A DNA stretch of 64,000 nucleotides from an uncultured Planctomycetota bacterium (GTDB lineage Bacteria; Planctomycetota; Planctomycetia; Isosphaerales; Isosphaeraceae): positions 832,001-896,000 of the forward strand of contig CAWJTV010000011.1 of NCBI GenBank assembly GCA_963845755.1, in the 5' to 3' direction. Shown here piece after piece: positions 1 through 64,000 of the stretch. How positions within the stretch are numbered: the stretch's first letter is position 1; each line of letters begins with the position of its first letter. The translations under genes and the position numbers were made by a program. The notes under the pieces are model-generated. The model saw only the letters and a program-made list of their open reading frames with translations, had not been told where the DNA came from and ran no database searches.

Positions 1-2326
1 CAGCGCGAGACCCGGCGCGGGCGTGCCGGACTCCGGCTGTCCGACCGCGCGGCGCTCTGGAACGCCAAGCCCGAGAACCGGCACCTGCCCTCGGTGCTCG
101 AGTGGGCGAACATCCGGCTGCTGACGAGGAAGCCGGACTGGACCGAAGCCCAGCGAGCCATGATGAAGCGGGCCGGCCGGGTGCATGGCCTGAGAGGGCT
201 GGGCCTGGCCATCGCCGCCGTGATCGTCGCCGCCGTGGTTCTCGATGTCCGCCGGCGCATCGACGAAGACAAGCAGGCCACCATCGCCGACAACCTGGTC
301 CAGCGCCTGCTCGTCGCCGAGACGACCCAGGTCCCGGACCTCGTCAGGGCGCTGGATCGCTACCGCCGCTGGGCAGACCCGGCATTGAAGCGCGTCGTCG
401 CAGACCCCGGCACGATCCCCGGGCGAAACTCCACGCCAGCCTGGCGCTGCTGCCCGTCGATCCGAGCCAGGCCGCATACGTGGAGGAGCGGCTCCCCGAC
501 GCCGGGCCAAAGGACTTGCCGGTCCTCCGAACCGCGCTCTGGGATTTCCGCGACCGCGTGGCCCCGAAGCTCTGGCAGGATCTGGATTCGGCCCGGCCCG
601 ACGACTCGCAAGTCCGGCCCGTCGCCGGCGCATTGGCCGCTTACGATCCCCAGAGTCCCCGCTGGGCAGACCTCGGCGACAAGGTGGCCGGGGCCCTCGT
701 CACGGTCAACTTCATTTATCTCCAGGACTGGCTGGATGACCTGCGCAGGTCCATGCGACGCTGAATCCGCACCTGTCACGGATCTTCAGGGACAAGACCC
801 GAACCGCCGCCGTGCACACCCAGGCGACGAACATCCTGGCCGATTACGCCAAGGACGATCCCTCCCTCCTGGCCAGCCTCATCATGGACGCCGACCCGGA
901 AACGTTCGCGCGGCTCTTCCTCGTCGCCGAGAAGCTGGCGGACGCGACTTCAGCCGGGTTCCAGGCCGAACTCCGCAAGACGACGCCAGCCGAGGACGAA
1001 CCGGCCAAGGACGCGCTGGCCGAGCGTCAGGCTCGCGGCGCGGTGGCCCTTCTTCGGCTGGGGCACGCCGATGCACTGTGGCCGCTCCTGAAGCACAGCG
1101 CCGATCCCCGGCTGCGGAGCTATATCGTCAACTGGCTGAGTCCCCTCGGGGCCGACCCGAAACCGCTCGTCGTCAAGCTCGAACGCCTGAATTCACTCCC
1201 TCGCCACGCGGAGCGGGGAGAGGGTGGCCGAAGGCCGGGTGAGGGGTCTTCGAGCCCGCCACCAAGAAGATGGACGAGATCCTCTTCCACCCCGAGACCT
1301 CCCAGCGGCGGGCCCTGATCCTGGCCCTGGGCACTTACAAGACCGGCGGCCTGTCGCGGGAAGAGCGCGACCCGCTCATCGCCAGGCTGCTCGACCTCTA
1401 CGAGAATGATCCCGACGCCGGCATCCACGGCGCGGCCGAGTGGGTCCTGCGGCAGTGGGAGCAGCAGCCGAAGCTCCGGCAGATCGATGACCGGCTGAAA
1501 GGCCAGGATAAGGGTGATCGCCGCTGGTTCATCAACAAGCAGGGACAGACCTTCGTCATCGTTGAGGGGCCGCTCGAGTTCCGCATGGGCTCACCCGCTA
1601 ACGAGCCCGAACGATTCTCCACCGAGCCGCTCCACCGCGAAAAGATCCCCTACCGCTTCGCCATCGCCGCCAAGGAGGTGACCCTCGAGCAAGGTCAGCC
1701 TTACTCCTCGCTGGCTCTCCAGGATGCGGAGATCAAACAGTATGGTCTCACGCCGGACCATCCCATCATCGCCGTGAACTGGTTCGACGCGGCGGCCTAT
1801 TGCAACGCGCTGAGCGAGAAGGAGGGCCTGACCGAGAACGAGTGGTGCTACCGCAAGAATGACCAGGGGAACTACGCCGAGGGCATGCGGATCAAGGCCG
1901 ACGCCGGGAAGCTCAAAGGCTACCGCATCCCGACCGAGGCCGAGTGGGAATATGCGTGCCGGGCGGGGGCACTGACCAGCCGGTATTACGGGAACGCGAA
2001 GAGCCTGCTGGACCACTATGCCTGGTATCTCGCGAATTCGGGCGATCCGAGCCAGCCCCGCGGCTGTGCGCGAACGCTGCCCAACGATCTGGGACTGTTC
2101 GACATGCTGGGGAATGTCCATGAATGGTGCCAGGATCGGTACGGCTCCGAGCCTGATCGCAAGGAGGCAAACTTGGATGCAATCATCGATGCAAGCCCTC
2201 GTCTGCTTCGGGGCGGGGCGTTCTCCAATCATACCGGCGGACGTCCGCTCGGCGAACCGTTACAGGAACGCGCCCGCGAACCGCAACATCAACATCGGTT
2301 TCCGCCCCTCCAGGACTTATAACTGA
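1..2326 (+). CDS. 3' part of a large SUMF1/FGE-sulfatase (C-type lectin fold) domain protein, probably a Ser/Thr-kinase or NTPase fusion; 5' end outside the window; several frameshifts
   Basis: Coding frame passes through ORFs 94, 102, 812, 1270 and 2018. FGE motifs: FRMGSP, VNWFDAAAYCN, YRIPTEAEWEYACRAG, PNDLGLFDMLGNVHEWC, RLLRGGAF, RSANR...NIGFRPSRTY*. Confidence 0.85.
1196..1246. repeat. REP-like palindromic element inside the coding sequence
   Basis: CCCTCGCCACGC-GGA-GCGGGGAGAGGG imperfect hairpin, followed by GGCCGAAGGCC and GGGTGAGGGG. Confidence 0.6.
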
Positions 2327-2540
2327 ACACTTTTACACTTTTACCACTTCCGCCTTTTGATGTTTACGTGGCTTGGGTGAATTGGTATTGTCCCACCCGG
2401 CGTAGCCGGGTCGGCACGTCGCCACCCGCGGCGTGTTCCACAAGTGATCGCACGTTCATAATTTCAAGTCAGGATCGATGAGTCCGGCAAGGTTCGAGGG
2501 CACCACACCTTGGGCTCTCCGCGTTGAGGGTCGCCCTCGC

Positions 2541-3005
2541 TCATGGGATGATGTGGGCCCAGTGTTGTGCGTCGACATATCGCGCGAGGTGTTTCACGTT
2601 ATCGGTTGCCACGACGAGGCGATCCTGAAGCCCCGTGAAGAGCAGTGCCTGAGCGGCCAGGATGACATCGGCGTCGATCCCTTTGTCGTCGGCGGTGCCG
2701 AGCCCTTTTCTCCGCGCGTCGGCCCAGAGTTCGGCGGCCTTGCGCATCGCTGCGGTGGTGATCGGGATGTAACGCCCGAGATCGATCCTCAACTGGTCAA
2801 GCCGCCGGATGCCGTCGAGCGCTCCATCCCAAAGAAGTCCGCGTCTGACCTCATAGTCGGCGATCTCGGGGATGGCGATCAGCGCTCCGTTGGCCCTGGC
2901 CTGATGGTGCCAGAGTGTTAGGCGTTCCACATCAGGATGGCCGCGTTTGCGGCAGGCGTCTCCCAATGGTCCTGTATCCAGGACGATGATCCGCGCCACA
3001 ATCAT
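2541..3005 (-). CDS. PIN-domain (VapC-like) ribonuclease
   Basis: IIVLDTGPLG ... IPEIADYEVRRGLL ... IDADVILAAQA ... VVATDNVKHL carries the PIN acidic residues. Confidence 0.85.
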   Translation of the reverse strand: MIVARIIVLDTGPLGDACRKRGHPDVERLTLWHHQARANGALIAIPEIADYEVRRGLLWDGALDGIRRLDQLRIDLGRYIPITTAAMRKAAELWADARRKGLGTADDKGIDADVILAAQALLFTGLQDRLVVATDNVKHLARYVDAQHWAHIIP

Positions 3006-3391
3006 CCTCCTTGCGGGATCAGGGCGGCGGTTTCTTCCGGGGCTCCCACGGGCTCATCGATCCCGATGTCGAGGGTGGCCAGCCCGGTCGAGGCCAGCCT
3101 CGCGAATCGCTCCCAGGTGGGCTTGGAGAAGATGCCACCAAAATGGCGGCCCGTCGGCCGGAATTGCACGGGGTCGATGTCGCTCTGATCGCGAAACACC
3201 TTGAAGTACCTAGGCTCCGAGGTTGACACGCAGAGGATCTCCTCGAGTGAACCGCGATCGGCCGTCCAGGTGCCATAGAGGGGTGCGGCATCGAGCGCAA
3301 CCCCTTCCTGGACCTCCCAGGGATTATCTTCCGGCCGTTCGGACACGAAGACGATCGTGTTGAGCGGCTCGATGGTGACAGCGTACAGCAT
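3002..3391 (-). CDS. Hypothetical protein translationally coupled to the PIN gene; candidate antitoxin
   Basis: GAGGAG RBS before the ATG at 3391. Stop overlaps the PIN start (ATGA at 3002-3005). Confidence 0.6.
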   Translation of the reverse strand: MLYAVTIEPLNTIVFVSERPEDNPWEVQEGVALDAAPLYGTWTADRGSLEEILCVSTSEPRYFKVFRDQSDIDPVQFRPTGRHFGGIFSKPTWERFARLASTGLATLDIGIDEPVGAPEETAALIPQGG

Positions 3392-4147
3392 GATCGAGTC
3401 TCCTCGAGGATGGATCATCGGCCACTTCCTCATGGGATCCATGATAGCCGAGATCGCATCCGGAGTCGAAGCCGGGCCGCGCCTTCATTCTTTCCGATCT
3501 TTCGAATGACTGAAGACCTTCAATCGCGTCGCGAGTTGGCAGTAGGGCCGATCGTAGGTCAGGCAGTTGACCTTCCGGCTCGCGACGATGGTCTGCTCGC
3601 TCCGCCAGGTCAACCGATCGCGGAGCGGGGCCTGCTCGAGGAAGCGGTCCCGACCGATGACCAGCAGCGCGACGAATTGGATGGACGGCACTCCGAACCG
3701 CGTGGTGTACGCGGTCGTGCCCCTCTGGTTGTCGAGCCACAAGATCCAGTCGATGATCTGGCTGAACCCGCGCTCGAAACGAGCCGACCAGCCGGGGGTG
3801 GCCTTGGACGACTTCTTGAAGCTGCTGGTCTCGGTCGCATCTTCGAATTCGACGAAGCAATACTCGTGATTCTGGGAATCCCCGATCACTAGGTCGGCCT
3901 TGTGGTCGCCGAAGATGTCGAACTCGAAGGCGATCCGGTCCGTGTGGGCGATCATGTTGTTGCAGGTTCCGATGAGATCTTCTCGAGTGAACCGCGATCG
4001 GCCGTCCAGGTGCCATAGAGGGGTGCGGCATCGAGGCGCAACGCCTTCGTGGACCTCCCAGGGATTGTCTTCCGGCCGTTCGGCCGCGAAGACGATCGTG
4101 TTGAGCGGTTCGATAGTGATGGCGTAAAGCACGATCGCGTCTCCTCG
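3236..4147. repeat. About 170-bp imperfect direct repeat (3236-3406 and 3976-4147)
   Basis: Both copies contain CTCGAGTGAACCGCGATCGGCCGTCCAGGTGCCATAGAGGGGTGCGGCATCGAG and GGACCTCCCAGGGATT. Confidence 0.95.
3485..4132 (-). CDS. Shedu/DUF4263-like PD-(D/E)XK nuclease domain with a chimeric N-terminus
   Basis: DRIAFEFDIFGDHKADLVIGDS..YCFVEFEDA ... RFERGFSQIIDW ... LLVIGR ... CLTYD matches the DUF4263 pattern. GTG start with GAGGAG RBS lies inside a duplicated segment. Confidence 0.75.
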   Translation of the reverse strand: MLYAITIEPLNTIVFAAERPEDNPWEVHEGVAPRCRTPLWHLDGRSRFTREDLIGTCNNMIAHTDRIAFEFDIFGDHKADLVIGDSQNHEYCFVEFEDATETSSFKKSSKATPGWSARFERGFSQIIDWILWLDNQRGTTAYTTRFGVPSIQFVALLVIGRDRFLEQAPLRDRLTWRSEQTIVASRKVNCLTYDRPYCQLATRLKVFSHSKDRKE

Positions 4148-4396
4148 CAGACAGGCGGAAGCCCTGGCTGCGGCCGCGGCCCGCGCCGCCGAACCTCTGG
4201 CCCGCGCTGGAGCCGAGGACTGCATTCGTGAGCGAGAAGCCGAGCTCAAGCGATTGCACAACCGGAAAAATCGATAAAGTCGCACCTATTCGGGCTCGCG
4301 CAATGCCGCGCAATCCACAGCTTATTATTTTTTTCGTTTTTTCTCATCTGCCGCCCCGGTCGAGAGTTGGGGAGGCCGAAGTCGTCATTTTCGCAA

Positions 4397-4446
4397 TAGG
4401 TGCATTAACGTTTTCTGAAAGTTGAGGCATACTAATATTTGTAGAG
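4397..4446 (+). repeat. About 50-bp AT-rich dispersed element; second copy inverted at 33921-33968
   Basis: TAGGTGCATT-N10-GAAAGTTGAGGCAT-N-CTAA..GTAGAG is present in both copies. Confidence 0.8.
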
Positions 4447-4743
4447 CGCGCGTCAAACCACATCGCCCCACTCGCCCCGGAACCAAGCTGGATGCATCCG
4501 CGATGCCCGTCCTCGACCTCCTGCCTTCGAGGGACGGCCCAGCACCGCCTGCGCGCGCAGTGCGCCCACCCGGCAGGGGGTCCCGCCCGAACGTGTTGCC
4601 GGCACGGAAGATCGGTGAGGGCGACCCTTCCAAAAACTGTCTATTTGTGCCATCCAGGGCTACCTTTCTCGGGGGCTGATGCCCACCCTCGAGACCGGAC
4701 CGGCCGAATGCCCCTCTTGCGGACCGAGTGCATCCCGTACGGC

Positions 4744-6050
4744 TCAGACCTTCTTGATCGGGCTGGGCGTCCGATCGCCGAGGCCGAAGAGGTGGCGGAC
4801 GGCGTCGAAGAAGGAGTGGGGGTGGTCGTGGTGTGGCTCGGTCATGGCCGAGCGGACGGCCGCCCGCGGGTGGTGGAGGAACTGGTTCTGAAGGCGCATC
4901 ATCGTGTGAGCGATCGCCTCACGGTCGGCCTCGCTGAGGTCCGGCCGGGCGGCGAAGAGCTTGTTCAGCTCGCCGAGGCGGATCGAGTCGTAGCTGCTGC
5001 CCAGCTCCTGGAGGATGTGGCCGGCGTCGTGCTGGTGGCGGAGCAGGGCATAGCAAGTGGTCGTCTCGCGCTCGATGATCGCCAGCGCGGGGTCGATCCC
5101 CTTCTGCCGCTGGAGCCGGTTCTGTTCGGCCTGGGCGCGGAGGTCATCCACGTGATAGAGCATCACTTGATCAAGTTCACCGATCCGCGGGTCGAAGTCG
5201 CGAGGGATGGCGATGTCGAGGATCAGGGCCAGGCGATTCCGCCGCGCGCTGGACCCGCTGATATTGCTCGAGCGTGACCACCGGCTCGTTCGCCGCCGTG
5301 GTGCTGATGACCAGGTCGGCGTCGACCAGGGCCTGGCCCAGCCGCTCGAACGGCACGGCGCGGCCGCCCCAGCGCGCCGCGGCCGATTCGGCCTTCTCCG
5401 CGCTGCGGTTGGTCACCAGGATCGTCCCCGGGTTCAGGCCCTTGAGGTGCTGCAAGGTGGTCTCGCCCATCTTCCCCACGCCGATCACGAGCACCGTCTT
5501 ATCGGCGAACGAGTCGAAGACCTCGCGGGCCACGTTGACCGCGACGCTGGCGACCGACAGCTTCCCCTGGTCCATGCCGGTCTGGGCGCGGACCACCTTG
5601 CCGACCCGCAGCGCCGCCTGGAACACGTTGTGGAAGATCGGGCCGACCGTCTTGCACGCGTCGGCGGCCTTGTACGCGTCGCGCACCTGGCCGAGGATCT
5701 GCCCCTCGCCCAGGACCAGGCTCTCGAGGCTCGCCGCGACCCGGAAGACGTGGCCGACGACCCCCTCATCGTGGTAGCTGACCAGGTGCCCGGCGATGAC
5801 CTCCGCGGCGACCCGGTGGAACTGGACCAGGGCCTCCGTCAGGGCGTTCGACTTCGGGAACCTGCTCCGTGGCGCCGGCGAGGTAGACCTCGACCCGGTT
5901 GCACGTCGACAGGATCACGAGCTCGGTGCCGGGGAACGTTCGCGACAGCCGCTCCAGCCCGGCGGCGCACTGGGGACCGTCGAAGGCGAGCGCCTCGCGG
6001 ACCGAGGCCGGCGACGATCGGTGATCGACTCCCAGGGCCAGCAGTCTCAC
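4744..6050 (-). CDS. hemA: Glutamyl-tRNA reductase (frameshifted in this assembly)
   Basis: LLALGVDHRSSPASVREALAF, VILSTCNRVEVY, SLVLGEGQILGQVRDAY, KLSVASVAV, VLVIGVGKMG, LYHVDDL. Spread over ORFs 5766, 5177 and 4744. Confidence 0.92.
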
Positions 6051-6937
6051 GGCGGCGCCATCCTTCCGGCGGTCTTCGCCGTGCCATGGGCCGTGGGCAA
6101 TCGCAGGGCCTCGACCCCGACCCACGAGAACACCAGGAAACTGAAGGCCACGATCGTCAGGACCATCATGCTCCGGCCGCGCATCGCCGGCCGGAACCGC
6201 GCGTGCAGCAGCCCGGCGAAGACCACCCACATCACCAGCGCGCTCAAGACCTTCGGATCGGTCCAGCGGAGTACGTGCGGGTCGAGGGTCGCGGTGGCAT
6301 GGCCGTCGCCTCGCGTGGCGAGGCTCAACACCACGCCGATCAACAGCCCGAAGGTCAACAGGGGAAACGCCACCGTGATCGCGCCACGGTTGATCCGCTC
6401 CGATTGTTCGAGGCTCGGCAGCGCCAGCCCGGTGCGCGACGGCCGCTTGGCCTTGAGCCGCCGCATCTGCGCCAGGTACATCAGCCCGGCGAGGAACGCC
6501 ACGCAGGTAAACACCCCACCGCCCAGGAGGAAGATCCCGTGCACCGTTCCCCAGAAGCGGACGGTGCCTCCCCAGTCGACCCAGTCGGACTGCCGCGGCG
6601 CAAAACCGCCCGCGCCGACCACCAGGCCCAGCACCAGCGGAAGGACGAACATCCCCACGGCCACCGGTTTGGGCGAGCGGACCATCAGGTATAGCCCGAT
6701 CAGGGCCACGATCCAGGACAGCAGCATCAGCGAGCCGAACGCCGTCGCGACCGGCGCCATCGGGTCCTTCCGCGCCATGCTGGCCAGGAAGGCCGACTGG
6801 ACCAGCCAGCCCAGCGCCATCAACCCGGCCGCCACGTACCAGCGGATGGCGCTGCGGACGAAGAATCGCGCCAGCTCCGCCACCAGGGCCAGCGCATACG
6901 TCCCCGCGAAACAGAGGACCGACAAGCGATCGATCAC
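6047..6937 (-). CDS. ccsA: Cytochrome c biogenesis CcsA/HemX-family membrane protein
   Basis: Multiple TM helices; HGIFLL, LPSLEQSERIN, WTDPKV motifs; overlaps the hemA start. Confidence 0.8.
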   Translation of the reverse strand: MIDRLSVLCFAGTYALALVAELARFFVRSAIRWYVAAGLMALGWLVQSAFLASMARKDPMAPVATAFGSLMLLSWIVALIGLYLMVRSPKPVAVGMFVLPLVLGLVVGAGGFAPRQSDWVDWGGTVRFWGTVHGIFLLGGGVFTCVAFLAGLMYLAQMRRLKAKRPSRTGLALPSLEQSERINRGAITVAFPLLTFGLLIGVVLSLATRGDGHATATLDPHVLRWTDPKVLSALVMWVVFAGLLHARFRPAMRGRSMMVLTIVAFSFLVFSWVGVEALRLPTAHGTAKTAGRMAPP

Positions 6938-7073
6938 GCCGACACTCCCGGCATGCCTACCCCCTCCCGGGGCTTTCCTCCATCCTTCCCCGACCCGGTC
7001 CATTGTAAGCGGGCGCGGCGGGAAAACCCAGACCTCGATGGTGGTGGGCGGTGAGAACGGATCGGTACCGTCT

Positions 7074-8378
7074 TTACTCGCGCATTGCCCCGCGACCCTC
7101 GATCCGACCGAAGGCCGCGAGGCCGAGGCCGAAGGTTGCCAGCAGGGCGTAGAAACCCATCGACGGGGCGCCGAGCATGAAAGCGGGCGAGGCGGTGTGG
7201 AATGGCTTCCCGATCGCGGCCAGCTCCATCATCGTCTTCGGGGGAAGGCCGAAAATGACCAGGACGAGGACCAGGAGGACCGGGATCCGCGGCGACTTCG
7301 CGGCGGCGCGGGCGAGGACGGTGATCGGGATCAAAAGGAGAGGGATCGAATAGTCCCAGGTGACGGGCGAGACCAGGAGCATGGCCGTCACGGCCGAGCC
7401 GTAGGCGAGGTCGCGACCCGCCGGCGTCTTCGCCCGATGAGCGAGTACCACCACGACGGCCGTGACGACCAGGTCGGACACAAGTGTGCCGTAGCGGGCG
7501 ACGGCCGAGCTCGGCCAGAGCGGTGTGATCCGTCCCTGTTCACCGACCGGGTCGAACAGCTTGTACCAGAACCCGGATAGCGACAGGTTGAAGCCGTAGC
7601 TCCGGAACTTTTCCAGGGTGGGCAGGACGATTCGCACATAGTCGTCATAGGTCTCCCAGCCCAGGATGGCGATCGTCGCGAGGTTCAGGGCGGCGAAGGC
7701 CGCGCCGGCGGCGATCAGAGCGCGCCAGCGGCGCCGGGCGGCGAGGTAGATCGCGATGTAGGCGGGAAACAGCTTGATCGCGGCGGCCAGGCCGATCAAT
7801 GCCCCGGCGGCGGCGGGCCGGTCCGATCGGTCGAGTGCCCAGCTCGCCGTCACCAGGAACACCAGGACCATCGTGAGCTGACCCTGCTGGAAATTCCCGT
7901 AGACCGGTAGGCAGAGTGGCAGTAGGGCGGCGACGGGCAAGAACAGGGCCTTGAGCTCGGGCAGCGACGCGGCGACGATCGCCAGGCTTGCCAGGAAAGC
8001 GACCAGCGAGATCATGTTCCAGGCCAGCATCGCATCGGACAGATCGAGCCCTGCCAGGGGTAAGGCGAGCAGCACCGAGGTTGGCGGGTGGGCATTATAC
8101 GCGATGTCGCTCTCTTCGTCCGATTGCGGGCGTCCGAGATACAGGGGGATCGTTCTGGAATGGAGCGTATAAACGGGGAGTCCGCCCCGGTAGTTCTTGG
8201 CCGAGGCCCAATCCTGGAAAAAATCCGGCCTGGATTTCGTGGCAGGCCGAAGGATCCTGGCGTACGCCGGACCGAGCCCGACCCAGGCTCCGGCGGCCAG
8301 GACCAGACACAAGATGCTCGCCGTGCGCCAGAGCCCTGTGGCATCTTGCCCGAAACCCTGTGCCCCAGAACGGCCCAT
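7074..8378 (-). CDS. Glycosyltransferase family 87 (DUF2029) membrane protein
   Basis: PDFFQDWASA, YNAHPPTSVLL, NFQQGQL, AAAIKLFP, SPVTWDY; polytopic. Confidence 0.85.
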   Translation of the reverse strand: MGRSGAQGFGQDATGLWRTASILCLVLAAGAWVGLGPAYARILRPATKSRPDFFQDWASAKNYRGGLPVYTLHSRTIPLYLGRPQSDEESDIAYNAHPPTSVLLALPLAGLDLSDAMLAWNMISLVAFLASLAIVAASLPELKALFLPVAALLPLCLPVYGNFQQGQLTMVLVFLVTASWALDRSDRPAAAGALIGLAAAIKLFPAYIAIYLAARRRWRALIAAGAAFAALNLATIAILGWETYDDYVRIVLPTLEKFRSYGFNLSLSGFWYKLFDPVGEQGRITPLWPSSAVARYGTLVSDLVVTAVVVVLAHRAKTPAGRDLAYGSAVTAMLLVSPVTWDYSIPLLLIPITVLARAAAKSPRIPVLLVLVLVIFGLPPKTMMELAAIGKPFHTASPAFMLGAPSMGFYALLATFGLGLAAFGRIEGRGAMRE

Positions 8379-8486
8379 TGTACCGCCCCTTCGACCCCAC
8401 CACCGGCGCGGTCCGTCCGCGCACTCAACTCTAGGACATGGATGGCGATCCTGCCGTTCGTCCCGGGCGGCTCTGGGACGGGACCT

Positions 8487-9923
8487 TCAGGGACTCACCT
8501 CCAGCGACGTCTCCGCGCGGAGGAGACCGGCGAGCGGGCCGGAGTCGAATTCGACGGTGATCTTGGCCGTTCCTGGGGATTGCGACTGGGGCACTCGGAC
8601 CGAGGCCGGGCAGAAGGTGCCTCAGGCGAAGCCCGAGTGCGCGGTGGCGAGGGTCTGGTCGCCGGCCGTCTGGAGGGCGACCTGGGCGCCCAGGGTCTCC
8701 TGGAGGGCCGGCGAGGCCGGCGCACCGCGATAGCCGATGTTGATCAACAGCCCGTCGCCGGTGTAGAGCAACGGCTGCAAGTCCACGTCCTCGCCGGGCC
8801 TGGCACGCTTCGCCGGGTTGTCGGTCAAGTGGACCTCGAAGCTCGGCGTGCCGATCGGGTCGATCGCGACCGTGCCGTGTTTCTCGACCTTGTACCAGCG
8901 GGGCTCTCCCTTGGCTCCGTTGTCGGAGAAGATGAACGACCATCGCTGGCCGCCCCTGGGATCGTCGAGCGCGATCGTCACCGTGCCCAGGCGGTACTCG
9001 CCGACCGGGACCGTGGCCGGCTCGGTGCCGGAGAGGCCGTAAACCGAGCCATCGCGACCCAGGGCGGTGGCGTGCACCTCGACGGACTCGGCACTCTTGC
9101 TGGCCGCCCCTTTCCAGGCCAATCGCAGCGTGCCGACGCCCACCAGCTTTTCAATGGCGAGTCGGCTGCCCAGCTCGTCCGAGCGGACGACGTATCGCGC
9201 GCCGTCCAGGTTGAGAACCGTGGCGAAGAGGAACTGCTCGGCGGACGGGTCGAAGCGGCCGTCGGCGTTGAGGTCGATCCAGAGCCGGTCCTGGCCGTCG
9301 GACACCAGGCCGTTGCCGTCGCCATCGGCGCGGTGCGCGGCCAGATGGCGGACCGGGGAGTTCGTCGAGCCCGTGCCCGGATCGCCGAGCGCGACCGTCC
9401 CTTCGAGATAGCCGGCCGCGGCGTAGCCGAGCGTTCGGCCGCTCGCGCCGAGCCGGAATACCACGGCGCGGGGGATGGTCCGGGTGATCTCCTTGTCGAC
9501 CATCGCCACCTCGAGCGGCAATCGCCAGACGCGCTCGCGACGCGAGCCGGTCGCCGCGGGCGCGGGGGTGACGCGGTCGCGCTCGTCGATCCGCCGGTTG
9601 CGGTCGGAATCGACGTAGAGGTCGACCTCACCCGGCGCGACCTCGTCGAGCACGACGGTGGCCCGGATCGAGCCCGCGCTGCCGAATCGAATCTGGGCGT
9701 AACGACGGCGCGAGGAATCGCCGCGATAGCGGATCTTCTCGAACAGGTCCTCGGGCTTCTCGCGGCTCAGCACCAGCGCGCGGAACGGGGCGTGCTCGAA
9801 CGGATCGCCCGCCGCCGGGAGCACGAATCGCCAGGCCGGCGCGGTCGACGGTTTGTCGGAACCATCGCCGACCCCGGTCATTGCCAGTGCCAGCACGGTC
9901 AAAGGGACGAGATTCATGAGCAT
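8487..9923 (-). CDS. Secreted hypothetical protein with in-frame UGA at 8622-8624; candidate selenoprotein (478 aa with readthrough, 433 aa without)
   Basis: Signal peptide and EF-hand-like DxDxN/DxNxDG loops. ...HSGFA-TGA-GTFCPASVRVP... stays open for 44 more codons to TGA at 8487. Confidence 0.7.
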
Positions 9924-10046
9924 CGCCTTCTCTGTTGCTCAGAGGTTAATATCGTCATGGTCTCCTCACGAAACGAATCGGTCTCCGCCCGCTCCGCGAC
10001 GCGGTGGAACCGGCGCGAGGGCATTCGCGCCCGCACCAGCTCCATT

Positions 10047-13000
10047 TTACAGATACCGCTGATCCGGCGTCCAAAGAAACAAGAAATATTGATAGATAGA
10101 CCGCCATCGATCGGCGCCGTGGAGGGCCAGGACCTTGGCGACGGAGATCCGCGTCCGGTTCTTGGTCGCGTCGTGATCGGTGCCGGGCGCGGGGTCGTCG
10201 GGGAGGGCCTCGACCTGCTCGACGGCTCGCCGCGGGTTGACCAGGGCCAGCGCGGTCAGGATGTCCGGCGACACGTAGTCGGCGCCGAAGATCGCCTGGC
10301 GCGCCCCGGCCCGGTCCAACTCGGGCTCGAGCAACCGGGCGGCCAGGCCGCGATCGTAGCGGGCGACCATCATCGCGAGCACGGCGGTGGCCCTGGCCAG
10401 TTGAGGCTCATCGGCAGCGGTCTGATCGCCGCGGGCGCGGCGGAGCAAGACGGCGCGGCCGAGGAAGTCCGGCAGGCGGTCCGGTGCGACCTGCTCGACG
10501 ATCGGCAGCAGGCCAATCGCTACGGTCAAGGGGCTGGGCTGGCCGGTCTCGAGGTTCTGCGCGGCCAGGCGCTCCAGCTCGATGAATGCCTCGTCGAGCA
10601 GTCGGACCGCCGCCGACCGGTCCGTCGCGGCGACCGCCTGCGCCATCAGCCCGAAGGCATAGGGACGCAGGGGCAAAGCATCCGGCGAGATTCGCGATTC
10701 GGCGAGCCGACGGGCCCGGGCCAGGTCCTGGGGCGCCATCCTCGTGCAGACGGCGACGATCTCGCGATCCATGTCCGGCCGGAGGCTCGTGTGTTCCAGC
10801 AGGATTCGCTCGGCGACGGCCGGGGAGCGGGCCGCCAGTTTGTGGGCGATCCGGCCGTAGTGCTGCTCGAAGATCCGGCTGCGGTCGCCCGGCTCGGTCT
10901 TCCGGGCGTCCTGTCTCTGCTCCTCAACGATCTTCAGCGCGGCGGGCAAGTCGACCTGCGCCAGCGATACAGCGAGGTAAAGGGGGGCGTGCTCGGAGGC
11001 CTTGTCCCCCCTGGGGATATTCCTGGCCAGTTCCTGACCCTCGCGAAGCACGGCTCGGGCGCGTTCGACGTCTCCCAGGTCGATCAGGCGGTCGGCGATC
11101 TGGCCGGTCACGTTGAATCGGTGCAGCAAGGGAGTGACGGGCTTGCTATGCAAGATCGCCTGATCGAGGAACTGCGCGCTTGCGCTCGGGAGCCAGGTTC
11201 GGTATGACGTCCACGAGCCGGACGTATCCATAAGCCCGCGCGTTCGCGCTCGTAGCGGCCTCGATGATGGCGGTCGCATCGTCGAGGCTCTCACTAGCCA
11301 TGGCTTCCGCCAGCAGGGAGCGAATCTCGTCGACGGAGTCGGGATCGCCGAACTTGGCCTCATCGAGCCACTCCATCGTGGAGTGCGGATCGATGGCGGC
11401 CGCGTCTCTCAGGACCACGTATTTCTGTTCGTCGTCGCCGCGCTCGAGGACCTTCGCCGCCAGGGGCTCGATCAACCGGCGGGCCAGGGCTTGCTCCTCT
11501 TCGATTGGCAGGGCGGATGCGAGCGTCTGGTACGCGACGATGGGAGGCTCGCTGGTGCGCGCGAGCGTGACCTTCACGGGAAGAGGATCGCCGGAGCCGG
11601 GGCTCACGGAACATCCAACAGGCGCAGACCGATATCCCTCCGTTTCGACGAAGATCAGAGCCGGTCCTTCGAGGACGCCGGGGAGCTGGAATCGGCCATC
11701 TTCCGCGGTGAGGGTTTCGGTCGGAATCGGTCCATCTCCCGACTGTCGAATCCGGGCGCCGGCGAGCGGCTGGCCTTGGCGGTTGACGACCCGTCCTTCG
11801 ACGTTCCCCACGCGCCTCAGGGCCAGGACGGGGGGCTTGGTCGATCTCTCGCCCAGTGCGATGGCGGGCGACCGTGCCGTCAGCCGGCCGGGTGCAAATG
11901 CCTCGGCATAATAGGAGGCATTGGCCGCGAATCGCCGTCGCAAACGATAGCGCCCCGCGGCGTCGGTACGCAGCGCGCGCGAGCCGTCTTCGCCCGCGAT
12001 CGGGTCGATGAGGATCACGCGCCTGCTCTTGTCCTTGACCTCGCGCCAGATCCGGACCGACGCGCCGGCAATCGGCCGGCCGGCCGTATCGACAACCCGG
12101 CCAGCAACAGGCGTGGTGTGCTTCGGGTTGATGGTGAGCCTCATGGGCGCTCGGCCGTGGCCTGGGTCTGGATGGTCACCGCGGGCGTGCTGGCGAAGCC
12201 ATCCCACGCCGTGAGGCTCAGCTCGGCGATCGGATCGATGCCGTGGAGTGTGAAGTTGCCGGACCGGTCGGTGCGCGCCAGCGACGCCTGGGACCTTCCC
12301 TCTTCCGAACCCCAGATCGCCTCGACCTCGGCGCCGGCGACGGCCTTGCCGTCCTCGCCGACGACCACGCCCTGAACCTCCACGCCGCGCCGCAGCGCGA
12401 TCGGCGGCATCTCCAGCTCGGCGACCCCTCGCGGAGGCATACTCTGGGGGATCTCCGCCTGGTCGGCCGGCGTGAAGAAGGGAGCGGGGATCCGGATCGG
12501 CCACCCGAACGGCTGGTTCACTTCGCGGAGGATCCGACCGGCGAACCGGCCCGCGGCGTCCGCCATGGTGAATCGGTCGCCGCCGTAGTAGCTGTTCAGG
12601 ATCACCTTCGCGCCCACGATCGGCCGGTTCGTCCCCTTCTCGCGCAGCACTCCGCGGACATTCACCGTCTCGCGCAACGGGATCGCGATCTCGGTCGTCC
12701 GCCCGGCCTTCACGACGACGTGCTTCGGCGCCGGTCCGCGCAACGGAGGACTCCTGGCGGCGTCGAATTCCAGCGCAAGGTCGAGCGTCCCCGCGGCCAT
12801 GGCGGGGATCTCGAATCGTCCTTGGGGGTCGCAGACCACAATGGCCGACCCACGATGCCCGGAGCCGGCATAGCCGCCGACCTGGGTCGCGGCGCGGAGA
12901 GTCACACCTCGGATTGGCTCATTAGCTGGGGCGACCAATCGTCCCACGACCCGGCCGACCGGCGCCAGCGCGAGGTTGATGATTTGATCGGCGTCTTTGC

Positions 13001-13709
13001 GTTTGCTGATATCGGGAATCCGGAATCCCGAATCCGGAATCTCGAATTGGGAATCCGGAATCTCCAGCGTTTGTGTACCAAACCCAGCCGCCTCGACCCG
13101 GAACGAGCCGAGCGCCTCAGGCGACAACCCTGCAAGGGCGGCTCGACCGCTCGCATCGGTCGTGGACGCGAGAGTCTGTCCCAATGGCTCGGGGATGAGC
13201 ACGTCTGCGGCGCGAATGGGAATGACCCGGGCACCGGCCACGGGCTTGCCGTCGGGACCGAAGAGGCGGATCGGCGTTTGGCCGGGCGATCCGAGCTCGA
13301 GTCGGATGGGCGGATCGTCATGCAGGACGACTCGCGGCAGACGATGCGAGGCGACGCGTGTGCCCTCTCCAACGGTCACCGCCCAGACCGTCATCGGCGG
13401 CGGCGTCCGCCGCGCGACGACCTCGGCGGGGATTTCGAGTCCGAACCGGCCGGCGGCGTCGCTACGAGCGTGAACGAGGATCGGCGGCGCTCCCTCGCCC
13501 GGGTCGGTGAAGGACGCGTACCACATCTCTTCCCCGAACTGTCGCCCCTCATCGGCGCGGATCGCGTCGGCCAGCCAGATGTTGACATTCGCAGCCGGCC
13601 GGCCCGAGCCGTCGACGACGGTGCCCACGATCGCGACCGGCTTCGGGTCGGGCGAGGGAGACAGTTGGGCCAGGGCCAGGGTTGCCAGCACCACGGGTAC
13701 GAGTGCCAT
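10047..13709 (-). CDS. Large secreted protein with carboxypeptidase-regulatory-like beta repeats and a helical C-terminus, paralogue 1 (frameshifted)
   Basis: Repeated GxVVDxxGxPxAGAxV ... TDxxGRF units over ORFs 12141, 11146 and 10047; signal peptide. Confidence 0.8.
13014..13062. repeat. Seven tandem heptamers (NNGAATY) inside the CDS
   Basis: GGGAATC CGGAATC CCGAATC CGGAATC TCGAATT GGGAATC CGGAATC. Confidence 0.9.
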
Positions 13710-13748
13710 CAGCGTCGACTCCTGTCACGAGGAGGCGGTCCGTCAACT

Positions 13749-16700
13749 CTACAAATAGCGCTGGTCGGGGGTCCAAAGACCCAGGAAGTATTGGTAGATA
13801 TACCGCCAGCGGTCGGCGCCGTGGAAGGCCAGGACCTTGGCGACGTAGATCCGCGCCTGGTACTTGTTGGCCATGGGGTCGGTGCCGGGGGCGGGGTCTT
13901 CCGGCAGGGCCTCGACCTGCTCGACCGCCCGTTTCGGGTCGATCACCGCCAGGGCCGCCAGGATCCGCCAGGTCACCAGGTCCGTGCCGAAGGCCGTCGC
14001 GTGGCTCCCGATCTTTCGCAGCTCGGGCTCGAGCAACCGGGCGGCCAGCGCGCGATCGTACCGCGCGATCAACATCGCCATCGCGGGCGTGTTGTACGCG
14101 TTGACGTTCCCTTCGCGACCGGTCGGGTCGCCCTGGGGCGGCCGCAGCGCCAGGGTGCGGGCCAGGTACTCCGCCAGCCGGTCCGGCTCGATCGCCTCGA
14201 CGATCGGCAGCAAGCCCCCGCCCTGGTCGGGAACGGGGTAAGTGGCCATTTCCCCGCTGGCGCTGACCTGGTCGAGGGCCGCGTAGGCCGCGTCGATCAG
14301 CTCGAGGGCTGCGGTCTTGTCGGTTGCGGCGATCGCCCGGGCCATCAGGCCCAAGGTATGCGGCCGATAGGCCAGCGCGCCGTGCGAGAGGCGGCGTCCG
14401 GCGATGCGGCGGGCGCGGGCCAGGTCCTTCGCAGCCATCCGGGAGCAGACCGCGGCGACGTACCGATCCGCGGTCTCGTTGATCGGGATCCGCTCCAGCA
14501 CGCGTTCGGCGTCGGCCGGCGATTGAGCCGCCAGCCTGTAGGCGATGGCGCCGAGGGCGCGTTTCGAAGAGAATACTGCGGTCGCTCTTGTCGTTCTTGC
14601 GCGTTGTGCGCGAGATCGTCGAGGAGCTTCAGTGCGGCCGGCAGGTCGAGCCGGGCCAACGCCTCGGCGACCAGGCCGAGGTTGTAACCGTTCTTATTGC
14701 CTTTGGGGGTATTCTGGCCGATCCCGAGCGCCTCGTCGATCACGGCCCGCGCCCGTTCGGTCTCGCCCAGGTCGAGCCAGCGTTCGGCGAGCTGGGCCTC
14801 GATCTGGAGCCGGTCCGTGGACGACTTCATCCCCCGCTCGTTCACGGCCGCTTGCGCGAGGAGTTCCCGGAGTCGGGCCGGCGGCAGGTCGCGCCGGAGC
14901 TCGCAGATCCCCACGTATCCCCAGGCACGGATATCGGCGGTACCGCTGGCCTCGAGCAAGTCCGTCGCCTCGTCGAGATTCTCGCGCGACAGGGCTTCGG
15001 CCAGGTTGACCCGGGCGACCGTGAGATAGTCGGGGTTGACGAACTTGAACGACTCCAGCCGTTCGAGCATGTCGAGCGGGTCGATCTCGGCCGTGTCCTG
15101 GAGAAGGCGCAGTTTCTCCAATTCCGTGCCACACTGGAGGAACGTCTCGACACAAGGTTGAATCAGCCGTCGCGCCAGGACGATCTCCTCTTCAACGGGC
15201 AGGGCCGGCGGGAGGGTGTGATACGCGATGGTAGGCGGTTCGTTCGTCCGCGCGAGCACGACCTGGACCGGTTGGGATCCGTGGTTGACCGGCCGGAAGT
15301 GGGTCCGGAACCCCTCTTTTTCCGCGAAGACCAGCGCAGGTCCCTCACAGACGCCGGAAAGCCGAAACCGGCCGTCCTGGGTACTGAGGGTTTCGGTCGG
15401 CAACGGGCCGTCGCCCGACTGGCGAATCCGGGCGCCGGCGATCGGCTGCCGCTGACGGTCGACGACCCGCCCTTCGACGGTCCCCACGCGACGGAGCACC
15501 AGGACGGAGGTCTTGGTAAATTGTTCGGCGAGGGCGATGGCAGGCGATCGCGCCGTGAGCTGGCCCGGCGCAGACGCCTCGGCGTAATAAGAGGCATGCG
15601 CCGGGAATCGTCGTCGCGAGCGGTAGCGGCCGTCGGCGTCGGTGTGCAGCGCGACGGAGCCATCACCGGCTGCGATCGGCTCGACGACGATCACGGCCCC
15701 GGCCTTGTTCCGGAGCTGGCGCCAGATCCGGACCGATGCGCCGGCGATCGGCTGGCCGGCCGGGTCGACGACCCGGCCGCCGACGGGGGTCGTGTGCTTC
15801 GGGCTGATGGTCAGGGTGACCGGTCGAGCGCCGGGCCGGACCGTGACCTCGGGCGTGCTGGCGAATCCGTCCCAGGCCGTGACGTGGAGATCGGCGAGCG
15901 GATCGACCCCGTGAAGTGTGAACATGCCTGCCTGGTTGGTCCGCCCCAGCGCCGACCAGGGCTGCTCCTCGGCACCGGTCCAGATCGCCTCGACCTCGGC
16001 GCCGGCGACCGGCTTGTTGTCTTCGCCGACGACGGTCCCCTGGACGTCGACGCCGCGCGCCAGCACGAGTGGTGTCAGGTCGAACTCGCGGACCTCGCGC
16101 AGCGGCATTCTCTGCTGCGGGAGGGTGATGTCGGCCGGCTCGAAGAAGGGTGCGGGAATCCGGACCGGCCAGCCGAATGGCTGGGTCATCTCGCGAACGA
16201 TCCGGGCGGTGAACGTTCCCTGGGCGTCGGTCACGGCGAAGTGATCGCCGCCCAATCGCCCATTCAAGACGACCTTCACGCCCGGAACCGGCCGGTTCGA
16301 CTCCCTCTCGCGCACCAGCCCTCGGAGCTTCACCGTCTCGCGGAGCGGGATTGTCATCTCGGTCGATTGTCCGGCCTTGGCGATGAGGTGCCTCGGCGCC
16401 TCGCCGCGCAGCGGCAGGCTCCTGGCGGGGTCGAATTGCAGCTCGAGTGTCAGTACGCCCGCAGCGATGGCGGGGATCTCGAACCGTCCCTGCGCATCAC
16501 ACGTCACGGTCGCCGACCCGCGATGCCCGGAGCCGGCATAGCCGCCGACGAGCGTCGACGCACGAACGGTTACGCCCGTGATTCGCTCATGGCCCGGCGC
16601 GACCAGTTTGCCCGCAATCCGGCCGACCGGAGCCAACCGGACATCGAGGGACGGAGGAACCTCGATCTCCTGTTCGCCGAACCCCTGCGCCTCGACGCGG

Positions 16701-17302
16701 ACGGCTCCCAGCACCTCGGGCGCCAGGCAGGCGATGACCGCCCGACCGTTAGCGTCGGTCGTGGTCTCGAGCGCGTAGGTCAATCGTTTGCGGATCGGCA
16801 GGTCTCCGGCGCGGATCGGAGTGACCCGGGCGCCGGCGACCGGTTTGCCGTCGGGGCTGAGGATGGTCAGATCGGTCCTGGCGGGCGCGCCGAACACGAT
16901 GCGGACCGGAGGATCATTTGCCAGCACGATGCGCGGCAGGCGCAGCCAACCGAGGCGTGCGTCCTTTCCGGCAGCCGCCGCCCAGATCGCCAGGGGCCGC
17001 GGCGACCGTTGCGCGACGGCGTCCGCCGGGACGAGGAACGTGAATCGGCCCGCGGCATCGGCCGAGATGTGGTCGGATACGGGCGTGCGCCCTTCGTTCG
17101 GCCGAGTGGTGGGCGACCACCACAATTCGATGCCGACCTGCCGGCCTTCCTCGGGGCTCATCGCCTCGGCCAGCCAGACGTCGGCAAACGCGACAGGAGA
17201 GCCCGACCGGTCAACCACGATCCCCGTGATCGGAACCGGCTTCGGGTCGGCCGAGGGGGGCAGTTGGACCAGAGCCAGGAAGACCAGGGTCGTGAGTGAC
17301 AT
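13749..17302 (-). CDS. Large secreted protein with carboxypeptidase-regulatory-like repeats, paralogue 2 (frameshifted)
   Basis: Colinear with paralogue 1: shared VGGYAGSGHRGSA, QPFGWP.RIPAPFF and C-terminal GADRWR.IYQYFL.LWTPDQRYL. Confidence 0.8.
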
Positions 17303-17478
17303 GCGAATTCTCCTACGGTTGCACTGACAAATGTCGAATCTCAGGGTAACGGCCGGAAGATACCGGGTCAAGGCGGGGTGGGCGGGCCGTTCCGCATGTC
17401 GGTGGACAGCCAAACGACGACCCGAGCCATATGGTAGTGTGGGTGAAACTACTAATATAACATAAAAACTTGTTAATA

Positions 17479-17514
17479 TAACTTGTTCCCACGCGGGAGC
17501 GTGGGAACAAGTTA
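17479..17514. repeat. Perfect hairpin (REP-like)
   Basis: TAACTTGTTCCCACGC-GGGA-GCGTGGGAACAAGTTA. Confidence 0.85.
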
Positions 17515-17636
17515 GAGTCTGTCCCAGAAGGGCGAGCGGCGGACGTCAGCCCCCTGTCCGGTGAGCGACGGACCTCCAAGACAGGGGGGCTGACGCCCCC
17601 CGCTCGCCCGGCCCGGCCCCTTCCGGGACAGACTCT
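17514..17636. mobile_element. MITE-like element with an internal REP-like palindrome
   Basis: Terminal IRs AGAGTCTGTCCCAGAAG / CTTCCGGGACAGACTCT; inner arms GGCGAGCGGCGGACGTCAGCCCCCTGT / ACAGGGGGGCTGACGCCCCCCGCTCGCC. Confidence 0.7.
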
Positions 17637-17707
17637 GAATCGACTCAAGAAACGGCCGGAAATTGGTGGGTTTCGTCCACCCTACTCAAATAAAAAAAGT
17701 ACGGGCC

Positions 17708-17755
17708 TTGACTGGCCGTAGAGTCACCGATACACTGTATTAGTTCGATAGCACA
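17708..17755 (+). promoter_or_regulatory. Sigma70-type promoter with overlapping YtrA/GntR-type operator
   Basis: TTGACT (17708)-17 bp-TACACT (17731); palindrome TGTATTA-N6-TAGCACA at 17736-17755, just upstream of the GntR gene. Confidence 0.75.
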
Positions 17756-17772
17756 CTAGGGAGCCAGGACGA

Positions 17773-18192
17773 ATGATCATACTCGACCTGAACACGGGCA
17801 ACGAGCGGCCGATTTACAACCAGATCGCGGACCGAGTGAAGTTCGCGGTGGCCGGAGGTGCCTTGCGTCCCGGCGACATGGTGCCTTCGGTGCGGGAGTT
17901 GTCGAAGCAGTTGGTGGTGAACCCGAACACCGTGGCGCGGGCCTACGGGGACTTGCAGAAAGAGGGCCTGCTGGAAACGGTGCGCGGGATGGGGCTCCAG
18001 GTGGCCGAGGGCGCCGTGGACCGCTGCCGCGTGGCGCGTCGGGAGATGGTGCGCCAGCGATTGCGGCACGTCATCGAGGAGACGTGGCAGAGCCGGATGG
18101 ACCCGACGGAGATCGAGACCATCTTCCGGGAGGAATGGGCCCGCGTGGCCAGCCGGAGCAATGGCGAGGCCGGGATCTCCGCCCGAGCCTAG
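17773..18192 (+). CDS. GntR-family regulator, YtrA subfamily
   Basis: RPIYNQI...LRPGDMVPSVRELSKQLVVNPNTVARAY; short; precedes ABC genes. Confidence 0.92.
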   Translation: MIILDLNTGNERPIYNQIADRVKFAVAGGALRPGDMVPSVRELSKQLVVNPNTVARAYGDLQKEGLLETVRGMGLQVAEGAVDRCRVARREMVRQRLRHVIEETWQSRMDPTEIETIFREEWARVASRSNGEAGISARA

Positions 18193-18267
18193 CGGATTTT
18201 GGGCCTGCTTCTTGATTCCATCCCAAATCCCAAGTCCAGAATTCCCAATCGATCGAGGGGGCGCGGC

Positions 18268-19230
18268 ATGGCACACGCGGGGGCGGTGATCCGGGTCGAT
18301 AGGCTGACCAAGCGGTACCGGAGCCAGACGGCGGTCGATGGGCTGTCGCTGGAAGTGCCCGAGGGCTCGGTCTTCGGCCTGCTGGGTGAGAACGGGGCGG
18401 GAAAGACCACGACGATCCAGACGGTACTGGGGATGATCCAGCCAAGCTCGGGCCGGCTCGAAGTGCTGGGCATCGACCCGTCGCGGCAGGGGTTCGAGGT
18501 GCGTCGGCGCGTGGGTTTCGTGCCCGAGGCTCCGGTGCTCTACGACGGGATGACTGTGGCTCAGATCGGCTGGTTCGCCGCGGCGTTCCACCTGGATGCC
18601 AGGAGGTCCACCGGAGGCTACCGGACGCGGTACGCCGAGCTGACGCGCGATTTCGAGCTGCCGCCGAAACGGAAGATCAAGGAGCTCTCGAAGGGGATGA
18701 GGGCGAAGGTGTCGCTGTCTCTGGCGCTCGCCTCGGACCCGTCGCTGCTGATCCTCGACGAGCCGACCTCCGGGCTCGACGTGCTGGTCCGCCGCGAGTT
18801 CCTCGAGAGCATGGTCGACCTGGCCGGGGCGGGCCGGACCGTGCTGCTGTCCAGCCACCAGATCGGCGAGGTCGAACGGGTCGCCAGCCATGTGGCCTTG
18901 CTTCATCGCGGCAAGCTGATCCTCGCCGAGCCGCTGGACGACCTGAAGGCCCACACCTTCGTGATCTCGGTGATGTTCACCAGCCGCGACCACCCCGAGA
19001 CGCCTCCCGAGGGACGCGGCCTGGAGCTGATCGACGCCTCGGACGCCCCGCGCCAGGCGCGCTGGCTGGTCCGGGCCGCGGACCGCTCGGCGTGCGAAGC
19101 CCTGCGAGCCATGCCGGGTGTCGAGGACCTGAACGTCGAGTCGCCCAGCCTGGAGGAGATCTACATCGGCTACATGCGCGCCCGGCGGCCCGAGCGCCCG
19201 GCGCAGCCGCGGGTCTGGTACGTGGCGTGA
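18268..19230 (+). CDS. ABC transporter ATP-binding protein
   Basis: Walker A GENGAGKTT, signature LSKGM, Walker B LLILDEPTSGLD, H-loop LSSH. Confidence 0.95.
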   Translation: MAHAGAVIRVDRLTKRYRSQTAVDGLSLEVPEGSVFGLLGENGAGKTTTIQTVLGMIQPSSGRLEVLGIDPSRQGFEVRRRVGFVPEAPVLYDGMTVAQIGWFAAAFHLDARRSTGGYRTRYAELTRDFELPPKRKIKELSKGMRAKVSLSLALASDPSLLILDEPTSGLDVLVRREFLESMVDLAGAGRTVLLSSHQIGEVERVASHVALLHRGKLILAEPLDDLKAHTFVISVMFTSRDHPETPPEGRGLELIDASDAPRQARWLVRAADRSACEALRAMPGVEDLNVESPSLEEIYIGYMRARRPERPAQPRVWYVA

Positions 19231-19313
19231 AGGAATATACGAGTGATCGGTCGTAGCGTGGTGTCGAACGTCGCGCAGCGGCGTGAGGCCCACCGAGGAG
19301 CTGGAGCCATCCC

Positions 19314-22121
19314 ATGTATCTGCGTTTTTGGTGGAAGGACGCGCGGCAGTTCTGGCCGATCTGGGTCTTCCTGATCCTGGCTGCGGCCGGCACGCAGGGG
19401 CTCTTGCTGTCTTACGGGGATCCGAGTGTGCGGAACTTCGGCGTCCTGGGTTTCGTGGCCTTGTGCTGGGCGACCCTCTATGCGTGCGCGGTCGGTTCGG
19501 CCGCGTTCGCCGGGGAGCGCGAGACCGGCACGCTACGATTCCTCGACATCCTCCCAGCTTCGCGCGGGGTCGTCTGGACGAGCAAGGTGTCGTTCGCCGC
19601 CTTCACGACCCTGGGCCTGACGGCGACCCTGCTGGCGATCGCGGCGCTGGGTAGCGACGATTGGGACTTGCCAGGCCAAATCCACGCATACCCGGATGCG
19701 CTCCCGTTCGTCGGCGTTCTGGTGCAGGCGCTAGCTCTCGGGCTGTTTTGCTCATCGATCATGAAAAACGCCATCATAGCGGCGATCTCGACGGTGGGCC
19801 TCACGGCCGTCGGTTGGACAGTCCTGATGGCGTCTTTTAGCCAAAACGGTGGAGGATTCAGCCAGGCGACGGACGAGATCTTCGGCGGGCAGCTCAAGAT
19901 CGCATCGGCCGCGATCGTCGCCTCGCTCATCGCGTTCACCTGGGCGCGGCGCAACCGTCGGGCGCCGATCCGACTGCGGCTCCAATCGCCGATCGTGGTG
20001 ACGTCGAGCGGCGCCGGGCGCGGGTCTCCTGGCCCTGCCCTCCGGCCGACCGACGGTCTCCAGCAGCCGAGGAAGGGTCCGCCTGTGGAGACCCTGGGTC
20101 AACTCGTCGTCGCCGACACTCCGGGTGCCCGGAGACCCGCGCCGATCGCGGCCCTCACCTGGTCGGCCGACCAGCCACGGCCTCGATCATGGCTCACGGA
20201 AATGCGATACTTGATCTGGCAGACCATGCAAGAAGGGCGCGCGACCTGGTATCTCCTGCTGGTGATCGGGCTGATCATCCCGTTGAGCGTGGCGACCCTC
20301 GGGGACATGCGAAACCTGTCCTTCGCGATACCCTGGAACGCGCTGATCGCCCTGGTGGCAGGAGTCAGCGTCTTCGGGCTGGAGAACCGGGCGCGGACTT
20401 ATCGATTCCTCGTCCACCACGGGGCGCGACCGGGGTCCGTCTGGCTGGCGAAGCTGCTGACCTGGTGCTTCGGGCTGGCGATCATCTGGGTGCCGCTGGT
20501 GATGATGCACGCGGGCTCGCCCACGATATCCCCCGACTCACGAGAGGACTTGATCTGGCTCGCCTTGTGCCTTCCGACAGGCTTCGCCGTGGCGCAGTTC
20601 TGTGGGATGGCAATCTCGCGCGGGATCACAGCCTGGGCGATTGCCCTGGTGGTCTCGATCGGATTAGGACTCGCCCAGGTCGAGATGGTCCGAGGGATGA
20701 TGTTGCCGATCTGGGGCCTGGCGGCGATACCCCTGACGCTGCTGGCGGCCACCTGGGCCTGGCGCAGGGACTGGCTTCTGGACCGCCCGGCGCCGGGGCG
20801 CTATGTCCGGCTCGGATTGATACTGGCCACGACCGTGGGGGCGCTGCTGGGCGGATACTCCGGTGTGCGGGTCTGGAGCATTCCCGATGCCGGGCCGATC
20901 GCCGAACCGACTGTCTGGACCGCCTTAGACATTCTTCCGCCCAGCCGCAATGCGGCCGAGCTCTATCGCGAGGCGGCAGGCAAGCTGAGCAAGAGCCGGC
21001 TAGGGAATATCGTGGACTATGCCATGGAACGGGAGGCACTCGCCCTGACCCGCCAGGCGGCGGCCCGGCCGGACTGCCGGTTCGCACCAACCGAGCAGCT
21101 CACCTTGGTGAATGGACCGAACCTGCCGCCGATGAACGAGCTCGCCGGATTGATGATAATCGACGCGCGCAATCGCATCGACAAGAAAGACCTCTCCGGT
21201 GCCTGGGACGACATCGTGGTGCTGCTCCGCATGGCCCGGCACGTCAGCGAGGGAGCGACGATCACCCACGGCAAGAAGGCCCTCGCGATCGAGAAGGAGG
21301 CGCTGGACCTCGCGATCGACTGGGCCACGATGGAGGGTCAGACGCCCGATCGGCTCCACGCGGCGATCGCGGCTTACCGGGACTGGATCGGGCTGACCCC
21401 GGCGGTGGAGGTCGCCCGGGCCGAGGGGATCCTCCTCGAACGGACGATCGATCTTCCCATCGACGACCTCAAGGGATTGCTGCTGGAGACCATTGTCGGT
21501 GCCACGTCGTTGAGCCAGGGCAAGGTCCCGATCGGGGCAGCCCTGCGGGTCGGCCTGATCACTACGCCCTGGGAGCGCGCCCGTGCTCGGCGCGTCAACC
21601 GCCGATATGTCGCCGACCTCATCCAGATGGCGGCTCTCGAACCGTGGCAATCGCGGCCATCGCCCGGGCCTGGAGACCCGATCTTCTACGATCTGGAGAG
21701 CACCCCGCTGGCGAAATTGCTGGAAGCGAGCTTTGATTCCTATCTCCTTGCGGAGCACAACAACGAGGTTGCGCGACGGGCGATCGTGCAAGTGATGGCG
21801 ATCCGGGCCTGGCAGCTCAAACACGGTGGCCAATTCCCCGATCGCCTCGAAGCGATCGTCCCCGACGATCTGCCCAGCCTTCCCGTCGACCCGTACTCGG
21901 GCAAGCCATTCGGTTATCTCGCATATGCCCGGAATCCGTCTTTGGTCCAGCAGACGCTCTTGGCCGCGGGGAAGCTCGTCTCCGACCCGATTCCGCCAGA
22001 GACTCGGGTGCTCTTCAGCGCCGGGCTCAATCGAGCAGATGACGTCAATGTGGCCACCACCTCCAGCTACCGTACTGACGATATCCTCTTCCCGATCCCA
22101 CCAGTCGGTGCGCCTCGCTGA
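19314..22121 (+). CDS. ABC-2-type permease with two membrane modules and a large C-terminal soluble domain
   Basis: FWWKDARQ...FAGERETGTLRFLDILP and a second module IWQTMQE...FGLENRARTYRFL; C-terminal FPDRLEAIVPDDLPSLPVDPYSGKPFGY. Confidence 0.8.
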   Translation: MYLRFWWKDARQFWPIWVFLILAAAGTQGLLLSYGDPSVRNFGVLGFVALCWATLYACAVGSAAFAGERETGTLRFLDILPASRGVVWTSKVSFAAFTTLGLTATLLAIAALGSDDWDLPGQIHAYPDALPFVGVLVQALALGLFCSSIMKNAIIAAISTVGLTAVGWTVLMASFSQNGGGFSQATDEIFGGQLKIASAAIVASLIAFTWARRNRRAPIRLRLQSPIVVTSSGAGRGSPGPALRPTDGLQQPRKGPPVETLGQLVVADTPGARRPAPIAALTWSADQPRPRSWLTEMRYLIWQTMQEGRATWYLLLVIGLIIPLSVATLGDMRNLSFAIPWNALIALVAGVSVFGLENRARTYRFLVHHGARPGSVWLAKLLTWCFGLAIIWVPLVMMHAGSPTISPDSREDLIWLALCLPTGFAVAQFCGMAISRGITAWAIALVVSIGLGLAQVEMVRGMMLPIWGLAAIPLTLLAATWAWRRDWLLDRPAPGRYVRLGLILATTVGALLGGYSGVRVWSIPDAGPIAEPTVWTALDILPPSRNAAELYREAAGKLSKSRLGNIVDYAMEREALALTRQAAARPDCRFAPTEQLTLVNGPNLPPMNELAGLMIIDARNRIDKKDLSGAWDDIVVLLRMARHVSEGATITHGKKALAIEKEALDLAIDWATMEGQTPDRLHAAIAAYRDWIGLTPAVEVARAEGILLERTIDLPIDDLKGLLLETIVGATSLSQGKVPIGAALRVGLITTPWERARARRVNRRYVADLIQMAALEPWQSRPSPGPGDPIFYDLESTPLAKLLEASFDSYLLAEHNNEVARRAIVQVMAIRAWQLKHGGQFPDRLEAIVPDDLPSLPVDPYSGKPFGYLAYARNPSLVQQTLLAAGKLVSDPIPPETRVLFSAGLNRADDVNVATTSSYRTDDILFPIPPVGAPR

Positions 22122-22346
22122 ACGGCGCCGGCCGATTGCGGTCGCCGTGCCGCCGGACCCTTCTGAACCAGGGACTCGAAAAGGCTTCGCCGCGAGATTC
22201 CTTGGGGCGTCGTCCTCCGGACGCCGACCCCAGGATCGCCGATCGTCAGTCTGCACCGCACATTCCCGCCTTGGAGTTTCTGGAAGAATCCTTGGAAAAT
22301 CACCGACGTCGTGGCGTCATGGTAGATAGACAAGGAAACTCCAGCG

Positions 22347-22895
22347 GTGGGAGATGCCTGGGTGGGACGGATCGGTCCGGAGATCCTCGGTGGCCTGTTC
22401 GACGAGCACGCCGCGACGCTGGCGCTTTACGCCCGCCAGTGGTGCGACGCGCCGGGCGCTGAGGACATTGTCCAGGACGCGTTCGTCGCCCTGGCCCGTC
22501 AGAAGTCGGGTCCCGACCGACCCGTCGCCTGGCTTTACCGCGTGGTTCGCAACGGCGCGATCGGCGCGGCCCGGCAATCCCGTCGACGTCGTCGGCGCGA
22601 GCAGCGGGCGGCCGATCGCGAGGTCGTGCCGGCGTCCGACGGATCCTGGTTCGCCGCCACCGACGACCAGATCGACGCCGAGCACGCCGCCCGGCTCCTC
22701 GCCGACCTGGACCTGGAAACCCGCGAGATCATCGTCGCGCGGCTCTGGGGCGGGTTGACGTTCGAGGAGATCGCAAAGCTTCAAGGCTGCTCGCTGACCA
22801 CCGCCCACCGCCGCTACCAGGCTGGGCTCGCCCGGCTGCACGAGAGGCTCGAAACCCCATGGACCACGATCACCACGAAGACCGACAAGACCTGA
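22347..22895 (+). CDS. ECF RNA polymerase sigma factor
   Basis: AEDIVQDAFVAL, AWLYRVVRN (region 2); REIIVARLWGGLTFEEIA (region 4). Confidence 0.9.
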   Translation: MGDAWVGRIGPEILGGLFDEHAATLALYARQWCDAPGAEDIVQDAFVALARQKSGPDRPVAWLYRVVRNGAIGAARQSRRRRRREQRAADREVVPASDGSWFAATDDQIDAEHAARLLADLDLETREIIVARLWGGLTFEEIAKLQGCSLTTAHRRYQAGLARLHERLETPWTTITTKTDKT

Positions 22896-23362
22896 GATCG
22901 CTGGAACATCGCCTGGCCGCCTGGCGGCCGTCCGCCGGCGCGCTCGATCGCGACCGGATGCTCTACGACGCCGGCCGGGCCGCGGCGCAAAGCGAAGGCC
23001 GTGGCCGTGCCTGGCGTCTGGCCACGGCCACACTCGCCGTCATGACGCTGGGATTGGGCGCGCTGTTGGCGCAGGAGCGATCGCAGCGAATGGCTCTCGA
23101 GATCGCGCTGGCCGCACCTATGGTGCCATCGCAACCGTCGCCCACGCCGCCGGTCGCAGTCGAGCTCCCGCCGATCGAGCGTCCGGCGCCGAGCAGCTAT
23201 TTCGCATTGACCGCGCGGCTCGCGGCGAACCCGGGCGACTCCCCGTGGCCCGACGCCGAGATCGAACGCCAACCGCACCGGCCGGACTCCACGCCGCCGG
23301 AAGTGCCTTCGCGACCGGTTCCACTCCGGCCGCGAGACATCGAGCGGGTGCTGGATCTCTGA
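22859..23362 (+). CDS. Single-TM protein, putative anti-sigma factor
   Basis: Overlaps the ECF 3' end; LDRDRMLYDAGRAA followed by one TM helix. Confidence 0.6.
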   Translation: MDHDHHEDRQDLRSLEHRLAAWRPSAGALDRDRMLYDAGRAAAQSEGRGRAWRLATATLAVMTLGLGALLAQERSQRMALEIALAAPMVPSQPSPTPPVAVELPPIERPAPSSYFALTARLAANPGDSPWPDAEIERQPHRPDSTPPEVPSRPVPLRPRDIERVLDL

Positions 23363-23414
23363 TCTCGAGATCTTACGAAATACACGAAAACGAGAAACCG
23401 AGCCGGAGGAACCT

Positions 23415-24894
23415 GTGATGATCCGAGTGCGTCGCGCTCGATTCGAATGGATGGTGCTGCTCCTCGCCGCGGGGACGGTCGTTGTCCCGAAACTCGCGTT
23501 GGCCCAAGCCGCGGCCAAGGCGCCCCAGCCGCTCAATCCCACGCCGCTGGTGCTCAGCCCCGCGGCGGAGCCGGTCCCGGCGCTGAAGTACCGGCTACTT
23601 CCGAGCTTTGCCGATTTGAACCCGGGCGATGCGGCGCCGATCTATCTGCGCATCCGGCATGCCACTCCGGATGGGCTCTGGAATCAATCCATGGAAAAAT
23701 GGAAGATGTGGAGGAATGTGCCGCTCGATCAATTCCCGACCGCCGAGGCTCGCAAGTTCGTCGATGAGTGGAGCGGGCAATTCCAGCAGATCGAATTCGG
23801 GCGCACCGCCAGACGTGCGACTGGAATTATGCCGTGCCCGAGCAGCGGCTCAATATCATCAATGTCGGTCTGTCCGACCTTCAGTCGATGCGGCACTTGG
23901 GCCTGATCATGACCATCAAAGCACGCGTCGAGATCGCCGAAGGGAAGCTCGCGGACGCGATCCAGACCGTCGAGACCAACCTGGCCTTCGCACGCCATAT
24001 CGCCGAGGGGCCATTCTTGATCAATGGCCTGGTCGGCGTCGCAATCATCGCCGTCACGCTCGACGCCGTCGACGAGCTGATCGCCCGGCCCGACGCGCCC
24101 AACCTCTACTGGGCCCTGACCGCGCTGCCGCGGCCATTGATCGACATGCGTCACGAGCTGGAAATCGAGCGAAAGCTCTGCGAGAACCTGATCCCCGAAT
24201 TGAGGGAATCCGAGCTGGCTCGACCGCGGACTCCCGCGGAATGGGCAGTACTCCTGACGCGGATGCACGAGGGAATGGTGAAGTGGGCCCGCCTGAACGT
24301 GCAACAGGGAAACCAAGGTCCCGGCGTGCTGCCGGAACTCCCCAAGGAAGAGCTCTCCCCCTTCAAGTCCCAGGTCCTCCCCGGGGCAAGGGAGCATCTG
24401 AAACGATCGCGCAACTGGGCGACGACCAGCTCAAGGCCATGTCCGAAGATCAGATCGTCGCGCTCTACATCGCCGAGGGCTACCGCGAGATCTGGGACGA
24501 CTGGTTCAAGGCCACCTACCTGTCGGCAGATGAGGCGATCGCGCAACAGGCCAACGCCCAGAAGGCACTCGTGGCTGCAAAGAAGAGCCCTTTCGTCCTG
24601 TTCGCCCAGTATGTGCCAGGTGTCTACGGCGTGATCAAGAACGAGCTGCGGATCGAACGCCACGTCGCCATCCTGCGCGTGATCGAAGCGATTCGCCTCA
24701 ACGCGGCGGCCCACAACGGCGCACTGCCCGAATCCTTGAAAGGAATCACCGAGGTCCCCGTCCCCCACGATCCCGCGACGGGCGAGCCGTTCATCTACCG
24801 CGCGGCCGATTCCGTCGCGATCCTCCACAGCATTCGCGCCGAACCCGCCCTCTGGTCCTCGTCGTACCGGATCACGATTCGCCCTGGTTCCTAG
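23415..24894 (+). CDS. Secreted helical hypothetical protein (frameshifted)
   Basis: Signal peptide, PALKYRLLP...NPGDAAPIY; continues through ORF 23768 and the end of ORF 23629; C-terminal LPESL..VPVPHDPATGEPFIY. Confidence 0.7.
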
Positions 24895-24909
24895 CCATTG
24901 GACCCATGA

Positions 24910-25992
24910 CTAGGGACCAACGTGTCCCGGACATCCGACGGGCTCGAGGCTGACGTCATCGATCCACATCTCGCCGACGTCGGCATCCGGGTCGATGCAG
25001 AAGTCGATCGCCACGGTGGTGGCCTCGGCATCGGTGGAGAAGACGTGCTCGACCTTGGTCCACCTGCCGACGGTCTTGAGGCAGCGTTGGGAGGCGGCCC
25101 GTTCGAGCTGCCTCCAGGAGGTCGGCGTATCCTTGTACTGGGCGATCCGGAGGCGGCATTCGCCCTCGGTCCCGGCGGCGATCAGGTACGAGAACCGCAG
25201 GCGCATCTTCGTGCCGTAGCGGACGGGCCGCTCGGGGAATCGGTAGTAATGATGACCGGGCACGTGGGCTTCCAGGTGCAGGCTATCGGGCCCGGAGACG
25301 GCATGACGCGTGTCGCGGCGATCTTCCGGAGGCTCGGGCCAGGTGAATTTCGGATGCGCCAGGTACTGCTCATGGTCCAGCGGCACGCGATCGCGGATCG
25401 TCGCCCGGCCCAACGTCAGCTCGATGGCGCGGATCCCCAGGAGCGGGTCGTAGTCACCGTAAAGCACGTGCTGATGCTCGAGCCGGAGGCGCACATGCAC
25501 GATGCCCTCCGGAGCCACGCTCCACAGCAAGGCTGAATCAAGACGATTCTTCTCTGACTCCTCCTTCAGCCTTCCTCCTTCAGCCTTTCCTGAAGCGCCG
25601 GAAGTCCAGACCGAGACGATCAGTTTCTCCCGGCATTTGTGGGCCTCATCGGGTGCCGCGATGACCTCACCGACGGTCGAGAACTCCGGACCGTGTGTGA
25701 GCCCCAGCGACGACCAGTGTGGGATGGCATGGCTCGCCACCCGCGAATTCGACACCCAACTGTCCACCTTGACCCCGATCTCCTCGGGAGTAAGGACCAC
25801 ACCGGTCGGGCCCGTGAGCCGGAGCCGGTAGTCGACGACCCAGGCCCCCTGGTCCTGCGCCACCGTGCGGCCGATCGGCACCAGGGTCCAGTCCGGCGGC
25901 CTCGGGCCCGCTCCGGCGGCGAGGATCATCGCCCCGGCGACTATCGTGAGCCCAACCTTCCGGTTCCGCCGTTGAAGCAAAGATTTCGCCAT
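24910..25992 (-). CDS. Secreted hypothetical protein with a carbohydrate-binding-module-like C-terminus
   Basis: Intact ORF, N-terminal hydrophobic segment, C-terminal WTKVEHVF...GEMWIDDVSLEP. Confidence 0.65.
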   Translation of the reverse strand: MAKSLLQRRNRKVGLTIVAGAMILAAGAGPRPPDWTLVPIGRTVAQDQGAWVVDYRLRLTGPTGVVLTPEEIGVKVDSWVSNSRVASHAIPHWSSLGLTHGPEFSTVGEVIAAPDEAHKCREKLIVSVWTSGASGKAEGGRLKEESEKNRLDSALLWSVAPEGIVHVRLRLEHQHVLYGDYDPLLGIRAIELTLGRATIRDRVPLDHEQYLAHPKFTWPEPPEDRRDTRHAVSGPDSLHLEAHVPGHHYYRFPERPVRYGTKMRLRFSYLIAAGTEGECRLRIAQYKDTPTSWRQLERAASQRCLKTVGRWTKVEHVFSTDAEATTVAIDFCIDPDADVGEMWIDDVSLEPVGCPGHVGP

Positions 25993-26444
25993 GTCATGAC
26001 ATCCTTGTTCGTGCACATCCGACGCCATCCTGGCGCGGACACCTACACGTTGGTGTTGATAATGATCCAACCCTCGAAGTCCCGCATCGCGGCAGGAGTG
26101 ATCTCCCCGTTCGGACTGGACCGATCCGACTCTCGAAATCGCCCGATCTCCTCTCCAGGAGGGACCCTGGGAAGTCTTCAAAGAGGAGGGCCCCCTAGTC
26201 TTGAGGGACCCTGGACTACTGCATTCCTGCCATTCCTGTGCCGTCGGTGGGAGTTAATCGACCACCGGCGACATCGCCGATCCTCCCAACAAGAAGTATG
26301 GAACACTCAACAACTTCGTGTCGAGAAAAATCAAAATTCTTCCCAAAGGCTGGGCATCATGGGGCGAGGGAGAGGAGGGGCTGTCCGGGCCGATTCGACG
26401 GCCGGGTAGGGTTGGGAAATCGGATTGGCCGGCCCGGAGGCCCG

Positions 26445-26976
26445 TCAATCGTCGTCGTTTTCCTCGTCGAGATCGGTACTCGCGTCACCCTCGCCCTCGC
26501 CCTCGCCCTCGATCGAGTCGAGCTGGGCCGGCAGGGAGGAGCAGCGGTCGAGGAAGCGCGGGAGGAACCGGTCGAACGAACACGGACACGGCGATCTGAG
26601 TCGTGGCGTTGTCCATGCCCCAGATACTGGCGTGGGGTTCAGCCAGGTCGGGATCCGTCTGGACAAAGTCGCGCTCGTTGAATGCGAGCGAGACGGGGAC
26701 TTCCTCGAGCCATCGTTCCGCCAGGGCGTTGACGCCCGGGCCGCCCAGGGAGATCGTCGGCAAGGCTTGGAGCGGGTCGTCGTGGATCCAACGGAAATCG
26801 GCCACGACGCGGACGACATAACCGTCCAGGCCGTCGCGCCCGTCGGCGACGGCCGCGCTCAGGGACCGCTCGATCTGCTGCTTGAGATAATACGCCAGGG
26901 GCCGATCCATTTCCTCGGCGCAGAGCGTACTACCGGTGACGATCAACAGCGTTCGTCGCGGAGGTCCCTTTGCCAT
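26445..26976 (-). CDS. Hypothetical protein with acidic tail (one frameshift)
   Basis: TLLIVTGSTLCAEEMDRPLAYYL...PTISLGGPGVNAL; ends in the frame of ORF 26445. Confidence 0.65.
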
Positions 26977-27208
26977 CTGCGGGTCCCTTCCTGTTTGTCC
27001 TCGGTCCTTGGTCCTCCTTGTGTGATGCCGAACTTCCTCATCCGGCCAAGCCGCAATCCCAGACTCGCTCATGGGGCAAAGATTCTCTGGAGGAGGATTC
27101 CAACCACGACGATTTTACCAGGTGTCTCCTGGCGTTTCCTCCCTTGTTCGGAAGGATGAAGGCTGAGTGAGAATTGGAACGGTCTGGATTCATCATTCAG
27201 CCTTCCCA

Positions 27209-28154
27209 TCAAGGGGGAGAAGGGTTCTGCGTGGCCCGCCAGAGAGCGATCCGCCGGAGTGCGGCCTGTGCCGCGTGGAACGCATCCTGGCCTTCGGCCT
27301 CGAATCGTTGGGCAACCGCCTGACGGCCCGCCACCAGGGGGATCAGGCAGGAGAAGACGACGGGACCCCCGGGCTGACCCTCGATGGTGAATCGGCTCAC
27401 GCCCAGGGCCTGCATCTTCCGGCTCAGGGCCGCCCAATCTTCTCCAGAGGAGACCGCGGGTCCAGGCTCAGTTCGCGGCGGCGGCCCGAGAGGAGATGCG
27501 CCGGCAGGCGCCGGGGGCGAATCCGGCGGCGACGGAGCACTCCCCGGCATCAAGGAAGCCAGCGAGTCCAAGAGGGCCGGCGCGATCTCCCGATCCCGAG
27601 GGGGCAGGCCGCTAGAGGGGGATGTAACCGCCGGATTCACGCTCGGATCCAGGAGTGCCGGCGGCTCGTTCTCGGGCGAGGTCGGCCCGAGTCTCGGCTC
27701 CGTGCGTGCGGTCCGCTTCGAGGGGTCCGAGGCGGACTGCGACGTCGCCAGCGGTGCCGACAGGGGCGGTGCTGGAGGCGGGGAAGAGGAAGGCAACGCC
27801 GTCGGCCGCTCGCCAGGCCCTGGTCGATTCGACTGGCTATCGGGCGTATCTGCTTTTCCAGATTCCGTTTCCGTGACGAGGGACGGGATCGGTGCGAGTG
27901 GTCCGGCGACCAACTCGGCCCCAGCCTTCGCCGCCTTGGGCCCCTCTCCGGCCCCGCCGGGGTTGACGGCCCCCTTGAGGTCGAACCGAGGCAATCTCGC
28001 CCTCTTCGTTCAAGCCCAGAGAGCCGAGGAATTGCGTCTGAGCCCATCGCAGGCCCGGCCCGTTGACGAAGGCGCCCCCAAGGAAAGCGGCGGCTACCAG
28101 AACGATGACGAGAACGACTTGACGCACGCTCGCGGCCTCCCTGCCTGGGCCCAT
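27209..28154 (-). CDS. Membrane-anchored Pro-rich hypothetical protein (frameshifted)
   Basis: N-terminal TM helix (ORF 27837), Pro-rich linker, globular end KMQALGVSRF...ALRRIALWRA. Confidence 0.6.
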
Positions 28155-28325
28155 GCCATCATCAACATCGACTTGTCAAAATCGGATCGACCGCAATAAT
28201 CCAACAGGGTCCCAAAGGATTGCTCCCTGCGGCGAATACCCTTAGGGACCGCTTCTCCCGGCCACCGCGCTGGGGACGGATGCAAACGATTGAAACGATG
28301 GAATCGAATTTACCTTGAACCTGGA

Positions 28326-28709
28326 ATGAAGCAAGCCCAGTCCGGTACAACCCGTGTGGGGTGGGGCGGCGCCGTCCCCGGCCACTGGTGGAATCACGGT
28401 CGCGTCGCGACACGCATCCACAAGCCGGTGAACCCGCGGTTCGATCCCGATTTCCACGCAATGAGGCGAGGGCCCTCGTGGACCTTGGGGGGAGCGATCC
28501 TCGGCCTGGTCCGTGTGATCGGGTTCCTCATCGCCTTGCCGTTCCGGCTGCTCTTCCTGGTGATCGCCTTGCTGGGGCGGATCACCGGGCTGGTCGTGGG
28601 CTTCCTCCTGATGGTCGTGGGGACGGCGCTTCTGCCGGGTCCCCTGTTCCTCATCGGAATCCCCCTGCTCGTGATCGGGCTGGTGTTGACGTTGCGGTGT
28701 CTGGAATAA
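28326..28709 (+). CDS. Small membrane protein; start uncertain
   Basis: Very hydrophobic C-terminal 70 aa. Confidence 0.6.
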   Translation: MKQAQSGTTRVGWGGAVPGHWWNHGRVATRIHKPVNPRFDPDFHAMRRGPSWTLGGAILGLVRVIGFLIALPFRLLFLVIALLGRITGLVVGFLLMVVGTALLPGPLFLIGIPLLVIGLVLTLRCLE

Positions 28710-28715
28710 GGCACA

Positions 28716-28792
28716 GTGTTCCGTGGTCCGTATTCCGTGGTCAGTATGTAAACTATTTGAAGGCTGACCACGGAATACGGACCGCGGAACAC
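28716..28792. repeat. 29-bp inverted repeat built from heptamer units, directly before the desulfurase ATG
   Basis: GTGTTCCGTGGTCCGTATTCCGTGGTCAG / CTGACCACGGAATACGGACCGCGGAACAC (one G-U pair). Confidence 0.9.
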
Positions 28793-28793
28793 C

Positions 28794-29949
28794 ATGAATT
28801 CCATCTACCTCGACCACAACGCGACGACGCCGATGGACCCCACGGTCCTGGAGGCGATGCGGCCGTATTTCCTGGCCGGGGGCAACGCCGAGAGCCGGCA
28901 CGCGCCGGGCCGGTCGGCCCGCCGGGCCTGGGATCACGCCCGGGAGACGGTGGCGCAGGATCCTGGGTGCCGAGCCGTCCGAGGTGATCTTCACCTCCGG
29001 GGGTACGGAGTCGAATAACCTGGCGATCTTCGGCCTGGCGGGCGCGGAGAATTCGCCGGGACACGTCGCCAGCGGCCCGATCGAGCACCCGGCCATCATC
29101 GAGCCGGTGGCCCGGCTGGAGGCGGCGGGCTTCGCGGTCGACCGCGTGCCGGTGGACGCCCAGGGCCTCGCCGACCCGGCGTGCATGGCTGGGACGTTTC
29201 GCGACGACACGCGGTTTGCCACGTTGATGCTGGCGAACAACGAGACCGGCGCGATCCAGCCGGTCGGCGAATTGGCCGGTCGGGCCGCGGCGCGGGGGAT
29301 CCCGGTGCACACCGACGCCGTCCAGGCCGTGGGCCGCATCCCGGTCGATTTCCACGCGCTGGGCGTGGCGACGCTCGCGGCCAGTGCGCACAAGTTCCAC
29401 GGGCCGGTGGGATCGGGATTGCTCCTGGTCCGGAACGGAGTCCGGCTGGGCTCCCGGCTCTTTGGCGGCGGCCAGCAGCAGGGTCGGCGGCCGGGGACCG
29501 CGGCCGTCCCCCTCGCGGTCGGGCTGGCCGCGGCCCTCCAGCGATGGCACGACGAATCCTCGACCCGCGCCGCGCACTGGGTTGTCCTCCGCGACCGTCT
29601 CGAAGCCGGACTCATCGCCGCGCTGGGCTCCGATCGCGCGATCCGCAACGGGCCGATCGACAACGACCGGCGCCTGCCCCAGACCCTCAACATCGGCTTC
29701 CCGGGCCTCGATGGCGACGCCCTCCTCATGCAGCTCGACCTGGCCGGCCTCGCGGCCTCGCTCGGCTCGGCCTGTGCCAGCGGCTCGACACGACCCTCGC
29801 CGACCCTCATGGCCATGCGCGTCCCCGACGACCGCCTGCGCTCCTCCGTCCGCTTCAGCCTCGGCGCCACGACGACCGCGGCCGAGATCGATGAGGCCCT
29901 GCGGCGCATCGTCGAGGTCGTTGGGCGAATCGCGGCGGCTGGAGACTGA
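28794..29949 (+). CDS. Cysteine desulfurase, IscS/NifS group I (one frameshift near 28960)
   Basis: IYLDHNATTP, IFTSGGTESNNLAI, HTDAVQAVG, SAHKFHGP (PLP lysine), GSACASGS. Confidence 0.92.
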
Positions 29950-30270
29950 ACGATGAGTTGTCGGGTAATGCAAGTGCTTGCCTGATTGGAACATACGATG
30001 TTCCGAGGATCGTTTCGCAAGTGGTCTTCGATTTTCCGGTGAATCCGTCAAGGTTCGCATCATCTCTGCGTCGCCTGAGCAAGGCGTCGTCCGAACCTCA
30101 TCGCCCACAACGGAAACCGCGCTATGGAGAACTCTTACGACTAATGTGTAACCAGACATCGAGGTTTCGGACACTTATCTAGAGGGAGCTATGGCCTCTG
30201 AAGAACTTAGGCTATCCGGACCTCTCTCCTTCCGCCCCAGGGCGGCTCGCTTATACAGGAGGCTAATGTC

Positions 30271-31269
30271 ATGTCGCAAGGACATTTCGGTTCATGGTTG
30301 CACGGGATCGTCAACACCTTGGCATCGGCGCGGCGATTGGGTCTGCGTAGGTCTCGCCTGAGTCGGCACCCTGTGGTGGAGGACCTCGAAGGGCGTGCCT
30401 TGATGGCCAACATCACCGCCAGCGCGGTCATCAGCTCGGTCGCCGACGGCTCCAACTTCGATTACACGATCAACCTGACAAACTCCAACACGAGCACCTC
30501 GGCGATCGGCACATTCTGGTACGCGTGGGTCCCTGGTCAGGACTTTCTCGCCTCGAGTCCCATCTCCGTCACTCCGCCCGGCGGCTGGACGGACACGATC
30601 ACGCATTCGGGCTCGACCGACGGCTACGCGATCCAGTTCGTTGCGACCAGTCCCACGTATGATGTGCAACCGGGTAGCTCGATGAGTTTTGCGTTCCAAA
30701 GTTCTGATGCGCCCGCGTCGGTCAATGGGAATTCCCCGTTTTATCCAGGTACCCCGGTGGGAACCTCGGTCGTTTACCCCGGGGCGCCATTCAGCGATGG
30801 CGGTCATCAATTCGCCGTGACAGCCGCGACACCGACACCGACCCCAACGCCAACGCCGACACCAACATCGACTTCCCCGGTCACGATTACCGGCGTCCGC
30901 CTCATCGAGAACAGGAAACACGTGGTGACCGGAATTGTCGTCAACTTCAGTGGTGGCGTGAACGTCGCCGAGGCGGAAAACGTCGCGATCTATTCGCTGA
31001 CGACGCAGGGCAAGCACGGGGCATTCGTGGGCCGAGGCACCACCCTTCTCAAGCTGAGATCGGCGTCCTACGACACGGCCCTCAACGACGTGACCCTGAC
31101 GCCGCGCAAGGGCTTCGCGCTGACGAAGCCAGTCGAATTCGTGGTCCACGCACAGCCACCGGGAGGTTTGCAGGACAGCTCGGGCGCGTTCATCGACGGT
31201 AATGATGAAGGTCAAAGTGGAGATGATGGCGTCTTTATCGTCACCCGGAGGGGTGTAACCCGCGCGTAA
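30271..31269 (+). CDS. Planctomycete extracellular protein with Pro-Thr linker
   Basis: VEDLEGRALMA N-terminal motif, beta-rich domain, (PT)n linker, C-terminal LQDSSGAFIDGN. Confidence 0.75.
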   Translation: MSQGHFGSWLHGIVNTLASARRLGLRRSRLSRHPVVEDLEGRALMANITASAVISSVADGSNFDYTINLTNSNTSTSAIGTFWYAWVPGQDFLASSPISVTPPGGWTDTITHSGSTDGYAIQFVATSPTYDVQPGSSMSFAFQSSDAPASVNGNSPFYPGTPVGTSVVYPGAPFSDGGHQFAVTAATPTPTPTPTPTPTSTSPVTITGVRLIENRKHVVTGIVVNFSGGVNVAEAENVAIYSLTTQGKHGAFVGRGTTLLKLRSASYDTALNDVTLTPRKGFALTKPVEFVVHAQPPGGLQDSSGAFIDGNDEGQSGDDGVFIVTRRGVTRA

Positions 31270-31360
31270 ACGCGGATCCATCGACCTCGATCCAGGCTGG
31301 CTGAAATTCGAAATCCTCCGCCGATCGTCGCAGGATCGGCGGGGATGTCGGGCGGTCTTC

Positions 31361-33492
31361 TCACCGCGGTTTCGTGATGGTCAGCCGCCCCTTGGTTTTC
31401 CACTGGTAACCGGGCACCTCGTTTCGGGGTGTGAGCGTATAGGCGATGCCCGGCTCCATCCGGGCGTATTCCTCGGGCGGGATCGCGATGAATAGCTCGT
31501 GGTCGGTGGTACCGACAATCGAGCCCGTCGTGATCCGCCCGTGAACATCCGGTTGGCCGTCGGCCTGGAACAGGAACTCCTTGCCCGCGGCCAGGAGGAA
31601 GACCTTGTACTGTTGCCAGGGCTCGCCTTCGATCCACTCTTGACCGTGGATCAGGAGATGGCCCGAGCCATCGTTGACGAAGAACCCTTGTCGTCTCGCT
31701 CGCTTGACCGAATCGGGGGCATCGTCCGCATCGGCCCAGTAGGCCCGGGTGATCGTGATGGACCGGTGCTCCTTCTTGCCGTCGTCCGCGGCCGATCGCC
31801 GCGTATTCGGATGCAGGGCTTCGGCACTCGAGGCCCGTTTTCCGGTCGACTGCGGGTGGAGGGCGATACCCCGGATCTCCGCCAACTCGATGGGGCGGAA
31901 CTGGACCTGGTATTCCTGGATCTGGTCCGGCGGCAAGTCGAACTCGGCATCGATCAGGTCGAGGAGCCATTTCTTGTTTCCGTCCGAGCCGACCGAATAG
32001 GACACGGCGGGGAACGACCTGCCGTCGCGGTGGATCGCGACGACGCGCCGGTCTTGCTCGAGGAAGTTATGGGCGACCGCGAAGACCGTCATCGATCGGC
32101 CGTACGCGGTATAAGGGCGCGCCTTGCCGAAGGTGAACTTGTGACCATTGACGAACTGGCCCTGGCCGCCTCGACCGTTGTTGGACACCTCGGTCTTCCA
32201 CGGACCGTTGGCCAGCCGCGCCTCGATCCCGCAACGGGATCGGTCGTCGGGGAAAGCCGCCTCATAATAGTCCAGCTCGGGCACGTTCCGCCCGTCCTTC
32301 GTGGGCCGGCCGCCCCAGTAGGAGGTGGAGGGGGTCGGGAGCCAGCGGAACAGGTCGTCCCGGCCCACCCCGGACGTGCGGATCAAGACCACCCGCACCG
32401 GCTCGCCCTCGCGCCCATGGGTCTTGCGCTCGATCGTGTCGACTGGCGCCTCGGTCAACGGCGAGCCGTCGGGCTTCCACCACGTGTCCGGGCCGGTGGG
32501 GACGGTGGAGACGCCGACGACCTCGAACGTCGCACCCCCAGCCATCGTCACGCGGTACGGGTTGCCGTCCACGGGTTGAAAGGAAGCTGGCCCATCGGGT
32601 TCCGGCGGTGCCGATCGCGCCGGATCGCCATCCCCGCGCCGCCCGCGACGGCGCCGATCACCAACAGGGCGAGGGTCCTCTTTAGCAATCGATGGAAGAA
32701 CATAGTTCGTAAAGCTCCTTCAGTCAGTGCGGCGACCGTGGCGGGGACGATGGCGGCTACGGTCCCGCTCGCCGCGTAGCGGACCGCTGCCTCAATGGTG
32801 GTTTGCTTCCAGGTCTCGGCGACGGCCGTCGAGGCGACATCGGGAGCCAGAGCCAGGACCGCCGGCGCCACACTGCGGCGGGTCAGGCGGTTGCGCAATT
32901 GCTGGCGCGCCCGGGCCAATCGGGACTCGATCGTGCGGACCGGGCAACCGAGTTGTCGGGCGGCCTGCTCGCAGGTCAGGCCCTCCAGATGACAGAGCAC
33001 GATCGGCAGCCGGAATCGCTCGGGGAGCCGTCCCAGCTCCTCGTAGAGCTCCGGCCAGGACGTCTCCGAGGCCTCGCGATCGCCGTCATCCGCGCGACGG
33101 ATCATCGTGGCCATCTCCGCACCGCGACGCTCGCGCACCCGCCGCCGGGCGGCATCGCGCCGCGCCCGGCTCGCGACCCGCGCGGCGACCCCGTAGAGCC
33201 AGCTCGCGACCGAGTCCGTTCGCCGGATCGTCCGCGCCTGCCGCGCCAGGACCAGGAACGTGGCCTGGGCGGCGTCCTCGGCGTCGTGACGGTCCCCGAG
33301 GATCCGCCGGCAGACATGAAGGACCATCGGCCCGTGACGGTCAACCAGTACCGCGAACGCCGCCTCGGCGTCCTCCGCCGGCCCGCTCCGGAACCGATCC
33401 AGCAAGGACCCGTCGGTCAGGCCAGTCACCGTCCCGATGTGGAACAAGGTAGTAAGTTGCTTCCAGACGGCCGAAGAGGACGCGCTTGCCAA
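31361..33492 (-). CDS. ECF sigma factor with TM helix and large C-terminal extension (frameshift near 32600)
   Basis: LTDGSLLDRF..AEAAFAVLVDRHGPMV..DAEDAAQATFLVL..SWLYGVA..LPERFRLPIVLCHLEGL; continues into ORF 31361-32572. Confidence 0.85.
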
Positions 33493-33920
33493 GGTGCCAT
33501 CTCCCGCTCGGGTTGTGCAAGTCCTACGCAGATAGTGTCCGCCGGGGCCATCGATCACCCCAACTTTTTCGATCATCGTAGTCGACTTGACCGGTGTTCA
33601 GCATTCCCAACACCACGGGATGTCCGCAACGGCTCGGTGGACCGGTGGCACTGCGGTGCCAACGGATCATGGCGATCCTATTGAAATAACTTCATTTGCT
33701 GCCCAAACTTCGGGCAATCAACCGGCCGCACTGGCTGGCATAAGGTGGCAACTTTTTGGCCCGGCTTCCGCGCCTGTCGCACCGTTTTCGACCCGCGGCG
33801 GGGTCTCGAGTCGTGGTCGGTAGTCGGAGGTCCGTGGTCCATGAAGACGTGGGTGACAATCCGTGGGGACTGGGAGAGCGCTTCAAGCGGTCCGGGACCG
33901 CTCGCGCGCACCATCGCCGT

Positions 33921-33968
33921 CTCTACTATTTAGGATGCCTCAACTTTCGAAATCCGTAAATGCACCTA
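33921..33968 (-). repeat. Second copy of the 4397-4446 element
   Basis: Reverse complement reads TAGGTGCATTTACGGATTTCGAAAGTTGAGGCATCCTAAATAGTAGAG. Confidence 0.8.
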
Positions 33969-34159
33969 CGGTGGTTTTGGCCCATTTTGTCGGCATAACG
34001 CTAAATGTGACAGAGATATAAAAAAATCTCAAATTTTTTTTCGGCTGTTGATTGTCAGCGTGATTCAAGACGCTCGATTCTCGGAAGGCCGCGGCGTTGC
34101 TCCAGTCGCAAATAGTGACTGAACAATACTTTACCGCCAAAGTGGTCCCAGACTTTGCA

Positions 34160-34197
34160 CCGGAAAGTGTTACCCGGGCCGGAAAGTGTTACCCGGG
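34160..34197. repeat. Perfect 19-bp tandem duplication
   Basis: CCGGAAAGTGTTACCCGGG x2. Confidence 0.9.
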
Positions 34198-34309
34198 GTT
34201 GAACCTGGCCGTTTTCTTCATTCCCCGCTTCGTTCCGTCCCCTTTCTCCGCACCCCCGAGAGGCCGGGGCGTTCGTAGTGCGATCTACGCGTACAAATCC
34301 ACGCTGGAT

Positions 34310-36709
34310 CTACTTCCGTGGCTGCATCCCGCTCGCTTCCTTCTCTACTTGGTCGTCGAGCCTGAAGAGGTCGCGGAGGATCGACCGCTCCTCTTGCACA
34401 AGGTCGAGCAGCACGCGCTCGTCCTTTGTCTGCAGATATCGCACGCCGACGCCAAACAGACGGGTCGCCAGGGTCAGGTGCGTGTACCGAACCGAGACCG
34501 CCCGCCATACATCCGCCCAGGCGTCGAGGGCGTCCGCGCCGGCCTCGGAGTAAGCCTTCATGCGTGAGACTGCGAACCAGCGAGTCACCGAGCACGGCGA
34601 GCGGCCTCGGCCGGCACGGAAGTTCCGGCGGCATCCTTCGACGACATGGGTGGCACCACAGGCTCTTCGTCCTTCTTCCGCTCCAATTCCTCCTGCGCTT
34701 CCCGAGCGATATCTGCCAGCCGATCGACTCGAGTGCGCCCACGTTTTGCGGTCGGTTGATGTACCGAAGATGGTCGCGATCAAGTTGGGCAACTGCTGGG
34801 ATCTTCCCAGGTCGAATCGCCAGGGGGGTAGCCGGAATCGCTCACGGAGCACGCGTTCGGCTTCTGCCCAATTGCCTTGGATAACATGGGCTTTGGCTAG
34901 ACCCTCGAACGCTCCGGCCTGAGCCCCATCCAACTGGATTGCCCGGGAGAAGTCGTTCACCGACTCGCCAATCTGCCCGAGGACCAGTTTGGTCCAGCCG
35001 CGACTCTCCCAGTAGTATGGGTCGTTGGCGTTGAGTTCAATCGCTCGGTCGAAGAAAGGAAGGGCTTCCTCGAATCGGCTGAGGTAGTTCAGGGCCATGT
35101 CCCTTGCTGCTCCAGACGATAGCCCTCTCGGCGTCGAGTTCGAGCGCCTGGTCGTAGACGGTCAGGGCTTCCATGATCCGGCCGAGGCGGTTCAGCGCGG
35201 CCCCTTCGAAGATCAGGGCGTTGACGCACTTGGAGGTCGAGTTCGATTGCTTGAGTGCAGGCGGACGAGGACCTCCTCGTATTGGCCGGCGAGAAGAACA
35301 ACGTGCCCGCAACACGAACACATCGTTCCGCTGTATCAGCCGTTGCAGCAAGCTTCGACGAGCACACGACCCACTTGTTCCGGGGCACCGGTACGCAATA
35401 GCTGCCATTAGGTCATGATACAGAGCCACTTCGACGGGACTGGAGTACCTCCGGACGGCATATCTTGAAGTGCTGCCTCGAAGTACCGCCGCTCGAGGTT
35501 CGCGTCTTCCGGAAGGCCTCGGAGCCGGGCTTCCACTCCGGCCTTGTCGTACCAGATCCGCAGGAACTCGACAATCAGACGGATCGGCTCTCGGCGGGGA
35601 TCCTTCACTTCCACGCACAGCCGCATCAGTGGTTCTGCCAGTTCGTACCGCGACTCGCGGCCGACTGTCTGCGCCGTCACGTACCCCTTGTCCTTGAGCG
35701 ACTTCAATTGCGCCGCGACCGCCTGCTCGGTCAGGAACAGTTCCCCCGCGACCTCCTTCACCGGTACCGTTTGGGTCTGCCGACAGAGGAACTCGACGAT
35801 CTCCCGCTGCTGATCCGGCAGCCAGCGCAGTCGATCCTGGTAATACGGGGTCAACTCGTCCAGCAACTGCTCGAACGCGGTCACCAGGTCGTCGAGGTTC
35901 TGCCGGGTGGCGAATTCCGACAAGACGATGAACACGCGGTGGCTGCCGCCGGCGATGTGGCGGATCGCCCGCACTCGCCCCCGGCCGGTCGGCGTTTGGA
36001 GGAACGTAGCGAGGTCGGTATTCCCCGTGAGTGCGGCGATTTTTTGGAGCAGCAACAAGGCCTGGTCGGCGGAAAGCGGGAGGAGATGCTCGATCTGAAA
36101 GAAGTTGAAGAATGGCCGGTCGCGGTCGGACACGTCTTCGGTGAGCTGTTGCGCCGTGGCCAGAGTGGCCGCGACCGGGTTTTCCTGGAGAAAGGCGCGC
36201 CACCGCTTCTGCCCCTCGTCCTTCAGGCCTCTCATCACGTCGTCGAGGTTCTCGACCACCACCAGCAGCGTTCGCCCGCCAAGCTTCTCCAGGAGGTATC
36301 TGGTCAACACGGTGGAGCGGCGATCGTCGGCCTCGTTCGCGAGCAGGACGCGTGCGGGTGGTGGGAACTCGTCGCCGTATTCGGCTCTCAGAGCGCGAAG
36401 GATCCGCAGGAGAAACTTCCAGAACGACGGCGTGGTCTCATCCTCCGGCAGCCAGGCGATGCGGACCCGCTCGCTGACATCCGGGTCCTTTCGCAGTCGC
36501 CCGACGAGCAGGGCGACGAGATGGCTCTTGCCGCACCCGCGCGGCCCGACCGCGAGCAGGTGATGCTTTACCCCAGTCAGTACGCTGTCCCCGAGGCGTT
36601 TTAGCCACACCTCGGCCAGCCGCTCTCGTTGGACGAAGATGGCTTCCAGCACCTCCGGGTCGGTGCGGTTCGGGCTGAACCGTGAGACAAAGGTACGGCT
36701 AGGCATCAT
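34310..36709 (-). CDS. P-loop ATPase-winged helix-TPR protein (STAND-like; frameshifted)
   Basis: Walker A GPRGCGKSH, Walker B-like LLVVVENLD, wHTH VKEVAGELFLTEQAVAAQLKSL, TPRs (ALTVYDQALELD, ALPFFDRAIELN). Confidence 0.8.
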
Positions 36710-37893
36710 TCCAGCCCCCGTTCGATAAGCCACCACCTGCGGAGCAGGGCCGACCGGAAGGTATAGCGCCCATCCGTGCCTTTGCTCAGGTAGTGGTCCA
36801 TTGCGAGGTGGCGGAGCAATTCGCGCATCTGTTCATCTTCACTCGTGCCGGCGCCCTTGCCCACGTTGAGAAGATCCGCCTGGGTCAAAGGGACCTGGTT
36901 TCTCGCGGCGTAGTCGAGAATGGCGAGGGCACTCTTCTCGACGCCCGGGTAGTATGAGTGGATCCGTTTGAGAAAATGCCGCAGATCGCAAGGGTCATGG
37001 ACGGCAGTGAGGAGCCATTTCACGGCGTCATCGATCTCCGTTCGAGTCGCTGATCGGCCTCCTGTGCTGAGCCGTGACACGAGCCAATGGATATAGAAGG
37101 GAAATCCGCCGGTGACTTCGGCGATCCGGCGGGCTGCGTCCGGTTCCCCCGGCAGCTTTTCGCCGGCGATCATCTGAGTGGCGAGTTCCGTCGCGACCTC
37201 AGGCTCGAGAGTCGGAACCTCAATGAGCATCATGTCATTGACTGGTTGGTTTCTGTAGCCACTCCGCCGCAACTCGGCAAGGATGTGATGCATACCGACG
37301 GACCCACACAGCACCATTCGGAAACCCTGCCCAGTGGTCGGCGATTGACGCAAGCTTCGCAGCACATCCAGCACTTCCATCGTCGTTTGCGCACCATCTC
37401 GCTGCGGATCGGCGATTGCGGACAGCATCCACGGCATTTCGTCGAAGAGGAACACGACCCGTTTTCCGGCGACATGCTGTTGTTCGACGAGGTCTTCCAC
37501 GGCGCCGTTCAGGAGCGTCTTCCAATAGCCGTCTGGTTAACTCTTCTTCTCGGGAAACATCATCGGGCCTACTTGCGTGCCGCCGAGCGATTCCAGGAAA
37601 CTCCCGATGCGCCGCCCCTGCTTTTTCCAGCCGGTGAGACGGCCCTGGATCTTTTCGCAGACCCTTTCGGCGAACTCGGCGGCCGAGTGAACCTGTTCGA
37701 GATCCAGTGAAATCGGCTCCCAGCCTGGAGGTGGCTCGGCTTCCATCTTGTGGAGGATGCTTGTCTTCCCGATTCGTCGCTCAGCCTCCATGCGCACGCT
37801 GTTCACTTCCAGCACGCGCCACAGGTCAGCTATGAACTGGTCCCGCCCGAAGATGTCTTCAATGGGCAATTGAGCACCGGGTGCTGCTTTCAT
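36706..37893 (-). CDS. P-loop ATPase (archaeal-ATPase/STAND-like) coupled to the TPR-ATPase (frameshift near 37530)
   Basis: FGRDQFI, Walker A-like AERRIGKTS, Walker B VVFLFDEMP, MVLCGSVG, GFPFYIH; ATGA overlap with the next gene. Confidence 0.8.
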
Positions 37894-38199
37894 GGCGATC
37901 TCCCAATAGCTGAGGTGGCTGGCTGGTCAAAGCCTATCCAAGGACTGAGGTTCTGCGACTTCGCCGCAGGAGGTCGCGGGTGAGTTCATTGCTGCGGACC
38001 ACCCGAGTCGTAGCAATCTCCCAATCACTCAGCAAGGAATATACGATAGAAAAATCGTACGATATTTATTTTGTATTTCAGGGCATCTTTGTCAAGGCAA
38101 ACTTACTGTTACTCTTCTTGGAGGGGGACCGGAGGTGTTTTGGTCGTCATAGTGCTTGAATCGCCCAGGTTCTCAGAATTCGTCCAAGTTTCCTCGCCA

Positions 38200-38803
38200 G
38201 TTGACGTTCCAACTGACATCCAGCCTGAGGCTGGTCTCGCAGGCGAGACAAACTGTCAAGGTCGAACGCCTCCTGGATGCGGTCCCGCAGGGCATCAGCC
38301 GGGCCTCGACCATTGTCGCCGATCGGCTGTGCGGTGCGGTGTCCGACCCGATCATCCGCAACGCCCAGGAGAAGCGACAACTCGCGATGATCGCCGACCA
38401 CTTGCAGCAGCGCGGTTACCGCCAGGAAGCCCACCCCGCCGGCAAACCGCTCAATCCGATGGAGCCGGGTACATTCACCTTCCGCATGAACGTGGTCGTC
38501 GGCACGCGGCACAAAGTCAACATCCCGATCGACGTGGTCATCCAGCGGAAAAAGCCGAAGCCCAGCGGTCTGCCTATCCTGATCGAGGCGAAGTCGGCGG
38601 GCGATTTCACGAACACGAACAAACGGCGGAAGGAAGAAGCCGTCAAGATCGCCCAACTGCAACAGGCTTACGGCAAGGACGTTGAATTCATCCTTTTCCT
38701 GTGCGGCGACTTCGACAGTGGATATCTTGGTTACGAAGCCGCGGAAGGCATAGACTGGATATGGGAACATCGCATAACCGACCTGGACCAACTCGGGATC
38801 TAA
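38200..38803 (+). pseudogene. XamI-family type II restriction endonuclease, apparently 5'-truncated
   Basis: STIVADRLCGAVSDPIIRNAQE, LIEAKSAGDFTNTNKRRKEEA, GYLGYEAAEGIDWIWEHRI. No convincing start or N-terminal third. Confidence 0.75.
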
Positions 38804-38805
38804 GC

Positions 38806-40353
38806 GTGATTGAAACCGAGGCACAGCGGCAGCTCACGCAGAGACGGCTCGATGAGGCCAAGACTGCCACCGAGCGTAACCGCCTCGGGCAGTTCGCCAC
38901 GCCGCCCGGACTCGCCCTCGACATCGCCCGCTACGCGCTGGACCTGTGGCAGGGCAGGACGTCCGCCGCGGCGTTCCTCGATCCCGCGATCGGTACCGGC
39001 TCGTTCTACTCGGCCCTTCGCCAGGTGTTCCCGACGGGAGCGATTGCCGACGCTTGCGGCGTCGAGATCGATCCGGCCTTCGCCGACGCCGCCCAACGTC
39101 TGTGGGCAGGAGCGGGCCTGCGGGTCATCCCCGGCGACTTCACGGCGCTCGCTCCCGATCGGGTCTATAACCTGGTCCTCACCAACCCGCCGTATATTCG
39201 GCACCACCACCTGGAGCGAGCGGACAAGGAGCGACTCAAGGCACTGGTTGCCGACCGCTTCCGCCTCGACATCAGCGGCTTGGCCGGGTTCTACGCCCAT
39301 TTCCTCTTGCTCTGCGATGCCTGGATGGCACCCGGTGGCATCGCCGTCTGGCTGATTCCGTCGGAGTTCATGGACGTCAATTACGGGGCGGCCATGAAGA
39401 CCTATCTGACCGACCATGTCAAACTCTTGCACATTCACCGATATTGCCCTTCCGATGTGCAGTTCTGTGACGCCCTGGTCACGTCGTCGATCGTGGTATT
39501 CGAGAAATCTGCCCCGTCGCCGCACCATCAGGTCCGCCTGTCGTTCGGCGGGCCGATCACCGGCCCGACAGCGTCGGAAACCGTCGACCTGGCGGCACTC
39601 CGGCAGTCCAGGAAGTGGACCGGACTCGCCAAGAACCCGATACCGACCGCAGAGTCGTCGCACACGCTGGGCGATTTCTTCTCGATCAAGCGAGGCATGG
39701 CAACCGGCGCCAACGCGTTTTTCATCCTCGAGCGGCAGGAGGCGATCCGAAAAGGCATTCCCACCGAATTCCTGCGCCCGATCTTGCCCAGCTCCAGACA
39801 CCTGCCCGACGGGTTGATCGAAGCTGAGCCGGACGGCTACCCGCGGTTGGAAAAGCCGCTGGTCATCATCGACTGCGATTTGCCGGAGCCGGTCATTCAA
39901 GCGAAGCACCCGGAGTTCTGGAAATACCTGGAACAAGGCAAGGCGCAGGGCATCCCTTCCGGTTATCTGGCCAGCCGCCGGACTCCCTGGTACTCGCAGG
40001 AGAAACGCGACCCGGCTCCCTTCCTGTGCACCTATATGGGCCGAGAGAAGAGCAACGGCAATCCGTTCCGCTTCTTCTGGAACCAATCGCGGGCGACGGC
40101 GGCGAACGTCTACCTGCTTCTTTATCCCAAGGGCGAGATGAAAGCTGCTCTGGCCGCACGGCCCGACCTCTACACGATCGTGTTTTCTCACCTTCAGTCG
40201 CTCACCGGCGAGCATCTCATCAAGGAAGGGCGCGTCTACGGTGGCGGCCTTCACAAGATGGAACCGAAGGAACTCGCCAATTTGCCTGCCGATGTTCTCG
40301 CCCGGATCATCCAGGGACGGCCGTCGCCGAAGCAAATGTATCTCGCAATCTGA
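38806..40353 (+). CDS. N6-adenine DNA methyltransferase (gamma class), cognate to the XamI-family endonuclease
   Basis: LGQFATP, FLDPAIGTGSF (SAM binding), LTNPPYIRHH (catalytic), GRVYGGGLHKMEPKEL; intact. Confidence 0.9.
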   Translation: MIETEAQRQLTQRRLDEAKTATERNRLGQFATPPGLALDIARYALDLWQGRTSAAAFLDPAIGTGSFYSALRQVFPTGAIADACGVEIDPAFADAAQRLWAGAGLRVIPGDFTALAPDRVYNLVLTNPPYIRHHHLERADKERLKALVADRFRLDISGLAGFYAHFLLLCDAWMAPGGIAVWLIPSEFMDVNYGAAMKTYLTDHVKLLHIHRYCPSDVQFCDALVTSSIVVFEKSAPSPHHQVRLSFGGPITGPTASETVDLAALRQSRKWTGLAKNPIPTAESSHTLGDFFSIKRGMATGANAFFILERQEAIRKGIPTEFLRPILPSSRHLPDGLIEAEPDGYPRLEKPLVIIDCDLPEPVIQAKHPEFWKYLEQGKAQGIPSGYLASRRTPWYSQEKRDPAPFLCTYMGREKSNGNPFRFFWNQSRATAANVYLLLYPKGEMKAALAARPDLYTIVFSHLQSLTGEHLIKEGRVYGGGLHKMEPKELANLPADVLARIIQGRPSPKQMYLAI

Positions 40354-40662
40354 TCATGAACGGTCATATTCCGAGACCTGCCATGGATTCCGGCTGACGA
40401 TGGATGACAAACGTGCCTGGAAACAGATCCGCGCGACTCACTGGTCCTCTTCACAAAGGTTTCAGAGCGAAGCGTCGCAGGGTCTCGATGTGAACTTTCG
40501 GATGTCGGGCAGGATTTGTCAGATGCTACCCCCACGACGCCGTCCCGGGACCATGAGAGGCTCTCATGTTCGACGACTGGCTTGACATACTGCTGAGGGG
40601 GTCTTTCGACCTCAACCTGCCGGCAATAACGCTCTCATTCGGCGATGGAACAGGGTTAGACG

Positions 40663-42151
40663 CAATACCGTTGAAATAGGCGCAAGCCACAGCCTCCTGT
40701 TACTTTGGGTTTACTCACGACCCAAGCAACACGGAGGCCATGACTCGCATGCCGCACGGACATTGCACGCTGCCGCCCGATGCGTCGGGCCGGATCTTGG
40801 ATCGCTTGGCGGGACTGGAACAGATTATCTCGCCCGAGGCCGTTCGCCAAGTCCTCGCGGCCACCGGTAAAACCAATCAACGACGTTGCACACTGACCCA
40901 CGAGATTGTTTGCTGGGTGGTCCTGGCCATGGGGCTGTTGACCGACTTGCCGATCCGCCAAGTCTTCAAGCATGCACGCCGGCTCCGAGTCGGCGAGGAG
41001 AGTCCCCATCGATCCAGCCTGTGTGTGGCCCGGCAACGCCTGGGCATCGCGCCGGTCCGCCACCTGTTCGAGCACGTCGTTCATCCTCTGGCCCGGCCCG
41101 ATACGCCCGGAGCCTTCTACCGCGGGTTCCGCCTGGTCGGCATCGATGGGACCGTCTACGATGTCCCCGACTCGGAGGCCAACGCCGCGGCCTTCGGCGC
41201 CCCTCGGCCGGGCCGCGCGGCGACGGCGCGTTCCCCCAAGTCCGCAAGCTGAGCCTGGTCGAATTGGGGACCCACATCGAACTGGCCTTCGTGGTCCGGT
41301 CGATCGCCCACGGCGAACCGTCGATGGTCGGCGGCTTGCTCCGCCATCTGACTCCGGAGATGCTCCTGTTGGAGGATCGCGGGTTTTTCAGCTATGACCA
41401 CTGGAAAACGGCGATGTTGCGGGGCGTCCAGCTGTTGGCACGCGTGAAAAGCGGCTTGATCCTCAAGTCGATCCAAAACCTGGCGGATGGCTCGTACCTG
41501 GCCAAGATTTATCGGGGTTGCTACGACCGTCAGATCGATCGGGATGGGATCGTCGTCCGGGTGATCCGCTATACACTGGACGACCCGCAACGAGTCGGAC
41601 ACGGTGAAACTCATGTGCTGATCACGAATCTCCTTGACGCGGAGCTTTATCCTGCTGAAGAATTGATTATTCTTTATCACGAGAGATGGGAACAGGAGTT
41701 GGTCTATGATGAGCAAAAGACCCATCATGATCCGCGGCGGGCGACCAAGCCGGCACAGATGCGAAGCGAGACCCCGGCGGGGGTGATCCAGGAGATCTAT
41801 GCGCTGTCGCTGGGTCATTTCGTGATCCGAGCCTTGATGGTTGCGGCCGCCGGGACCGTGGGGCTGGACCCGGATCGGCTGTCGTTTCTGGGGTGCTTCC
41901 AGATCCTCAAGTGCCGGTTGCCAGAATGCAACAGCTCGACCCCCGAGGCGTTCGAGGAGTGGTACCAGGGATTGTTGTGGGAGATGCAGGGGGAGCGCAC
42001 CGATGACGAAATGCGGAGGAACCGGATCAATCCGCGAGTGATCAAGCGTAAAATGTCCAAGTGGAAAAAGAAACGATCCAAACATCGACACATTCCGCCC
42101 TTGAAGAAAACCTTTGCAGAGACAGTGGTTATGCTTCCTTAAACGGTATTG
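40663..42151 (+). mobile_element. IS4-family insertion sequence with 10-bp target duplication
   Basis: TIRs CAATACCGTTGAA / TTAAACGGTATTG; GGGTTAGACG at both 40653-40662 and 42152-42161. Confidence 0.93.
40740..42142 (+). CDS. IS4-family transposase (one frameshift near 41200)
   Basis: LVGIDGT, LLLEDRGF, LYHERWEQELVYDEQK (DDE with YREK). Confidence 0.9.
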
Positions 42152-42445
42152 GGGTTAGACGGGAGCGGACATCTGACCTGGGATCCCGAGCTTCTTTGCG
42201 GCAGCAGAAACAAGCGGCAGAGTTTTTTCCAATGCCTCTAGCAATTCGTTTTCGAGTTCGGTCATGCACTCATCCCTGCAAAATGTTTGGGGCGACCCTA
42301 GCACAGGAGTAACGGGAAATAAAGGGCATTGGACTAAACCGCTGCGCGGTAGAGCCTTGAATCGTCGGCCTCTGGACAACGCCAGCCGACTTGGTTATGT
42401 TGTGTCTTCCTCAGACTATTGTCAGACTTCATGGGGAGCACCATC

Positions 42446-43666
42446 ATGCGGCTTCTGATCCACGCGGTATGGGTGCTGGCGGTTCTGGTTTCGCCCTCTC
42501 TCTCCGCGGCGGCGGATGAGAAGCCGACGGAGACGTTGGCATCGCTCAAGAAGGAACAAGAGACGGCGCTCAAAGAACTGGAAAGTCGGCGGAAGCCGGG
42601 AACGACCGAGGCCGAGCAGAAGAAGGCTCTCTATCGCTACTACGAGACGGTCGCTGACCTCGGTCGCCGCGCCATGGCCGTCGTCAAGAGACGTCCTGAT
42701 GCGCCCGACGCCGTCGAGGCCCTGAACTGGGCCCGTTCTGCGGGGACGGAGGGCAATGCAGAGCTCGCTGGCGTTGTTTATGACTTGGTGGCCGAGCATT
42801 ATCTCGACTCCGACGCGATCCTGCCGCTCTGCCGTCTCGCCTGGGTCGACGCCGTCAAGAGCCCCCAGGTCGAAACTTGTCTCCGCGCCGCGGTCGAGCG
42901 AAGCAAGAACCCCAGGGTGCGTGCTCTTTGCTGCTTCAGTCTGGGCCGGTGCTATCAGGAGCTCGCCTCGGCGGCGCGAGATCTCAACGACCCCGTCCGT
43001 CGCGAGATCCGCGAAGGAATTCTCGACCGCTTCGGGCCGGTCGTGATCCGGCGACTCCGCTCCCTCGATCCCGAGAAGCTCACGCGCGAGGCCGAGGCGT
43101 GTTTCGATCGCACGATCAAGGAGTTCGGCGATCATCGACCCTTGGGCACGTTCTTCCCGCCGCTGGGAGACCAGGCCGAGGGGATGCTTTTCCTGCTGCA
43201 TCACCTCGGCATCGGTCGCACCGCGCCTGAGATCGAGGCGGAGGACATCGACGGCAAGCCGATGAAACTCTCCGACTACCGGGGCAAGGTCGTCGTGGTC
43301 TCGTTCTGGGCGACCTGGTGCATTCCGTGCATGGAACAAGTGCCTCACGAGAAAGCCCTGGTCGAAAGGATGAAGGGCCGGCCGTTTGTCCTGATCGGCG
43401 TCAACGGCGACAACGACCGCGAGAAAGCGAAAGCGGTCTCCGCCAGGGAGGGCGTCAACTGGCGTTCCTTCTGGCCCGGTGGCGCGAAGCGAGGCATCCC
43501 CCTGGAGTGGGGCGTTAGCGTCTGGCCAACCTTCTATGTGATCGACGCCAACGGCGTGATTCGCGACGACGGCCTGGTCTACTTCGAGGATATCTATGTG
43601 CGTAAGACACCCGACAAGATGATCGAGAGCTTGGTTGCGGAAGTGGAAAAGGCAACGAAGCGGTAA
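42446..43666 (+). CDS. Secreted TlpA/redoxin-family thiol-disulfide oxidoreductase with helical N-terminus
   Basis: Signal peptide; APEIEAEDIDGKPMKLSDYRGKVVVVSFWATWCIPC; WPTFYVID. Confidence 0.9.
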   Translation: MRLLIHAVWVLAVLVSPSLSAAADEKPTETLASLKKEQETALKELESRRKPGTTEAEQKKALYRYYETVADLGRRAMAVVKRRPDAPDAVEALNWARSAGTEGNAELAGVVYDLVAEHYLDSDAILPLCRLAWVDAVKSPQVETCLRAAVERSKNPRVRALCCFSLGRCYQELASAARDLNDPVRREIREGILDRFGPVVIRRLRSLDPEKLTREAEACFDRTIKEFGDHRPLGTFFPPLGDQAEGMLFLLHHLGIGRTAPEIEAEDIDGKPMKLSDYRGKVVVVSFWATWCIPCMEQVPHEKALVERMKGRPFVLIGVNGDNDREKAKAVSAREGVNWRSFWPGGAKRGIPLEWGVSVWPTFYVIDANGVIRDDGLVYFEDIYVRKTPDKMIESLVAEVEKATKR

Positions 43667-43993
43667 AAGTCGGCTTCCAGGTCTTTTGAGAGTGTCCACT
43701 GACGAACGATGAATGAGATGCAGCACAACTGGATCCGGGAGCGAGCGACGAAGCTCACCCGTCAAGCATGGTGTCTACCGGACGGACACGCAGAAGGCGA
43801 CCCGCGAACGACGTCGGGCTCGGAAGAGGGCGTGAGGATCGACACGCCGGCCCGAGGGGCACGACGACGAGCCACGAGGTCGGGTCGGCCGCGGTCATCC
43901 GGAGGTCGGAGGGGTCGCCGCGGCGAGCCATTTCGCGACCAGCCGGCCCGCGCCACCCCCTGGTAGGAGCGGGCGCTTACCCTAATCGGAACG

Positions 43994-46446
43994 GACGACC
44001 CCCTCAGAAACCGTTCGCCGGGGAGAGGAAAGGGCTGGAACCCGGACGCGGGATCGGTTCCGGACCCCTTTGACGACCCGGACCCCTTTGACGACCTCTG
44101 GACATCATCGTCACGACGCCGGAGGGATTCGCGCGGCGAAAAGACCTCGTCGGCACCATCGAGTGGCCGGCGACGCGGGAGGGCAAGGTGCTGGCTACGG
44201 CGCGGGCAATGCTGGTTAAATATCAGTATCCATCGAAAACACAGCGATCCCGATCTTTCGAAGTATCAACCGGCCTAAGAGACGGGTATTCCAGGTAGAA
44301 ATCTTCGTTGAATTCCTCCCTAGTCATCAGATTGTATGCCGTTGGGTTAGGCCCTAATATGTTCTTAATCTCCTGAATGTGAGCTTCACCGACTTTCCAG
44401 ACACCAACGACCCTGTCTCCGCGGAAAGATTCGGCATTCTCAAACGCTAAGCTGTGCATCGCCTTTGACCGATCTAGATCGACTTGGTCTTTCGTGCGGA
44501 CGACTTTGGAAGAGTCTCCGAAGTACCTGTTGAAGGAGGTTCCTATGCTGAAGAGGTCAGTTTTCCATTTCACACGTTCAGACCATTGCGTGTTCTGAAT
44601 TCCATCCCTAAAGTAGGCCAACCCTACATCCATCCAACGCAATGCATCTTTTGTAACTTTCCCTCCCTCTTCCCCCTGCAAAGCCCTCGCGAATTCGTCC
44701 TGCACCTCCTTGATCAGGTTCGATGCGGCTTTACGGAATCCGACCCAGGCCTCTCCAGCCGTCATCAAATTGCCTTCGATCTGAAGTACCTCCTGTTCCG
44801 AGACGGCTTCGATGCATCGGATCAAGACTGGAAAAACTTGATGCGTTAATCGGGCTATAAGGCTTTCCGCGCGGAGGATTGCTGGATCCCCCCATGTGGG
44901 ATTGCCGAGCCATCGGTTTTGCTTGAACCCGGTCTCTCGGAAATATTCGCTTTCTGCTCCCAGGAACTTCTTTGTGTATGCCGCCTCTTCCGTTCGGCGG
45001 GGGTCCGATTCGTCGTGTCTTTCACCGACTATGTTCAGTTTGTCCCGGACTAAAGGCTTTTGCTGCACGATTTGGCGTAGAGGGGAACGAGGGCCCGGAA
45101 CCCGTTTCCCAGACTGTGATAGTCTTTCAGGCAGAATTGGTCCAGACTCGCTGCACCGAACCGGGGACCAAGGAGCGGGCCGGCAGGATCGCCCCATTCG
45201 CCGCGACCGTGGTGCGAGTGGAAACCGCGCCGGGAAGAGGTGCGACGATCGGTCCAGTGCCGGCGGGCTTCGCCTGGATCGGCATGGCGGCTGTCGCGGC
45301 GCGCAGCCCCATCCGCTCGGCCTCGGCCTCCAGCGCCGGGTCCTGCACCACCGCCACCCCCGCGCCCAGCGGGTTGCGCACCCGGCCGGCGCGCTGCTGC
45401 ACCACGTGGGTCAACTCATGGCCGAGCAGTTGCTGCCCGTGGGTCGACTGGGGGTTGTACTGGCCGGGGGCGAAGTACAGGTCGGTGCCGTGGGTGAAGG
45501 CCAGGGCGCCGATCGAGGAGGCCTCGGGTCCGACGTGGACGCGGACGTCGGCGAAGCTGGCGTTGAAGAAGGACTCCATCTTCTTCTGGATCGCCTCGGG
45601 CAAGGGCTGGCCGCTGCCGGGGGGCTTGAGCGTGAAGTTCGCCGGCAGGGCGAAGGCGTTGCCGGCGTGCGGCTGCACGGCCGTCGCGGCGGCGACCCGA
45701 GGACGGATCGGCTGGGGCGCTTGCTGAGCGGGGGCGCCGCCGGCTGGAGGGCGCCGGGGGCCGAGGATTGGCCGGCAGGATCGGCCGCGGCGGCTGGCCG
45801 GGTCGCGTCGCGGGCTGGAGGGCGCCGTTGGCCGGGCGGCCGGGCAGGATCGGTGCTGGCGCGAGAGCCGGGCGGGCCTGGATCGGGGCCGGCGGCCGGG
45901 CGGGCCTGGCCGGAGCGGGCGAGGCCTGGAGGATCGTCGGCTTGCCGCCGGGAAAGCAGCCCTGGATCACGCGCGAGGGGCCGCCGGCGCGGTGGGGATG
46001 GATCGGACCGGGTGACGATGTCATGGGTGCTCAACCTTCGCCTGCCAGGACCCGATCGCCGACGAACCCGCGGACGACCGCGCTCGTTGCCTCGCCGACG
46101 CCTGACGCATTCCTCCGCCATCGGATCGATCGTCCATTCCAGCGTGACCTGAGACCGCTGTGAAGTCAAGAGAACGGCATTCAACCAAATCAATTCGAGT
46201 TCGGGCAAGAACCGCCCCCCGCCCGGTCCTGGACCGCTGCGTTGGTCGGCCCGTCAGTCGTCGACATCGCTCGTCGCGTTCGTCGGGAAGTGCGACGGCA
46301 TCGGCCCCCGGCGGTCCGGCGCCGTCGGAGAAAACCAGGGAGACCTGGTAGCCGTTGACGACCCCCTCAGAAACCGTTCGCCGGGGAGAGGAAAGGGCTG
46401 GAACCCGAACGCGGAAGCGGTCCCGGACCCCTTTGGCGACCCCGGA
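43994..46446. repeat. About 90-bp direct repeats (43994-44081 and 46357-46446) flanking the DUF4157 gene
   Basis: Identical core GACGACCCCCTCAGAAACCGTTCGCCGGGGAGAGGAAAGGGCTGGAACCCG, then ...CCGGACCCCTTTG. Confidence 0.92.
44223..46024 (-). CDS. DUF4157 (eCIS-core) domain protein with a variable C-terminal domain (frameshifted)
   Basis: GQPLPEAIQKKMESFF..FADVRVH..ALAFTHGTDLYFAPGQY..LLGHELTHVVQQ..LEAEAE; Pro-rich N-terminus; C-terminal domain in ORF 44223. Confidence 0.85.
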
Positions 46447-46596
46447 AAATGCTCTTTCAGCGGGGAGCGGACTCACTCGTACTGTGCCCAACGTCGAGGT
46501 CACCAGCGCACCGAGGATTGTCGCCGTAGGCTCGCGAGGTGGTCATGGCCCTGGTACAATCCGGCCGTCTCGACAACGGTGGAGGAGGTCCCGAAA

Positions 46597-47342
46597 TGAT
46601 CGTCGATCGGTTCGTCGCCCGGCGCGCTTGCGCTCTGGCGGCCGTCGGCCTGGTCGTGACCGGTTGGGGGCTGCTTCCGGCACTCATCGAGCCGGCTCGG
46701 GCACAGGACGCACCATCGAACCGCCGGCCGGCTTCGGAACCCCAGGGTCGCTCGCCCGTCGTTGGCGAACGGGTCCGCGCGTACGATCGGTCCGTACCCC
46801 GCTCCGCCGAGATCCGCAGGGTTGCATTGACCGTGCTGGATGACGAGACGAGCCGGCCGCTGGCCGATATCGAGGTGCGGGTCGAGAATCACATCGACGT
46901 CTGGGCTTATGTGTTTCGGACGGATCCCGCGGTCGCCTCGTCCTGGAGTATCCGTTGATGCACGGAGAACCCATTCTCAGCATCGCGGCCCGGAAAGACG
47001 GTTACGTCCCGCTCGGACAGGGTTGGGGATTCGGGGAGAATTCCCGTCCGCCCGAAGCCTGGACATTCCGGCTCCGGCGCGGCACCACGATGGGCGGCAT
47101 CGTCGTCGCCGTGGCCGAACGGCCCGTGGAAGGGGCGACGGTTGCTGGTGTCCGTTACGAAATACGGCCTCGGCGAGCGACCCGCCAACCCGACTGGCTA
47201 CGAGTCCTATTACGGCATCCCTTCGCGCACCGGACCCGATGGCCGGTGGCGGACCGACAGCGTGCCTCCGGGCGCCGACGTGGTCAAGCTTAAGTTGATC
47301 CATCCGGACTTCGTCAGCGATGGCAGCGCGACACTCGGATAA
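46597..47342 (+). pseudogene. N-terminal remnant of a carboxypeptidase-regulatory-like repeat protein
   Basis: Signal-like segment, LRRGTTMGGIV..PVEGATV..RTGPDGRWR; frameshifts; ends just before ISKra4. Confidence 0.55.
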
Positions 47343-47379
47343 GCCTGGGCGTTTCGACGACTTACTCATGGATGTTAGG

Positions 47380-48796
47380 GGAGTGCGGCCGAAACTTGAT
47401 GTAGCTCTGTAGTTAGTGGAATTCTCATGTCAAGCTGCAACTGGAAACCCATACTGGTCCACCTTCGACCAGAACTGCCCCCAGCGTTCCGGCGTGTACG
47501 TCAAGCACCGCAGGCTCAGGACCGCCGCCGCTCCCTCTTCCTTCCACCTCATTCCCGAGCCGCACAGCCGCTGCTTCACGATCACCTTGCATGCCGCCTC
47601 GGTCACCCCGGAGCCGATCGGTTCATTGGCCACCACTCGTGCGGCATAGTTCATCCGCCCCTCTCCATGTTGGTTCTTGAAATACCTCACCGCGTCAATG
47701 ACTCCCTCGCTCTCCTTCGCCCACGGCCGGACTCGTGCCTTGGATTGCAGCTCCCGAATCACCCGGCCCGCTCCCCCCACCTCGTGTTTCAGGATGTGGC
47801 ACATCTCCTCCAGCCAAACCCGCTTTGCTCCCTCCTGGCCGCGGAATAACACCGCCGCGGCGCCGCCCAGGTATTCGGCCGCGTGCCAGAAATCCACGAC
47901 CTGCACGGCGGTATGCCGCTCCAAGAAGTCCCAATTCCCCTTGGCCCCATCGGCGATCCCGATGAACCGTACGCCGGGGAGTTCCGCTCGGGCTCGTTCG
48001 ACCTCGCGGGTCATCCGCTCCAGGAAGGTCGCCTTGCCGTATTCGGGGGTCGCCCCCAGGTAGATGGTGTGCAACCGCTCCCCATCCGCGTCGTAGAATC
48101 CCAAGGTCCCCACCATCGTCTCCGCCAACCGTCTTCGCTCAGGTGCATGCAGGACCCATCCAGGCCGACGCTCACCGACGCGGGTGGCTCATCCCACCGC
48201 GGCAAGGAGTAGCTCCACGATTCCTCCTTGGCCAAGGCCACCGCCGCCACGGCGTCGGCCAGGTCCTGGACCAGGCACTTCGAGACCGAGCGGCCATGAT
48301 TGTCCAGAAGGTCGCGCCGCACGCGGGCGGCGCCGAACTCGGCGTACTTGCTCGAGACGACCTTGGCAAACAACGGGGTGGAGGTCACGATGATCCGTGC
48401 CGCGGCTCGAGCGGGCAGAAGGTCGGCCCTCCCGGGGGAGACTGGTAGACGTGCCGGTCGATCGAGACGGTGCCGTACGGGGTTTGATACTCCTTGGGGA
48501 GTTGCCCTTTGCTGTACAGGGTCGTGGGACCGACTTGGATGGGAGATCCATCGGCGTCGAACCGCCGGAGTTGCACGGCCGTGGCCAGAGTGCCGGCCTC
48601 ATTGAGTTCTTGCTGGAGCCGGGCCTCGAAGTCGAGCATCGACCTGTCGAACGGCACGGTGATCTGCAGAGTGATACGGTCGGGAGACGAAACGACGAAC
48701 TGGGCAGCCATGGCTTGACTCCTGGAGTGGGTAATTGATGGAGCCAAGACACCAAAATCAACCGAGAAAATCAACATCAGGTTTCGGCCGCACCCC
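47380..48796 (-). mobile_element. ISKra4-family insertion sequence; transposase 48711-47430 (frameshifted)
   Basis: TIRs GGAGTGCGGCCGAAACTTGATGTAG / CAACATCAGGTTTCGGCCGCACCCC; YQTPYG..RHVYQS, IADGAKGNW, VDFWHAAEYL, PIGSGVTEAACK. Confidence 0.88.
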
Positions 48797-49799
48797 TCAT
48801 GGATTGTCCGCCGAACTTGAACCCCTCACCGCCGCTTCCGAGGTCCTCCTTCCGGTTGAGGCCCCTGTGCTTGGCCTGCACAGCCTCGATAAGTTGCGGC
48901 GAACGTCGGCCGTCTTCCGCGAACGTCTTGCGGGATGGTTGGTTGGTGGGGCTGCGTCGGCCCTGGGGACGCAGCACAGTGCTCGGGGCGATGAGAGGCA
49001 CAAGACGCACAAATTACATTTACAGAACAAAGGTGTCGCATTATCAGACGCTGTAGCCGCAGCACGAGGCGGACCTTGGAGCCCCTCCGGATCTCGCGAG
49101 TCCCAGTTGCTTCGGTGTCTCGGACCGAAGCAGGAAGGTGAAGGCTTATTCGTCCCCATTGACCATCGGAAGAGTTTACCCTGGGGGCGCGTCCGACTAA
49201 GGATTATCTACGCCCAGGTATTGAACACGGAGTGCAATCCGACGAAGTCGCCGCAGAACGATTGAACTAGGCGAGCACGGCTCAGGGATAACCAGCACTC
49301 GCTGCGGTTCGACTCCGATCCCCGCTCGGGGTCATTTATTGCCGTCCTTCGCCTTCGGCGGCGGGGCCCCGTCGAACTGGTGCGGAAGTCGCAGCATTCT
49401 CGCGGCGCGGTCGAGATTGTCACGGAGCCAATGCGTGGGCAGCCTCACTTTGCAACTGCGGCTGAGGTCGCCGACTGTCCGGACGGCAGCCCAATGGATG
49501 TGAACGTCCGGTGTGAGCGGGGCATTCCGTTCCATTTGCCCTAACTGGCGGCCAAAAGGGAGAAGCTCGTCATAGAGTGAGTCAGCTACTGGCCGTTTTA
49601 TCCCAACCACAAAGTTCGCCGCGTCCCCAGGCTTGCCCCATTCGGTTGGACAGAGCCGCATAGCGTCGCATACGAAGAATCCGCCGGCTCATATGTCGGC
49701 GTCCCCGACCCGGCCCCGGGGCCATCACAGTGGCCGCCGACGGCGAGCTCTATCGGCCTGCGTGCGTTCGACCCCCGCGACCGTTTCCGAGGTAGCGCA

Positions 49800-50470
49800 G
49801 CCCCAGCCCCGGGGATTCCCGATTGATCTTCACAACACGAGGCTACCTGGCTCGCTGGAAGAAGGCGTGCCGGTGGCCCTTTACCAATGCAAGTTGATCG
49901 CCATCGTGCTCGTTGACCCCGCCGAGAAGGACGGGCCACTGAACCTTGACGTGGCCCTTGAGCACGATGTCAAGCGAAAGGGAACGGTCCTCGGCCCTGA
50001 CGATTGACGCTGAGCGGCGCGTGAATCTCCGGCCACCACTAAGGGCCTGGTGAGGAAGGCCCGCTCCCATCCGCCGAGTTCGTCATCTATGGGCTCGACC
50101 CCAAGCGGCCGCGTCGGATCACGGCCGTCCACGAGGAGCGACGCCTAATCGGCTGCGTGACGGGACTGCGGGGTGACGAGATTGGGCCATACGCCATCAG
50201 GCTCCAGCCCTGGGGCACCATAACCGGTCGGCTAGTGGACGCGGCGGGTGCCCCGCGGAAGATGGTAATGATCTGGCCGAAGGACGGCCGGGACTATCGG
50301 CCGGCCTCTTCAACGTCCAGACTGATGGTGACGGACGCTTCCGGCTGGAACGGGAGATCCCGGGCCTCAATTACTCCGAGACCCTGGTGGGTGTCCAACC
50401 CGGCGAGCGTGGCTTTCCATTCGAACACGTCGTTCTGAAGGCCGGAGAGTCGAGGACCTCGGCGATGTCA
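49800..50470 (+). pseudogene. Degraded C-terminal remnant of a carboxypeptidase-regulatory-like repeat protein
   Basis: Fragments KGTVLGPD, IRLQPWGTITGRLVDAAGAPR, VVLKAGE with stops and frameshifts. Confidence 0.5.
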
Positions 50471-50870
50471 AAGCGAGGCCCAACAGGTGAGTGGAGTGGT
50501 GTGGGCCTCACACGGATCGGGTATTTCGCCCGGCTGGTCAGGGGTGTGCAGTCGGGCTCGACCCCCGGCGAGGCGTGGACGATGAAGGCCTTGGTGGTCG
50601 TGGCGGTGCTCATCGCCGATTTCCGCGGAGGGGAAACTGTCCGACATTCTGATCGGCCTGCACGGATGTTGCGGATTGCCCCATCGTTCTCAGTCCCTTC
50701 CTCGCCCTCGGTTCCGTCGTCCGTCAGGTCCAGAGCCGGCGAGGTCCTGATGACCAGGGCGATTCTGCCGTGATTTCGCCGCGATTGCCTGTGATTGACC
50801 GCCGGCCGCGAGTAATCTGACCCTCGGTTTGTCTCAGAAAACCGACTGACAACCCGAGGGAGTACCGGTG

Positions 50871-51024
50871 ATGGACGACACCCATTACGCGAGTTCTCGC
50901 CCGGTCCACGCATCCGTATCACCGCCGCTACGAGGCCCTCGCGCCGTGTTCCTCGACGGCCGCTCTCAGAAGGACGTCGCCGAACACTTCGGCTAACCGC
51001 CCGCGTCCCGGGGTCCATTTTTTT
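50871..51024 (+). pseudogene. Remnant HTH ORF of a probable IS
   Basis: Broken reading HRRYEAL.AVFLDGRSQKDVAEHFG; ends at a T7 tract. Confidence 0.4.
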
Positions 51025-51134
51025 CTAGGATGGCAAAAGTCGCTGGGAATCGCCGTAAGTCCTTTGGCGATGGTCGGCGGTCCGACCGAGGAATAACGAC
51101 TTACGTCAAATCCAAGTCACCTTTGCCATCCTAG
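51025..51134. mobile_element. 110-bp MITE related to the element at 51646-53351
   Basis: Ends CTAGGATGGCAAAAGT / ACCTTTGCCATCCTAG; internal IR CGTAAGTC / GACTTACG. Confidence 0.8.
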
Positions 51135-54070
51135 TGCTTTGTCACAGCTAAAAATTGGGGTTGGGGAAACCTCCGCGACCGTGGATGATACGGGGAACAA
51201 GGAGGCCCCCATGAACAAGAAGTACATTGTCCGGCTTACGGCTGAGGAACGGGACGAGTTGGCGGCCGTGATCAAGAAGTTGAAGGGAACCAGCGAGAAG
51301 GTTGAACGCGCCCAGATCCTGTTCAAGGCCGATGCGGACGGTCCGAACTGGACCGATCGTCGCATCGCCGAGGCGTTCGGATGCCGAACGCAGACCGTCG
51401 AGAACATTCGTCAGCGTCTCGTGGAGTACGGCTTTCGAGAGGCATTGGACCGCGGCAGGCGCCAGATGCCGCCGGTCGAGAAGCTACTCAACGGCGAACA
51501 GGAGGCGAAGATCATCGCCACACGGCTCGGGTCACCGCCCCCGGGTTATGCCAACTGGACGCTGCGGCTCTTAGCTCGAAAGGTGGTGGAACTGGGGATC
51601 GTCGAAACCGTCAGTTACGAGACGGTGCGGCGGACTCTGAAAAAACTAGGGTAGCAAAAGTAGCTGGTCAGCCCCTCGGCTCGGTATAATGGACGTAAGA
51701 ATAGAGCAGAGGAGGCTTTCCATGCGTAATCGCAAACGACGACAACCACGACCACAACCGGATCGCGACCTGACCCTCACCCCGGTCCTTTTGAACTGCC
51801 CCGAGTGCCGGCACCGGACCGGTGCCGACTACAACAACTTTCGCACCATCAGCACCCTCGACGGCGTCTTCCGGCTGACCCTGACGATCCGACGCTGCCC
51901 CAATCCCGCCTGCTCCCGCTTCCTCCGTCCCTACCGCCCCGAGGCTGAGCCCCATTTCGCCTTGCCCTATCACGAGTTCGGCCTCGACGTCATGGCCCTG
52001 GTGGGCCGGCTCCGCTATGCCGAGCACCGCAGCATCCCCGAGATCCACCGCGAGCTCACGCACCGCGGGCTCATCCTGGCCAAGCACACCGTCACCAACC
52101 TGTTGGACCGCTACGACGAGCTGCGGTCCCTGGCCACGGCCGATCCCCAGCGACTGGGTCCGCTGTTGCCCCGCAGGGCCGCGTCATCCTGGCCATCGAC
52201 GGCCTGCAGCCGGATGTCGGCCACGAGGTCCTCTGGGTGCTGCGCGACTGCCTCTCCGGCGAGATCTCCTGGCCAAGAGCCTGCTGTAGTCCACCGCCAA
52301 GGACCTGGCTGGCCTGATCGACCAGGTGCGAGAGGCCCTGCCAGTGCCGATTACCGGCGTGGTCTCCGACGGTCAGGAGAGCATCCGCAACGCCGTGGGT
52401 ATGGCCCTCAAAGGTGTCCCCCATCAACTCTGCCATTTCCACTACCTCCGCGAGGCGGCCAAGCCGATCTACGAGGCGGATCGCCACGCCAAGAAAGAGT
52501 TGAAGAAGCGGGTGCGGGGGATCCGGAAGATCGAGCGTGCGGCGGAGAAGACGCTGGAGGACGACGAGGAGGACGCGGAGGCGAAGGTGGTGCGGGATTA
52601 CTGCGCCGCGGTGCGCGGGGCCTTGACCGACGACGCCCTGCCGCCGCTGGTGGCCTCCGGGCTAAAGCGGCAGGATCGATTGAGCCGGATTGCCGCCAGC
52701 CTGGACCATTTGGTCGCCACGGCGGGGGCCTGGCCCGGGGGCTTGAAACGGCTGCAGCAGGTGCTGCGGCGCGGGCTGGAGGAGACGGCCGCGTTGTTCC
52801 CGGCGGTGCGGGAGTCTTACCAGTGGGTCAAGCGCACCGCCCGGATCCTCAAGAACGAGGAGGGGCTGCCGGCGAAGAAAGTGCGACGACGGATGGTGCA
52901 ACTGCTGGTACGGATGCACAGGGCGGCGGCCACGACAACCGAGCCCGCGGTGCGAGCGGGTTTGAAGCAGTTCGTGAAGGTGACTCGGAGCTACTGGCCG
53001 GGCTTGTTTGCCTGCTACGACTCGGCGGACCTGCCGCGGACGAATAACGACCTGGAACACACCTTCGGCAGTCATCGCTACCACGAGCGCCGGGCCAGCG
53101 GTCGGCGTCGGGGGTCGCCGGGCTTGGTGGTGATGGGCTCGGCGCGGGTGATCTCGGGGCTGGCGACGCGGCGGCGGCCGGACGAAGGCTTGGTGCTGAG
53201 CCCGGGCTATCTTGAGGGCTGGAAGAAAGTCCGCACGGAGTTGGAGGCGCGGCGGGAATCGCGGCGGAAGCAACGCCGGTTCCGCCACAATCCCGATGCC
53301 TACCTCAAGGAGTTGGAGCACCGCTGCCTCCAGCTAACTTTGCCAGCCTAGAAAAAAACGGGATGACCAACCGCAAGCTTGAGTACTGGGTCATCCCGCC
53401 CGAGGCTGACGGTGAGTTCGTGGCCCACATGGAAGAGGTGCTGGAGACCTACGCCAAGCCTTACGACTCGATGCGGCCGATCCTGTCCATGGACGAACAG
53501 CCGGTGCAATTGCTGAAGGAGTCCCGCGTGCCGATCCCTGCCACGCGCCGACACGCCAAGCGCGTCAACTACGAATACGAGCGTGCCGGGACGGCGAACA
53601 TCTTTATGTTCACCGAGCCGCTGGCGGGCTGGCGCGAGGTGGCCGTCCGGGATACCAAGACCAAGGTTGAACTGGGCGATCGAGATGGCCGCGCTGTTGG
53701 AGGGCCGTTATGCCAGTGCCGAGCGAGTGATCGTGGTATGCGACAACTTGAACACGCACACCAAGGGTGCCTTCTACGAAGTCTTTGCACCGCCCCGTGC
53801 TCGCCAGTTGGTCCGCCGCATCGAGTTCTGCTACACCCCCAAGCACGGCAGTTGGCTGAACATCGCCGAGAACGAGCTCAGCTCGTTGACGCGGCAGTGT
53901 ATAGCCGGCCGCCGCTTCGGTGATGCCCAGGCGCTGCGAGTGGAGACCACCGCTTGGTCAACCGACGTCAACAGCACCCAGCGCGGAGTGGATTGGCAGA
54001 TGAAGATCGACGATGCCCGCTCCAAATTGAAGTCGATCTACCCCAAAATTAAGCTGTGACAGAGCACTAG
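51131..54070 (+). mobile_element. IS630-family element (two-ORF frameshift type), interrupted by a second IS
   Basis: Ends CTAGTGCTTTGTCACAGCTAAAAATTGGGG / CCCCAAAATTAAGCTGTGACAGAGCACTAG. ORF-A from 51211 (KKYIVRLT..WTLRLLA); ORF-B to 54059 (MDEQP, DNLNTH, TPKHGSWLNIAE). Confidence 0.92.
51646..53351 (+). mobile_element. Unclassified (ISNCY-like) IS; transposase 51722-53351 with frameshifts and a TAG at 52287
   Basis: TIRs CTAGGGTAGCAAAAGTAGCTGG / CCAGCTAACTTTGCCAGCCTAG; Zn-finger CPEC..CPNPAC, LAIDGLQPD, VVSDGQ, QLCHFHYL, PRTNNDLE. Confidence 0.85.
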
Positions 54071-54379
54071 TTTTTTTCTTACCTATCGCTTCGCAGGCGA
54101 TCAAACAGCCGCGTGGCGACTGGCGGCGGGACGGTCCTCACATCGATGAGTCAGCCCATGGCACAGCGATGCGTGCATGATCCTGTCCCCGGGTCGTCGC
54201 CGGACCGTTGCCTCAGCCGACCGGGAGCAATCGACCCTCAGAACGCACGTGCTGCCGACGGCTCGGGCTCGAAGGGGTTGGGTGGACGGCGGCGCACACC
54301 GAGGTCCTGCTCGGTGAATCCCCACACGATCCGGGTGCGAGGTGCGACGGTTCCTCAGCCTCGGGCCGTACACACCCCA

Positions 54380-54560
54380 GCCAGCGCCGCGGCCATCTCC
54401 GGGGCTTCGGCTGTGCTCCAGGGCTTTCGCCCGGCGTCGCACCCGACGGCGACGACGCGCGATCGTCGCCGCCGCAGCCTCATCGCGACGATACGTCAGG
54501 AAGTGCTCGGGGTGAGCGGCGATCCAAACGTCGGGCAGCAGCGACTCCAAGTCCACCTGG
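54380..54560 (-). pseudogene. Possible C-terminal tail remnant of an IS66-type transposase
   Basis: DLESLLPDVWIAAHPEHFLTYRRDEA resembles IS66 LLP-W tails; the rest is absent. Confidence 0.45.
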
Positions 54561-54646
54561 GACCAACGACACCAACCAGATGACTGAGAGCTCTTGACAC
54601 GACGAAGCGATGGTGTCACTTGGGCGAGGCGAAACTGCTTTCCCGA

Positions 54647-56379
54647 TTAGTCGGTGTAGAGTTTATTCTCGTCCGGGAGTTTTTCATCCTTGAGGAACTG
54701 GTCCTTCTCGGCCAGGAATTTCTCGAGCGGCGGTCGTTCCTTGAGGCCAATCGCCCGTTGATAAGCGTCCGCCAGAGCCAGGAGCGTGCTCTCATCGTAA
54801 AGGCGGCCTGCCATGAACTGCGGTCGAGGCACGAGGAAGCCCTGGTCTTTCTCGAACTTCTTGGGGAAAACAAGGACCGGATGCCCGGCGAGATTTGTGT
54901 ACAGCCCCAACTCCTCTCCGAGATAGATGTCGATTGTCTGCATCAACTTCTCGAGCCGTTCCATCAAGATCGCCCGCAACCGGCTGAATTTCAGGTAATC
55001 GACCGCCGACAAAAGATGGCCGTACGCCCAATACCTGGGCCAACCGTGGACTCCTTTCGGTTCCCCGCGGCGTGTCAGCTCGTCGAACGTCGCGGCCGAC
55101 TCCATCGCGACAACCGCTTCAATCAACTCGAACGTCAGGCCGTAATCGTCCAACAGTTTCGTCTTTGGAATGGGCACGAGTTTGACGCCGAGCTGCGCAG
55201 GACTCGCAGTTCCTCGCGATCGTCATCTTTGCCGTTTTCCGGGGAGTAGCCCACGCGGATCGTGGAAATGTCGCGAGAGGAGGGCCACACATAGGGGCGA
55301 TCGACGGAAACCGCGTCTCGCGGATCGACGCCGTGGATCGTGGCAAAGACCAATCCGCAGTCGTCGGCGCTGCGACAGATCGGCCCGACCGTATCGAGCG
55401 ACCAACACAATTGCATGCAGCCGTACCGGCTCAGCGCCCGTAGGTTGGACGCATCCCGACGGTGCCGCAGCGCATCGACGGGTGGATAATGCTGCCGCCC
55501 GTATCCGTCGCAATCGAGAAGCCGACAGTCCGGCGGCGATCGCCGAGCCGGAGCCCGATGACGAACCCGCTGCATCCAAGTGCGGGTTCCAGGGACTGCG
55601 GGTCAGGCCGCGGTACCATTGAACTCCGCCTCCTGCGAATGGGTTGGTCGCGAGCTTGGCGATGAGCACGGCCCCCGCATTTTCCAGCCGCTCGGCGACC
55701 GCCGCTTTCACGTTGATGACGCGGTTGCGATACTGCGGGCGCACCAGGTCGTGGGGTAGCCGGGATAGGCAATGATGTCCTTCAGCCCCCACGGAATCCC
55801 GTGCAGCGCCCCACGATCCTTCCCCTCAGCTAGCTCACGGTCAGCTCGCCGCGCCTGTTGGAGCGCGGCCTCGTCCATGAAAGTCACGACGCATTTGAGC
55901 AACGGGTCGTAGCGGCGCAGACGGGCAAGGTAGAGCTTCGTCAGTTCGACGGATGAAATCTTTCGGCTGCGTAACAAGGCCCCGATGTGTCGGATCGAAG
56001 CGAACGCCAAGTCCTCGTCGGAGTTGGGGCGTGCCAGCGTACGCGAAACCGGCATCGGCGATGCCACAACTTGATAACCGCGCGGGTCGGGTCGTGATGC
56101 GGGACTTGTCAACGGCGTAAAGACAAGCCCGGGACGCTGCGAATTGTCAAGTTCGATCGCGCGAATGCGTGTCGTCGATTCTCGATACTGATTTAGATGG
56201 TTGGCTGCCGCTTCGCGCTGGGCCGGAGTGAGCCTGATCCCTGCGACCCACTCGGCGTCCTCAACCATTTGTGGCGAAACCGGTCCTTCGGCCGCCTTCG
56301 CCGTCAACGCCCGCTGAAAGACGCCCGTTCCGATCCCTGCCGCCCCGAGAATTGCAAGCGCTCGTCGCCGCGTGAGCAT
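54647..56379 (-). CDS. Amidase-signature family protein with Tat-like signal (frameshifted)
   Basis: MLTRRRAL, ISSVELTKLYLARL, GALHGIPWGLKDII, GSSSGSG, IATDTGGSI. Confidence 0.88.
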
Positions 56380-56657
56380 GGTTCGGGTCCCTCGAGAGAG
56401 GTGTCAAGGACAGCACAGGCGCCATTGTAGGACGCCATCGGTTGAGCGCCATTGATCATGAGCTGGAATTCGCTGATGTCAAGTAAGCGACCAGCGAGAC
56501 CGCGAGGAAGTAGCCCGCCCACACGGCGGCGAAGACCCCGAGACTGTCCAACCAGAGCCAAGGATCCGTGAAGCTGCCGATCGACCTTCCCGAATGGGCC
56601 ACCTTGAAGATTACGACCATCGCGGTCAGCGGGACGGTTGGGCGCAGGGCATTCTTT

Positions 56658-58010
56658 AGGCGAACGGCAGAAATTAATTTACCTGCAAGACAGGCGTTTT
56701 CGGCTTGATCGTGATGTCATACTTCGGTAACGCCGCCAAACGCTCCAGGCGCGCTTCGTACTCCTTCATCTCCTTGGCCGGAACTCGTACGCCATCGGGA
56801 TACTCGCCATGGAGCCGCTTCACCGTCGGGTGCCGACCCTTCCAGACCATCCGGAGGGCGCATTGCAGCACGACCTTCAGACAGGTCAATAAGACGCCGT
56901 TCCATTTCTTCTCCAACGCCGACCAGCAGCGTTCGATCGGATTGTATTTGCTGTGATAAGGGGGATAGTACACCAAGCGAATCTCCAATCCCGACCCGTC
57001 GGCGAATTCCACCATCCGTTTCAAGAACTGGGTCCGCCGGCCTGAGTTCTTCGGGCCGTTGTTGACGTAGATCACCAAGCGTTTGATATGTCCCAAACCC
57101 GACCGGACCTCCAGCCACCACATCCTCAAGGCATCGACCCAGGCATCGCTGGTCTCGCGCTCGCCAAACAGAAGCATCAACGCGCCCGTTGCCATCATCA
57201 GGACGCCGAAGGGAACCAGTTTCTCCTTGGCGGGCGGATCATGGTCCCATCCCTTGGTCACTTCACCGTCGGCGTCAGTCCGGGTTTTTTCCCCCCCGAG
57301 CGTAATCGCCCAATCCCACCTTGGCTTTGGTATCCATGGAGATCTCCAGAGTTTCCGGATCGGCCCGCGCCTGTTCCCGTACGGTCTTGATGTTGGCGAA
57401 GATCGCGTCGGTTTCTTTGGTCTTCTTCAGCGGTTTGCCCTTCTGAATCCGCTTGAGCCGATAGTTCATCCGATTGAGGATGTCCCGCATCGTGCGGCTC
57501 GCTGGGCAACTCCTCGAGGGCATAGCCTTTGGCGATCAGGGCGTCGCGCACCTCAGCCGCCGACAAGTTGGTGTACCGCCGCGGCGACTTGAGTTCCGGA
57601 TCGGCGTGCGAATGGGGTTCCACGATGGCGCGGATATCGGTCGCCAATTGGGGATCCTTGTCTTCGCTGCGCGGCCGGCCCCGTGCGGCAAAATCCTCCA
57701 GACACCGGAGGCCTTGCCGGGCCTCATGGAGTCCTTTCTCGACCGTCTCGCGCCCCCAGCCGAAACGGCGTTCGGCTTTGCGAGCGCTGCCGTTGCACAA
57801 TTCGGTAGCGACCTCGGCGAGGAACAAGCGGCGCTGGTATCCGGTCAGGCGCTGGCGCCGGAACGAAGCAAGTCATCAACGCAGGCGGCGGACGTGTCCA
57901 TGAGCGTGACCCCCCTCGTGGGACAAGACAATCCTCAAGGAACAGTCTCGCATCCCGCGGGATGGCCGGATACCTCAGTTCTTGGGTAGGATTCCACTTA
58001 CCGATCGCCT
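56658..58010 (-). mobile_element. ISAzo13-family IS; transposase 57901-56674
   Basis: ISMDTKAKV, YARGGK at a GGGGGGAAAAAAC slippery site, NNGPKNSGRRTQF, YYPPYHSKYNPIERCW; ends AGGCGAACGGCA / TACCGATCGCCT. Confidence 0.88.
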
Positions 58011-58160
58011 AAGGATACGAGTCCGAGGTAAGCTGAAGGTTCGTAATCACCGCTTCCAGCCCGGCCCGGAGACGTTGGCCAGGGAGCATCGAGCGGTGGT
58101 GGCGTCCGTCGACGATCGGCATGAGGCCGTCGCCGGTCGGGCTGGATGCGGAGCCCCGAC

Positions 58161-59398
58161 ATGTCTCAGGAATCCCGCTGCCAGACGACGCATCTCCAGA
58201 TCCTCGCGGGGAACTGCCCCTGGTGCAAAACGGTGATCGGTGCCGAGTCGCCAGCCGATGCCCCCGGGGAACGCCGGTGGGACATCTCCCGCCTGAAAGT
58301 CAACCTGAATCACGCGGACACCGAAGCCCGGATGACCACGATCGGGAATGCGGGATGGTAACTTCCCGACGTGGCCGAAGCCGTGGACGTCCTCCGCATC
58401 GCCCTGAGCAACTCGGAGAAACGGGTTCGGGAAGCGGCGACGACCGCCCTGGTGTCGCTGGATCGCCGGCTCGCCGCCGATGCGATCGACGCGTTGGAAG
58501 TCGCTTCGCTCAAGTGGAGGCATCGGGACGACCTGGCGATTCGCATCGTGCTCCTGGGCCATTACAACGGCAAGCATCGCCGATCGGAGGCGACCCGGGA
58601 GGCACGGCAGGCCCTTGTCCTCTGGATCATCGAACACGCCCCGAGGTCCGTCGTCGCGGGGACCGCGTACGTGACACTATTCCCAGCCGGGGACGGACTG
58701 GCTTACCAGCAGGGAGGACAGCGCTGGATCGCCCTGGTCGAGGATCATCCCGAGGACACGGTGATCCTGGGCAACGCCGCTTGCTTCTTCACTCTGAGCG
58801 ACCAGGACAGAAGCGAGGAACTTTTGAGGCGCGCCCGGGCCTTGGATCCGGAAGACCCTGTCTGGTCGGAGCGGCTCGCGCACCTCTACTGGATGGCGAT
58901 GTTCGGCAAGCGCGGCCAGGCCCGGCGGTTATTGGCGGCGAGGGCCCAGGCCGAGTTGGAGTGGCGCAAGGGTTGTATCAGGACGAGCAGGAACGGCTGG
59001 GACAACTCCACCTCCTGGCCGAGTGCACATTGGAGGCTGGCGATCATGCCAGGGCCGAAGATTATGCCTCGGAATTGCTCTCCAGGGCCGAGACTGAAGA
59101 CAAGAACATCTTCTATGGCCACCAGATCCTGGCGAGGGTGGCTCTCGCCGAAGGGGACGTGGAGCGGGCGAAGTCGCACTTGCTCGCTTCCGCGGAGACG
59201 GCGGACTGCCCCCTGTGGAGCAGCACCTTCCGGAGCATGGCGCTGGCCAAGGACCTGCTCGACCGGGGCGAGCAGGAGACGGTCCGCCGCTTTCTGGAAC
59301 GGTGCGCGTTGTGGTGGCCGGGGAATGCGCAGTGGCTCACCGAGTGCGTCGAGGCGATCGACCGACGTGAGGAGCCCATCTTCTTGTGCTGGGATTGA
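58161..59398 (+). CDS. HEAT/TPR-repeat protein (internal TAA at 58359 and a frameshift; possible pseudogene)
   Basis: ORFs 58146, 58371 and the end of 58121 are colinear; helical repeats (LLRRARALDP, ILARVALAEGDVERAK). Confidence 0.6.
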
Positions 59399-59536
59399 GC
59401 ATCTGGTCCCTGAGATGTTGGATGCCGGACTTCGTCCGGGACGACGCTCATCCGGACGTGGGAGGTCGGGCAACCGGTCCTTCTTGTTCAAGTCCAACCC
59501 GAAACGACATACCTTCTCTCCGGGGGAGTGACCGCG

Positions 59537-59866
59537 ATGGGTCGAAAGAGTCGCTTCGAGTCGAAGGCACTCCAGTATGCCTTCGACCGCTATGTCGGGA
59601 CCGATCCGGCTCGGATCGAGTCGTTCGAGCAAGAGGTGGTCAACGCCGAACTGGCCAGGAAGGTCTACGACCTGCGAACCGAGGCAGGGCTGACCCAAAA
59701 AGGGCTCGCCGAGCTGGTCGGCACGGCTCCATCCGTGATCAGCCGGCTCGAAGACGCCGATTACGAAGGCCATTCCCTGGCGATGCTCCGACGCATCGCC
59801 GCGGCGCTGGGCAAACGCGTCGAGATTCGCTTCGTGACCGTCAAGCGGGCCACGAAGCGTGCGTGA
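59537..59866 (+). CDS. XRE-family HTH protein (HigA-like)
   Basis: LRTEAGLTQKGLAELVGTAPSVISRLEDADYEGHSLAMLRRIA. Confidence 0.88.
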   Translation: MGRKSRFESKALQYAFDRYVGTDPARIESFEQEVVNAELARKVYDLRTEAGLTQKGLAELVGTAPSVISRLEDADYEGHSLAMLRRIAAALGKRVEIRFVTVKRATKRA

Positions 59867-60203
59867 GCAACAGCGACCCACTTCGGTTGGCCCAGCCGCC
59901 GAGTCGTCCGAATCGCATGATGATCTATCAGGAACCGATAATCATTGTTTCGCCTGAACGACTGGTTCCCACCATCGAACTCGACTTCGTCTGCAAAAAG
60001 GAAAATGCCGAAGTCGCCGCCCGACGCATTCCGATCGGACGCACCGGCCTCAAGGGCCAGTGCGACCTCGGCGGACGTCCCAACGATTCTCGCCGCCGAA
60101 TGGGCTGGATGCGAATGGAACGGATGGATACGATGGATGGCTACTGTACATCACGCCCAAGACCGGCCACCGAGCTTCCGTTCGATTCCCAAGGGGAGCG
60201 TCC

Positions 60204-60653
60204 ATGACCGATGCCGAGCTGCGGATCTTCGCATTCCTCACGACCTCCGATGCCACTCGGCCCGCCGATCTCCCCGATTGGTTGCTCGCCGTCCTCGAAG
60301 GCGACCGCCCGGACGAGCTCAGCCACGAGCTGATCACCGCCGCCTCGCTCATCTATGCCCGCCGCCTGCACCCGGGGATCAGCCTCGACGACGCCCGGGA
60401 CCTAATCGCCGGATACGCCGCCGACCCGGCGCGACTCGAAGAGCTCTCCGGTCGGATCACGGCGTTCCGGCTGGCTTGCTGCTTCGAGCGGCTCAAGCGT
60501 TCGGGGCGGTTCGAGGACGTCTTCATCGACGACCCGTTCGATCCCGACGGCGCCGTGTCGGTGAAGCTGACCGAGGCGGAATGGCGGTCCGCCAACCGGG
60601 CGTCACATCCTCGGGACGCGTCGCACGGTCAGGACGACTTCAGCCGGAATTAG
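60204..60653 (+). CDS. Hypothetical protein
   Basis: GGGGAG RBS plus ATG, high-GC3 codon usage. Confidence 0.6.
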   Translation: MTDAELRIFAFLTTSDATRPADLPDWLLAVLEGDRPDELSHELITAASLIYARRLHPGISLDDARDLIAGYAADPARLEELSGRITAFRLACCFERLKRSGRFEDVFIDDPFDPDGAVSVKLTEAEWRSANRASHPRDASHGQDDFSRN

Positions 60654-60695
60654 CCTCGTCTCGCGATGATGTCCGTTTCGTCCGGAGAACCATTC

Positions 60696-61403
60696 ATGAC
60701 CGCAGAAGAGATCCTTGATGAACTCAGGGCGCTCGGGGCGGAAAGCATCAAGAAGGTGCTTCGCAATCACGGCGTGCAGGAACCGTTCTTCGGCGTGAAG
60801 ATCGGGGACATGAAACCGATCCAGAAGCGAATCAAGAAAGACTATCAACTCGCGCTCGATCTGTACGACACCGGGAATTACGACGCCATGTATCTGGCCG
60901 GGCTGGTCGCCGACGATGCCAGGATGACCAGGAAGGATCTCAATCGCTGGGTGAAAACGGCCAAGGGAGGGTGTCTCGCATCGGCCACAGTCCCGTGGGT
61001 CGCGGCGGGAAGTCCTCACGGGTACGAGATCGCCCTGGAGTGGATCGAATCCCAGGAAGACCACGTGGCTGCTGCCGGGTGGGCGACTCTGTGCAGCCTG
61101 GTGGCCCTGAAGGATGACGACGATCTCGATCTGGCCGGGCTGAAACGACTCCTCCGGCGCGTGCAGGAGACGATCCATCAGCAGCCGGATTCCGTTCGCC
61201 AGGCCATGAACGGCTTCTTGATCGCAATGGGCACGTACGTGAAGGGACTCAGCGACCTGGCTGCGCAGGCGGCGGAGAAGGTCGGCCCGGTTTCGGTCGA
61301 CATGGGTAACACGGCCTGCAAGGTACCCGACGCGGTGGAGTCTATCCATAAGGCCCGCGAGAGGGGAGCGATCGGTAAGAAACGCAAGACGGTGAAATGC
61401 TGA
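60696..61403 (+). CDS. DNA alkylation repair protein (AlkD-like)
   Basis: FFGVKIGDMKPIQKRIKKDYQLALDLYDTGNYDAMYLAG; VSVDMGNTACKVP. Confidence 0.85.
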   Translation: MTAEEILDELRALGAESIKKVLRNHGVQEPFFGVKIGDMKPIQKRIKKDYQLALDLYDTGNYDAMYLAGLVADDARMTRKDLNRWVKTAKGGCLASATVPWVAAGSPHGYEIALEWIESQEDHVAAAGWATLCSLVALKDDDDLDLAGLKRLLRRVQETIHQQPDSVRQAMNGFLIAMGTYVKGLSDLAAQAAEKVGPVSVDMGNTACKVPDAVESIHKARERGAIGKKRKTVKC

Positions 61404-61512
61404 ACGAGGGAATGGTTGCTGAGATCGACTGGGGATGTCGATTCCGATAGGGTTATGTTCCGCCAGGATTCCCGGGAGGACCGTCTTCGCTGCGGCCACG
61501 GAGGGATGGCTC

Positions 61513-61983
61513 ATGATCATCCGCATTCCCCTGTTCCCGATTGAGTTCGAGTTCATCGCCCGGAGGCGGACACGGCCATTTCGCATCCGATTGAGAACCC
61601 TCCTGATCGCCACGGCGGTTGTGGCGGTGATCATCTACCTGTTCTTGCCACTCTCCCCGGCCGATCGTCGGTTGAGGGCCAGTTACGAACACCTGGGCGC
61701 GCATGTCCTGAATTCGGGAATGACCAAGGGACAGATCATTGAGCAAATTGGCCCACCTGCCGCGGCCGATATCCCGTCAACGCCGAACCATGCCACCGGC
61801 TATACCTGGGTGGCATCGTTCGAGACACCCTTGAGGTATCAACGCTTTGAACTCAGGCTCTCTTTCAACTCGGCCAGCGATGATGATGAGGTGACTGCCG
61901 TCGGCATGGACACAACGGATTACCAGGGCCTTGAGTTGATGTGGTATCGAGTTATGGGTATCTTGGCTCGATTTTCATCATGA
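61513..61983 (+). CDS. Membrane-anchored hypothetical protein
   Basis: FRIRLRTLLIATAVVAV TM motif; GMTKGQIIEQIGPP (SmpA/OmlA-like). Confidence 0.6.
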   Translation: MIIRIPLFPIEFEFIARRRTRPFRIRLRTLLIATAVVAVIIYLFLPLSPADRRLRASYEHLGAHVLNSGMTKGQIIEQIGPPAAADIPSTPNHATGYTWVASFETPLRYQRFELRLSFNSASDDDEVTAVGMDTTDYQGLELMWYRVMGILARFSS

Positions 61984-62000
61984 TCGTATAACTCCGCGGA

Positions 62001-62287
62001 TTCGGAGACTGTCGCACGGACATCGGGCATGGGGATTCCGCCCCGAGGAACGCTGACGAAACAACCTCACGATTTCCCCTCGTTCCCATGCTCCGCGTGG
62101 GAATGCCGTCCGGGACGCTCCGCGTCCCACGGGCGGGGCCGAAGGCCGCGACGCAGAGCGTCGAAGAAGGCATTCCCACGCAGAGCGTCGGAACGAGTTA
62201 GGGCTGGTCCGATTCCGGGAAGTTGTTTCGTCAGCGTTCCTCGGGGCGACAGACAACGATGCCGTTTTCGTTGCGACAGTCTCCGGA
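62001..62287. repeat. Nested palindromic (REP/MITE-like) intergenic element between convergent genes
   Basis: Outer IR CGGAGACTGTCGCA / TGCGACAGTCTCCG; perfect 26-bp IR 62040-62065 / 62222-62247; inner REP pair CTCGTTCCCATGCTCCGCGTGGGAATGCC ... GGCATTCCCACGCAGAGCGTCGGAACGAG. Confidence 0.85.
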
Positions 62288-62330
62288 TTCGATATCATTG
62301 CAGGCACACGCCGGGCCGGCAAGAGTTCGG

Positions 62331-63153
62331 TCACGCCTCGAACATGTGGTTTACGTCCTGATAGCTGACGGCGTCACTTGCGAAGGTGAACGTGCCGAGT
62401 TCGCGCATTTCCCGGGCGGCGCGAAGGAACGCACCCAGTGCGGCCCGACTGAGCGCACTGCCGACGCTGATCCGCTTCACGCCGAGCTTCGAAAGGTCCG
62501 CGAGGCTCAACGGAACGCCGCGCAGGCCCATCACGACATTCACCGGGCGATCCACGGAACGGACCACCGCCGCGATGTCTTCCTGCGTTCGCGAGGCCCG
62601 GCGCATACAGGACGTCCGCCCCGGCGTCCTGATACGCTTGCAGGCGCTGGATGGTGTCCTTGAGGTCGGGCCGTCCCCAGAGGTAGTTTTCCGCACGCCC
62701 CGTGAGCGTGAACGACCATGGCAGCGCCCGCGCCGCCTCCGACGCGGCGCGGACCCGCTCCACCGCGGCGCCGAGTTCGTAGATCGGATCCTCGGGGCGA
62801 TTGGTCGTGTCTTCGATCGAGCCGCCGACGACTCCGGCCGCGGCGGCCAGTCGGATCGTCTCCGCGACGGATTCGAGGGTGTCACCGTAGCCGTTCTCGA
62901 GGTCGGCACTGACCGGCAAATCGGTGGCTGACGCGATCGCACCGACGTGGGAGATCATCTCATCCCGACCGACCTTGTAGTCTCGCTTTCCGGCGGAGAA
63001 GGCGTAGCCGGCGCTCGTGGTCGCCAGCGCCTTGAAGCCGAGATGAGCCAGCAGCCGTGCCGTGCCGACATCCCACGGATTGGGGATAATGAAAGCGCCG
63101 TCGGCCTCGTGGAGCGCACGAAAAACTCGTCCCTTTTCCGATTGCGTCATCAT
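62331..63153 (-). CDS. Isocitrate lyase/PEP mutase family protein (one frameshift)
   Basis: IPNPWDVGTAR, ALATTSAG, LPVSADLENGYG, GGSIED, AGADVLYAPG, GVKRISVGSAL. Confidence 0.9.
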
Positions 63154-63388
63154 GCCCGTTCACCGGTAGCGAGAAGTGTCGATGGTGGATGGAACGCTCC
63201 CTCGCCGACTTCCACGAGGATTCTTTCTTCGCCGATGATAGGGCGGTTGGTCACCCGTCGCAATGTGGGATTCCCGCGATCCGTGAACACTGGTAACCGC
63301 CGGGCGGCGCCGGATCAGGTGATGGCAGCAGGTAGGCCGCGGGCCGGCAATGGGTCCCGCCAGGCGTGAGGAGTTCCTCGATGGGAGG

Positions 63389-64000
63389 TCAGGGTTTGAC
63401 GATCTCGAGCGCCTCATCCTTCCCGGCGAGGTTCTCGGGATCGATCATGTGAAGGAGCGTTGCCGCGGCGAGGCGAACGTTGGCGTCCTTGTGTTCGAGT
63501 TGTCGCGCCAGTTCCCTGCCGCATCGTCGTAGCGCCAACGGCGTGGGCGATCCCGCGGGGAACGTGGCAGCAACGATCCCCGCGGTCCCGAACTCCGCCG
63601 ATCCGGCCGAATAAAACGCCGTGAGGGCGTTCTGCCGTTCCGTCAGTGAGAGAGTCGGATCGGAGGCAACTTTCTCCAGGATCGTGACGATCTGGGTGCT
63701 GGGATTCGCGTCGGTGTCGAACGCCTGCATCGCGGCCAGAGCGGCGCTGTACCGCACGGCGGGGTCGTCGGCCTTCAGCAAGACATCGAGGGCCGGCAGG
63801 ATGCGTGCGGCGCCGGCTCCGAGGGCCGAGACGCAGCTCACCGCATCGCTGCGCACCGCTCCGTCCTTGTTCGCGAGCAGGCTTGCGAGCGCCCGGGCGG
63901 CCGCGTCCTGACCTGGCTCGCCGGCAAACTGCATGACCTCGATGACGGACTTACGGTCCGGTATCGGCTCCGGGTCGGCAACCACTCGGGCGAGCCCGCG
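63389..64000 (-). CDS. HEAT-repeat protein, 3' part (5' end outside the window)
   Basis: LLANKDGAVRSDAV, LLKADDPAVRYSAA, LEHKDANVRLAAA. Confidence 0.75.
   Translation of the reverse strand, partial: RGLARVVADPEPIPDRKSVIEVMQFAGEPGQDAAARALASLLANKDGAVRSDAVSCVSALGAGAARILPALDVLLKADDPAVRYSAALAAMQAFDTDANPSTQIVTILEKVASDPTLSLTERQNALTAFYSAGSAEFGTAGIVAATFPAGSPTPLALRRCGRELARQLEHKDANVRLAAATLLHMIDPENLAGKDEALEIVKP

Follow-up and report, generated by a model that had tools for sequence, protein, structure and literature searches.

An in-frame UGA as a predicted selenocysteine codon in an all-beta protein family of Planctomycetota

The window analyzed here, i.e., the whole stretch of 64,000 nucleotides of contig CAWJTV010000011.1, belongs to an uncultured planctomycete of the family Isosphaeraceae. 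The following features of its minus strand are considered first:

8490..9923, minus strand: coding sequence of the predicted selenoprotein, 478 codons including Sec434, translated with TGA as U; the annotation ends at codon 433
9864..9923, minus strand: hydrophobic N-terminal segment, approximately residues 1-20, MLMNLVPLTVLALAMTGVG, recognized by eye in the sequence; a probable signal peptide or membrane anchor
8622..8624, minus strand: putative Sec codon UGA, residue 434; the same alignment column is TGA in 30 of 30 loci
8610..8612, minus strand: codon of Cys438, the partner of Sec434 in the motif U-G-T-F-C; invariant in alignments A2 and A5
8490..8621, minus strand: tail of 44 codons omitted by the annotation; in the model, it forms the three final strands of the C-terminal beta-sandwich
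8487..8489, minus strand: true stop codon TGA, beyond which the sequences are unalignable
10047..13715, minus strand: upstream partner gene, approximately 1200 aa; CarboxypepD_reg beta-sandwich repeats and a C-terminal helical domain

In the present assembly, the partner gene is broken by two frame changes, and tblastn with its intact orthologues (1233 aa and 1208 aa) passes through frames -1, -3 and -1. The part encoding its C-terminus adjoins the predicted selenoprotein gene in 26 of 29 other loci. When wider regions were inspected, a single large ORF of fam1 ended beside this gene in four of eight, and shorter fam1 ORFs flanked it in a fifth. The predicted selenoprotein probably works together with the giant protein encoded upstream. 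The downstream GT87 gene (7074-8378) was also considered as a functional partner and was rejected, since its adjacency is limited to two loci (L053 and, weakly, L029) out of the other 29. A scan of positions 8300-10200 returned one promoter-like site (10073-10044, minus strand) and no terminators. A further frame break of the assembly lies in hemA.

The ORF at 8622..9923 (minus strand) encodes 433 aa with the C-terminus ...ATAHSGFA and stops at TGA 8622-8624. Beyond this codon the same frame remains open for 44 codons, GTFCPASVRVPQSQSPGTAKITVEFDSGPLAGLLRAETSLEVSP, up to the second TGA at 8487-8489, so that the annotated protein is 45 residues shorter than the recoded product of 478 residues. 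The preliminary description had noted this extension with its high GC3, without giving the strand, and the extension was confirmed: GC3 is 0.84 in the tail and 0.90 in the gene body vs. 0.58 in the same frame past the second stop. Equally correct was the observation that a cysteine follows four residues after the UGA (spacing UxxxC) and that the preceding 433 aa contain none; Cys438 is the sole cysteine of the protein. Within this window of 64.6% GC, at least 44 open codons follow the stop in 4 of 18 long high-GC3 frames; the open tail taken by itself is therefore within chance, and its significance comes entirely from the comparative data.

Among 121 genomes of the host's taxonomic family, the gene was found in 34, representing 16 of 53 genera; cultured relatives that carry it include Aquisphaera giovannonii and A. 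insulae. In the library searched, the family forms at least 763 clusters at 50% identity, and most of its database entries are truncated. The truncation by gene callers that had been anticipated is indeed the rule: of the 119 database homologues among the matches listed (the window's own entry excluded), 117 are annotated to end with ...SGFx, right before the TGA. Every one of the 46 genome matches that extend across residue 434 contains an in-frame TGA (exactly one in 42 of them, more in four), and homologues were aligned up to residues 475-478 through one TGA. Alignment of the 30 homologous loci places this codon in one shared column, followed in each case by a conserved tail; conservation of both was the check proposed in the preliminary description. 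The TGA is likewise present in the distant loci L055, L056, L065-L067, L072, L075, L078 and L079, and it is kept in other families of the phylum, including a Pirellulaceae MAG of 48% GC. A metagenome scan with the family alignment gave at least three loci among the matches listed. In locus L057 (genome G328), the motif pattern left the site unresolved.

The typical tail motif is U-G-T-F-C-x-A-S-V-R-V-P…F-D-S-G-P-L-A-G, and the consensus of the 30 loci reads G-[T/G/S]-[F/I]-C-x-A-S-V-R-[V/A]-P...F-x-[S/T]-G-P-[L/M]-x-G. Residues G435, C438, A440, S441, V442, R443, P445, F459, G462, P463, L464 and G466 are invariant in 21 sequences. Pairwise differences at the three codon positions are 0.43/0.31/0.53 for tail codons +12 to +40 and 0.42/0.41/0.51 over the 40 codons that precede Sec, whereas past the true stop they rise to 0.74/0.73/0.74 and the sequences can no longer be aligned. 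According to this coding-like pattern, similar to that of the gene body, the tail is protein-coding. The homologues stop 41-57 codons after Sec and use TGA, TAA or TAG for this purpose.

These data bear on the possibility that the TGA at 8622-8624 is a genuine stop and that the conservation downstream reflects a separate small ORF or an intergenic regulatory RNA. Such a reading would agree with all public annotations, which end the protein at this codon, and with the frequency of open tails of this length in the window (4 of 18 frames); moreover, a small ORF might in principle begin with the GTG at codon 444. However, in-frame conservation already covers codons +1 to +9 (G-T-F-C...), ahead of any possible start; tail and gene body show the same codon-position pattern; and the column holds only TGA, whereas TAA and TAG also occur among the true stops. 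Together with the continuous cysteine forms and the structural model described below, this makes a genuine stop highly improbable.

An error of assembly or sequencing, or a recent pseudogene, would be suggested by the frame breaks found elsewhere in the assembly (hemA, the partner gene and selB). The present site, however, involves no indel, and the TGA recurs in the loci of 29 other genomes, in further families of this phylum and in contigs that come from other sequencing runs; the cross-genome conservation in practice refutes this explanation, and its probability is negligible. As for the bases themselves, whose inspection had been recommended, soil-metagenome contigs of three further runs cover 8622-8624 and show no change; some of these contigs may be the assembly's own source. 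The sequencing runs with the gene comprise only soil-metagenome DNA contigs, in which it has a small share and is partly uncovered; no RNA run is listed.

Exchange of Sec and Cys between homologues is the classic pattern of selenoprotein families. Tryptophan or arginine, named in the preliminary description as residues that would speak against selenocysteine, were not seen at this column among the homologues. The only sense residue seen is cysteine (CxxxC), and it is rare: among the best 150 homologues, approximately 120 Sec forms stand vs. three Cys forms. Continuous proteins with Cys at the Sec column are P0152 (..SSFA-C-GTFC..), P0176 and P0228/P0273, and locus L073 has TGC (Cys) in this position. 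Sec rather than Cys as the usual state is unusual, which suggests that selenium is needed for the chemistry of the protein. In the ESM Atlas, P0152 belongs to 'hypothetical protein' clusters of Planctomycetota only, and a cluster look-up of the Cys forms gave uninformative names. The existence of these forms as continuous single proteins is at variance with termination at the TGA.

AlphaFold modeling of the full-length product gave a pLDDT of 89.1 over the whole length, with 91-98 in the tail and <50 for residues 1-23. In the model, the protein is all-beta, with Ig/macroglobulin-like sandwiches strung in a chain and loops of the DxDxDG type. The predicted tail strands (E440-443, E451-460 and E467-476) lie within the last beta-sandwich domain, for which the model needs the tail at high confidence; this again argues against a genuine stop before it. 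Sec434 and Cys438 are modeled on a turn between two strands of this last, MG2-like domain. The beta-rich, non-thioredoxin context proposed earlier was thus borne out by the model. The hydrophobic, signal-like N-terminal segment of the protein suggests probable export, either to the periplasm or to the cell surface.

For the read-through protein, Pfam gave a sub-threshold GEVED match only, and no NCBIfam family was matched at E up to 1 by the window protein and two Cys forms. A PDB sequence search with the family profile found nothing meaningful (best E 0.15), and Foldseek with the whole model returned generic multi-Ig matches only, with TM below 0.25. The Sec-bearing C-terminal domain alone superposes best on MG domains, namely, that of Salmonella A2M (4u48_A; 97 residues with Z 11.1 and rmsd 2.2) and MG2 of human A2M (2p9r, Foldseek E 1.2e-4, TM 0.59/0.74). 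P0152 has a sub-threshold Pfam match to MG2 (E 3e-5, 24.7 bits vs. a cut-off of 32.8), and the window protein has none. In comparison with alpha-2-macroglobulin and complement C3/C5, the protein has 478 aa, not ~1500, and no thioester or other A2M domain was found in it. Since the MG type is a common beta-sandwich, the shared fold does not imply a shared function.

Downstream of the UGA, a putative SECIS element was located within the coding sequence:

8590..8607, minus strand: predicted SECIS hairpin of 18 bases, +15 to +32 after the UGA, from the RNAalifold consensus
8597..8601, minus strand: apical loop G-G-U-C-C, with G22 and U23 invariant in 38 of 38 sequences (columns 40-41)

The stem has six base pairs (G15-C32, G16-C31, C17-G30, C18-G28, U19-A27 and C20-G26) with a bulged U29 and a 5-nt loop, and all 228 cells of this hairpin are paired in 38 distinct sequences. 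A SECIS hairpin just 3' of the UGA had been suggested before, formed by GGCAC (+1 to +5) and GUGCC. A hairpin does exist in this region, but in it GUGCC pairs with GGCC at +15 to +18. The earlier pairing can be drawn, yet it is absent from the output of RNAalifold and of single-sequence RNAfold and is less well kept (19 of 240 cells unpaired in 30 sequences vs. 2 of 210 for the +15 to +32 hairpin), and it was rejected.

Synonymous sites were compared at 108 conserved columns whose residues are 4- to 6-fold degenerate. Just three of them show no synonymous variation, A440 (GCC in 21/21), R443 (CGA in 21/21) and V444 (GTG in 19/19), and all three fall within the stem; at the remaining Arg columns, CGA accounts for at most 5 of 21 codons. 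The wobble base of V442, located in the loop, varies freely. The Pirellulaceae MAG, in spite of its 48% GC, retains GGCCUCAGUUCGAGUGCC. Variants of the pairs are C21-G25 in L056, where the majority has G21-C25, and U19-G27 in L055. Pair 21-25 is unpaired in 5 of 34 sequences, with A·C in L075, and may therefore be part of the loop. In L073, the one Cys relative with DNA available, the hairpin is lost, with two of seven model pairs kept.

Covariation in the SECIS stem is almost nil, five of the six pairs never varying in the 38 sequences. The sole both-sided change, at pair 21-25, was reached in 101 of 500 shuffles; as the stem hardly varies, covariation tests perform no better than shuffles, and the structure is accordingly supported by conservation, not by compensatory change. 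An Rfam scan of positions 8380-8760 at E up to 10 detected no SECIS family and one chance-level sRNA match on the plus strand. Short in-ORF SECIS elements of bacteria are poorly covered by covariance models of the Rfam type.

The selenocysteine machinery, whose presence in the genome was a further point to be checked, is there. The tRNA-Sec scored 78 bits and was called SeC(tca) by ARAGORN; selA, selD and selB scored 406, 376 and 298 bits, respectively. In the present assembly, which has frame breaks elsewhere, selB is split into three frame pieces. A strong SelA match was obtained in 33 of the 34 genomes bearing the gene, and the remaining carrier (G064; 83% complete, 1190 contigs) has a weak SelA-like match only. 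SelA is common in the host's family, being found also in 55 of 87 genomes without the gene, and its co-occurrence with the gene therefore discriminates weakly.

The same UGA could in theory be read through without selenium, by a near-cognate tRNA (Trp, Cys or Arg), in a programmed or leaky manner, with the hairpin acting merely as a stimulator. A conserved coding tail would fit any readthrough mechanism, and a hairpin that shows no real covariation and no Rfam SECIS match would fit this one as well. On the other hand, cysteine is the sole sense residue at the column, the Cys form lacks the hairpin, strong SelA accompanies the gene in 33 of 34 carriers, and the G-G-U-C-C loop resembles the GGUCU located downstream of the UGA in both FdhA-type genes of the genome. 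Selenium-free readthrough is thus very unlikely.

In the SECIS of E. coli fdhF, the loop is GGUC, with an essential G and U, and there is a bulged U. With FdhA/FdhF-type genes the present gene shares the in-frame UGA and a short, G+C-rich hairpin within the coding sequence, whose apical loop contains G-U. In both FdhA-type genes of the genome (U-H type), GGUCU occupies +19 to +23, and the present gene has GGUCC at +21 to +25; its loop is thus 2 nt farther from the UGA, and its bulge lies on the 3' arm. For the C47 FdhA-type gene, the RNAfold structure has GGUCU as a hairpin loop of 5 nt, whereas for the C9 gene the GGUCU loop was read by eye and differs from the computed fold. As a protein, the product is unrelated to FdhA: it is predicted to be all-beta, without a molybdopterin domain, and its Sec lies outside U-H-x-P.

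A 2026 catalogue lists 119 families of prokaryotic selenoproteins (Table 1, PMC13188914). The present family was not found among its entries with NCBIfam, TIGRFAM or Pfam models, which comprise all but the few defined by cd or PTHR ids. Thioredoxin-fold selenoproteins with UxxC or CxxU motifs have Sec with a nearby Cys, and several of them are exported; a redox role is the default, and Cys homologues occur (PMC13188914). The window protein resembles this group (Trx, Grx, DsbA/DsbG-like, thiol:disulfide interchange proteins) in the combination of Sec with a near Cys and in having Cys homologues; it differs in the U-x-x-x-C rather than UxxC motif, in the lack of any Trx-type match in Pfam or NCBIfam and in the lack of an alpha/beta Trx fold. 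TsoA has a LULAxC motif (NF045695), and TsoX has HSGNPxU (NF045809) (Table 1, PMC13188914). The U-x-x-x-C spacing is that of TsoA, and H-S-G-F-A-U superficially begins like the TsoX motif; neither model matches at E up to 1, the comparison being one of models and motif descriptions alone. Planctomycetes commonly carry DUF1573, a small beta-sandwich domain. DUF1573 has been predicted to be a non-thioredoxin-like selenoprotein with a UGC motif (PF07610; PMC13188914). Here the motif is U-G-T-F-C, and PF07610 has no match at E up to 1 in the window protein and the Cys forms.

Taken as a whole, the conserved TGA and tail, the hairpin, the Cys homologues, the Sec machinery and the fold support the selenoprotein interpretation of the preliminary description, and the apparent stop UGA at 8622-8624 is almost certainly a selenocysteine codon. 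Judging from the sequence comparisons, gene 8490-9923 (minus strand) very probably encodes a selenoprotein of 478 residues, in which this UGA is read as Sec through SelB and SECIS. According to established bacterial Sec biology, SelB would be recruited by the in-CDS hairpin at +15 to +32 (8590-8607), SelB with Sec-tRNA(Sec) would decode the UGA as selenocysteine, and translation would continue for 44 codons to the real stop at 8487-8489. Given Sec decoding, the chance is slightly short of even that Sec434 and Cys438 are joined in a reversible selenenylsulfide, which would act as a redox or nucleophilic center outside the cytoplasm. Binding of a soft metal or metalloid by this pair is less likely, and a purely structural bond improbable. 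Our best guess is that the protein provides the cell envelope with a selenium-sulfur site for redox chemistry or capture and has the giant upstream gene as its partner.

If this is true, most Planctomycetota entries of the family lack their last 41-57 residues and, with these, three of the strands in the final domain as well as the sole conserved Sec/Cys pair. Among selenoproteins, the family would represent an additional class, non-thioredoxin, all-beta and probably extracytoplasmic, and the near-invariant 18-nt hairpin would be a simple pattern for searches in this phylum. Tentatively, the protein may be the founding member of a very large, exported, Sec-dominated family, in which U-x-x-x-C is placed on a beta-hairpin turn of a macroglobulin-like sandwich rather than in a thioredoxin fold, and which together with the giant upstream envelope protein forms an extracytoplasmic module for selenium redox or capture. 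Such a module could be a main reason for the retention of the Sec machinery in aerobic soil Planctomycetota.

On the minus strand, the 433-residue ORF 8622..9923(-) ends in ...ATAHSGFA at the stop TGA 8622-8624. The same frame continues for 44 codons beyond this TGA, as the preliminary description stated, to a second TGA at 8487-8489. With UGA read as U (residue 434), the tail sequence in this frame is U-GTFCPASVRVPQSQSPGTAKITVEFDSGPLAGLLRAETSLEVSP. The claim of a Cys shortly after the UGA was also correct, with no Cys in residues 1-433 and Cys438 located four residues past the UGA. GC3 was 0.84 in the tail, compared with 0.90 in the gene body and 0.58 past the second stop. At least 44 open codons follow the stop in 4 of the 18 long high-GC3 frames of the window; an open tail alone is proof of nothing. 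TGA 8622-8624 was unchanged in soil-metagenome contigs of three runs, two of which showed no differences over 151 and 195 bases; some of the contigs covering the TGA may originate from the assembly's own source sample.

A word-indexed database search found 459 relatives of the candidate selenoprotein. Among the 119 matches listed (the window's own protein left out), 117 have an annotated end ...SGFx exactly at the TGA, and in the remaining two, P0028 and P0064, the annotated protein passes into another frame. When whole genomes were read through stops, the gene was detected in 34 of 121 Isosphaeraceae genomes (16 of 53 genera). All 46 genome matches spanning residue 434 contain an in-frame TGA (exactly one in 42, more in 4), and most of them align through to residues 475-478, with identity down to 49%. 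The proposed selenocysteine position agrees with the TGA found at the same column in all 30 loci examined (the window's own and 29 others). Their consensus is ...SGF-x-U-G-[T/G/S]-[F/I]-C-x-A-S-V-R-[V/A]-P...F-x-[S/T]-G-P-[L/M]-x-G, the tail is 41-57 codons long, and the terminal stop is TGA, TAA or TAG, past which the sequences diverge completely. Pairwise differences at the three codon positions were 0.43/0.31/0.53 for codons +12..+40 of the tail, 0.42/0.41/0.51 for the 40 codons that precede Sec, and flat (0.74 at each position) past the true stop; in this frame the tail is selected at the protein level. Several genomes (e.g., G087, G062, G043, G001 and G029) carry two paralogous copies, each with its own TGA, and a degraded copy with three TGA and one TAG is present in G030:C6.

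When 1.84 billion cluster representatives were searched exhaustively with a profile, 763 matched at E up to 1e-3, and with the threshold at 1e-30 there were 287. Of the best 150 of these 763, 120 are truncated at the Sec column and have ..G[F/Y]x as their end, 27 are fragments or have other ends, and three are continuous with Cys at the Sec column:

P0152: ..SSFA-C-GTFC-KTAVRVP..FDSGPLAG
P0176: ..TSFG-C-GCLC..
P0228: ..SHYA-C-GALC..

A further Cys form, L073, with TGC at the Sec column, is encoded by one Planctomycetaceae MAG (metagenome-assembled genome). Sampling 400 additional genomes from the phylum outside Isosphaeraceae yielded three more full-length copies with one TGA each, in three other families; L055 and L056 are the two in which the motif was confirmed. 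The Sec form occurs in named records that include MAGs of Planctomycetaceae, Pirellulaceae, Planctomycetales and Isosphaerales, as well as Aquisphaera insulae.

According to the analysis of 30 aligned 90-nt segments in the RNAalifold program, a hairpin is predicted at +15..+32, counted 3' of the UGA (window 8590-8607), with pairs G15-C32, G16-C31, C17-G30, C18-G28, U19-A27 and C20-G26, a bulged U29 and a loop at +21..+25. The pairing proposed earlier, in which GGCAC (+1..+5) pairs with GUGCC (+28..+32) below an upper CGG/CCG stem, is the less well maintained of the two, with 19 of 240 cells unpaired versus 2 of 210 for the +15..+32 hairpin. In 38 distinct Sec-form sequences the six stem pairs are standard pairs in 228 of 228 cells, and five of them, together with loop G22 and U23, are invariant. 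The structure is unproven by covariation, because there is essentially none in the stem; the sole both-sided change, C21-G25 in L056, was equalled by 101 of 500 shuffles. Since position 21 varies (G, C or A), it is probably a loop member.

Constraint at the RNA level is the argument for this putative SECIS hairpin. Synonymous variation is absent from just three of 108 conserved columns with residues of 4- to 6-fold degeneracy, A440 (GCC, 21/21), R443 (CGA, 21/21) and V444 (GTG, 19/19), and all three lie within the stem. CGA never exceeds 5 of 21 sequences at any other Arg column. V442 has C, U or G at its wobble base, which lies in the loop, and every codon for the variable residue 439 has G as its last base (G15). 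A Pirellulaceae MAG of 48% GC retains GGCCUCAGUUCGAGUGCC at the hairpin; of the 7 model pairs, only 2 are preserved in the Cys form L073. In two soil-metagenome runs, contigs (X3 record 6 and X5 record 9) resemble the window solely across ~50 bases that include the UGA and hairpin (8587-8637); their flanks differ from it, as would be expected of other family members.

Two molybdopterin genes of FdhA type in the source genome (G000), whose in-frame TGA lies in a U-H motif, serve as an internal control:

G000:C47:113085-113429, FdhA-type gene, sharing a contig with selA at a distance of ~70 kb
G000:C9:260144-261037, FdhA-type gene

Both have GGUCU at +19..+23, compared with GGUCC at +21..+25 in the loop of the selenoprotein gene. 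For the C47 gene, RNAfold folds GGUCU into the 5-nt loop of a hairpin; in the C9 gene such a loop, absent from the computed fold, may be read by eye from the sequence.

As for the decoding machinery, tRNA-Sec (Rfam, 78.4 bits; ARAGORN call SeC, anticodon tca), selA (406 bits), selD (376 bits) and selB (298 bits) were all identified in the source genome. The selB match is in three pieces in different frames (G000:C29:294598-296489); this is probably the same sort of assembly indel error as elsewhere in the assembly, though the gene may be truly broken. A strong SelA match was found in 33 of the 34 carrier genomes, the exception being G064 (83% complete, 1190 contigs), and in 55 of the 87 non-carrier Isosphaeraceae genomes (no strong match in 32). 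This co-occurrence is consistent with Sec decoding but weakly discriminating, and the counted genomes are mutually related.

The AlphaFold2 model (90 sequences; pLDDT 89.1, pTM 0.83) is all-beta, with disorder at residues 1-23 only, and strands 440-443, 451-460 and 467-476 (pLDDT 91-98) come from the tail. Structure matches of the whole model were only generic multi-sandwich proteins. Folded alone (pLDDT 83), the C-terminal domain superposed best on macroglobulin domains (4u48_A, Z 11.1, rmsd 2.2 over 97 residues; 2p9r, Foldseek E 1.2e-4), and the Cys form P0152 has a Pfam MG2 match below threshold. In the domain model Sec directly follows a strand and Cys438 is just ahead of the next; these positions place the Sec/Cys438 pair on a hairpin turn. 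The hydrophobic N-terminus suggests that the protein is exported.

The C-terminal part of a large partner protein, consisting of CarboxypepD_reg repeats and a helical C-terminal domain with no family match, is the neighbour of the selenoprotein gene at 26 of the 29 loci besides the window's own. One partner-family ORF (1174-1548 aa) ends beside it in four of eight wider regions, and in a fifth shorter partner-family ORFs flank it. The window contains:

10047-13715, minus strand, partner gene, broken by frame changes
13752-17302, minus strand, tandem CarboxypepD_reg/helical paralogue of the partner gene, frame change near 14595

In one genome, at L087:9547-14193(-), ECF sigma-factor regions 2 and 4 (Pfam E 1e-10 to 1e-11) stand at the start of the partner-protein open frame, either as a fusion or as a neighbouring sigma gene sharing the frame, which hints that the partner may be anti-sigma-like. 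The downstream GT87 gene was rejected as a conserved neighbour on comparison with the 29 other loci. Elsewhere in the window, hemA (glutamyl-tRNA reductase, 4744-5686(-)) lies in two ORFs (GlutR_N/Shikimate_DH, 5177-5686; GlutR_dimer, 4744-5166), which looks like an assembly frame break, and is followed by a cytochrome c assembly-type gene at 6047-7003. A 266-aa ORF at 3485-4285(-) has a Shedu SduA C-terminal domain (Pfam E 6e-21) and is a candidate anti-phage defence gene. On the opposite strand, 17773-22121(+) encodes a GntR-type regulator, an ABC ATPase and a 935-aa ABC-2 membrane protein in a row.

Table 1 of a 2026 review (PMC13188914) catalogues 119 families of prokaryotic selenoproteins together with their model ids; 'Planctomyc' is absent from that review as a word. 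In the June 2026 release of NCBIfam no model matches the selenoprotein or its Cys forms, and Pfam gives only a weak GEVED match. The U-x-x-x-C spacing is shared with TsoA (LULAxC) and the H-S-G start with TsoX (HSGNPxU), but neither model matches the selenoprotein. According to passages of PMC4807772, Isosphaera pallida has Sec genes, and the selenoproteins reported there were found via homology to known ones. A literature search on selenocysteine or selenoproteins together with Isosphaeraceae genera returned nothing relevant. UGA 8622-8624 is very probably a real selenocysteine codon, in a family that is large, mostly mis-annotated and, judged by the NCBIfam and Pfam models, the table of 119 families and the literature searched, apparently undescribed; its decoding would follow the ordinary bacterial mechanism.
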